In this document: piece after piece, positions 1 through 31,645 of the stretch
Layout of the letters: the number at the start of each line of letters is the position of its first letter
Position numbering within the stretch: the stretch's first letter is position 1
Assembly (NCBI GenBank): GCA_964393945.1
Contig: CAYMVR010000001.1
Coordinates: 1 to 31,645 of the forward strand
Source: an uncultured Muribaculaceae bacterium
Lineage (GTDB): Bacteria; Bacillota_I; Bacilli_A; RF39; UBA660
Direction of reading: 5' to 3'
DNA: 31,645 nt
Notes under the pieces: model-generated
Told to the model about the DNA's origin: nothing
The model's database searches: none
What the model saw: only the letters and a program-made list of their open reading frames with translations
Made by a program: the position numbers and the translations under genes

Positions 1-566
1 CCTGGAATAATATCATTTTTAGGTAATATTCCTCTAGTTCTTCCTAAATCAATATAATAGTTTTTAGAATCTTCCATAGCAACAAGGCCAAGTAACATTT
101 CGTCTTGCTTATCTTGGAATTCTTCGATAATACTATTTTTTTCCGCTTCTCTTATTTTTTGAGTTAAAACTTGTTTAGCTGTTGCGGTTGCAACACGACC
201 AAAGTCTTTTGGTGTAACTTCGGTTTCAATTGTCTCTCCTACTTTAATGCCAGGAACTATTTCTTCGGCTTGTTCTAAAATGATTTGAGCATCAATATTA
301 ATTTCTGGAGGTATCTTAACAACATTTCCTTCTTCATCAGTTGTTTCAGTACCAAAATCTACATCATCAACAACAATTAAATAAGAAAATACTTTTATTT
401 CACCAGTTTCTCTATTAATTTCTACTCTAGCATTAGTTTTAGAATCAAAATTCTTTTTGTAGGCTGTAAGTAAGGCTTGTTCCATGCCTTCAAAGACAAC
501 TTCTTCACTTATTCCTTTTTCTTTTACAATATTTTTTACTGCTTTAATGAATTCTTCATTATTCAT
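1..566 (-). CDS. nusA: Transcription termination/antitermination factor NusA (N-terminal part; runs off the window start)
   Basis: Manual translation from ATG at 566: MNNEEFIKAVKNIVKEKGISEEVVFEGMEQALLTAYKKNF...EVTPKDFGRVATATAKQVLTQKIREAE, the typical NusA N-terminus. Start overlaps the rimP stop; RBS GAGGTG. Confidence 0.96.
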   Translation of the reverse strand, partial: MNNEEFIKAVKNIVKEKGISEEVVFEGMEQALLTAYKKNFDSKTNARVEINRETGEIKVFSYLIVVDDVDFGTETTDEEGNVVKIPPEINIDAQIILEQAEEIVPGIKVGETIETEVTPKDFGRVATATAKQVLTQKIREAEKNSIIEEFQDKQDEMLLGLVAMEDSKNYYIDLGRTRGILPKNDIIP

Positions 567-825
567 TATCTTCACCTCTTTCTTTGGATACAACATCTAG
601 TATGAACGAATCATCGGTAAAATCATATTCATCAACGATAGGATCAATAATTCTTGTAGCTTCCACGATAGTATCTAAATCAATACCTCCGATTTTATCT
701 AAAACGACAGATAAGACATTGTAATTACCACTGTTTTTTTCATAGGTAACACTGTCGGTAATGATATCGCTACTTTTTAATGTTTCTCTGATTTTGTTTT
801 CTAGTTCTTCTAATGTACGCTTCAT
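559..825 (-). CDS. rimP: Ribosome maturation factor RimP, short form (N-terminal domain only)
   Basis: LSVVLDKIGGIDLDTIVEATRIIDPIVD...FILDVVS matches the RimP N-domain pattern (GIxLDDC...LEVSS); sits directly upstream of nusA. Confidence 0.85.
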   Translation of the reverse strand: MKRTLEELENKIRETLKSSDIITDSVTYEKNSGNYNVLSVVLDKIGGIDLDTIVEATRIIDPIVDEYDFTDDSFILDVVSKERGEDNE

Positions 826-856
826 AACTCACCCTAATCTATATAAATATAATAAT

Positions 857-880
857 AAAAGTGGGAGTTTTTGCCCACTT
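857..880 (-). promoter_or_regulatory. rimP leader hairpin/attenuator-like stem-loop
   Basis: Minus strand AAGTGGG-caaaaact-CCCACTT followed by TTATT, between the promoter and the rimP start. Confidence 0.6.
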
Positions 881-895
881 AAATCTGTCAAAGTT

Positions 896-923
896 ATTAT
901 AACATAAAATTGGTATTTGTCAA
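896..923 (-). promoter_or_regulatory. sigmaA promoter of rimP-nusA
   Basis: TTGACA-N16-TATAAT with TG extended -10. Confidence 0.8.
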
Positions 924-954
924 AGTTTATTTTATAACTATTTAAAGTTGTTTA

Positions 955-1950
955 CTAATTTGGTGATGTTCCCTTATAAATAATCTCCGAATATGTAGAT
1001 AATTTTTTTCTTTCTAAAACGATGGGCTTTAAAGAAAGATAATCGACACCATCATCTGAAAAATATATTCTAACATGCATAGCGCCATTAGACTCTCTAC
1101 CACGTGTTAAAGAATTAACCGCAAAAGCACCACAACTAGTATCAATATAAGTAATATGCGAATGACCTAAAAAAGTACATATATATTTATTTCTTAGTTC
1201 CCTATTCTCACTATAATAGTTAGCAAGACGGTGGGCTAAATTGTTTTCTTGTAAATTTTGGTTGACATGAACTAACATGAAATTAGTTAGATTATTTCCT
1301 TCTCGATTTATTCCAATGGAAGCTTTTTTATTACCAAGAGATACAAAGTCGTCTCTATTATCAATAAAATATTCTAAAAAGTCAAAGCCAAAATAGGTAT
1401 TCCATTTATCGTGATTGCCTCCTAGAACTCCTTGGTACATACCGGGTATTAGGGGTAAATCCTCAATCATTTTACTTACATAATCTTTTAATTTTCTAAA
1501 GTATTCTAAATTATATACTTTGCCATCACAACTAAAATCGAAAAAATCACCTAAATTAATAATGGTAGTAATACCTTTGGTATCGCAATAATCCAGAACC
1601 CGGTTATAATCAACTTTAAAGCGAGGAGTATTAGCACCTAGATGATAGTCAGCGGTTAACATAATATCTAAATATTCGGCATTATCACATACTTCGATAC
1701 TAAAAACTTTTTGTTGTTCTAATAAAGGTGCTTCAATTTGATACTTTGGTCCTGATGGTGTAAAACCTGTAACTGTTACTTTTAGTTCATTTTGGATTTC
1801 TTGCAATATTTCTTTAATAACAGCATCTGTTATTGGAATATTTTCTCCTCTTAGATTGGCTTTTATTTCTCTTGTACTTATTCCTTTTTCACATAAATTT
1901 TTTAAAATATAAAATTTGGCTCTTGATAATTCTTCTTCTCTTAATCCCAT
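955..1950 (-). CDS. Calcineurin-like metallophosphoesterase with a putative N-terminal winged-helix domain
   Basis: Motifs ADYHLG, NLGDFFD, GGNHD and LGHSH in canonical order; the N-terminal ~70 aa are helix-helix-helix-beta hairpin like. Confidence 0.8.
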   Translation of the reverse strand: MGLREEELSRAKFYILKNLCEKGISTREIKANLRGENIPITDAVIKEILQEIQNELKVTVTGFTPSGPKYQIEAPLLEQQKVFSIEVCDNAEYLDIMLTADYHLGANTPRFKVDYNRVLDYCDTKGITTIINLGDFFDFSCDGKVYNLEYFRKLKDYVSKMIEDLPLIPGMYQGVLGGNHDKWNTYFGFDFLEYFIDNRDDFVSLGNKKASIGINREGNNLTNFMLVHVNQNLQENNLAHRLANYYSENRELRNKYICTFLGHSHITYIDTSCGAFAVNSLTRGRESNGAMHVRIYFSDDGVDYLSLKPIVLERKKLSTYSEIIYKGTSPN

Positions 1951-1972
1951 AACCTTACCCTCTTATATTTTT

Positions 1973-2001
1973 ATTTTATCATTATCTATTTTAGAAAGCA
2001 A
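1973..2001 (-). promoter_or_regulatory. sigmaA promoter of the phosphoesterase gene
   Basis: TTGCTT-N17-TAAAAT with TG extended -10. Confidence 0.6.
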
Positions 2002-2028
2002 CTTCCTATAAGACAAAAAAGAGAAGAA

Positions 2029-4533
2029 TTAAATATTTTCTTCTCTTAAGGATTCTAAGATGTTTTCTTTTTTAATTTTCTTAGTAGCATATTTCATAGC
2101 AATTATGACAATTATAAATACTCCAATAACCGTAATTAACATACTTCCCCATGGAATAATTAAACTTGTTTCAAAGACACCAGCCATAGCAAGGGCTATT
2201 AGAGCATTGATACCAATAGAAACTGGTATACCATAGAATAAAGATTTTAAACCAAAGAATAAACTTTCAAAGAATAATAATTTATTAAAGCCTTTTGGTG
2301 TTAAACCAACACTTCTTAGCATAGCGAATTCTTTTCTTCTTAAATTCATACTGGTATTAATGGTATTAATTACACTTGTAACACCAATTAAGACAACTAA
2401 AGCAATAAAGCCATAGAAGAGAATTTTAATTGCTAAAACAATATTCTTAATATTAGCATTCTCTATTTTAGGAGAGTTCATATTATTAATACTAGACTCT
2501 AAATTTATTTTTTTATCTTCATAATCTTTAGATATCTTCTTATAATCTTTAGTATTAAAAACATAGTTAGCACTAGATTCGATTGGATTAAATTTATTTT
2601 TATAAGTAGATTCACTTATTAAGAGAACAGGATGCTGTGAGTACAAAGCATTTTTTAAACCATAATATTCTTTATCACTGGTTACGGCTTTTATTTTGGT
2701 ACTACTGCCATCTACTTCTAGCGTATAAGTACCATTTTTTAGCATGGTTGTTTCTGTTGTTTTTCTTGTGTTTCCTTCATATATGGTATGATATTTTTTA
2801 TTTAAAATTAGACCTTCCTCAGAAGTTATTTTGGACATATCTTTATCGGGTAAGACAATTAATTGAACTGTGAGTTCATGGCGGTCATAATTTCCAGGAC
2901 CAATATTTTTCCACATAGTAGTAAAGGAATTTTCAAGATTATTGGTAATATCAATAAGTCCACGGTGAAGCATAATTCTTTCTTCTTCAATGTTATAACT
3001 TTGTTTAATGACATTAATATCTTTTTTAATAGTTTCAAGATCACTTGTTAAATCAAAACCAACATCATAGTCAGTGTTATCAACGGTATTAGTAGATTTT
3101 ACAATATAACCTAGGAATGAAGTAAAGGTATTAAACATAATAATACTTATAAATAAACTTATTATAGTTACTCGATATTTCTTTTTATTACGTTTGGTAT
3201 TTTTATGAGCAAGTTCACCTTCAATACCAAATATTTTGGTGATAATTTTAGGGGTTTTTACTTCACTTGCTTTGATCTTAATATCATCATTACCTCTTAT
3301 AGCTTCAATTGGCGTTACTTTACTACTTCTTTTAGCAGGTAGATAAGCAGATATTAAGATGACTAAAACCATAAATATTAATGGTATTACTAAATATAAA
3401 TAATTAACACTGAATAATAAAGTCATACCTAGTGATTCACTTATTAACATATTTAGGATTTTAACAACGACATATATTCCTAAAAAGCCTCCGATAATAC
3501 CAAGCGTTATACCAATACTTCCAACGATTAGAGCTTCAAATAAAACAGTTTTTTTAATTTGTTTTTGAGTAGCGCCAATAGAAGAGTATAAACCAAAGGA
3601 TTTTTTTCTTTCCATAGTAGAAATTGCAAAGGAATTATAAATGACGATAATACAACCAACAGAGATAACGGAAAGTGCAATAAGAATTAGAGGGAGAAGT
3701 GTATTATTAACATTTTCGTATTTGGTTGCTCCATAGTAGAAAAGAAGACTTTGATTAGGTACAAATTTATTTTTATCGACATTTATAGCTTGAGCTAATT
3801 CTTCAATATTATCAAATGTATCTTGAGGTTTTTTTAATTCAATAAAGGCACTTAGATGCTCAGGAGTGTTTTCTTCTTTAGTAAACAACATGTATCCTGC
3901 GGAATCATAATATTCAAAACTTGTTTTTTCAATGATACCTACTACTTTATAAGTTTCTGGTTTCGTATTTTCAATGGTTTCTTCTCCTACAACTTCTAGT
4001 TCGCCACCATTCCAAGTTTTTCCTATTGGGCTATTATCATTAATAACTTCACCTTCATAAGTTCTATTCCCCACATTAAGAGTTATTTGATCGCCTATTT
4101 TATATGACAGACTGCCATCCTTTAAAGCGTTTTCGCCGACGACTATTTCATTTGCAGCATTAGGAATACGACCATCTTTTAACTTTAATTCATTTAAAAA
4201 CTCACTGTTAGCTTTTGCTATATAAATGTAAGGTTTAAACGAGTTTTCAGTATCAATTTTAGCAAAACCAACACCAGTATAATATTTTATTTTCTCCACT
4301 TTAATATTTTTGTTTAAAATATCATATTCATCTTTAGTAATATCTTGAATAGCTACATGATATTTACCAAAATTTTCCTCAGCATCTAGTCTAGAAGTCG
4401 TTAAAAAGGTGGATACTAAAAGTCCTATTCCGACCATTAAAGATGTTGATAAAATAATACCTATGATTGTTACCAAGGTTCTTTTTTTATTCATCTTAAG
4501 ATGCTTAATAGTTAATTTATTTAGTATGTTCAT
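2029..4533 (-). CDS. ABC transporter permease, FtsX/MacB-like (two FtsX domains, large extracellular loops)
   Basis: Two FtsX-type segments (ERKKSFGLYSSIGATQKQIKK; LRRKEFAMLRSVGLTPKGF) and multiple TM helices; overlaps the ATPase gene. Confidence 0.93.
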   Translation of the reverse strand: MNILNKLTIKHLKMNKKRTLVTIIGIILSTSLMVGIGLLVSTFLTTSRLDAEENFGKYHVAIQDITKDEYDILNKNIKVEKIKYYTGVGFAKIDTENSFKPYIYIAKANSEFLNELKLKDGRIPNAANEIVVGENALKDGSLSYKIGDQITLNVGNRTYEGEVINDNSPIGKTWNGGELEVVGEETIENTKPETYKVVGIIEKTSFEYYDSAGYMLFTKEENTPEHLSAFIELKKPQDTFDNIEELAQAINVDKNKFVPNQSLLFYYGATKYENVNNTLLPLILIALSVISVGCIIVIYNSFAISTMERKKSFGLYSSIGATQKQIKKTVLFEALIVGSIGITLGIIGGFLGIYVVVKILNMLISESLGMTLLFSVNYLYLVIPLIFMVLVILISAYLPAKRSSKVTPIEAIRGNDDIKIKASEVKTPKIITKIFGIEGELAHKNTKRNKKKYRVTIISLFISIIMFNTFTSFLGYIVKSTNTVDNTDYDVGFDLTSDLETIKKDINVIKQSYNIEEERIMLHRGLIDITNNLENSFTTMWKNIGPGNYDRHELTVQLIVLPDKDMSKITSEEGLILNKKYHTIYEGNTRKTTETTMLKNGTYTLEVDGSSTKIKAVTSDKEYYGLKNALYSQHPVLLISESTYKNKFNPIESSANYVFNTKDYKKISKDYEDKKINLESSINNMNSPKIENANIKNIVLAIKILFYGFIALVVLIGVTSVINTINTSMNLRRKEFAMLRSVGLTPKGFNKLLFFESLFFGLKSLFYGIPVSIGINALIALAMAGVFETSLIIPWGSMLITVIGVFIIVIIAMKYATKKIKKENILESLREENI

Positions 4534-5218
4534 GATGGTCTCCTACTCTTTCATCACTTACAATACGTCCATCATTAATCGTGATAATTCTTTTTGCATG
4601 AAGCGCTAAGTTTTTATCATGCGTAATCATAATAATTGTTTGATTATATTTTTCATTAGATAACTCTAGAAGTTCCATTATCTCATTACTGGCTTTAGAG
4701 TCTAGATTTCCAGTTGGTTCATCAGCAAGTAAAAGAGCTGGATGGTTCATTAGAGCACGACCAATAGACACTCTTTGTTGTTGACCGCCTGATAATTCAT
4801 TTGGTAAATGCTCAACACGATTATCAAGACCTAGAGTATGAATGATTTCATTCAAATATTTTGTATCTGGTGCTTTTCCATCTAATAGTACTGGTAGTGT
4901 AATGTTTTCCTTAACATTTAATATAGGTATAAGATTATAAAACTGATAGATTAAGCCTACTTCTCTTCTTCTAAATATGGCTAGATTATTCTCATTTAAT
5001 TTATATACATCTTTACCATTTAAGTAAACATGACCACTTGTTGGTCGATCTACTCCTCCTAAAATATGAAGAAGCGTTGATTTACCTGAACCACTAGTTC
5101 CAACTATGGCAACAAAATCTCCTTTTTCGACACTAAAACTTACATCATCAAGAGCTTTAACTTGAATTTTACCTGATGTGTAAGTTTTACTTAAATTTTC
5201 AACTTTTAAAATTTCCAT
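4517..5218 (-). CDS. ABC transporter ATP-binding protein (LolD/MacB/BceA-like)
   Basis: Walker A GTSGSGKST, signature LSGGQQQRV, Walker B LLLADEPTGNLD, H-loop ITHD. Confidence 0.97.
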   Translation of the reverse strand: MEILKVENLSKTYTSGKIQVKALDDVSFSVEKGDFVAIVGTSGSGKSTLLHILGGVDRPTSGHVYLNGKDVYKLNENNLAIFRRREVGLIYQFYNLIPILNVKENITLPVLLDGKAPDTKYLNEIIHTLGLDNRVEHLPNELSGGQQQRVSIGRALMNHPALLLADEPTGNLDSKASNEIMELLELSNEKYNQTIIMITHDKNLALHAKRIITINDGRIVSDERVGDHHEHTK

Positions 5219-5255
5219 ATAATTCGTCCTTTCGCTATTTATTATATTAAATAAT

Positions 5256-5295
5256 TGTGACTATCATATGACTTTTATTATGACAATTTAGTCAT
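5256..5295. promoter_or_regulatory. Putative response-regulator binding site upstream of the ABC transporter
   Basis: Inverted repeat ATGAC-aattta-GTCAT (5280-5295) plus TGAC repeats at 5258, 5269 and 5281; resembles the BceR-type TGAC-N6-GTCA box. Confidence 0.6.
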
Positions 5296-5308
5296 TTTAT
5301 TAAGCAGT

Positions 5309-6496
5309 CTAATAGTTGTCTTTTTTCATAAATATGACTTTAAATGTTGTATAGGAATTTAACTTACTCTCAACTTCAATTTTACCATTTTGACGCTCTA
5401 TGATTAATTTTGCCATATTAAGACCTATCCCAATACTATTTTTAGATGAAGAAGTACTATAAAATCTTTTAAAAATGTTTTTGATATCTTCTTTTTTGAT
5501 GCCAGTTCCATTATCTTTTATAATAATGGCATCATATAAAGGATTAGTCTCGCCACTAATTTCAATACACCCTTGTTCTTTTAAGTGCTCAATAGCATTT
5601 TTAATAATATTAGTTATGGCTTCTTTAGTCCAATTCTTATCACATGTTAAAGTAAAGTCTAAGTTGTTTAATTCAATATCAACCTCTTTTAACTCTAAAG
5701 AGATAGATAAAGTTTCTAAAATAGAATTAATCATAGCACTTACATTTACTTTTTCTTTTTTTAATTTTACGGAGCCACTATCTAATTTACTATATTTTAA
5801 TAAAGTAATAATTAACCATTCCATTTTTTCTAATTCTTTAGCTTCTTTATTTAAAAAATTTGTTCTTTCTTCGGAAGTTAAATCATTATTTTTTAATATA
5901 TCATTCGTAACCATAAGGGCTGTTAACGGTGTTTTTAATTGATGAGATATATCTTCAAGAGTATTCATTAAATATATTTGTTCTTTTCTTTCGTATTCAC
6001 TTAGTTCTTTTAATTTTATAGCAACTTTACATATATCGTTTTTAAGTATAGATATTTCATCTTCGTTATAATCGGCAATATTAATATCATATGAACCTTT
6101 TAAAATATTTTGTAAGTATTTATTAATTTTGTTTATCTCTCTTTTTACTTTTAGAGAATATAAATAATAAATTGTTAAAATAAGAAGAACAATGGAAAAG
6201 TAAGTAATAGTGGTTGCAAATACTATTTCTTTTCTTATATCTTTATAAACTTGAAGTTCTTTAATAGTATCTTTATCTATACCATATTTAAGTAAATTAT
6301 CTTTCGTGTTTTTAGAATTTAATAAAATATCAATTACATTTTCTTCGGTTTCAGGATATTCATTTATAATAGCATTTATCGCACGAGAATAATTATTATA
6401 TATATAAGAATCACATTTTTTAATGATAAAAATGTTTAAGACAATAAGAAGAAGAATACTACTTACAAATATCAAAATTATTTTTTTACGATTCAT
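5309..6496 (-). CDS. Two-component sensor histidine kinase (2 TM, HAMP-like, HisKA, HATPase)
   Basis: H-box DISHQLKTPLT, N-box NIIKNAIEH, G1 IKDNGTGI, G2 GIGLNMAK. Confidence 0.96.
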   Translation of the reverse strand: MNRKKIILIFVSSILLLIVLNIFIIKKCDSYIYNNYSRAINAIINEYPETEENVIDILLNSKNTKDNLLKYGIDKDTIKELQVYKDIRKEIVFATTITYFSIVLLILTIYYLYSLKVKREINKINKYLQNILKGSYDINIADYNEDEISILKNDICKVAIKLKELSEYERKEQIYLMNTLEDISHQLKTPLTALMVTNDILKNNDLTSEERTNFLNKEAKELEKMEWLIITLLKYSKLDSGSVKLKKEKVNVSAMINSILETLSISLELKEVDIELNNLDFTLTCDKNWTKEAITNIIKNAIEHLKEQGCIEISGETNPLYDAIIIKDNGTGIKKEDIKNIFKRFYSTSSSKNSIGIGLNMAKLIIERQNGKIEVESKLNSYTTFKVIFMKKDNY

Positions 6497-7166
6497 AATC
6501 CACCTTATATCCTAACCCACGAACTGTTAATATAATTTTAGGGTTTGTAGGATCATCCTCTAGTTTTTCTCTAATTCTTTTTATATATACTGTTAAAGTG
6601 TTATCATTTACATATTCTTCTTCAGTATCCCAAATTTCAGCGAGTATAGATTCTCTTGTAAATACTCGGCCAGGATGCATAAATAAAATAAGAAGTATTT
6701 TATATTCTAGGGCTGTTAAAAAGATTTTTTCAGTATCTTTATAAACTGTTGCTTCTTTTAAATTTACTTTGATATTTTTGATTTCAATAATATTTTGTAC
6801 TTCATTTTTATTTACTCTTCTTAAAACTGAATTAACACGACTTATTAGTTCTCTTGTTTTAAATGGCTTAGTGATATAATCATCAGCACCAGTATCAAGG
6901 GCTTCCACAATAGTTGTTTCTAGGTCGTTTGCAGTTAAGAAAATAGTGGGAATATCTTTTTCTTTTTTTATTTTTTTATATAAATCGATACCATTACAAT
7001 CTGGTAAGTTTATATCTAGGAGAATTAAATCTATTTTATTATCAGAAATTATTTTTAAAGCATCACAACCCGTACTGGATTTTTCTACTTCAAAATTTTC
7101 ACGCTCTAGACAAAATTTTAAACCTTCTAAGATTGTACTATCGTCTTCTACAAGTAAAAGTTTCAT
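6486..7166 (-). CDS. OmpR-family response regulator
   Basis: LLLVEDD, LLDINLPD, GADDYITKPF, wHTH with TVRGLGYK. Start placed at ATG 7166 behind GGTGA (the ORF track starts at GTG 7178). Confidence 0.96.
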   Translation of the reverse strand: MKLLLVEDDSTILEGLKFCLERENFEVEKSSTGCDALKIISDNKIDLILLDINLPDCNGIDLYKKIKKEKDIPTIFLTANDLETTIVEALDTGADDYITKPFKTRELISRVNSVLRRVNKNEVQNIIEIKNIKVNLKEATVYKDTEKIFLTALEYKILLILFMHPGRVFTRESILAEIWDTEEEYVNDNTLTVYIKRIREKLEDDPTNPKIILTVRGLGYKVDYES

Positions 7167-7210
7167 ATAAATCACCAACTAAAGTATACCACCCTTTTAT
7201 ATTTTGTTCC

Positions 7211-7226
7211 ATTACAAAATTGTCAT
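7211..7226. promoter_or_regulatory. Second copy of the putative response-regulator box, upstream of the regulator gene
   Basis: Minus strand ATGAC-aatttt-GTAAT, near-identical to the box at 5280-5295. Confidence 0.5.
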
Positions 7227-7230
7227 TAAA

Positions 7231-7250
7231 GAAAAAGACTATTACTAGTC
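7231..7250 (-). terminator. Intrinsic terminator after the DUF1287-like gene
   Basis: GACTA-gtaa-TAGTC followed by TTTTTC, overlapping the stop codon. Confidence 0.55.
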
Positions 7251-7964
7251 TTCCCATGCCCTTATGATTTCATCTTTATTACTGATATTTTTAACATTCC
7301 ATCTAAAATGACCATTTATTGGATCTTTTTTAGCCCTAATTCTTAAAACATCTTCTTCTCTTAAAGGTTGTCCTGAGTTATGAATAACATAAGGTTCCCC
7401 ACTTCGATTTCTTTTATCACTAATGATACCTATATGAACAGTATTTTCACCAAAGATAACAATATCTCCTGGCTGCCACTCTTCTATTTCACTTATATCG
7501 TTCGTTAATACCTCAGCATATTTACTGAAAAATACATATAGATTGCCAACACGCCTAAAATCAATATTAGAATCAGGATACTTAATAGGATAATCACTTC
7601 TATTTTTCCTTATATCGTCATCAACCATTTTTCGCAAATTATATCCAGCATTTTTGAAGGCTCGCCATATAACATCAGTGCATACTCCTATATCATCAGG
7701 AGGATAACCCTCTTCCCAGTACTTGCTGTCATATTTGGGATGATTTTTAGCATCAATTTTAGCACCTAGTAAAATATCCGTATAATCATCAATGCCATTA
7801 TTATTGTAATCAACATCACTAATTATCACTTCAATATTAAAATCACTTGCTAAATAATATGGTTTATACATTTCATAGACAATAAATAGAAATGGAAGAC
7901 TACAAGCGATAATGCTCACGATAATTATAATAATTAATATTTTATGTTTCTTTATAAACTTCAT
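7245..7964 (-). CDS. Membrane-anchored DUF1287 (YijF)-like protein
   Basis: N-terminal TM; GYPPDDIGVCTDVIWRAF, DSNIDFRRVGNL, WQPGDIVIF, HIGIISDKR and IHNSG are motifs I associate with DUF1287. Confidence 0.85.
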   Translation of the reverse strand: MKFIKKHKILIIIIIVSIIACSLPFLFIVYEMYKPYYLASDFNIEVIISDVDYNNNGIDDYTDILLGAKIDAKNHPKYDSKYWEEGYPPDDIGVCTDVIWRAFKNAGYNLRKMVDDDIRKNRSDYPIKYPDSNIDFRRVGNLYVFFSKYAEVLTNDISEIEEWQPGDIVIFGENTVHIGIISDKRNRSGEPYVIHNSGQPLREEDVLRIRAKKDPINGHFRWNVKNISNKDEIIRAWED

Positions 7965-8881
7965 AAACTTCTCTTTTCTATCTTTCTTAATCTTACTTTA
8001 TTAAACTTATTATTTTTAGTTTGATAGTATTTCTCCATTTGATTAATTAGGAATTTTATTATTTTTATATCTTTAGTAGTTATATATTCTTGATGATATA
8101 ATTTTTTTACTAAAGCAAAGTATAAATCAATATTAGTTTTTCCTAAACTTTCTTCTAAACCTATTATATCATTATTTCGGATGCAAATTTTAATTAAATC
8201 TTTAAATTTGACATAGAATTCTTGCATTAATACTAGTTTTCTATCAAATATGCTATCTATTTTTAAATTGTAGGGAATGATTTTGCCACCTAAGTTCCTA
8301 AATATTTCTAAGACTTCTCTTGCAATTAATTCGTTTAATAACTCTTCAACTTCAGAAATTTTAAAGAGATTTTCTTTACTTTTAGGGGTTGTTAAAACAT
8401 GGTTTACTTCATGAATTATTGTTATGTCATCAACAAAATATATTGGTAAAACAATAATTGGATTTTGGCCTTTATAATCAAAACTTACTAAACCTATAGG
8501 GTCTATTAAGAAACTAGTATGTAGGTAATGAGTTAAAGAATTTCTTGGAAAACTTCTTAAACTATTTTGTCTTACTGACATATTATTTATGACTTGGTTT
8601 TTTGCTCCTTTTCTTCTTAAAGTATCTATTACTAATTCGTTTTGGATATAGTAACTAATTAATCTTTTTGTAAAATGATTTGAAGAAAAATCTTGACTAT
8701 TTAAATAAGCATCATAAGAAAAAGCAAATAAATAAGATACTTTATCTAATTCCTTAGCAATTATATTAGGATCTTCATTATAACATTTACCAAATGCTTC
8801 TAATAAAATATTCTCATTCGTGTTATACCATTTTTTAAATTTTTCGATCCAATCTTCACTTTGTTTTTTAACTAATCGCAT
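7961..8881 (-). CDS. Hypothetical protein with HExxH (possible zinc metallopeptidase)
   Basis: TIIHEVNHVL followed by EELLNELIA; own promoter TTGTAC-N17-TATAAT at 8913-8941 and RBS GAAGGA. Confidence 0.6.
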   Translation of the reverse strand: MRLVKKQSEDWIEKFKKWYNTNENILLEAFGKCYNEDPNIIAKELDKVSYLFAFSYDAYLNSQDFSSNHFTKRLISYYIQNELVIDTLRRKGAKNQVINNMSVRQNSLRSFPRNSLTHYLHTSFLIDPIGLVSFDYKGQNPIIVLPIYFVDDITIIHEVNHVLTTPKSKENLFKISEVEELLNELIAREVLEIFRNLGGKIIPYNLKIDSIFDRKLVLMQEFYVKFKDLIKICIRNNDIIGLEESLGKTNIDLYFALVKKLYHQEYITTKDIKIIKFLINQMEKYYQTKNNKFNKVRLRKIEKRSL

Positions 8882-8950
8882 TTTTATCCTTCGTTCTTTT
8901 TTAATGTCTTTTATTATAACTTATTTAGGAAAAATGTACAAATAAAAACT

Positions 8951-9493
8951 TTAGTTTTGAACTAAAGCCTTGTCTTTACAATATTGATATACATAATTAG
9001 TTGTTTTACAATCATCAACACTTCTATGAGAGCCATATTCTAAATGAAAGAATTTTTTTAATGTTTCTAATTTATAATTATAAGCCTTAGGAATATACTT
9101 ACGAGCAAGTTCCACGGTATCAATATTTTTATTATTTATCATATCAAGTCCTAGTTTATTTATTTTTTCTTCGATAAAACCAAGGTCAAATGGGGCATTA
9201 TGAGCCACTAGTGGTAAATCTTCAATAAAAGTAATAAACTCTGGTAAAACTTCTTTAATAGTTCTTTCGTTTTTTACATCATTATTAGTGATTCCAGTTA
9301 TAGAGGTTATAACTTCAGGAATATCACATTCAGGATTTATTAGAACACTAAATTCATCAACTAATTCATTATTGCGATACTTTAATGCACCAATTTCGAT
9401 AATTTCACTCGTATTTGCTTCTAATCCAGTTGTTTCTAAATCAAAAACAACATAATCACTTACTAAATTTTTTTCTTTTCTTAATTCTATCAT
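8951..9493 (-). CDS. DEDDh 3'-5' exonuclease (DnaQ/PolC proofreading-like, standalone)
   Basis: VVFDLETTG, VAHNAPFDLGFI, HRSVDDC. Confidence 0.92.
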   Translation of the reverse strand: MIELRKEKNLVSDYVVFDLETTGLEANTSEIIEIGALKYRNNELVDEFSVLINPECDIPEVITSITGITNNDVKNERTIKEVLPEFITFIEDLPLVAHNAPFDLGFIEEKINKLGLDMINNKNIDTVELARKYIPKAYNYKLETLKKFFHLEYGSHRSVDDCKTTNYVYQYCKDKALVQN

Positions 9494-10071
9494 ATTAATT
9501 CTTCTATAATTTTATAAACTTCATCTTTTCCTTTTTTGGTTAGAGTAGAAAATGTTATAAAATCTTCTCCTTCTTCTAATTTTAAAGTATCTCTAATTAT
9601 CTTATTTTGTTTTTCACGATTATTCTTTTTTACTTTGTCATACTTGGTTGCAATAATGTGAACACTTAAATGGTAATATTTTAAAAATTCATACATTAAT
9701 ACATCATCTTCGGTTGGTTTATGACGATAATCGATTAAAAGAAAAACACATTTTAAATTTTCTCTTACTTTTAAATAGTCTTCAATCATAACGCCGAATT
9801 TTTTTTGTCTTTCTTTACTTACGGAAGCATAGCCATAACCTGGAACATCAACAAAATAAAAAGACTTATTTATTAAATAAAAGTTTAAAGTTTGAGTCTT
9901 CCCAGGTTTTGATGAGGTATGAGCGAAATTCTTACGATTCATAAGAGTATTGATAAAACTTGATTTTCCAACGTTACTACGCCCAACAAGTAAAAACTCT
10001 GGTAAGTTATCCGTAGGGTACTGACTAGTTCTTACTGCCATACAGGCTAATTCAACTTGATCAATTTGCAT
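9490..10071 (-). CDS. engB: Ribosome biogenesis GTP-binding protein EngB/YsxC/YihA
   Basis: GRSNVGKSS, PGKTQTLNFY, DVPGYGYA, ATKYDK. Confidence 0.96.
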   Translation of the reverse strand: MQIDQVELACMAVRTSQYPTDNLPEFLLVGRSNVGKSSFINTLMNRKNFAHTSSKPGKTQTLNFYLINKSFYFVDVPGYGYASVSKERQKKFGVMIEDYLKVRENLKCVFLLIDYRHKPTEDDVLMYEFLKYYHLSVHIIATKYDKVKKNNREKQNKIIRDTLKLEEGEDFITFSTLTKKGKDEVYKIIEELI

Positions 10072-10089
10072 ATTTTTTCACCTATCATC

Positions 10090-10118
10090 ATTATAATATA
10101 TTTTAAGGTATTTTGCAA
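10090..10118 (-). promoter_or_regulatory. sigmaA promoter of engB
   Basis: TTGCAA-N17-TATAAT. Confidence 0.7.
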
Positions 10119-10158
10119 ATAGTGGTGAATAATATTATATTGTTAGGAGGATTTTTTT

Positions 10159-10476
10159 ATGCCCCAGTCTAATCATAATTTTCCTCCAAGTATTGACCCT
10201 CAACTATTCTCTTGGATTGCTTGTGCTGTTGGTTCTTTATGTTGTGATGGATATAATTCAAATGAACAAAATAGTTTTGGAAACTGGCTTATTTTAGTAG
10301 GACAATTTATTTTAACTACTGCTGCACAACAACAGTTAATAAATGGTCGTAATAGAGTACACAATAGTGGTGAGCCTTGGGGCCAAGTATATAGTAATGC
10401 TGAGCAAATAGATTTTTTACTCCGAGCAGTTGATGATTTAAAGCAAGAACTGGAAAATTTAAAGCAAAATAAATAA
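10159..10476 (+). CDS. Hypothetical protein, DUF6774-like helical hairpin with C-terminal coiled coil
   Basis: Strong RBS AGGAGG; EQNSFGNWLILVGQFILTTAAQQQ recalls small Firmicute proteins (DUF6774-like, recalled from memory, not searched). Confidence 0.65.
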   Translation: MPQSNHNFPPSIDPQLFSWIACAVGSLCCDGYNSNEQNSFGNWLILVGQFILTTAAQQQLINGRNRVHNSGEPWGQVYSNAEQIDFLLRAVDDLKQELENLKQNK

Positions 10477-10480
10477 GCCA

Positions 10481-10675
10481 CTAATTTTTTAATGACTTAT
10501 TATTTATATTTTTAGAATCATGACAACTCACTTTTTTTATTATTTCTGTATCCGTAATTCTATTTTCTTTACCATCTATATTGTAGCCATAATCGTTTGA
10601 TAATTCATATTTTATCATATTTATCCTGTTTTTACTGCCAACATAACTGGTACTATAATTATTTTGTAAGCGCAT
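10481..10675 (-). CDS. Divergent alpha/beta-type small acid-soluble spore protein (SASP)-like protein
   Basis: MIKYELSNDYGYNI...TEIIKKV aligns by eye with SASP MK(L/Y)EIASEFGVNL...GEITKRLV; RBS AAGGGTG; consensus sigmaG promoter directly upstream. Confidence 0.6.
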   Translation of the reverse strand: MRLQNNYSTSYVGSKNRINMIKYELSNDYGYNIDGKENRITDTEIIKKVSCHDSKNINNKSLKN

Positions 10676-10689
10676 ATTTTCACCCTTAT

Positions 10690-10718
10690 TAGTATGAAGG
10701 GTTTTTTTATTTTTATAC
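10690..10718 (-). promoter_or_regulatory. sigmaG-type (forespore) promoter
   Basis: GTATA-N17-CATACTA matches the B. subtilis sigmaG consensus; the -35 overlaps the pbp stop codon. Confidence 0.65.
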
Positions 10719-12809
10719 TCTTAATGTTATTTCGACTATTTTAGTTAAATCAATTATAGTATCTGGTGGAATACTTGTTGATTCTACTTTACCATAGCCA
10801 CTAAAGGTATATTTAAGACCTATTAAATTACAGAAATTCATAACCTCACTACTACTCCATCCTGTCATATCAGGCATAGTATAATCACCAGTTTCCGATA
10901 ATAAAAATACTTTACTACCTATTAAAACATCCGAATCTTTTTTAGGAAACTGACTTATAACGTTTGATCCTGTTCCCAGTTTATATACTTTTAAGTTCTT
11001 AGTAGTTAAATTATCTGCAGTCGCATTAATATCACTACTGATGTAATTATCTATTTTAATTATTTTGGAGGTATCTAAACTACTTGTTTCTTCAGTAACA
11101 TTAGCATAATTGGCAATACTTTCTACGGCTTTTATAACAACATTTGATAAAGCACGAGCACCATTATCGATTTGTTTTACAGAAACATAAAAGATATATT
11201 CAGGATCTTCATATGGAAAAAAACCTGCGAATGATCTAACATAGTTAACGGATCCTGTTAAATAATGGCCATTAGATCCAGCGATTTGGGCTGTTCCTGT
11301 TTTACCTGCTAGAGTGACATTATTTGGTCGCCAGTAACTACTTGCACCATGATAAACAACATTATACATTAATTCTTGGATTTTTTTAATAGACTCACTA
11401 GATACTTTCTTGCCTAAACTAGTTCTTCCACCTTGATAAGTTATATTACCATTTTGATCTACTATTTTATCAACAATATATGGTTTTATCATTTCACCAT
11501 CATTAGTAATAACTGTTAAAGCCTGAAGATTTTGAATTGGAGTGGTGGTGATACCTTGACCAAAAGAAGCACTGGCTAGTTCAGATTCGTAGGTCATACG
11601 TAGTAAACCACTTTCTTCCGCAGGAAGTTCAATTCCTGTTTTAGAGCCAAAACCTAAAGATTCATAAAATTCTCTTAATTTAACATTACCAAGTTTTAAA
11701 GCAAGGTTTGTTGCTCCTACATTTGATGAATAAGCAAAACCAGTATCATAATTTATACGTCCCCATCCAGAATTATTAAAGTCTTTAATGGTGGCACCAG
11801 CAATCTTAATAGTACCTGACATAAATTCTTCATTACCATCATAAAGACCATTTTCCATAGCCGCTAACCAAGAAAATATTTTCATAGTAGATCCTGGTTC
11901 ATAGGTATATCCTACTAAAGGATTTTTATAATCAGTAAGACCTGATAAATCATTAGGATTAAAATTAGGGCTTGAAGCACTTCCGACAATAGCACCTGTT
12001 TTAGCATTAATAACCGTAAAAGTAAACCAGGCAAAGTTATTATTTTCCTCAAGTGTATGAACAGCATCTTCGAGTATTAACTGAATACCTGTATCTAATG
12101 TTAAATATACATCACTGCCACTTACAGGTTCTTTAGTTATTCCTTCAATCATTTGATAGCCTGCACCATCGACTTGATATTCTTTATATCCATCTTCACC
12201 TTTTAAATAAGAATTATAATAAGCTTCAATTCCCATTTCTCCAACTATTTCACCATTTTCATTAGGTTTAGCATAACCAACTAAATATGATGCCATTTTG
12301 GATTTTTTATAATATCTTTTACTTCCCGCGATAAAATCAAGACCTGGAAGTCCAAGACTTTGTATTTTGACTTTTTGATTCTCAGATAAATTTTTACCTT
12401 TTGTTCCAAATTCGACTTGATATGCCCCTTTTATATTTAATCTACCAAGAGCATATTCATAATCAATATCAAGAACCTCAGATAAGGCTTTGGCTGTTGC
12501 TTCTTTATCTACAACATGTTGGGGGTTTTTAGGATTTGTTGTTCTTGATTCACTAAGGTAAGCGATTAAAGTATAAGAATTAACATTTTGAGCAATAGCC
12601 TCACCATTGACATCATAAATATTACCGCGAGAGGCATGTAATGTCCTTTTTTTAGTATTTCTATTTTTAGCAAAAGCCGTTAAGTCTTTACCATCAACAT
12701 TACTACTTACTGAGACAAAGACTAATTTTCCCATGGAGACAACAAAGGCACAAAAAAAGACCAGAATAAACAACTTACTCACTCTTACTCTTGATCTTTT
12801 TCTCTTCAT
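10713..12809 (-). CDS. Class B penicillin-binding protein (FtsI/PBP2B/2X-like) with C-terminal PASTA domains
   Basis: N-terminal TM, dimerisation domain (RGNIYD), SxxK (GSTMK), SxN (SSN), KTG, PASTA-like tail; follows ftsL. Confidence 0.95.
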   Translation of the reverse strand: MKRKRSRVRVSKLFILVFFCAFVVSMGKLVFVSVSSNVDGKDLTAFAKNRNTKKRTLHASRGNIYDVNGEAIAQNVNSYTLIAYLSESRTTNPKNPQHVVDKEATAKALSEVLDIDYEYALGRLNIKGAYQVEFGTKGKNLSENQKVKIQSLGLPGLDFIAGSKRYYKKSKMASYLVGYAKPNENGEIVGEMGIEAYYNSYLKGEDGYKEYQVDGAGYQMIEGITKEPVSGSDVYLTLDTGIQLILEDAVHTLEENNNFAWFTFTVINAKTGAIVGSASSPNFNPNDLSGLTDYKNPLVGYTYEPGSTMKIFSWLAAMENGLYDGNEEFMSGTIKIAGATIKDFNNSGWGRINYDTGFAYSSNVGATNLALKLGNVKLREFYESLGFGSKTGIELPAEESGLLRMTYESELASASFGQGITTTPIQNLQALTVITNDGEMIKPYIVDKIVDQNGNITYQGGRTSLGKKVSSESIKKIQELMYNVVYHGASSYWRPNNVTLAGKTGTAQIAGSNGHYLTGSVNYVRSFAGFFPYEDPEYIFYVSVKQIDNGARALSNVVIKAVESIANYANVTEETSSLDTSKIIKIDNYISSDINATADNLTTKNLKVYKLGTGSNVISQFPKKDSDVLIGSKVFLLSETGDYTMPDMTGWSSSEVMNFCNLIGLKYTFSGYGKVESTSIPPDTIIDLTKIVEITLRV

Positions 12810-12820
12810 AAATGTTTCTC

Positions 12821-13120
12821 CTATTCCCCAATTGTTTTGATATTACTATTATTATAAGACAAACCACTTCTAGTTGCAATATCTTGAATATTATCAATTG
12901 ATGCTAATTCATCAATTTGCATTCCTAAGGCTTCGTTAGTCTTCGTTTGTCTATTTATTTTTGTTCTAACTCGTTCTAATTCGATATTTGATTCAGATAA
13001 TAAGGCTTTAGTATAAACCCATGATGCAGGCATAACGATAAATCCAAATAAAATAAGTAAGAAAAACATAAACTTTTCTCCTTTTAATAATTTGATTCGT
13101 TTTACCTTTTTGGTCCTCAT
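12821..13120 (-). CDS. ftsL: Cell division protein FtsL
   Basis: Basic N-tail, single TM and coiled coil, located between rsmH and pbp. Start placed at ATG 13120 (ORF track uses TTG 13138). Confidence 0.8.
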   Translation of the reverse strand: MRTKKVKRIKLLKGEKFMFFLLILFGFIVMPASWVYTKALLSESNIELERVRTKINRQTKTNEALGMQIDELASIDNIQDIATRSGLSYNNSNIKTIGE

Positions 13121-13124
13121 ACCC

Positions 13125-14051
13125 TCATATCCTTTCAATTACTCTTAATTTAGCACTTTTACTGCGACTATTCTCATTTATTTCTTCAATACTTGGAAGT
13201 ATTGGTTTTTTATTAATTAATTTTATAAGTGGACGATATTCTTCAGGTATTTCAGCATCAGGTAAGCCACTAAATATTTCATTTGTTTCACTATATTTTT
13301 TAAATATGTTTTTGACAATGCGGTCTTCTAGAGAGTGAAATGTTATAACACATATTCTGCCACCTTTATTTAATCTTTCAATAGCTTTTGGGAGCGCTAT
13401 TTTTATGGCATCTAATTCATGATTTACTTCAATTCTGATGGCTTGAAATATTTCGCGTTCAGGATGTTTCTTAAAAAAATAATTGGCACCAACACTATTT
13501 TTTATTATCTCAACAAGTTCTAGTGTTCTTTCAATTTTTTTAGTACTTCTATATTTTATAATACCATCAACAATTTGTTTACTTCTTTGTTCCTCAGCGT
13601 ATTCATAAAATATTCTTAAAAGTTCTGAGGCTGAATAATCATTAACAATATCTTTAGCCGTTTTAGTCTCACTTTGGTCCATTCGCATATCAAGTTCGGC
13701 ATCATTCATAAAACTAAAACCTCTTTTTTTGTCATCAATCTCAGGACTTGACAAGCCAAGATCAAATAAGAAACCATCAACACTCGCAACATTTTTACTA
13801 TTTAAACATTCATCTAAATACATGAAGTTAGAATGAAAAATGTGAAAGTTATCTCCTATTTCTGATAATTTTTGATGCGAAGCAAAAACCCCCTCGCTAT
13901 CAGCATCAAAGGCGAAAAGATAGCCCTTTTTTATTCTTTTTAAAATTTCACTACTATGACCAGCATATCCTAGTGTGGCATCTACATATACTCCGTCTTC
14001 TTTTAAATTTAAGTTTTCAATTACAATATCCCGCATGACACTATAATGCAT
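13125..14051 (-). CDS. rsmH: 16S rRNA (C1402-N4)-methyltransferase RsmH (MraW)
   Basis: HYSVM, DATLGYAGHS, LFDLGLSS, FQAIRIEVN, ITFHSLEDRIVK, RSKSAKLR. Confidence 0.98.
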   Translation of the reverse strand: MHYSVMRDIVIENLNLKEDGVYVDATLGYAGHSSEILKRIKKGYLFAFDADSEGVFASHQKLSEIGDNFHIFHSNFMYLDECLNSKNVASVDGFLFDLGLSSPEIDDKKRGFSFMNDAELDMRMDQSETKTAKDIVNDYSASELLRIFYEYAEEQRSKQIVDGIIKYRSTKKIERTLELVEIIKNSVGANYFFKKHPEREIFQAIRIEVNHELDAIKIALPKAIERLNKGGRICVITFHSLEDRIVKNIFKKYSETNEIFSGLPDAEIPEEYRPLIKLINKKPILPSIEEINENSRSKSAKLRVIERI

Positions 14052-14482
14052 TACTCCACCTCATTAAATAAATGCTCAGCAACATCTTCTAGGATATCAC
14101 TATATTCTTCATTAAATTTATCCCAGTTTTCTTTGGACCATATTTCAATACGGTCATTCGCGCCGATTAGAACACATTCTTTAGTGATATCGGCGTGAAT
14201 TAACTGTTGGGAAGTAATATTTATGCGCCCTTGACGATCAAGATTGCAACTAGCAGCGGCAGAAAATAATGAACGAACTACAACACGAGCATCTTTTTTA
14301 GTGAAAGGTAGGCTTGATAATTTTTCGACCATCTTATGCCATTCAGCTTCGGTATAAATGTATAAGCATTTTTCAAGTCCACGCGTTACAATGAATGTTT
14401 CGCCTAGACTACTACGAAAGTTAGATGGAATTACAAGTCTATTCTTATCATCAATATTATGATGATATTCGCCCATGAACAT
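14051..14482 (-). CDS. mraZ: Division/cell wall cluster transcriptional repressor MraZ
   Basis: MFMGEYHHNIDDKNRLVIP, DRQGRINI, DRIEIW. True start is probably ATG 14482 (143 aa). Confidence 0.97.
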   Translation of the reverse strand: MFMGEYHHNIDDKNRLVIPSNFRSSLGETFIVTRGLEKCLYIYTEAEWHKMVEKLSSLPFTKKDARVVVRSLFSAAASCNLDRQGRINITSQQLIHADITKECVLIGANDRIEIWSKENWDKFNEEYSDILEDVAEHLFNEVE

Positions 14483-14491
14483 ATCGGTCCC

Positions 14492-14525
14492 CCACTTTCT
14501 ACCACAATGTACCACTGCTTACCAT
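14492..14525 (-). promoter_or_regulatory. MraZ operator (GTGG-N6 repeats)
   Basis: Minus strand ATGG-taagca-GTGG-tacatt-GTGG-tagaaa-GTGG with exact 10-bp periodicity upstream of mraZ, the established MraZ binding repeat. Confidence 0.85.
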
Positions 14526-14611
14526 TATCTTATCAATTATAGTCTTTCTTGTAAAGATTTAAGTGTTCGCTTTAAAAGAAAAATTGTTAATATTTACAAA
14601 TATTTTACAAT

Positions 14612-14639
14612 AAAAAAGATATCCTTTTATTGATATCTT
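14612..14639 (-). terminator. Intrinsic terminator after the orphan gene pair
   Basis: AAGATATC-N8-GATATCTT followed by TTTT. Confidence 0.65.
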
Positions 14640-14649
14640 AAATACTTAT

Positions 14650-15537
14650 TTACTTTCTAGTTGTTCCTAAATAGTTTGCTAGATTAGTAGACATCTCAGT
14701 CTCAATAGTCTTTCTTATATAATCGTAATCAGTATACTCAGGGTGTTTACTGCTTAATTCTTCGGCTTCTTTTTCATAACTTTTAAAATACATGGCTGTT
14801 TTTAATAATCTACCACAAGGAGCACTTAATATTTGACCATTTTTAACATAAATGTAATTTAATAAAATAGTTCCATTATTTTCATAAGGTACTCTATGTT
14901 CACCAATTACAATACAATCTTCATTATCCCAGTAATCTTTAAATTTATGAGGTTCTTTCATCATTTCTTTTGGGAATACTATATCAAGTGGTTTATAGTA
15001 AGAGCCATTAATTGTTGCCATTTCATATACTATGGTATTATCTGGCATAATAACTCTAACTGGCATTACTGGTTCTTTATTTATAACTTCGCCTCGTTCA
15101 TTAAAACTTAGCATATAATAATTGCCATCTTCAAACACAGGAGTTGCAAAGTTATGATTTCCTTCTAAACCATGCATTTCTTCTAAGTATACTGCTGTTT
15201 TTAAAGTTAAAGAGTTTCTATTTACAGCATCTAATACTCTATTATCTTCAACAACGTCTAGGAATGTTACTCTTTCTAAAAGATGCAATACTTCTAAAGT
15301 AATTTTATTATCGGTACCGCGAATTAATAATTCTAAAGTTTGAGCCATATCTGTTTCTAATTCACGTACTCTTTTACAATTTCCATTATCTATCGCATGA
15401 TTAATAGCCGCCACTAATCTTTCATTTAATGTAGAATATAAAGTTCCTATTAAATCTTTACGAGCATCATTACTATTTTGTTCTAAATATTTTTTTATTC
15501 TTCTTTCATATGGAATTAAACTTTCAAATATAATCAT
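14650..15537 (-). CDS. Hypothetical protein
   Basis: Long ORF; probable start ATG 15537 behind GAGGGGG (ORF track 15552); no motif recognised. Confidence 0.7.
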   Translation of the reverse strand: MIIFESLIPYERRIKKYLEQNSNDARKDLIGTLYSTLNERLVAAINHAIDNGNCKRVRELETDMAQTLELLIRGTDNKITLEVLHLLERVTFLDVVEDNRVLDAVNRNSLTLKTAVYLEEMHGLEGNHNFATPVFEDGNYYMLSFNERGEVINKEPVMPVRVIMPDNTIVYEMATINGSYYKPLDIVFPKEMMKEPHKFKDYWDNEDCIVIGEHRVPYENNGTILLNYIYVKNGQILSAPCGRLLKTAMYFKSYEKEAEELSSKHPEYTDYDYIRKTIETEMSTNLANYLGTTRK

Positions 15538-15576
15538 AATTTTCCCCCTCAACTATTTATATTAGTTATTAATTTT

Positions 15577-16299
15577 TTATTTTTGACGGTTTCTTGGCAT
15601 GTCGTTATTTTCTGATACAGTATGTGTATATAAATTTCTTTTATTTGCTTCTCGTAATCTGTTTAAAATTTCTCTTTTCTTCATTAAATCAATTTGTTCG
15701 AATGTGATTATGTCAAATTGTGGTGTTTGTGCTTCTTCTTGCGCTACGGGAGTAACAACTTCTTTAGAACGATTTTCTTGTACAGATTCTTGAATTACTT
15801 CTAATTCGCGCATTCTGTTTCTTACTAATTCTATTTCTCGTTCTAATTTTGCTCCTTTATTATTATTAATTTTAGTTAATACATTCATAAGAACTTCTTT
15901 TAAATCGTAATGTTTGGCGATATAGTCTTTAACGGCATATACAATAATCATACCTATCCCAACTTTAAATGGTAGACTTGATGCTATGACATCTCTGCTA
16001 TCATCGGTGAACATCATGCATATAATTTTCCAAACATAATATACCGGAACTCCGATTGCTCCGGCTGTAAAAATTCCTTCTATAGCGTGTTTTATGTATT
16101 TATTATAAAAGTTTACTATTTTTTCTGCGACTACATTACTATCTTGATTCCCGATGGAATCGAGTTCTCCTTCGATACTTTCTTCTAAATTCTCTAATTC
16201 TAGATATTCTGGTAATTCTGGAAAATCTGTTACCTCGCGTTTTTCACCATCAGAAATTACAACCGATTTTTCACTATTTCTAATTAACTCGCTATTCAT
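15577..16299 (-). CDS. Hypothetical membrane protein (two central hydrophobic segments, coiled-coil C-terminus)
   Basis: Hydrophobic stretches GIFTAGAIGVPVYYVWKII and VGIGMIIVYAV; RBS GAGAG. Confidence 0.7.
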   Translation of the reverse strand: MNSELIRNSEKSVVISDGEKREVTDFPELPEYLELENLEESIEGELDSIGNQDSNVVAEKIVNFYNKYIKHAIEGIFTAGAIGVPVYYVWKIICMMFTDDSRDVIASSLPFKVGIGMIIVYAVKDYIAKHYDLKEVLMNVLTKINNNKGAKLEREIELVRNRMRELEVIQESVQENRSKEVVTPVAQEEAQTPQFDIITFEQIDLMKKREILNRLREANKRNLYTHTVSENNDMPRNRQK

Positions 16300-16327
16300 T
16301 TCATTTTCTCTCTTTCAGTAGTTGTAT

Positions 16328-16356
16328 ATTATAAAGATAATTACTTTATTTGTCAA
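16328..16356 (-). promoter_or_regulatory. Consensus sigmaA promoter of the orphan pair
   Basis: TTGACA-N17-TATAAT. Confidence 0.8.
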
Positions 16357-16389
16357 CTTGATATTTGGGCATTATAAAAGAACTGTCTT

Positions 16390-16467
16390 CTAACAGTCCT
16401 CTCCCATCCACCAAAGTCTTATTTCTTTCCGAATTTGGCAAAATAACTTCTTGATTAGTTTTATCAT
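16390..16467 (-). CDS. Putative 25-aa cationic peptide MIKLIKKLFCQIRKEIRLWWMGEDC (not in ORF track)
   Basis: RBS AGAAGG, upstream TTGACA-N17-TATCCT (16490-16518), and a small hairpin plus T-run overlapping the stop. Confidence 0.45.
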   Translation of the reverse strand: MIKLIKKLFCQIRKEIRLWWMGEDC

Positions 16468-16533
16468 TTTTTACTACCTTCTCTATATAAGGATATACTA
16501 CATCTTTTGTTTTGTCAACTTTTATTAATAAAT

Positions 16534-16555
16534 AAAAAAGAGGTGAAGCCTCTTT
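16534..16555 (-). terminator. Intrinsic terminator after the YjcZ-like pair
   Basis: AAAGAGG-cttca-CCTCTTT followed by TTT. Confidence 0.75.
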
Positions 16556-16685
16556 AATAATAAATAATTCCGCCTAGAATAATTGCTAATAAGATATATA
16601 GAACAATTATTAAGAACGCACTATTTTGTAGACCGAAACCACAGCATTTGTTGCAACTTGGTTCCTTATCTTTACAACATCCCAT
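16554..16685 (-). CDS. YjcZ/SscA-family-like small sporulation membrane peptide, 43 aa, Cys-rich N-terminus (not in ORF track)
   Basis: MGCCKDKEPSCNKCCGFGLQNSAFLIIVLYILLAIILGGIIYY; RBS GGAGGTG. Confidence 0.75.
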   Translation of the reverse strand: MGCCKDKEPSCNKCCGFGLQNSAFLIIVLYILLAIILGGIIYY

Positions 16686-16715
16686 GGGACACCTCCTTAA
16701 AAACGCTTAAAAAGA

Positions 16716-16808
16716 CTAAATGAATGCTCCTACTATGATTATAAGTAAGATAAATAGTACTAAAATGATCGCAGCTCCTAAGCCGTTTCCACAACCACAG
16801 TTATTCAT
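16716..16808 (-). CDS. YjcZ/SscA-family small sporulation membrane peptide, 30 aa (not in ORF track)
   Basis: MNNCGCGNGLGAAIILVLFILLIIIVGAFI matches the family pattern GxGFALIVVLFILLIIVG; RBS GGAGG. Confidence 0.85.
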   Translation of the reverse strand: MNNCGCGNGLGAAIILVLFILLIIIVGAFI

Positions 16809-16906
16809 AAATCATTCCTCCTTTATTTGTCTTTTCACTTATATATTACGTAAAAAAATTATTTTGGTGCTTGTTTTGTAATCAATAGATAAAATACGTA
16901 AAAACC

Positions 16907-16935
16907 TTGTATTTTTTTTATCTTGTTGCTATAAT
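16907..16935 (+). promoter_or_regulatory. sigmaA promoter of prsA
   Basis: TTGTAT-N17-TATAAT with TG extended -10. Confidence 0.7.
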
Positions 16936-16954
16936 TAAGGTACTGGGAGGAAAA

Positions 16955-17992
16955 ATGATGAACAAAAAAATATTTATTTTAGGAGCTTCTGCTCTATTAC
17001 TATGTGGATGTGGTAAAGTTCCAAAGTTATCAAATGGAGATGAAGCGGTAGTTACATTTAAAGATGGTGTAAAAATTAGTGCAAATGATTTTTATAATTC
17101 TATTAAGGATACTATGGGACTTCAAACTCTTGTAAATATGATTGATAAATATATTTATGAGAAAGAGTTTAAGGATTCTCTTACAGAAGCTACACAATAT
17201 GCAGAAGCATCAATTAAACAACTTCGTGCATCTTATGAAACTGATGAACAATTATTAAGTATGGTTAGAATGTATACTCAAGTATCTTATCAAACTGTTG
17301 AGGCTTATCAAGAATCTCTTTATCTTAGTTACTTACAAAATGAGGCAATCGAAACTTATGTAAAAGACAAAATTACCGAAGATGAATTAAAGAAGTATTA
17401 TGAAAACGAAGTTTATCCTAATATGACAATTTCACATATTATGATTACTTCAAAAGCTACTAGTACATCTAGTGATGAAGAAAAAGAGAAAGCCGAAAAA
17501 GAAGCTAAGGATAAAGTAAAAGAAGTAATTAAAAAATTAGATGATGCTAAAAAAGATAAGAAAAATATTGAAGAAGTTTTTGGAAGTCTTGCAAAAGAAT
17601 ATTCTGAAGACGATAGTACTAAAGATAAAAATGGTGATTTAGGAGAAATTAATTTAGGTTCTCTTGGTTCACAATATGATGAACTTGTTAAAGCTGCTGG
17701 TAAATTAAAAGACGGTGAATATTCAACCGAAGTTATAACTACTTCTACTGGTTATCATGTTATTTTAAAAACTAAAACTGGAACAAAGAAATCATATGAT
17801 GATTCACTTGATTCTATGAAAACAAATATTACTCAAAATAAACTTACTGAAAATCGTTCTTTAATGATTGATGCCGTAAGACATTATCGCGAAAAATATG
17901 AGTTGGATATTGTAGATTCTGAAATGAGTAGTCAATACGGAAAATACATGAATAATTTAATTAATTCTTATAAAAATTCTAATAATCAATAA
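16955..17992 (+). CDS. prsA: Foldase lipoprotein PrsA (parvulin-type PPIase)
   Basis: Lipobox LLCGC; parvulin motifs SHIMI, KEYSED, KNGDLG, GYHVI. Start at ATG 16955 behind GGAGG. Confidence 0.92.
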   Translation: MMNKKIFILGASALLLCGCGKVPKLSNGDEAVVTFKDGVKISANDFYNSIKDTMGLQTLVNMIDKYIYEKEFKDSLTEATQYAEASIKQLRASYETDEQLLSMVRMYTQVSYQTVEAYQESLYLSYLQNEAIETYVKDKITEDELKKYYENEVYPNMTISHIMITSKATSTSSDEEKEKAEKEAKDKVKEVIKKLDDAKKDKKNIEEVFGSLAKEYSEDDSTKDKNGDLGEINLGSLGSQYDELVKAAGKLKDGEYSTEVITTSTGYHVILKTKTGTKKSYDDSLDSMKTNITQNKLTENRSLMIDAVRHYREKYELDIVDSEMSSQYGKYMNNLINSYKNSNNQ

Positions 17993-18020
17993 AAAAAGTT
18001 CCTAATTAGGAATTTTTTTT
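17991..18020. terminator. Bidirectional terminator between convergent prsA and recX
   Basis: A-run, TTCCTAATTAGGAA palindrome, T-run. Confidence 0.7.
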
Positions 18021-18772
18021 ATGTAATCATCTATATCAATATCTTGATACCCTCTACGATATAAATACTCTTTGATTTTGTTTTTTGTTGTATAAATATC
18101 ATATTTATTTATGTATTTATTATATAAACGGTTTATTATTTTTTCTATTTCATATTCATTTTCAGAAACTTCTATTTTATCTAAGCAGGAATTAATACTA
18201 TCAATATTAAAACCTTTAGTTATTAATTCACTTGTTGTTTTTCCCTTAAATTCATTTGCACTCTTTTTATTTGACTTTAATTTTTTAGTTATATATTTTT
18301 CTATTTTTTCTATATATACATTCTGATTAATTTTATTTAAGTAAATATTAATCTCCGACTCAAAAAATCCTAAATGCATTAAATCTTTCTTTATTTTTTT
18401 CTCCCCTTCTGTGTATAGCGCTAGACGATCATGAATATAGGCTTCAATATATACTTTAGAATTTAAATAGCCATCTTTTTTTAAATGTTTGATTGTAGTA
18501 TTAATCGTATCTGTATCGTATTCTTTCTTCTTTAAAAAACTTACTATTTCTTTTTCACAACGCATTTTGATACTTATATATTTTATGGAATCATAATAAG
18601 CCGCTAGTAAACTATTTTCTTTTAAGATATTTTCTAATTCTTTCTTGGTAATATCTTTTTTTAGTAATAATTCACTTTTTATAATGATATCATCATAAAG
18701 TTTGTATTCTTTATTATCGATAATGACTTTATATATATTCCCTTTATCTTTTTTATATTTTTCTATTTTCAT
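18002..18772 (-). CDS. recX: Regulatory protein RecX
   Basis: YISIKMRCEKEIVSFLKKK, KDGYLNSKVY and KEYLYRRGY follow the Firmicute RecX repeat pattern. Confidence 0.85.
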   Translation of the reverse strand: MKIEKYKKDKGNIYKVIIDNKEYKLYDDIIIKSELLLKKDITKKELENILKENSLLAAYYDSIKYISIKMRCEKEIVSFLKKKEYDTDTINTTIKHLKKDGYLNSKVYIEAYIHDRLALYTEGEKKIKKDLMHLGFFESEINIYLNKINQNVYIEKIEKYITKKLKSNKKSANEFKGKTTSELITKGFNIDSINSCLDKIEVSENEYEIEKIINRLYNKYINKYDIYTTKNKIKEYLYRRGYQDIDIDDYIKKIPN

Positions 18773-18791
18773 TGTATCCTCTATCTTAAAT

Positions 18792-19916
18792 CTACTCTTT
18801 AATTATTCGGTTATATTCATTTATAAAGAAATCATCTGTCATACCAGCGATATAATCAATAACAATACGCTCGGGAGTATTTTTTTTAAAATAACTTTCA
18901 TCCATATTTTTTATGTAAGAATATATGATAGGCGACGATTCATTAAAATTTTTTATATCTAATAAGTAGGTATCAAATAATTTATTAAACTTTTCTTTTA
19001 ATTCATTAGATGTCTTACTAGATTCAGAATTACTATATATGTACTTATAATTAAATTTTTTTAATTCTTCAATTGCATTATATACTTTATCGCTTAATTT
19101 TATATAATTCTTATCATAACTATTCTCAATTATATCTGTAACACAGGCATTTACAATATCTTTGGTATTGTTTCCTAAAACTTCTGTAATACTTTTGGGT
19201 AAATCTTCTCTACTTACTAAGTGTACTCTTATAGCATCGTCTATATCTCTACCAAGATAAGCAATTAAGTCGCTTACTCTTACAACGCAACCTTCTAGAG
19301 TCATAGGGTTAAGACTTGTTAATATAGATTTATCGGTATACGTTTTTTTATATTCTTCTAAAAATTCTTCTTTTGTTTTCTTGCGAGGTTGGTACTTTCC
19401 TAAAGCAAATTCGCCATTATGACAAAGAACAGCATCTAGTACTTGAACAGAAATATTTAACCCTTTCCCAAAGTTTTCAATATCTTTTAAAACTCTAACT
19501 GATTCAACATTATGATTAAAAAAGCCTTCATTATGCTTTAGGCTAATCTCACTAAGTATCCTCTCCCCTACATGGCCAAAAGGCACATGACCTAAGTCAT
19601 GAGCTAAAGAAGCCGCTTCAATTAAATCTTCATTTAAATTTAAAGCTCTACCAATAGTACGCGCTATTTTGCTTACAAATTGAATATGAATCATCCTTTT
19701 AGATATATGATCATTATTAGTATAAGAGAATACTTGGGTTTTATCTTGATAACGTAAGAAAGCCAAAGAATAAATTATACGATCAATATCGCGAAAATAA
19801 GATGTCCTAATGTCTTCTTCTCTTTTTTCAAAATATATAGCGTCGCAATCGTGACTTGCGTACTTAGATAAATTATTATTATGTTTATGCATTGCTTCTT
19901 TTATTTGTTCATTCAC
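18792..19916 (-). CDS. HD-domain deoxyguanosinetriphosphate triphosphohydrolase-like protein
   Basis: RDIDRII, KTQVF, LAHDLGHVPFGHVGE, VSDLIAYLGRDIDDA, DYIAGMTD. Confidence 0.92.
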   Translation of the reverse strand: MNEQIKEAMHKHNNNLSKYASHDCDAIYFEKREEDIRTSYFRDIDRIIYSLAFLRYQDKTQVFSYTNNDHISKRMIHIQFVSKIARTIGRALNLNEDLIEAASLAHDLGHVPFGHVGERILSEISLKHNEGFFNHNVESVRVLKDIENFGKGLNISVQVLDAVLCHNGEFALGKYQPRKKTKEEFLEEYKKTYTDKSILTSLNPMTLEGCVVRVSDLIAYLGRDIDDAIRVHLVSREDLPKSITEVLGNNTKDIVNACVTDIIENSYDKNYIKLSDKVYNAIEELKKFNYKYIYSNSESSKTSNELKEKFNKLFDTYLLDIKNFNESSPIIYSYIKNMDESYFKKNTPERIVIDYIAGMTDDFFINEYNRIIKE

Positions 19917-19957
19917 TTTTATTCACCTAGAAATATTATACCAAAAAAAAGGCAATA

Positions 19958-19978
19958 AAAAAAGGCTTTAAGCCTTTT
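19958..19978 (-). terminator. Intrinsic terminator after the membrane-anchored protein gene
   Basis: AAAGGCT-taa-AGCCTTT followed by a T-run. Confidence 0.65.
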
Positions 19979-21380
19979 ACATCATAGAAGTAAGTAAGTC
20001 TTGAAGACCAAATTTTTCTAATATTTTATTTAAATTTTGTAAAAATTCACCAGCCTCAGCATCAGTCATATCATCCATTTTAATGCTTCCTGTGGTATCA
20101 ATTTCTGATACACTTTCTTTAACCATAGCATAATCTCCCTTTATGGCTAAATTAATTGGTTTTCCTAAAATAGAAGTATTAAATGTTATGTTTAAATCAC
20201 CACTGGCAACATCTTTGGTTCTTTTAATATTTGTTTCTTCAATTGTACCATTAAAAGTAGTACCCTCTATATTGAAACGATAATCTAATTTCGCTTCTTT
20301 ATTATTTTTGTTTTCTAATAAAAGTTCAATAATATCAGTTGTGCCATCATTAAATTTAAAATTTAATAAATCGTTTTTATCTTTAGAAATCGTTAAAGTT
20401 TGTCCTTCTGCTTCCATGATAAAATTAAATTCTTTATTTACACAATCAAAACTTAAAACTTTGGTATCATCACTTAAAAGTTCTCCTGCTATAACATTAT
20501 TTAAATTATCTGTGTATAAAACAATTACGATTTTGGCAGTATTACTTAAATCAGTTTTTTCTTTTAAACTTGTCTCTAAATCAGACTCAGAAATACCTAA
20601 AGATTCTATTAAAGCATTTTTTAATTTGGCATTAGATAAAATTTGTTCTTTTATAAAATTAATTGTTCTTTCCATATTTTTTTCATCTAAAATGTAACTT
20701 ACTTTTTTACCTTTATATTCTTTATTACTAATAGTTATTTTAGAATCTTCAGTTTTAAATTTATCTTTATCTAAAGAATCAATTATAATGGTTTTCATTT
20801 CTTTTAGTATTAATTCATAATTATCATAGTCAAATTTGGCAGCATTGCCATTTATAGTAAATCCTGTGGTAGCATCTTCAAAAATATTTTCTTCTGAAAC
20901 ATTAATAACTTTACTGAATAATTCGTTGCATTTTAAATAGATACTTTCATTAGTATAAGCAAGAATAGCATCCATAATGGTTTCGTTTTTATCTTTAACT
21001 CCAAATTTTAAATTCATAAGCTCTTTAGATAAATCCATGCCTAAACCTAAATTATAATCTAAATTAGTAAAATTTGATAATTCAGGAATATTACTTTCTA
21101 ATTTAGCATTTAACTTTATTTTAAAAGGTTCTTTACTAGCATCTAAATCCATAGCGTTTTCTTTATAATCTTTTAGCATACTATTTAAAGATTTATAAAC
21201 ACTATTGATACTATCTTTATAAATACTTACGGGGTCATTATTTAATCTCTTATAACCAAAATATAGTCCTATACCAATAGCTATAACAATTAATAACCCT
21301 CCAATAATAAATTTTGTTTTGCTTTTTTTGTTTTGCTCGCTTGAAGTAAGCGTTTCTAACTCTAATTCATTTTCATTCAT
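19977..21380 (-). CDS. Hypothetical membrane-anchored protein with large extracytoplasmic domain
   Basis: Single N-terminal TM (FIIGGLLIVIAIGIGLYFGY); no catalytic motif recognised. Confidence 0.75.
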   Translation of the reverse strand: MNENELELETLTSSEQNKKSKTKFIIGGLLIVIAIGIGLYFGYKRLNNDPVSIYKDSINSVYKSLNSMLKDYKENAMDLDASKEPFKIKLNAKLESNIPELSNFTNLDYNLGLGMDLSKELMNLKFGVKDKNETIMDAILAYTNESIYLKCNELFSKVINVSEENIFEDATTGFTINGNAAKFDYDNYELILKEMKTIIIDSLDKDKFKTEDSKITISNKEYKGKKVSYILDEKNMERTINFIKEQILSNAKLKNALIESLGISESDLETSLKEKTDLSNTAKIVIVLYTDNLNNVIAGELLSDDTKVLSFDCVNKEFNFIMEAEGQTLTISKDKNDLLNFKFNDGTTDIIELLLENKNNKEAKLDYRFNIEGTTFNGTIEETNIKRTKDVASGDLNITFNTSILGKPINLAIKGDYAMVKESVSEIDTTGSIKMDDMTDAEAGEFLQNLNKILEKFGLQDLLTSMM

Positions 21381-21455
21381 ACATATACACCCTTCTCCTA
21401 TAATTATATTAATTGTATCAAATTTTAAGTAAAATTTATATACAATTTGAATGCT

Positions 21456-22175
21456 TTACATTAATTTTTTTAAAAAACTTTTACTTTTTAAATAAAGCCC
21501 TGTATATCTGTCATAATATTTATCTAGAAATGAATTTATTTCTTCTTTTACTTGATCACTTATTTTTAAGGCACTAATACTTTTTATTTCAACATAATAA
21601 TACATACGAAGCATTTCTATTGTTTTATGGCTTACGATAGGTTCATTTTGATAGCAATTCCCACATATATATCCACCAATATCGCCATCAATAGTTACTA
21701 TATTAGTTTTATTACCACACTTGGCACAAGAATCTAAATTTAAACCCACTCCTAAGTTATCCAAATATTTGATTTCTAAAATATTACACATGATTAAAGG
21801 GTCTAAGCCATCATTTATCTTCTTGATAGTAGCAAGATATGGCTCATATATATTATCGGTTGTTTGTTTTGCAACTTGTTCTGTTAATTCCGTTAAATAA
21901 TTCATATAACTTAATAAAACGATATCACTTTTAATGGTATTTAAGGGATTTATAACATCAACACTTATTAGTGTAGATAATTTATTTTCTTTATAATATA
22001 TGTTAAAGGTGCCATAAGTGAATTTTAAAGTAGTGGCTCTAAAAGGGCTTTTTATATTTTTAGCACCTTTACACATAATGCTAATTATGCCATCTGGTGT
22101 AAAAACATGAATTATTTTGGATGTTTCTCCATATGGTATTTCTTTGATTATCATACCCTCTATTTTTTTAATCAC
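21456..22175 (-). CDS. recO: DNA repair protein RecO
   Basis: YGETSKII, G.ISIMCKGAK, zinc finger CAKC...CGNC; position downstream of era. Confidence 0.95.
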   Translation of the reverse strand: MIKKIEGMIIKEIPYGETSKIIHVFTPDGIISIMCKGAKNIKSPFRATTLKFTYGTFNIYYKENKLSTLISVDVINPLNTIKSDIVLLSYMNYLTELTEQVAKQTTDNIYEPYLATIKKINDGLDPLIMCNILEIKYLDNLGVGLNLDSCAKCGNKTNIVTIDGDIGGYICGNCYQNEPIVSHKTIEMLRMYYYVEIKSISALKISDQVKEEINSFLDKYYDRYTGLYLKSKSFLKKLM

Positions 22176-22231
22176 TTTGACCTCACCTTATTTATTATAA
22201 CAAATTAAATAATCTCTGAAAATAATAAAAT

Positions 22232-22254
22232 AAAAGAAGACTTATTTTGTCTTC
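22232..22254 (-). terminator. Intrinsic terminator of mazEF
   Basis: GAAGAC-N7-GTCTTC followed by TTTT. Confidence 0.65.
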
Positions 22255-22258
22255 GTGT

Positions 22259-22594
22259 TTATAAGCATGATTCAAGTAATTCAAGAATATTTTCAAAATC
22301 TTCTTTACCTGCTTTTTCTATATATTTTACGTTTCTGATTTCGTAATCAATACTTCTAATATGTTCACATAAAACCGAACCTTTTATTTTTTTAGTATCT
22401 TTTAACAAATAATGAGTCGGAAATTCTTTAACATTTGATGTGATAGGACATGATATTACCATTTTGGTGTTTTTATTAAAAATATCATTTGAGACTACCA
22501 CCGCTGGTCTATATCCTTTTTGTTCATGTCCTTTTGTTGGATTAAAATCAAGAAAGATAATATCTCCTTGTCTAGGAATATAAGCTTTTACCAT
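22259..22594 (-). CDS. mazF: Type II toxin, MazF/PemK family endoribonuclease
   Basis: GDIIFLDFNPTKGHEQKGYRPAVVVS, CPITS, GSVLCEHIRSID. Confidence 0.95.
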   Translation of the reverse strand: MVKAYIPRQGDIIFLDFNPTKGHEQKGYRPAVVVSNDIFNKNTKMVISCPITSNVKEFPTHYLLKDTKKIKGSVLCEHIRSIDYEIRNVKYIEKAGKEDFENILELLESCL

Positions 22595-22830
22595 ATTTCT
22601 TTTCCTTTTGGTTCATCCCAAGTAAAGTCTTTCGCTAAATTTTCTCCATTGTAGTTTTCAAATCGTTCTTCAAGTGATATCTTTACTCTTTTAGGTTTAC
22701 TTATAATTATTTCATCGTTTTCGTATCTTAAATCTACTTTGTCATTTGTTTTTAAATCTAAAGATTTTAGAAAACTACTTGGTATTCTTATGCCATCTGA
22801 GTTTCCCCATTTTTGAAGTCTCGCTTCCAT
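22588..22830 (-). CDS. mazE: Type II antitoxin, AbrB/MazE/SpoVT family
   Basis: LQKWGNSDGIRIP...DEPKGKEIW; overlaps the toxin start. Confidence 0.95.
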   Translation of the reverse strand: MEARLQKWGNSDGIRIPSSFLKSLDLKTNDKVDLRYENDEIIISKPKRVKISLEERFENYNGENLAKDFTWDEPKGKEIW

Positions 22831-22852
22831 ACAATCATCTCCATCTATATAT

Positions 22853-22881
22853 AGTATATACTTTGTTTAAACATTTGTCAA
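22853..22881 (-). promoter_or_regulatory. sigmaA promoter of mazEF with an embedded palindrome (possible autoregulatory operator)
   Basis: TTGACA-N17-TATACT; perfect palindrome TGTTTAAACA at 22864-22873 in the spacer. Confidence 0.75.
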
Positions 22882-22899
22882 GTAAAAAGAAGGCAACTT

Positions 22900-22998
22900 C
22901 TATTTATCGTCTTCTTCTTTTTCTATTCTTTTATAATCTAAATAATCTTCTATTTTACCGGATTTTTGAAATTTTTTCCAAGCTTCCTTCTTATTCAT
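22900..22998 (-). CDS. yqzL: YqzL-family small protein, 32 aa (not in ORF track)
   Basis: MNKKEAWKKFQKSGKIEDYLDYKRIEKEEDDK shows the W..F..TG.I..YL.YK pattern; RBS AAGGTGA; B. subtilis has the era-yqzL-recO order; terminator AGAAG-ttgc-CTTCT-TTTT follows. Confidence 0.8.
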   Translation of the reverse strand: MNKKEAWKKFQKSGKIEDYLDYKRIEKEEDDK

Positions 22999-23057
22999 GT
23001 TTATCACCTTTCTATATATGTTATGTGGTGATTAAGAATTTTTTATACACTTTTTAG

Positions 23058-23939
23058 TTAAAAATCTAAAAATCCTAGTTCTTTTATATATTTTTCTTTA
23101 TCTTTCCAGTTAGCAATAGTTTTAACATATAACTCTAAATATACTTTCTTTTTAGTCATTGCTTCTATTTCTTCACGAGCTAAAATACCAATGCTTTTTA
23201 ACCTTTCACCTTTTTTACCAATAATTATTTTTTTAATGGTATCTCGGTCAACTATAATATCTACATGAACTTCAATTAAGTCTTTTTTCTCTTCATAATA
23301 TACGGTATGGCAGGTAAGACTATGTGGAATTTCTTCAACAGTAACTTGAAATAATTTTTCTCTTACTATTTCACTTATCATAAAGTATTTACTATTACTT
23401 GTTTTCATATCCTCTGGAAAATACCTAATATCATCTTTTAAATATTTTTTGATAACTTCAATTAATCTATCAGTATTATCTTTCTCTAAGGCAGATATTG
23501 GAACAATTTCCGCGAATGGATATAAATCTTTATATTCATTAATATTATATATGATATCTTCTTTGGTAATTTTATCTATTTTATTTAAAACTAAAATGAC
23601 TGGAGAATCGGATTTCTTTAAAACATCAAGAATAAATTTATCTCCTTTACCTAAACCAGTTGAGGCATCTACAACAAACAATATAACATCAATATCTTTT
23701 ACCAAACTAAGTGCTTGTTTATTCGTAACTTTCCCTAATTTATTTATAGGTCTAATAATTCCTGGAGTATCCATGAATACTATTTGATAATCACTCTCAT
23801 TGTATATACCTTGAATGATATTTCTGGTTGTACCCGCAACAGTTGATGTGATAGCAACTTTTTCATTTATAAGTGTATTTAACAAAGTTGATTTTCCAAC
23901 GTTTGGTCGACCTATTAAACTAACAAAACCACTTTTCAT
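23058..23939 (-). CDS. era: GTPase Era
   Basis: GRPNVGKST, TTRN, DTPG, NKID, KH domain IIIGKKGERLK. Start ATG 23939 behind GGGGG. Confidence 0.98.
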   Translation of the reverse strand: MKSGFVSLIGRPNVGKSTLLNTLINEKVAITSTVAGTTRNIIQGIYNESDYQIVFMDTPGIIRPINKLGKVTNKQALSLVKDIDVILFVVDASTGLGKGDKFILDVLKKSDSPVILVLNKIDKITKEDIIYNINEYKDLYPFAEIVPISALEKDNTDRLIEVIKKYLKDDIRYFPEDMKTSNSKYFMISEIVREKLFQVTVEEIPHSLTCHTVYYEEKKDLIEVHVDIIVDRDTIKKIIIGKKGERLKSIGILAREEIEAMTKKKVYLELYVKTIANWKDKEKYIKELGFLDF

Positions 23940-23980
23940 AATAAATTCCCCCAATATATTTTACTATTCATATTTGCCCC

Positions 23981-24400
23981 CTATAAAGAAAATAATTCCA
24001 TTAAATATGGTCCAAATACAAACATACTAATAACTATAGATACAATTGACATAACAAAACTTGCAGCAGATCCACAGTCTTTAGCAATTTTGGCTAATGG
24101 ATGAATCTTAGTTGTAGTTAAATCAACGGCTGCTTCTATCGCAGTATTTATGAGTTCAAGAGCCAAAATAGAGCCTAAGGCAACAAAGATTATTGCCCAT
24201 TCTGATAATTTAATTTTAAATATTATACCCATGATAACAGCAAGTAAAGTTGCAAGACCATGAAGCCATAAACTTTGTTCATAGCGATAGGCATATAATA
24301 ATCCATCTAAAGAATATTTGATACTTTTAAAAAAACGTTTTATACCATATACCTTAACATTATCACGATTAAATTCTTTATCTTGTAATTCCTTCTTCAT
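23981..24400 (-). CDS. dgkA: Diacylglycerol/undecaprenol kinase DgkA
   Basis: LELINTAIEAAVD, AKIAKDCGSAA; located between ybeY and era. Confidence 0.93.
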   Translation of the reverse strand: MKKELQDKEFNRDNVKVYGIKRFFKSIKYSLDGLLYAYRYEQSLWLHGLATLLAVIMGIIFKIKLSEWAIIFVALGSILALELINTAIEAAVDLTTTKIHPLAKIAKDCGSAASFVMSIVSIVISMFVFGPYLMELFSL

Positions 24401-24821
24401 TTAAAATCCTCTCTTGTAAATCAAACATTACTTTTTCATCTTCTTTTTCCATATGATCATATCCTAGGAGATGGAGTAAGCCATGAACTGTTAAAAATGA
24501 TAATTCTCTTTTGAGAGAATGGCCATAATTCTCTGCTTGTTCGATCATTCTTGGAATACATATATATATATCCCCTAAAACTCTTATCTTAGATTTTATT
24601 TTTTCATTATCTTCAAAAGCAAAGGATATGACATCTGTTACTTTATCAATACCTCTATACTCCTTATTTATGTTTTGAATTTCATCAGCATCTACAAAAA
24701 TAATAGAAAAATAAGCATTCTTAACATTCTCATGTTTCATGGTTCTTTTAATTACTTTTTTTAAATAGTTATATTTAAAATCAACACCAAAATTGTCATT
24801 TATTTCATATTTTATTTTCAT
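24378..24821 (-). CDS. ybeY: Endoribonuclease YbeY
   Basis: NKEYRGIDKVTDVISF, GDIYIC, HGLLHLLGYDH. Probable start ATG 24821. Confidence 0.96.
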   Translation of the reverse strand: MKIKYEINDNFGVDFKYNYLKKVIKRTMKHENVKNAYFSIIFVDADEIQNINKEYRGIDKVTDVISFAFEDNEKIKSKIRVLGDIYICIPRMIEQAENYGHSLKRELSFLTVHGLLHLLGYDHMEKEDEKVMFDLQERILNEEGITR

Positions 24822-25453
24822 ATTACTTGGACCCCCATTCTGCCCAATAAATATATTACCATAAATAATAAAATTATAAAACATATAACATTATAAATTA
24901 AATCATTATCAAAGATGCCAGGCAAGTATTTTCTGATGGCATTTAGGGCAACATATATTAAAAAACCAATGATACCTCCTAAAACATTTAATATTATATC
25001 ATCAACATCAAAACTTCTGCCAATACATGATTGAACAAATTCAATAGTTGTACTGGAAATAGCACTTACGATTAAGATTGGTAAAATTCGATTAGGTTTA
25101 ATATATTTAGAAATAAAGTAACCAAAAGGGATAAACATAACAATATTTCCAACTACATTGAAATAGAAATTATTGCTTCCTATTTCATAACGAAATATTT
25201 CTGTAAAAGGTACTAAATTAAAGCCACTATTGTGATTTAATTCAGTTCTAGTTAGTAGTTCATATAATAGTAAGATATAAATAATAAATAACAAGTTAGA
25301 AAATTCTTTATGAAAAATAAATTTCTCATTATTAGAACGAATGGCCGCGATTCTAACACTTGCAATTATTACTAAGAATATTGTTAGCATAGGCCAAATA
25401 TTATCAATTGAGGTTGTGATTATTTTCGTTATTCTCTCTATCACTGGTATCAC
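24818..25453 (-). CDS. VanZ-family membrane protein
   Basis: NLVPF, GNIVMFIPFG, IEFVQ, GRSFDVDDIILNVLG; overlaps the yqfD 3' end. Confidence 0.9.
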   Translation of the reverse strand: MIPVIERITKIITTSIDNIWPMLTIFLVIIASVRIAAIRSNNEKFIFHKEFSNLLFIIYILLLYELLTRTELNHNSGFNLVPFTEIFRYEIGSNNFYFNVVGNIVMFIPFGYFISKYIKPNRILPILIVSAISSTTIEFVQSCIGRSFDVDDIILNVLGGIIGFLIYVALNAIRKYLPGIFDNDLIYNVICFIILLFMVIYLLGRMGVQVI

Positions 25454-26594
25454 TTTCCATTTCTACTTCAAAGTATTCTTCAACTCCTATTTGTTCTTTT
25501 ATAGCAACAAACATTTCTATATCTAAGTTACCATTAAATACATTTTTTTTCAATACTTTTTCTTCCATTATATCAGAAATATCTACACCTTTGACAGATA
25601 ATTTTTCGTGAATTATTTTAGTTATTTCTTTTTGGGCTTCTTCTTCATTATATTTTTTTTCTGTTACTTCTAATTCTTTTTCTTTTTGAAGATAAAACTT
25701 CATATTTCCTATTTTTAAAATTTCTTTATTTTCAACTTTTTTATTTTCAGAAACTCTACTTTTTAAGATTGTATATTTAAAATCATTAATATCAACCATG
25801 AAGTTATAACGCATCTTGCCTGTTTCTTTTTCTTCTTGATAGGTAAGTGGAAGAGATGCAGAGACATTATACCACACCTCGGCATAGACAAGCCCTTTAG
25901 CACAAACATTTTCTTTAACTTCATCATTTAGTTTTATCATACCATTAATTAAAATGTCACCTTTTTGAACATAATCATTTTTCCTGACTTCAGCCACGCC
26001 TTTTTCGGTTAAGATATTGGTTATAATACCTGATTTATTTGCTACAATATGGCATGTTCCATAATTTTTACTTATATTATTTTCAATTCGTTCTTCAATT
26101 CTAATATTAATAACCATACCATCAACATCTATTTCTAACCACTCAATACGGTCTTTATACTCTTCCTTGATACTTGCTATAATACGTTCATATTCATCAT
26201 AACTTTTTTTAAAGGTGAATGGTTCTACTCCTCTTTCTTTTAGAGCTGTACTTAATAAATCTCTTATTTCTTTTTTAGAATGAATAACATTTACTTTGAC
26301 AATGATATTAGATAGTATTAAAAAGACAATAGTACTAAAAATAATACTTACTATTATTAGCAAATTCTTTTTTAGTTCACTTTTTAATTTATAAAATCCT
26401 GTTTCATCAATTATTTCTATTCGTTCACTTACTAAGTATTTACGCGCTCTTTTTAAATCTGATGCTAGTATTTCAAAAACTAAATAGTCCCCATTATATG
26501 AAATATTCTTGATACTAACATTTATCCGATTTAGTTTTAATAAAATGTTACTTTTTTTATTCGTTTTTATCCGTACCAATGTGTAATGTTTCAT
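25404..26594 (-). CDS. yqfD: Stage IV sporulation protein YqfD (SpoIV)
   Basis: N-terminal domain, TM, then HIVANKSGII...GVAEVRKNDYVQKGDILING...AKGLVYAEVWY; downstream of yqfC. Confidence 0.88.
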   Translation of the reverse strand: MKHYTLVRIKTNKKSNILLKLNRINVSIKNISYNGDYLVFEILASDLKRARKYLVSERIEIIDETGFYKLKSELKKNLLIIVSIIFSTIVFLILSNIIVKVNVIHSKKEIRDLLSTALKERGVEPFTFKKSYDEYERIIASIKEEYKDRIEWLEIDVDGMVINIRIEERIENNISKNYGTCHIVANKSGIITNILTEKGVAEVRKNDYVQKGDILINGMIKLNDEVKENVCAKGLVYAEVWYNVSASLPLTYQEEKETGKMRYNFMVDINDFKYTILKSRVSENKKVENKEILKIGNMKFYLQKEKELEVTEKKYNEEEAQKEITKIIHEKLSVKGVDISDIMEEKVLKKNVFNGNLDIEMFVAIKEQIGVEEYFEVEMESDTSDRENNENNHNLN

Positions 26595-26833
26595 CTTTGA
26601 AACCTCATTTCATTAATTGTCCCTTTGATTAAGATTTCATGATTATCCATAGCACTTACAATTAAATCTTCACCTTCAATAATTAAATTAAATTCTTTTA
26701 ATTTTAATTCTATTTTTTTACTACTTAATTCTATTAATGATTCATAATAATAGACATGTAAGCAATTATTAAATATATCGATATAGTAATCTTGGTCCAT
26801 AAGGAAATTTTGAAGATTTTTTACGATACGCAT
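26591..26833 (-). CDS. yqfC: YabP/YqfC-family sporulation protein
   Basis: LHVYYYESLIELSSKKIEL...IEGEDL...EILIKGTI; probable start ATG 26833 behind AGGGTGA. Confidence 0.82.
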   Translation of the reverse strand: MRIVKNLQNFLMDQDYYIDIFNNCLHVYYYESLIELSSKKIELKLKEFNLIIEGEDLIVSAMDNHEILIKGTINEMRFQR

Positions 26834-26876
26834 AAATCTCACCCTTATAAACTTTATGCATTTCATTTCTTTTCAA

Positions 26877-26901
26877 AAACAAAAAGAGATTTTAAGTCTC
26901 T
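26877..26901 (-). terminator. Intrinsic terminator after the RHH gene
   Basis: AAAGAGA-cttaaaa-TCTCTTT followed by TTGTTTTT. Confidence 0.6.
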
Positions 26902-27059
26902 TTCTCATCAATATTATTTAAAGCATATATACATGCTTCAATTACAAACTTTGTAAAACTAATATTACTCTTTCTTGCTTCTTTTTCAATTCTTTCTATT
27001 AAACTTTTAGGAAATCTAATATTCTTAAGAATCTTTTCTTCTTTTTCTATTTTAAACAT
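26892..27059 (-). CDS. Ribbon-helix-helix (Arc/CopG/MetJ-like) DNA-binding protein, 55 aa (not in ORF track)
   Basis: MFKIEKEEKILKNIRFPKSLIERIEKEARKSNISFTKFVIEACIYALNNIDEKET: beta strand KNIRFP, helix, turn S-N-I-S, helix; RBS GAGGAG. Confidence 0.8.
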   Translation of the reverse strand: MFKIEKEEKILKNIRFPKSLIERIEKEARKSNISFTKFVIEACIYALNNIDEKET

Positions 27060-27079
27060 TATCTAAACTCCTCGTAACT

Positions 27080-28699
27080 CTACTGAACAATATATGGGTT
27101 ATTTTGTGTTCCATTTGAGCCAGCATTAAATGTTGTATCAGAGCGTAAATTTATGATAGGACGCACACCACGAGAGGTGCTATTCACACTAAGACCGTCG
27201 AGGTAGCCATACGTATCACCACATACAACTAATACATTAGCATGACTGTTGCCGCCATGCCAATAAGATGGCGACATTGTCCAATAGTACTGTCCGTTGT
27301 ATAAATAGTATGATGCGTTGCTCGTAGTCCATGACGCTCCTGCAAATTGTGCTTCATCTGCTGTTATCATTCCTACATCCAACAAATATATATCTCCTTC
27401 TGAACATGATAATTGTGGTGCTTTTGTTCCGCTGGATAGCCTCGTATATGCTGCATAACGGAATGTACTTCCTGTCCCGCTATATGATCCACTTCCTATA
27501 TTTCTATCATTACAGAACTTACCTACCACCACCTTACTCTTGTCTGATATATTTGAATTATACCACGACTCTAATGCTGTTTTCAGTGGTGCTGGATCTC
27601 CATTTGTTTGGGGATTTGCATTGCTAGGTCTTTGACTGCCTACAGTGTAAGTCCATCCTATATATGAACTATTATCATAACTTCCATTGTATGCAATTCC
27701 TTTTAGCACTACATTCCCATCCCATGAACCATTTCCTTTACATGTATTTCCAGATTGTACTGCTCCGTTGTAGATTAGTCGTATCGTTTTATCTCCATTG
27801 ATTCGTACTATTCTCCAACACTTATTATCAAATATTACATGATTGGTTGTCGCTGCTCCTCTCCAATAATATGAATACCCTCCATACATTCCATCTGATA
27901 CCTTATAGATACCATTGTTGGTTGCTGTCTCCGCTCCGGTTGCAGCTTGAGTAAAATCTGGTGTTCCAGTTTTATAACTTGTACTCTTTTCTATTGCTGC
28001 GATTATTGTATCTATCGTTTGACCATTTGGTTTTGTTGTTACACTCTTTGTTGTTACATCTGAAGTATTTCCTGACCCATCTTTTACATATACCTTTAAT
28101 GTATATGTTTGCCCTGCATTTAATCCTGTAAATGTATGGGTATTTGTTGTCTCTTTTATTGTGGTTCCACTATCTAGTTGATAATAGTATTCTGTTACTT
28201 CCTTATTATCGCTTGCTGTTACTGTTACATTTATTTCTGTTTTGGTTACTGATGTTGTAACATTACTTATTATTGGTTTCTCTGTATCTGGTGTTTTATA
28301 AAAGTATACATAACACTTTGTATCATTTTTAGTTAAACCTAAAAAATTTAATTTACCATCGGTGTATTCTATTGTTACACCCTCATCTATTGGAGCATTC
28401 TCTCCAGTAAGTCTTGAGTCAGGTACTCTACATTTGCTTTTTTCTGTATTAAATGTATAATCTCCTGTTGGTATATCTGTTTGATTTTTATAATTTATTC
28501 CATCTTCACTTACCATAATAGCAAGTTTTAAATCTGGTGCTTTATAATCTACTATTCCATTTGCTAGTTTTACACTTTGCATACTTCGATATTTTGCTCT
28601 AGTTACTGTAAATGTTAAAACTGATACCACACTTAAAACTATCATACTTCCCATGATAATTCTTTTCTTATTATTTCCTTTTATTGTTTCTAATTTCAT
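27080..28699 (-). CDS. Membrane-anchored/secreted surface protein with a fibronectin type III-like domain and a C-terminal DUF6273/C-type-lectin-like domain
   Basis: N-terminal hydrophobic segment followed by TRAKY (SipW-type signal-like); FN3-like block (KPIISNV...FTGLNAGQTYTLKVYVKD); C-terminal WRIVRING...YYWTMSP...GVRPIINL. Confidence 0.8.
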   Translation of the reverse strand: MKLETIKGNNKKRIIMGSMIVLSVVSVLTFTVTRAKYRSMQSVKLANGIVDYKAPDLKLAIMVSEDGINYKNQTDIPTGDYTFNTEKSKCRVPDSRLTGENAPIDEGVTIEYTDGKLNFLGLTKNDTKCYVYFYKTPDTEKPIISNVTTSVTKTEINVTVTASDNKEVTEYYYQLDSGTTIKETTNTHTFTGLNAGQTYTLKVYVKDGSGNTSDVTTKSVTTKPNGQTIDTIIAAIEKSTSYKTGTPDFTQAATGAETATNNGIYKVSDGMYGGYSYYWRGAATTNHVIFDNKCWRIVRINGDKTIRLIYNGAVQSGNTCKGNGSWDGNVVLKGIAYNGSYDNSSYIGWTYTVGSQRPSNANPQTNGDPAPLKTALESWYNSNISDKSKVVVGKFCNDRNIGSGSYSGTGSTFRYAAYTRLSSGTKAPQLSCSEGDIYLLDVGMITADEAQFAGASWTTSNASYYLYNGQYYWTMSPSYWHGGNSHANVLVVCGDTYGYLDGLSVNSTSRGVRPIINLRSDTTFNAGSNGTQNNPYIVQ

Positions 28700-28770
28700 T
28701 ATTTATCCCAACTTTCTTGTTCTAAATAATGAGCGCTCAATTATATTAGAAATTTATCATTTATACTAAA

Positions 28771-28799
28771 ATTATAATATCTCCTATACTATTTGTCAA
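28771..28799 (-). promoter_or_regulatory. Consensus sigmaA promoter of the surface protein-RHH operon
   Basis: TTGACA-N17-TATAAT. Confidence 0.8.
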
Positions 28800-28872
28800 G
28801 AAAATTCTCACAATACATTCGAGTAAGTGGTATCGAATATTTATTAATGAGAAAATATTACTGGTGAAGATA

Positions 28873-29325
28873 ATGAATTATTCTGAAATACTCAAAAAAA
28901 TGCGTGAAGAAAAAGCACTTTCAAATATAGATATGGGAAAAATACTCGGTATATCCGATAGTATGTATAGTCGTTATGAAAAGCAAAATCAAATAATTCC
29001 TGTTAAGTATTTAGATACACTAAGTAAATTTTTTAAAGTTTCCATAGACTATTTGTTGGGGATTACAAATATAAAAGAGTATAAAAAAAGCGGAACTATT
29101 AATTTAGAAAAATCAGTTGTTAGATTAAAAGAATTTAGAAAAGAAAATAATCTTACTCAAATAGAACTTGCTAAAATATTAAATGTTGCTAATGGAACAA
29201 TTGCTAATTATGAACGGGCTAGAAATGTAATAGCAACTCCCTTCTTATATGAAATCTGTTCTAAATATAGTATTAGTGCTGATTATCTTCTTGGTAAAAT
29301 AGATAGTCCTAAATATCTTAAATAG
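28873..29325 (+). CDS. XRE-family regulator with two tandem HTH domains
   Basis: Two cro/C1-type repeats, each ending in S.DYLLG (LKKMREEKALS... and LKEFRKENNLTQ...); start ATG 28873 (ORF track GTG 28864). Confidence 0.92.
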   Translation: MNYSEILKKMREEKALSNIDMGKILGISDSMYSRYEKQNQIIPVKYLDTLSKFFKVSIDYLLGITNIKEYKKSGTINLEKSVVRLKEFRKENNLTQIELAKILNVANGTIANYERARNVIATPFLYEICSKYSISADYLLGKIDSPKYLK

Positions 29326-29341
29326 GTTTATTAAAAACTTC

Positions 29342-29370
29342 TTTACTTTTAAGTAAATTTAGTTTATTAT
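29342..29370 (+). promoter_or_regulatory. Putative sigmaA promoter of the antisense sRNA
   Basis: TTTACT-N17-TATTAT. Confidence 0.55.
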
Positions 29371-29376
29371 TAAGTT

Positions 29377-29442
29377 GAGCGAGACACTAAATAGTGCTTG
29401 CCAATTTCTTGGTGCACCACTTTTAATGAGTGGTGCTTTTTT
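29377..29442 (+). ncRNA. Putative ~65-nt antisense (type I antitoxin-like) sRNA
   Basis: Lies between the promoter at 29342-29370 and a strong intrinsic terminator; convergent with the peptide mRNA and overlapping its 3' arm. Confidence 0.55.
29414..29442 (+). terminator. Intrinsic terminator (plus strand only)
   Basis: GCACCACT-tttaatg-AGTGGTGC-TTTTTT; no U-tract on the minus side. Confidence 0.8.
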
Positions 29443-29471
29443 AATACCAATAACCCCCTGAATAAGTATTT

Positions 29472-29540
29472 CTACTTAAAGAGAATTAGAAGTACTATTA
29501 TTATTAAAAGTATTAGGATTAGAAAATCTTTCTTACTCAT
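29472..29540 (-). CDS. Putative type I toxin-like hydrophobic peptide, 22 aa MSKKDFLILILLIIIVLLILFK (not in ORF track)
   Basis: RBS AGGTGG 5 nt upstream; single TM helix flanked by Lys; own promoter upstream. Confidence 0.65.
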   Translation of the reverse strand: MSKKDFLILILLIIIVLLILFK

Positions 29541-29596
29541 AATAACCACCTACTTTCATAAGTGGCAAGTACCATTCATTTGTGTCTCGCACTTAC

Positions 29597-29624
29597 AACA
29601 TATCATAAAAAGTTAAAATATCAA
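29597..29624 (-). promoter_or_regulatory. Putative sigmaA promoter of the peptide mRNA
   Basis: TTGATA-N16-TATGTT with TG extended -10; predicted start near 29590 at GCGAGACAC. Confidence 0.5.
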
Positions 29625-29757
29625 AAAACAGATTTTATTAAATCTGCGGAAAATATCCGAACATTCGATAGAAAATGTTCGATTTTTTGTTCTAAAAACA
29701 TAAAATCTGTTAAAAATTCCTGCTAAAAGTGCAAAATCTGTATTTTTTGATATTTTA
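29614..29757. repeat. Nested inverted-repeat/palindrome array
   Basis: Outer arms TAAAATATCAAAAAA(TA)CAGATTTT (29614-29636 and 29733-29757), inner palindromes at 29629-29646, 29647-29659 and 29658-29681, four copies of (A)AAATCTG. Confidence 0.7.
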
Positions 29758-29773
29758 CATAATTTTACATTTA

Positions 29774-30682
29774 TTATTTAGTTTTAGGCTTGCGCATAAG
29801 ATAGAAACTTTCCCCTGCTTTTTTAAAAATCGGTTCAGAAACGGAATATGTATCTTCGGCTATGCCTAATTCTTCTAAAGTAAAAGGAAGTTTTTTTATA
29901 GGGTGACGATTTCGGTTATAAATATAATTGATAAGCACTCCATCAGGATTTAATAGGTCATAAAAGTTTCCAATAAAGGCGTGAAATTCAGAAATACCAG
30001 AATAACGGTTATATGATAGATAGTCAGCAATATTTGATAAAAGAATAATATCATAAGTATTTAATAATTTTTCTGGTAATGTCGTAGCATCAGAAAAGGT
30101 AAATGTTACTTCTACATCATCTAATTTTCTTTGAAGCTTTTGATAGGTTTGTGCATTGCCTAAATAATTATTTCTAAGAAAAGCCTCTGAGCCACCATAA
30201 AAATACAAACTTTCAAAGTTAACTAAAGGATTACCAGAACAAAATTCTAACATACGCCGATAATATTCGTATACCTCTTCTGGTAAATATGGTTTTACTT
30301 CATCAAGAATAATTGAACGTTCAGATGTAGTATAATTAGCAGATGTAAAAGTTTGATTGGCTTTCTCAAAATTACTAGGATCATAGGTTTTAATCATGGC
30401 TTTACGGAGGTGGTAGACAAAATAAGTTAGTCTATTTATATCAAATGTATCTACGGAATGTATTCCACTCTCTATAAGATTGAAGACTTGATCTCCTCCC
30501 GATAAGACTGTTAAAGCTCGATCTTTAGCAAAATTAGTCATTGCTAAATAATCTTTAATACACTCACTGGTAACAAAATAAACACGGGAATACTCACTAA
30601 AGCCTTGGGAAAAAAATGGACCATAAACCAGACTCTTACTAGCACTTAGGGCTTCTTCTAAATTTATAGGCATAACATTCAC
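29774..30682 (-). CDS. DUF3419/BtaA-like SAM-dependent protein
   Basis: ALTVLSGGDQVFNL...DTFDIN and YDIILLSNIADY (class I SAM-binding motifs, DUF3419-like spacing); own promoter TTGACT-N17-TAAAAT at 30704-30732. Confidence 0.72.
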   Translation of the reverse strand: MNVMPINLEEALSASKSLVYGPFFSQGFSEYSRVYFVTSECIKDYLAMTNFAKDRALTVLSGGDQVFNLIESGIHSVDTFDINRLTYFVYHLRKAMIKTYDPSNFEKANQTFTSANYTTSERSIILDEVKPYLPEEVYEYYRRMLEFCSGNPLVNFESLYFYGGSEAFLRNNYLGNAQTYQKLQRKLDDVEVTFTFSDATTLPEKLLNTYDIILLSNIADYLSYNRYSGISEFHAFIGNFYDLLNPDGVLINYIYNRNRHPIKKLPFTLEELGIAEDTYSVSEPIFKKAGESFYLMRKPKTK

Positions 30683-30746
30683 TCCCTTAATTAATTGAGT
30701 TGTATTTTAGCACAAGAGTATTTAAAAGTCAAAGTTATACAAAAAG

Positions 30747-30770
30747 AAAAAGTGACTATTAATCACTTTT
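30747..30770 (-). terminator. Intrinsic terminator after the cohesin-like gene
   Basis: AAAAGTGA-N7-TCACTTTT followed by TCTTTTT. Confidence 0.7.
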
Positions 30771-30783
30771 ACCCCAATTTATT

Positions 30784-31452
30784 CTAAAATAAGTTTTTTA
30801 ATGCTTTAATAAATGATTTTACTTTGTTGCTAAGTTTCATTACTGTCTCTTTGTTGCTTTCTTGTTTTTCTGTTTTAACAACTGTTGCAGCATATTTTTT
30901 ATTTTCTTTCTTTAATGTATCTATTGTTTTTTCTAAACTATTAATTTTCTTTTCAAGAGTTTCAACAGAATTTGTATTGTTTTCAGTTTTTTCAGTAATA
31001 TTAATTGTTTTACTATAAACATTTGGTGTTATTAATTCTGCTTTTTTATCTCCTAATTCTGCTTCAAGTAATGTAACTTTAGCTGGTCCTTCATTTAAAG
31101 CAGTAAAGGTAAACTCATATATATTTGTGTTTTTGTTAAGTTCGTTTTCAAACGTAAAATCTAGACCTGCAAGCATATTTGATTCTGGATTAAACCAAAA
31201 TGTGTATGGTGTATCTAATTTTTTAGTTTCAACTAATTTTAAATTAGCAGAATAATTTAACTTTCCACCTACACTTACGATACCATTATTGTTATTAACG
31301 ACATCTTCGATGGATAAATATACTTTAACATTTTCTCCAACTTCTACGTTATCCTTACTTTTAAAGTTTATTGTGGCAGATCCTTCTGCATTTGCTATAC
31401 TTGGCATTAAAGCCATGGCTAGAACTAAGCCCATTGCTACTTTCTTTTTCAT
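30784..31452 (-). CDS. Secreted protein with a cohesin-like beta-sandwich domain and C-terminal coiled coil
   Basis: Signal peptide MKKKVAMGLVLAMALMPSIANA; VEVGENVKVYL...GKLNYS...YEFTFTALNEGPAKVTL is cohesin-like. Confidence 0.75.
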   Translation of the reverse strand: MKKKVAMGLVLAMALMPSIANAEGSATINFKSKDNVEVGENVKVYLSIEDVVNNNNGIVSVGGKLNYSANLKLVETKKLDTPYTFWFNPESNMLAGLDFTFENELNKNTNIYEFTFTALNEGPAKVTLLEAELGDKKAELITPNVYSKTINITEKTENNTNSVETLEKKINSLEKTIDTLKKENKKYAATVVKTEKQESNKETVMKLSNKVKSFIKALKNLF

Positions 31453-31506
31453 TTTTAAATAACCCCCTAATATTCACATAAAACCCCTTTTATATGAATT
31501 GCCAGT

Positions 31507-31535
31507 ATTTTACCACATTTTTCCTTTTTTGTCAA
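31507..31535 (-). promoter_or_regulatory. sigmaA promoter of the cohesin-like gene
   Basis: TTGACA-N17-TAAAAT with TG extended -10. Confidence 0.78.
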
Positions 31536-31588
31536 ATATTATTTCTTTTGTGTACTTATTTTTTACATATAATATGTTTTAGCAAAAG

Positions 31589-31610
31589 AAAAAATGTCAT
31601 TATGACATTT
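31589..31610 (-). terminator. Terminator of an upstream gene lying outside the window
   Basis: AAAATGTCAT-t-ATGACATTTT palindrome with a T-run on the minus strand. Confidence 0.5.
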
Positions 31611-31645
31611 TATTAGGCACTTACTCGACGTGATATAATACGGCG

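Follow-up and report, generated by a model that had tools for sequence, protein, structure and literature searches.

We found that the locus between positions 29342 and 29624 of the window, by which we mean the whole 31,645-nt stretch of DNA analysed, is probably one copy of a new, genus-restricted family of type I toxin-antitoxin systems, a reading to which we assign a probability of roughly 70%. The sequence-only reading had offered two options, a new type I family or a regulated small membrane protein; this framing is supported by our results, and the comparative evidence favours the first option. It is favoured because the candidate toxin ORF appears to be under purifying selection, because a convergent small RNA (sRNA) has its own predicted promoter and terminator, and because the ribosome-binding site (RBS) is predicted to be sequestered. 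It is also favoured because the module is multi-copy, patchy and sometimes tandem, is accompanied by pseudogenes and sRNA-only copies, and matches no known family.

The locus represents a candidate new peptide and RNA family among type I toxin-antitoxin systems. Its peptide, at 22 aa, is much shorter than the toxins Fst (33 aa) and BsrG (38 aa) with which it was compared, and both peptide and sRNA are missing from the protein collection and the RNA and protein family libraries searched. The hosts are uncultured, small-genome gut Bacilli of rodents and rabbits, and because genes of 22 codons escape annotation pipelines, such loci go unseen in MAG catalogues. For a reduced genome, as many as 19 copies in 1.5 Mb are a large investment, and this suggests a function in keeping the genome stable, in defence against phages or in responding to stress. 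The ~80 natural variants aligned here form a data set on how an antisense RNA that overlaps the 3' side of its target and a long 5'-3' helix co-evolve.

Organization of the locus

Sequence inspection and scans bore out the ORF, the RBS, both promoters and the plus-strand terminator of the sequence-only reading, each at the position that had been given for it (Table 1). Promoter matches in this AT-rich stretch are at chance level (7 found versus 7.8 expected from shuffles), and terminators exceed chance (3 found versus 0.3 expected). The significance of the locus comes from comparison: the module is repeated in the genome and in its relatives, the sRNA promoter is kept, the terminator covaries and the substitution pattern of the ORF is that of a coding sequence.

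Table 1. Observed and predicted features of the locus, in positions of the window
Feature	Positions	Strand	Details
Candidate toxin ORF, 22 codons and stop	29472..29540	minus	ATG at 29540, stop TAG 29474-29472; peptide MSKKDFLILILLIIIVLLILFK
Toxin RBS/Shine-Dalgarno (SD) AGGTGG	29551-29546	minus	5 nt 5' of ATG
Predicted toxin mRNA promoter	29597..29624	minus	-35 TTGATA, 16 nt, TG-extended -10 TATGTT; promoter scan
Predicted sRNA promoter	29342..29370	plus	-35 TTTACT, 17 nt, -10 TATTAT; promoter scan
Candidate antitoxin sRNA, ~66 nt	29378..29443	plus	5' hairpin X, variable spacer, terminator hairpin and U6
sRNA 5' hairpin X	29379-29401	plus	GCGAGACAC-loop-GUGCUUGCC
sRNA terminator	stem 29414-29436, with T6 to 29442	plus	9-bp GC-rich hairpin
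Predicted SD-sequestering hairpin	29546..29565	minus	anti-SD CCACUUAU (29565-29558) pairs with GUAGGUGG (29553-29546); seen in folds
mRNA 5' element X	29566..29590	minus	GCGAGACAC...GUACUUGCC; same sequence as sRNA 5' hairpin; inverted repeats
X' stretch of putative read-through mRNA	29379..29406	minus	complementary to mRNA 5' element X and to sRNA 5' hairpin
A/U-rich hairpin	29629..29646	minus	CAGAUUU-AAUA-AAAUCUG, then U6 running into the -35 box; read from sequence
G5 motif	29447..29459	minus	AGGGGGUUAUUGG; in 3' UTR; 75% copy of the true translation start region

The hairpin shared by both strands carries a U-tract on the plus strand only, in all copies, and no canonical terminator was found on the minus strand beyond it. 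The sRNA is predicted to be antisense to the mRNA 3' UTR, but this complementarity would be certain only for an mRNA that continues beyond 29443. With read-through, the sRNA lies entirely within the 3' UTR and does not reach the ORF, its end being separated from the stop codon by 28 nt in the window copy and by ~10 nt in most other units. Likewise, the X' stretch would be transcribed only in an mRNA that runs beyond the shared hairpin, a read-through that we infer.

Upstream of the toxin promoter, the A/U-rich hairpin is kept in alignments of many units that have unrelated genomic contexts, and it may be a terminator that keeps transcription arriving from upstream out of the toxin promoter. 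Several further elements lie on this side of the module. At 29657-29682, where the module is separated from the DUF3419 gene, there is a hairpin (CGAACATT...AATGTTCG) that resembles a two-way terminator, and both of its strands carry T-runs. An inverted repeat of 15 nt with perfect arms (29614-29628 and 29743-29757) provides a second, outward-facing piece of the toxin promoter (TTTTTTGATATTTTA), and the motif AAAATCTGT occurs three times 5' of the toxin promoter, at 29627-29638, 29700-29711 and 29733-29746. The inverted repeat and the AAAATCTGT repeats may be the remnant of a second unit or sites for a regulator.

The peptide gene is conserved as a coding sequence

We recovered 82 distinct full-length module sequences, a number that includes three opposite-strand hits of the same loci. 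In about 70 of them an SD precedes an uninterrupted hydrophobic ORF, which is most often 22 aa long but ranges over 20-31 aa; a few units have a frameshift or have lost the start codon and are pseudogenes. Among 46 distinct 22-codon homologues, entropy at the three codon positions is 0.72/0.32/1.03 and pN/pS is 0.36 in frame versus 0.64 and 1.72 in the other two frames. M1, K3, D5, L7, L11, I14-I16, L17, I19 and F21 are near-invariant. Conservation of the peptide ORF, on which the sequence-only reading depended, is borne out by this in-frame value, and the substitution pattern indicates that the 22-codon ORF is a real coding gene under purifying selection.

The peptide has a 16-residue hydrophobic core between MSKKD and the terminal K and is encoded by a stand-alone short ORF. 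It is presumed to be a single-helix membrane peptide and the toxin of the module. Searches of six peptide variants against Pfam and NCBIfam returned no type I toxin family at E values up to 10, only unrelated matches at chance level, and an exact look-up of the six variants in a collection of 15 billion proteins found none of them.

The small RNA is conserved in structure

The sRNA promoter is kept in 71 of 72 units as a -35 box, a 16-18-nt spacer and TAnnnT, ending ~8 nt before an invariant AGCGAG start. In an alignment of 36 diverse copies (A2), 92% of cells are paired in the two-hairpin structure, a value reached by none of 500 shuffles. Both sides have changed at six of the nine pairs of the terminator stem in these 36 copies, and G-U pairs are found on the plus strand only, where the opposite strand would have A-C mismatches. 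The predicted fold of the window sRNA has an energy of -25 kcal/mol (z -5.2). Taken from this comparative pattern, the sRNA is, in our judgement, a real conserved element. No Rfam family matched at either gathering or permissive thresholds; a match to Spot 42 (25 bits against a cut-off of 80) is due to the terminator only and was discarded.

Two divergent subfamilies (L022 1470-1692 with L023, and L031 1449-1668 with L032) encode 24- and 27-aa peptides (MTKKDFLIFALIVIIILLILLLFK, MSKKDFLISSLLIIILLLLALLFVVLN). Their 5' elements are unlike those of the main family, yet in them too a convergent, terminated sRNA copies the mRNA 5' end. Both subfamilies are missed by R1, the covariance model that we built from the sRNA.

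The mRNA leader and predicted sequestration of the SD

In homologous units the TG-extended -10 box of the toxin promoter (TTTATGATATGTT) is kept 5' of GCGAGAC, which would place the mRNA start at GCGAGAC, near 29591. The SD is paired in a hairpin with an upstream CCAC(U) or CCUC element. Across 67 units the unpaired probability of the SD window is 0.24, versus 0.39 when the upstream sequence is shuffled, and in 62 of the 67 it lies below the unit's own control. The models thus predict that the SD is sequestered by the structure of the mRNA.

A second conserved element of the message is the G5 motif, with the consensus (C/U)UUA(A)GGGGGU(C/U)UUGG. In most units it is located in the loop of the mRNA 5' element X (for example, L018 1455-1472), and in units of the window type it is instead located in the 3' UTR, where a direct repeat relates 29436-29459 to 29528-29551. 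The motif could be a standby or decoy ribosome site. We considered a mok-like leader ORF behind the motif and rejected it, as stops occur in all three frames relative to the toxin ATG and the frame is not conserved.

A long 5'-3' helix is predicted to close the read-through message

The mRNA begins with ~27 nt whose sequence is also that of the sRNA 5' hairpin. The similarity between the two copies of X begins at both predicted transcription starts and ends after GCC, and the promoters themselves are unrelated. Because the sRNA 5' hairpin equals X, the 3' end of a read-through mRNA (X') would pair with its own 5' end. For the window, the 221-nt read-through mRNA has a predicted fold of -78 kcal/mol (z -8.2) in which nt 1-27 are paired to ~nt 190-217 and stacked on the SD hairpin; when cut at the shared hairpin, the mRNA has a predicted fold of -52 kcal/mol with local hairpins only. 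The corresponding z values are -5.9 for L018, a unit of the commonest type, -9.8 for L031 (27-aa peptide, 5' arm GGAACAUUUAAUA...) and -7.3 for L022 (24-aa peptide, 5' arm GGAAUACUUUAACA...). The 5'-3' complementarity accordingly holds in three sequence-distinct subfamilies, the X sequences of L031 and L022 differing from that of the main one.

In an alignment of 37 full-length mRNAs (A3), 94.5% of cells are paired in the 18-pair long-range helix, versus 88.5% in the local 5' hairpin. Both sides have changed at two of the long-range pairs, from GC to AU in three units and from AU to GC in four, and one of these two pairs is a bulge position in the local hairpin model. Cognate combinations of 5' and 3' arms outscore all 500 non-cognate combinations (94.5 versus 93.7). 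The 5' hairpins of mRNA and sRNA are also stable locally, and most of the variation fits both the local and the long-range model. A long 5'-3' helix that closes the read-through mRNA is likely but not proven, because related sequences inflate the counts and most single changes fit both models.

That element X is instead an operator is less likely: the distance between its arms varies, being 4-10 nt at the sRNA and reaching ~20 nt at the mRNA, its loops extend the stem, and G-U pairs are kept.

The module is multi-copy and patchy within one genus

As far as our searches reach, the module is a repeated unit of ~300 nt that is restricted to one genus of uncultured gut Bacilli. The window genome, a 1.09-Mb MAG (63% complete, 27.8% GC), holds four to five copies in total, including three further full ones (contigs C7, C16 and C169; 72-81% identity) and a partial one at a contig end, and the neighbours differ for each copy. 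The 22-codon ORF is kept in all four full copies, reading MSKKDFL(I/V)... and ending F(K/R). BLAST matches to the module are present in 26 of 36 genomes of the same genus. R1, which scores the window copy at 69 bits, matches 20 of the 44 species genomes of the genus with 1-19 copies each, and the module is therefore patchy, about half of the species lacking it. Copy numbers are approximate because several copies are at contig ends of fragmented MAGs. When R1 was run class-wide (151 genomes, 108 genera), its matches were confined to the window genome, a second genome from that genus and a single borderline case, and it had no match in 12 other genera of the same family. Further copies and covariation had been named as a check on the sequence-only reading, and a repeated module, R1 matches and a covarying terminator are what we found.

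A pattern scan in which each of 185,579 species was represented by a single genome returned 76 loci, of which 74, from 22 assemblies, were confirmed by an nhmmer profile; the other two, at 68% GC, are chance matches. The confirmed assemblies are low-GC gut MAGs of 26-30% GC (1.0-1.5 Mb in the five checked). Their sources are gut samples of rabbit, mouse and wild mouse together with further metagenome runs, and their labels read uncultured Bacilli, Tenericutes, Mycoplasma sp. or Bacillota. The only runs in which the locus was found are DNA, among them three that had been flagged as possible RNA and proved to be DNA assemblies; those containing the window are gut or faecal metagenomes, mostly from rat and one from rabbit. 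No real match to the module was found in phage and plasmid collections. L058, L065, L066, L076, L077 and other loci lie in MAGs of 1.0-1.5 Mb that have many module copies, with 27-30% GC at the loci; these MAGs are labelled "uncultured Muribaculaceae" or "Ruminococcus sp.", public labels that look wrong because the MAGs carry many copies of a module of a Bacilli genus.

About 10 of 87 units share one neighbourhood, with an XRE-type regulator and a surface protein, and are probably orthologous loci. The other units have diverse, mostly unrelated neighbours, and no transposase was found among the recurrent neighbours of the 87 units. The window is chromosomal, carrying Era, YqfD, a PASTA-domain PBP, PrsA and a MacB-type transporter, with a two-HTH XRE gene to the left of the locus and the DUF3419 gene to its right. 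A 539-aa surface protein in the window has an fn3-like domain. Metagenome contigs from three runs contain a variant with a 311-321-nt deletion (window 28804-29126; XRE gene 28864-29325) that removes the promoter of the XRE regulator and the first of its two HTH domains, and more strain breakpoints occur near 29147 and near 29769-29775.

Tandem arrays are seen in one relative with 19 sRNA matches in 1.5 Mb (L050/L094 on contig C42 of G014, L053 on C18 and L054 on C73). Copies of the sRNA without the rest of the module lie 6-23 nt from full units (L048, L020, L050) and may be spare antitoxin genes.

Proposed mechanism

Building on the analogy with bsrG/SR4 and txpA/RatA, we propose the following course of events. 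A minus-strand mRNA would start near 29591 and comprise element X, the RBS-hiding hairpin, the 22-codon ORF and a 3' UTR that has no terminator of its own. From the plus strand, a convergent sRNA of ~66 nt would be made from its own promoter, end at its own terminator and lie inside the 3' UTR of the mRNA. A read-through mRNA would close the long 5'-3' helix on the SD hairpin to give a stable, poorly translated message. The sRNA would pair over its full length with the 3' region of the mRNA and displace the mRNA 5' arm, and RNase III would cleave the duplex and lead to decay of the message. Once the supply of sRNA stops, the stable mRNA would be translated at a low level and the peptide would damage the membrane. 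Transcription of both RNAs, read-through, cleavage and decay, and toxicity are all modelled on the two known systems; RNase III is encoded in the window genome and in 19 of the 20 relatives searched.

The energy of a duplex between the sRNA and the 5' region of the mRNA is not above that of shuffles (z -0.8). As the sRNA lacks complementarity of the Fst kind to the mRNA 5' region, the two RNAs would interact through their perfect overlap on the 3' side. When the sRNA target was blocked in silico in four units, SD accessibility did not change consistently: the SD stays sequestered, and its helix becomes longer in L031 but not generally. Since blocking leaves the SD sequestered, the main effect of the sRNA would be duplex formation followed by RNase III cleavage and decay, with translation controlled mainly by the constitutive SD hairpin.

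A tentative extension, which we consider more apt to be wrong than right, is that the antitoxin mimics the 5' arm of the toxin mRNA. Competition for the 3' fold-back strand would then switch the message between a closed, stable and silent form and an open form bound for cleavage. The sRNA gene would be an inverted duplicate of the promoter-proximal leader of the toxin, with the SD hairpin turned into a terminator, and the G5 pseudo-start, in the 5' leader or the 3' UTR depending on the lineage, would be a standby or decoy ribosome site that sets the leakiness of the switch.

Alternative explanations

The conserved ORF and sRNA would fit equally well a non-toxic small membrane protein, such as a modulator of a transporter or of the envelope, whose mRNA is tuned by the cis-antisense sRNA, that is, a regulated micro-protein rather than an addiction or defence system. 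The one conserved neighbourhood, shared by ~10 of the 87 units and containing the XRE-type regulator and the surface protein, is also consistent with such a role. Housekeeping micro-proteins, however, are usually single-copy and have a fixed partner gene, whereas here a 1.5-Mb genome can have as many as 19 copies, about half of the species of the genus have none, and the neighbours are mostly unrelated. Tandem arrays, sRNA-only copies, pseudogenes and an SD that is occluded in nearly all copies argue in the same direction, and we give the micro-protein a small but appreciable chance. A MITE-like, non-autonomous mobile repeat, with the inverted repeats at 29379-29406 and 29560-29590 as its termini and the ORF and "sRNA" as incidental, would explain why the module is multi-copy and often at contig ends, why inverted repeats border it and why strain breakpoints fall near 29769. 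Conservation nevertheless passes both repeat arms into two oriented promoters, the similarity of the arms starts at the predicted transcription starts, and transposases are not among the recurrent neighbours. The ORF is under purifying selection in one frame only, and the terminator covaries with G-U pairs on one strand. We reject the MITE, as very improbable, on the grounds that conservation extends beyond the repeats and that selection on the hairpins and the ORF is strand- and frame-specific.

A toxin-antitoxin module could also be a divergent member of the Fst/RNAII (par) group, working by direct-repeat pairing at the RNA 5' ends with a shared bidirectional terminator. Convergent promoters, a shared hairpin and a 40-70-nt sRNA off the ORF, together with an SD-sequestering hairpin and a helix that hides the mRNA 5' end, are features of par (PMC7472228). 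The same likeness, namely promoters that converge, a hairpin in common, a short sRNA that lies to the 3' side and off the ORF, an SD-sequestering 5' stem-loop and a helix hiding the mRNA's 5' end, extends from Fst/RNAII of pAD1 to SprA1/SprA1as (PMC7472228, PMC8594479). Here, however, there are no direct repeats of the DRa/DRb type. The repeats are inverted, and the 5' ends of the two RNAs are therefore identical rather than complementary; trans complementarity to the translation start region is absent, as the z value of -0.8 for the sRNA/mRNA-5' duplex indicates, and the U-tract is present on only one strand of the shared hairpin. The statement in the sequence-only reading that the peptide is not Fst-like holds: it has no PXXXG(C) motif, no proline or glycine, a single C-terminal K in place of a charged tail, and no Pfam or NCBIfam match. 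With two defining features missing, the direct repeats and the PXXXG motif with its charged tail, membership of par is contradicted and scarcely tenable. The reading that we retain is a new type I family.

Comparison with known type I systems

The predicted long 5'-3' helix that closes the full-length toxin mRNA, and the occurrence of several chromosomal copies per genome, are shared with hok/Sok of Proteobacteria and AapA/IsoA of Helicobacter (PMC6733600). There the antisense RNA acts on a 3'-trimmed mRNA, at its 5' or ORF region, whereas here its target would be the 3' fold-back strand, and it is a local hairpin, not the long-range helix, that is predicted to hide the SD. The Ibs peptides of the Escherichia coli Ibs/Sib systems are 18-19 aa long, almost purely hydrophobic and encoded in several copies per genome. 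The module resembles Ibs/Sib in having a very short, almost purely hydrophobic peptide and in being multi-copy. Sib RNA covers the entire Ibs ORF (PMC8594479), whereas the sRNA described here lies wholly in the predicted 3' UTR; Ibs/Sib also belongs to another phylum and has no sequence relation to the module.

The closest parallels are with bsrG/SR4 of the Bacillus subtilis SPbeta prophage (BsrE/G/H group). The complementarity of SR4 covers the 3' half of the bsrG long-range helix P1, and SR4 binding frees nt 1-33 of bsrG, extends the SD helix and promotes RNase III-dependent decay (PMC3834814). As here, the system is found in Bacillota and has a small hydrophobic peptide, an SD in a hairpin and a convergent antitoxin that pairs with the 3' part of the mRNA, including the 3' strand of a long 5'-3' helix, a pairing that in our module is predicted only. 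The differences lie in the peptide (22 aa here versus 38), the sRNA (~66 nt here versus ~180) and the absence of any sequence relation detected by Pfam, NCBIfam or Rfam. T1TAdb gives an ORF overlap for the BsrE/G/H group, whereas the sRNA here has none. In our module, moreover, the 5' hairpins of sRNA and mRNA are nearly the same, and the module occurs in multiple chromosomal copies in a gut genus that is uncultured. From txpA/RatA it likewise differs in sharing no sequence and in having an sRNA that does not overlap the ORF. We propose, by analogy, that the module works most like bsrG/SR4 and txpA/RatA, and on its sequence features we file it as a new family within a known kind, type I toxin-antitoxin systems with a 3'-overlapping antisense RNA.

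Follow-up and report, generated by a model that had tools for sequence, protein, structure and literature searches.

A compact type I toxin-antitoxin-like module of uncultured gut Bacilli with a predicted bsrG/SR4-like RNA layout

Within the window, meaning the whole stretch of 31,645 nucleotides that was analysed, a type I toxin-antitoxin-like module was identified, in which a 22-aa hydrophobic peptide encoded on the minus strand is faced by a convergent, terminated predicted sRNA of about 60 nt on the plus strand. The locus is read here as one copy of a multicopy module of this kind, the RNA layout of which matches that of bsrG/SR4 from Bacillus subtilis and the sRNA of which would act by duplex decay together with a tightening of the Shine-Dalgarno (SD) hairpin, a reading to which we assign a probability of about 0.55. 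The parts of the module, their conservation and their pairing potential rest on sequence and comparison, whereas transcription of the module, the position of the mRNA 3' end, the toxicity of the peptide, cleavage by RNase III and any translational effect are inferred. The family is new and its peptide matches no Pfam or NCBIfam family; its RNA design is the one already established for bsrG/SR4, and no new regulatory principle is involved.

In total, 58 distinct units were collected, comprising 52 full units and 6 without the consensus 3' arm, whereby the pattern scan for units is biased towards this consensus arm. The genome to which the window belongs, which is incomplete (1.09 Mb, 63% complete), holds four full copies and one partial copy, mostly located at contig ends. 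In the respective genus of uncultured gut Bacilli, matches were obtained in 18/44 genomes with a maximum of 16 matches per genome, and up to about a dozen copies reside in a single genome of 1.1-1.5 Mb. The pattern scan of species-representative genomes returned almost only MAGs from rabbit and mouse gut that carry the label uncultured Bacilli or Tenericutes, and the DNA runs containing the window are rat and rabbit gut metagenomes. Some units are arranged in head-to-tail arrays (L069:60-1100 on the minus strand, also L039:1703-1838, L034:1427-1560 and L071:4073-4211), where an sRNA-only unit comes after each full toxin/sRNA unit and retains the last ORF codons together with terminator hairpin, 3' arm and sRNA promoter. 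Such units amount to extra predicted antitoxin genes lacking a toxin.

Layout of the locus and its predicted RNAs

The module comprises the following features:

29342..29370, plus strand: promoter of the sRNA, with -35 box TTTACT (29342-29347), a 17-nt spacer and -10 box TATTAT (29365-29370), from the promoter scan
29379..29442, plus strand: predicted antitoxin sRNA of about 64 nt, with a 5' hairpin GCGAG-A-CAC/GUG-CUUGC (29379-29401), a linker and a terminator hairpin
29379..29403, minus strand: toxin mRNA 3' arm, provided that transcription extends this far; TGGCAAGCAC...GTGTCTCGC, complement of the sRNA 5' hairpin, pairing with the 5' arm
29414..29442, plus strand: predicted intrinsic terminator of the sRNA, a 9-bp stem (29414-29436) followed by T6
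29449..29467, minus strand: 3'-UTR element ACTTATTCAGGGGGTTATT, with G5 at 29458-29454 and predicted pairing with the last ORF codons
29472..29540, minus strand: toxin ORF of 22 aa plus stop, encoding MSKKDFLILILLIIIVLLILFK, with the stop codon at 29474-29472
29545..29566, minus strand: SD-sequestering hairpin, anti-SD GCCACTTA (29566-29559) with TAGGTGGT (29552-29545), predicted by MFE folding, covariation and RNAalifold
29551-29546, minus strand: SD AGGTGG, inside the SD hairpin and 5 nt ahead of the ATG at 29540
29563..29590, minus strand: 5' arm of the toxin mRNA, contributing GCGAGACAC (29590-29582) to helix X and GTACTTGCCA (29572-29563) to helix Y
G29590, minus strand: predicted start of the toxin mRNA, from the promoter scan, with TTGATA-16-TGnTATGTT upstream
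29597..29624, minus strand: near-consensus promoter of the toxin mRNA, with -35 box TTGATA (29624-29619), a 16-nt spacer and a TG-extended -10 box TATGTT (29602-29597), from the promoter scan
29623..29646, minus strand: AT-rich hairpin CAGATTT-AATA-AAATCTG followed by T6, located just ahead of the toxin promoter with its T-run overlapping the -35 box, and kept in most family members according to the alignment

Both promoters are conserved. Homologues carry TTGACA and TGnTATAAT-like boxes at equal spacing ahead of the toxin gene, and the boxes of the sRNA promoter (TTTACA/TTTACT and TATAAT-like) are kept in all homologues of the alignment. The first-pass annotation of this DNA had proposed that both transcripts begin with GCGAGACAC, and this agrees with the promoter scan, which places both predicted starts at the G of this sequence, downstream of TTTACT-17-TATTAT (before 29379) and TTGATA-16-TGnTATGTT (before 29590) respectively. 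The AT-rich hairpin at 29623..29646 is, judging from its sequence and position, probably an insulating terminator which shields the toxin gene from upstream read-through. A further terminator-like hairpin, bidirectional with T-runs on both strands (29657-29682), is located between the toxin module and a DUF3419/methyltransferase-like gene (29774-30682, minus strand).

The 22-aa peptide possesses a charged head followed by a single predicted membrane helix, and its frame, start and stop are retained in nearly all of the 52 homologues, the common pattern being M-x-K-K-D-F/L, a hydrophobic run and F-K/R. Searches with three family peptides gave no NCBIfam match and no Pfam match below E = 0.18, and a literature search for the peptide motif was likewise without match. 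Four copies were identified as variant or decayed, the arms being retained in all of them: L078:6941-7210 has an upstream ATG that may give an N-terminal extension, the matching frame in L064:1640-1910 stops two codons past the ATG, L054:6896-7111 carries an additional base at the start codon and L055:6383-6597 is without a start codon at the aligned position. A small hairpin surrounds the stop codon (29474-29492, minus strand; AAGUA-GAAA-UACUU) and reads AGAUA/UAUCU in L003 and L062, which are apparent compensatory changes. Another ORF of 26 aa (29450-29370, minus strand), which starts with TTG 3 nt past the GGGGG run, was treated as spurious, as the SD-like run and the start are missing in most subfamilies; it crosses the sRNA region, and a similar open frame is found in copy C7.

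Folding of the predicted sRNA yielded an MFE of -24.8 kcal/mol with two hairpins. The stem of its 5' hairpin is near-invariant across the 58 copies and the loop varies, and covariation was found in 5/7 stem pairs of the terminator. Since the minus strand reads ACCAAG past the stem, this terminator is one-directional; in most copies the minus strand continues past the shared stem with ACCAAG or AAACC, and the T-run occurs on the plus strand only. The Rfam search left the sRNA without match, returning sub-threshold chance matches only (Spot42, GcvB), which were driven by the terminator, and the search of public sequencing runs for the locus found matching DNA runs and no RNA run. By sequence, the predicted sRNA (29379-29442, plus strand) is perfectly complementary to the mRNA 3' arm (29403-29379, minus strand); its overlap with the toxin mRNA is confined to the 3' UTR and lies over 30 nt past the stop codon.

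Regarding the end of the toxin mRNA, no minus-strand terminator was found between the toxin stop codon and the 3' arm, and the scan of 52 units for a canonical mRNA terminator within 260 nt downstream of the 3' arm revealed nothing consistent. An AT-rich hairpin with U5 near 29335 of the window copy was considered as mRNA terminator and set aside, being weak and not conserved. The product of the adjoining gene (28864-29325, plus strand) is a protein of 153 aa that carries two HTH_3 (Xre-type) domains. This gene ends 17 nt before the sRNA -35 box, hence an unterminated toxin transcript would enter it in antisense orientation.

Closure of the mRNA ends and the SD hairpin

The positions given by the first-pass annotation for both arm pairs, the SD hairpin and the 3'-UTR element were all correct when checked against the sequence. 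The arms of helix X are GCGAGACAC (29379-29387, plus strand) and its exact reverse complement GTGTCTCGC (29582-29590), and those of helix Y are GTGCTTGCCA (29394-29403) and 29563-29572 (GTACTTGCCA), the reverse complement of which is identical at 9/10 positions. A repeat search recovered both arm pairs (I5, 12 nt, 92%; I1, 17 nt, 82%). While a perfect inverted repeat of at least 9 nt with at least 5 G/C arose in 11/5000 shuffles of the 401-nt region, the conservation of the arms is, on sequence grounds, the stronger argument as compared to this shuffle statistic, both arms having been found in 52 distinct homologous units and in 6 more. As a caveat to the comparison, the 3' arm, which doubles as the sRNA 5' hairpin, is near-invariant.

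That the mRNA ends can pair, as had been claimed, is borne out by modelling. The window copy folds with -77.4 kcal/mol when a 21-pair long-range helix is formed, versus -59.6 kcal/mol with the local 5' hairpin forced, and closure of the mRNA ends was calculated to be worth -13.4 kcal/mol on average over 52 copies, assuming that the 3' arm is transcribed. The barrier from the co-transcriptional local hairpins to the closed state was estimated by findpath to be about 4 kcal/mol. When the long-range model was laid on the alignment of 52 sequences, 92.3% of the cells were paired (helix X, 96%), and compensated pairs were identified at columns 6/316 (G:C to A:U) and columns 11/313 (A:U to G:C), amounting to 7 cells in total. 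None of 500 shuffles matched the paired fraction, the covariation score or the doubly changed cells of this model.

The compensatory changes trace back to about 3-4 independent lineages or events, which limits the covariation argument. Among the few lineages whose 3' arm has changed, L025 and L032 carry a 5' arm altered to match, with a predicted fit of about -16 to -17 kcal/mol to its own 3' arm versus -7 to -10 kcal/mol with the consensus partner. In the L024 group, which has a G at position 6 of the 5' arm, this arm pairs equally well with its own or the consensus 3' arm (-13.7 kcal/mol), and the consensus 5' arm is a poor fit to the 3' arm of the L024 group (-7.2 kcal/mol). A third compensated position (G:C to A:U) is found in L109. 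Taking folding and covariation together, the long-range 5'-3' helix is likely to form, on condition that the mRNA 3' end includes the 3' arm.

It might be argued instead that the two RNAs merely share a 5' stem-loop, meaning that the same stabilising hairpin GCGAG..CUUGC heads each of them independently, e.g., as protection against a 5' exonuclease, that the mRNA ends at the shared hairpin without comprising the 3' arm and that the overlap amounts to about 30 nt as in par. We consider this unlikely. Each arm folds on its own, the sRNA hairpin combines a near-invariant stem with a variable loop, and the local hairpin tolerates nearly all changes of the 5' arm too; as each arm is a quasi-palindromic hairpin, most substitutions (C to U, A to G) fit the long-range and the local-hairpin model alike. 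However, the two-local-hairpin model reaches only 86% of paired cells, a value that 474/500 shuffles reach as well, whereas the long-range model beats its shuffles. Furthermore, the local 5' hairpin is weak (-6.3 kcal/mol), the minus strand lacks a U-run past the shared hairpin in most copies, and position 6, which would be bulged in the local hairpin, shows A to G as its only change, in step with its long-range partner.

The SD hairpin is, as judged by sequence comparison, the best-supported structure of the locus: both partners have changed in three of its six pairs, and 0/500 shuffles reach the observed values. RNAalifold, run unguided, placed helix X, the SD hairpin and the terminator-complement hairpin in one consensus, which argues that the SD hairpin and the long-range helix coexist and are not mutually exclusive; helix Y was not predicted in this consensus, the shared CC being given to the SD hairpin. 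Likewise, the MFE structure of the window copy holds both the 8-bp SD hairpin and the long-range helix. Bases are shared between the two elements, as claimed initially, but only GCC.

Closure has a consistent but small predicted effect on the accessibility of the SD. With the 5'-3' helix formed the SD is about 80-99% paired, and in the window copy the SD bases were calculated to be 1-10% unpaired alike in the full-length, the truncated and the sRNA-blocked state, whereby the MFE SD hairpin is not lengthened when the sRNA target is blocked. Across 52 copies, the SD is unpaired with a median probability of 0.22 in the closed form versus 0.04 with the sRNA target blocked or removed. Folding with and without the 3' arm or the sRNA, which had been proposed as a check, yields a shift of the family medians and the same low range in all states for the window copy itself. 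The median energy required to open the stretch from SD to AUG is 10.0 kcal/mol in the closed and 12.1 kcal/mol in the sRNA-blocked form (median rise 2.1 kcal/mol), with the change exceeding +1 kcal/mol in 39/52 copies and falling below -1 kcal/mol in three. The closed form would be easier to open at the SD because the opened anti-SD can extend helix Y. Along the predicted co-transcriptional path the SD hairpin is formed by nt 46 and never opens thereafter. On the basis of these models the closed mRNA is to be described as shut and the sRNA-bound mRNA as shut harder, not as ON versus OFF; the predicted translational effect of the sRNA is small, and the argument for it is thermodynamic folding throughout.

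As the predicted sRNA is by geometry a same-sense copy of the 5' arm, and in this sense indeed the mimic of the mRNA 5' arm that it was taken for, it must compete with the 5' arm for the 3' arm. It was furthermore considered whether the sRNA serves as a trans-acting anti-SD mimic; this was rejected, as its sequence past CUUGCC varies freely and the mRNA always has a CCAC-type anti-SD.

Based on this competition the first-pass annotation had postulated a full switch, in which 5'-3' pairing opens the SD hairpin (ON) and the sRNA mimic, by taking the 3' arm at a distance of more than 100 nt, shuts translation down (OFF), this being the main control. The direction of the effect stood, as seen from the medians for unpaired probability and opening energy (about +2 kcal/mol) over 52 copies, and helix Y and the SD hairpin have GCC in common, an overlap that extends to 5 nt in the L071-type subfamily. 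The ON/OFF character did not stand, since the SD is shut in both states: opening from SD to AUG still requires about 10 kcal/mol in the closed form, the window copy retains its 8-bp SD hairpin next to the long-range helix with the SD 1-10% unpaired, and RNAalifold assigns the shared CC to the SD hairpin without helix Y. As main control such a switch is improbable, even if one subgroup (see below) is predicted to expose an SD-like AGGGGGU of its 5' arm only in the closed form.

This last observation relates to the element AGGGGGU(C/U)UUGG, which is conserved but relocated: the subfamily of the window has it in the 3' UTR, whereas most others (L036, L030, L024 and others; alignment A2, columns 16-31) have it within the 5' arm, between helices X and Y. 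It had been described as a partial copy of the SD region, a description which does not fit: in the window copy ACTTATTCAGGGGGTTATT has an unpaired probability of 0.0 in both states, the last ORF codons being its predicted partner, and in other subfamilies the element belongs to the 5' arm. In one subgroup only, the G-run of the 5' arm was predicted to be exposed in the closed mRNA (76-92% unpaired) and less so after release of this arm (27-62%); it is also able to pair with the X strand (GAGAC with GUCUU). The G-run could be a standby or stabilising site for the ribosome, or merely an alternative partner of the 5' end. From this it may be speculated that closure is the sole translatable state, with helix Y pulling GCC off the anti-SD hairpin, the AGGGGGU in the internal loop between helices X and Y exposed in many paralogues as a possible ribosome standby site, and the sRNA switching the message OFF by strand displacement at the 3' arm. 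We regard this as a long shot; if true, it would document a bacterial toxin mRNA that is activated by 5'-3' closure, the reverse of hok, and a mobile standby element that occupies the 5' arm or the 3' UTR depending on the subfamily.

Proposed working of the module

The reading preferred here, i.e., a bsrG/SR4-like module controlled by decay and SD tightening, assumes that initially the toxin promoter fires and yields a minus-strand mRNA of about 215 nt or longer, coding for the 22-aa membrane peptide. The nascent mRNA would form the weak 5' hairpin and the anti-SD hairpin, so that the ribosome binding site would be shut at once and, as far as predicted, in every state. Next, the first 9 nt of the mRNA (helix X), in most copies together with the helix Y stretch, would pair with the 3' region and thereby close the molecule, which would hide both mRNA termini and probably stabilise the message. 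The convergent sRNA of about 60 nt, which would be fully complementary to the final approximately 60 nt of the mRNA, may enter, by analogy to SR4, via a single-stranded A-run and the loop of the terminator-complement hairpin. It would then zip up about 60 bp and displace the mRNA 5' arm, which refolds locally; as the anti-SD GCC is thereby freed from being shared with helix Y, the SD hairpin would become about 2 kcal/mol harder to open. Finally, RNase III probably cuts the long sRNA-mRNA duplex. RNase III (PF14622) was found above cut-off in the genome of the window and in 20/20 relatives, which renders duplex-dependent decay feasible. Most likely, the sRNA acts mainly via decay, with a secondary tightening of an already closed SD.

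It is very unlikely that the locus is not a toxin-antitoxin module at all, but a gene whose small membrane peptide is harmless and which is faced by a convergent antisense RNA, or a set of mobile-element repeats, as might be suspected from the multiple copies of the unit, their frequent location at contig ends and their tandem arrays. A reading as MITE or as terminal inverted repeat was rejected: conservation passes the limits of the repeat in both directions and takes in the two promoters, and as the conserved unit exceeds the inverted repeat in this way, the repeat is not a transposon terminus. In addition, the searched collections of viral contigs and phage genomes contained no family match, and the layout with SD sequestration, insulating hairpin, antisense RNA and sRNA-only extras is that of a type I module. 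[quoted passage not shown]

Comparison with known systems

The module adds an undescribed and very compact type I toxin-antitoxin-like family, made up of a 22-aa peptide and an sRNA of about 60 nt, the hosts of which are uncultured small-genome gut Bacilli of rodents and rabbits, and such modules are missed by gene callers and annotation. The 58 natural variants provide a good comparative system for the respective shares of decay and refolding in control.

In hok/sok of plasmid R1 and aapA1/IsoA1 of Helicobacter pylori, closure sequesters the SD, 3' trimming activates the message and the antisense RNA binds the 5' region (PMC5416894). The module described here shares with them a type I toxin mRNA that is closed 5' to 3' and metastable local hairpins during transcription. 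It differs in that closure excludes the SD, truncation in silico tightens the SD and the antisense RNA takes the 3' arm; the opposite polarity to hok/aapA fold-back that had been pointed out at first pass is hence a correct contrast (PMC5416894). With txpA/RatA from B. subtilis, where RNase III represses the toxin by cutting the duplex and the antitoxin does not match the ribosome binding site (PMC4147584), the module has in common this route of repression, here predicted, and an antitoxin not complementary to the ribosome binding site. In contrast, the toxin of that system comprises 59 aa, and neither a translational effect nor displacement of a 5' arm is described there (PMC4147584).

The par system of pAD1 (fst RNA I/RNA II) possesses direct repeats, and RNA II blocks the ribosome site directly (PMC4147584). 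Likenesses are the compact convergent pair in a low-GC Gram-positive, the repeats at both RNA 5' ends, the hairpin common to the 3' ends and the SD within a 5' stem-loop. As the par repeats are direct, its two 5' ends are complementary, whereas the repeat identified here is inverted, both 5' ends thus being of the same sense and unable to pair in the fashion of par. The bidirectional shared terminator of par is moreover absent here, with the T-run on the plus strand alone.

The closest counterpart is bsrG/SR4 from the B. subtilis prophage SPbeta (Jahn and Brantl 2013), for which structure probing revealed that nt 1-35 at the mRNA 5' end pair with nt 232-262 at the 3' end (helix P1) and that the SD is located in a 4-bp helix directly past the 5' arm (PMC3834814). 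SR4 binds to the 3' part of bsrG, upon which nt 1-33 become single-stranded, the SD helix extends from 4 to 8 bp and translation is lowered; control is dual, acting on decay and translation, with RNase III cleavage promoting decay (PMC3834814), and this mechanism has been repeated in reviews (PMC8167048). The notion that the mechanism suggested for the present locus would be unusual hence does not hold, as bsrG/SR4 works in this way and was published in 2013 (PMC3834814). Both systems, the present one as predicted from sequence and folding, have a convergent sRNA over the 3' end of the toxin mRNA, a closing 5'-3' helix and an SD helix just past the 5' arm, and in both the antitoxin is complementary to the 3' strand of the closing helix. 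Differences concern the toxin (22 aa here versus 38 aa, with no shared family detected), the length of the sRNA (about 60 nt versus about 180 nt), the mimic segment, which here is the extreme 5' end of both RNAs with the first 9 nt being identical, and the closing helix, which here is without a terminator stem-loop after it. Moreover, the predicted SD change is a modest energy shift here and not a longer helix. The bsrG/SR4 design, i.e., a closing helix, an sRNA taking its 3' strand and an SD hairpin beside the freed 5' strand, thus appears to have arisen or to have been kept outside Bacillus, which lends support to the proposal by Jahn and Brantl that regulation at a distance might be widespread.
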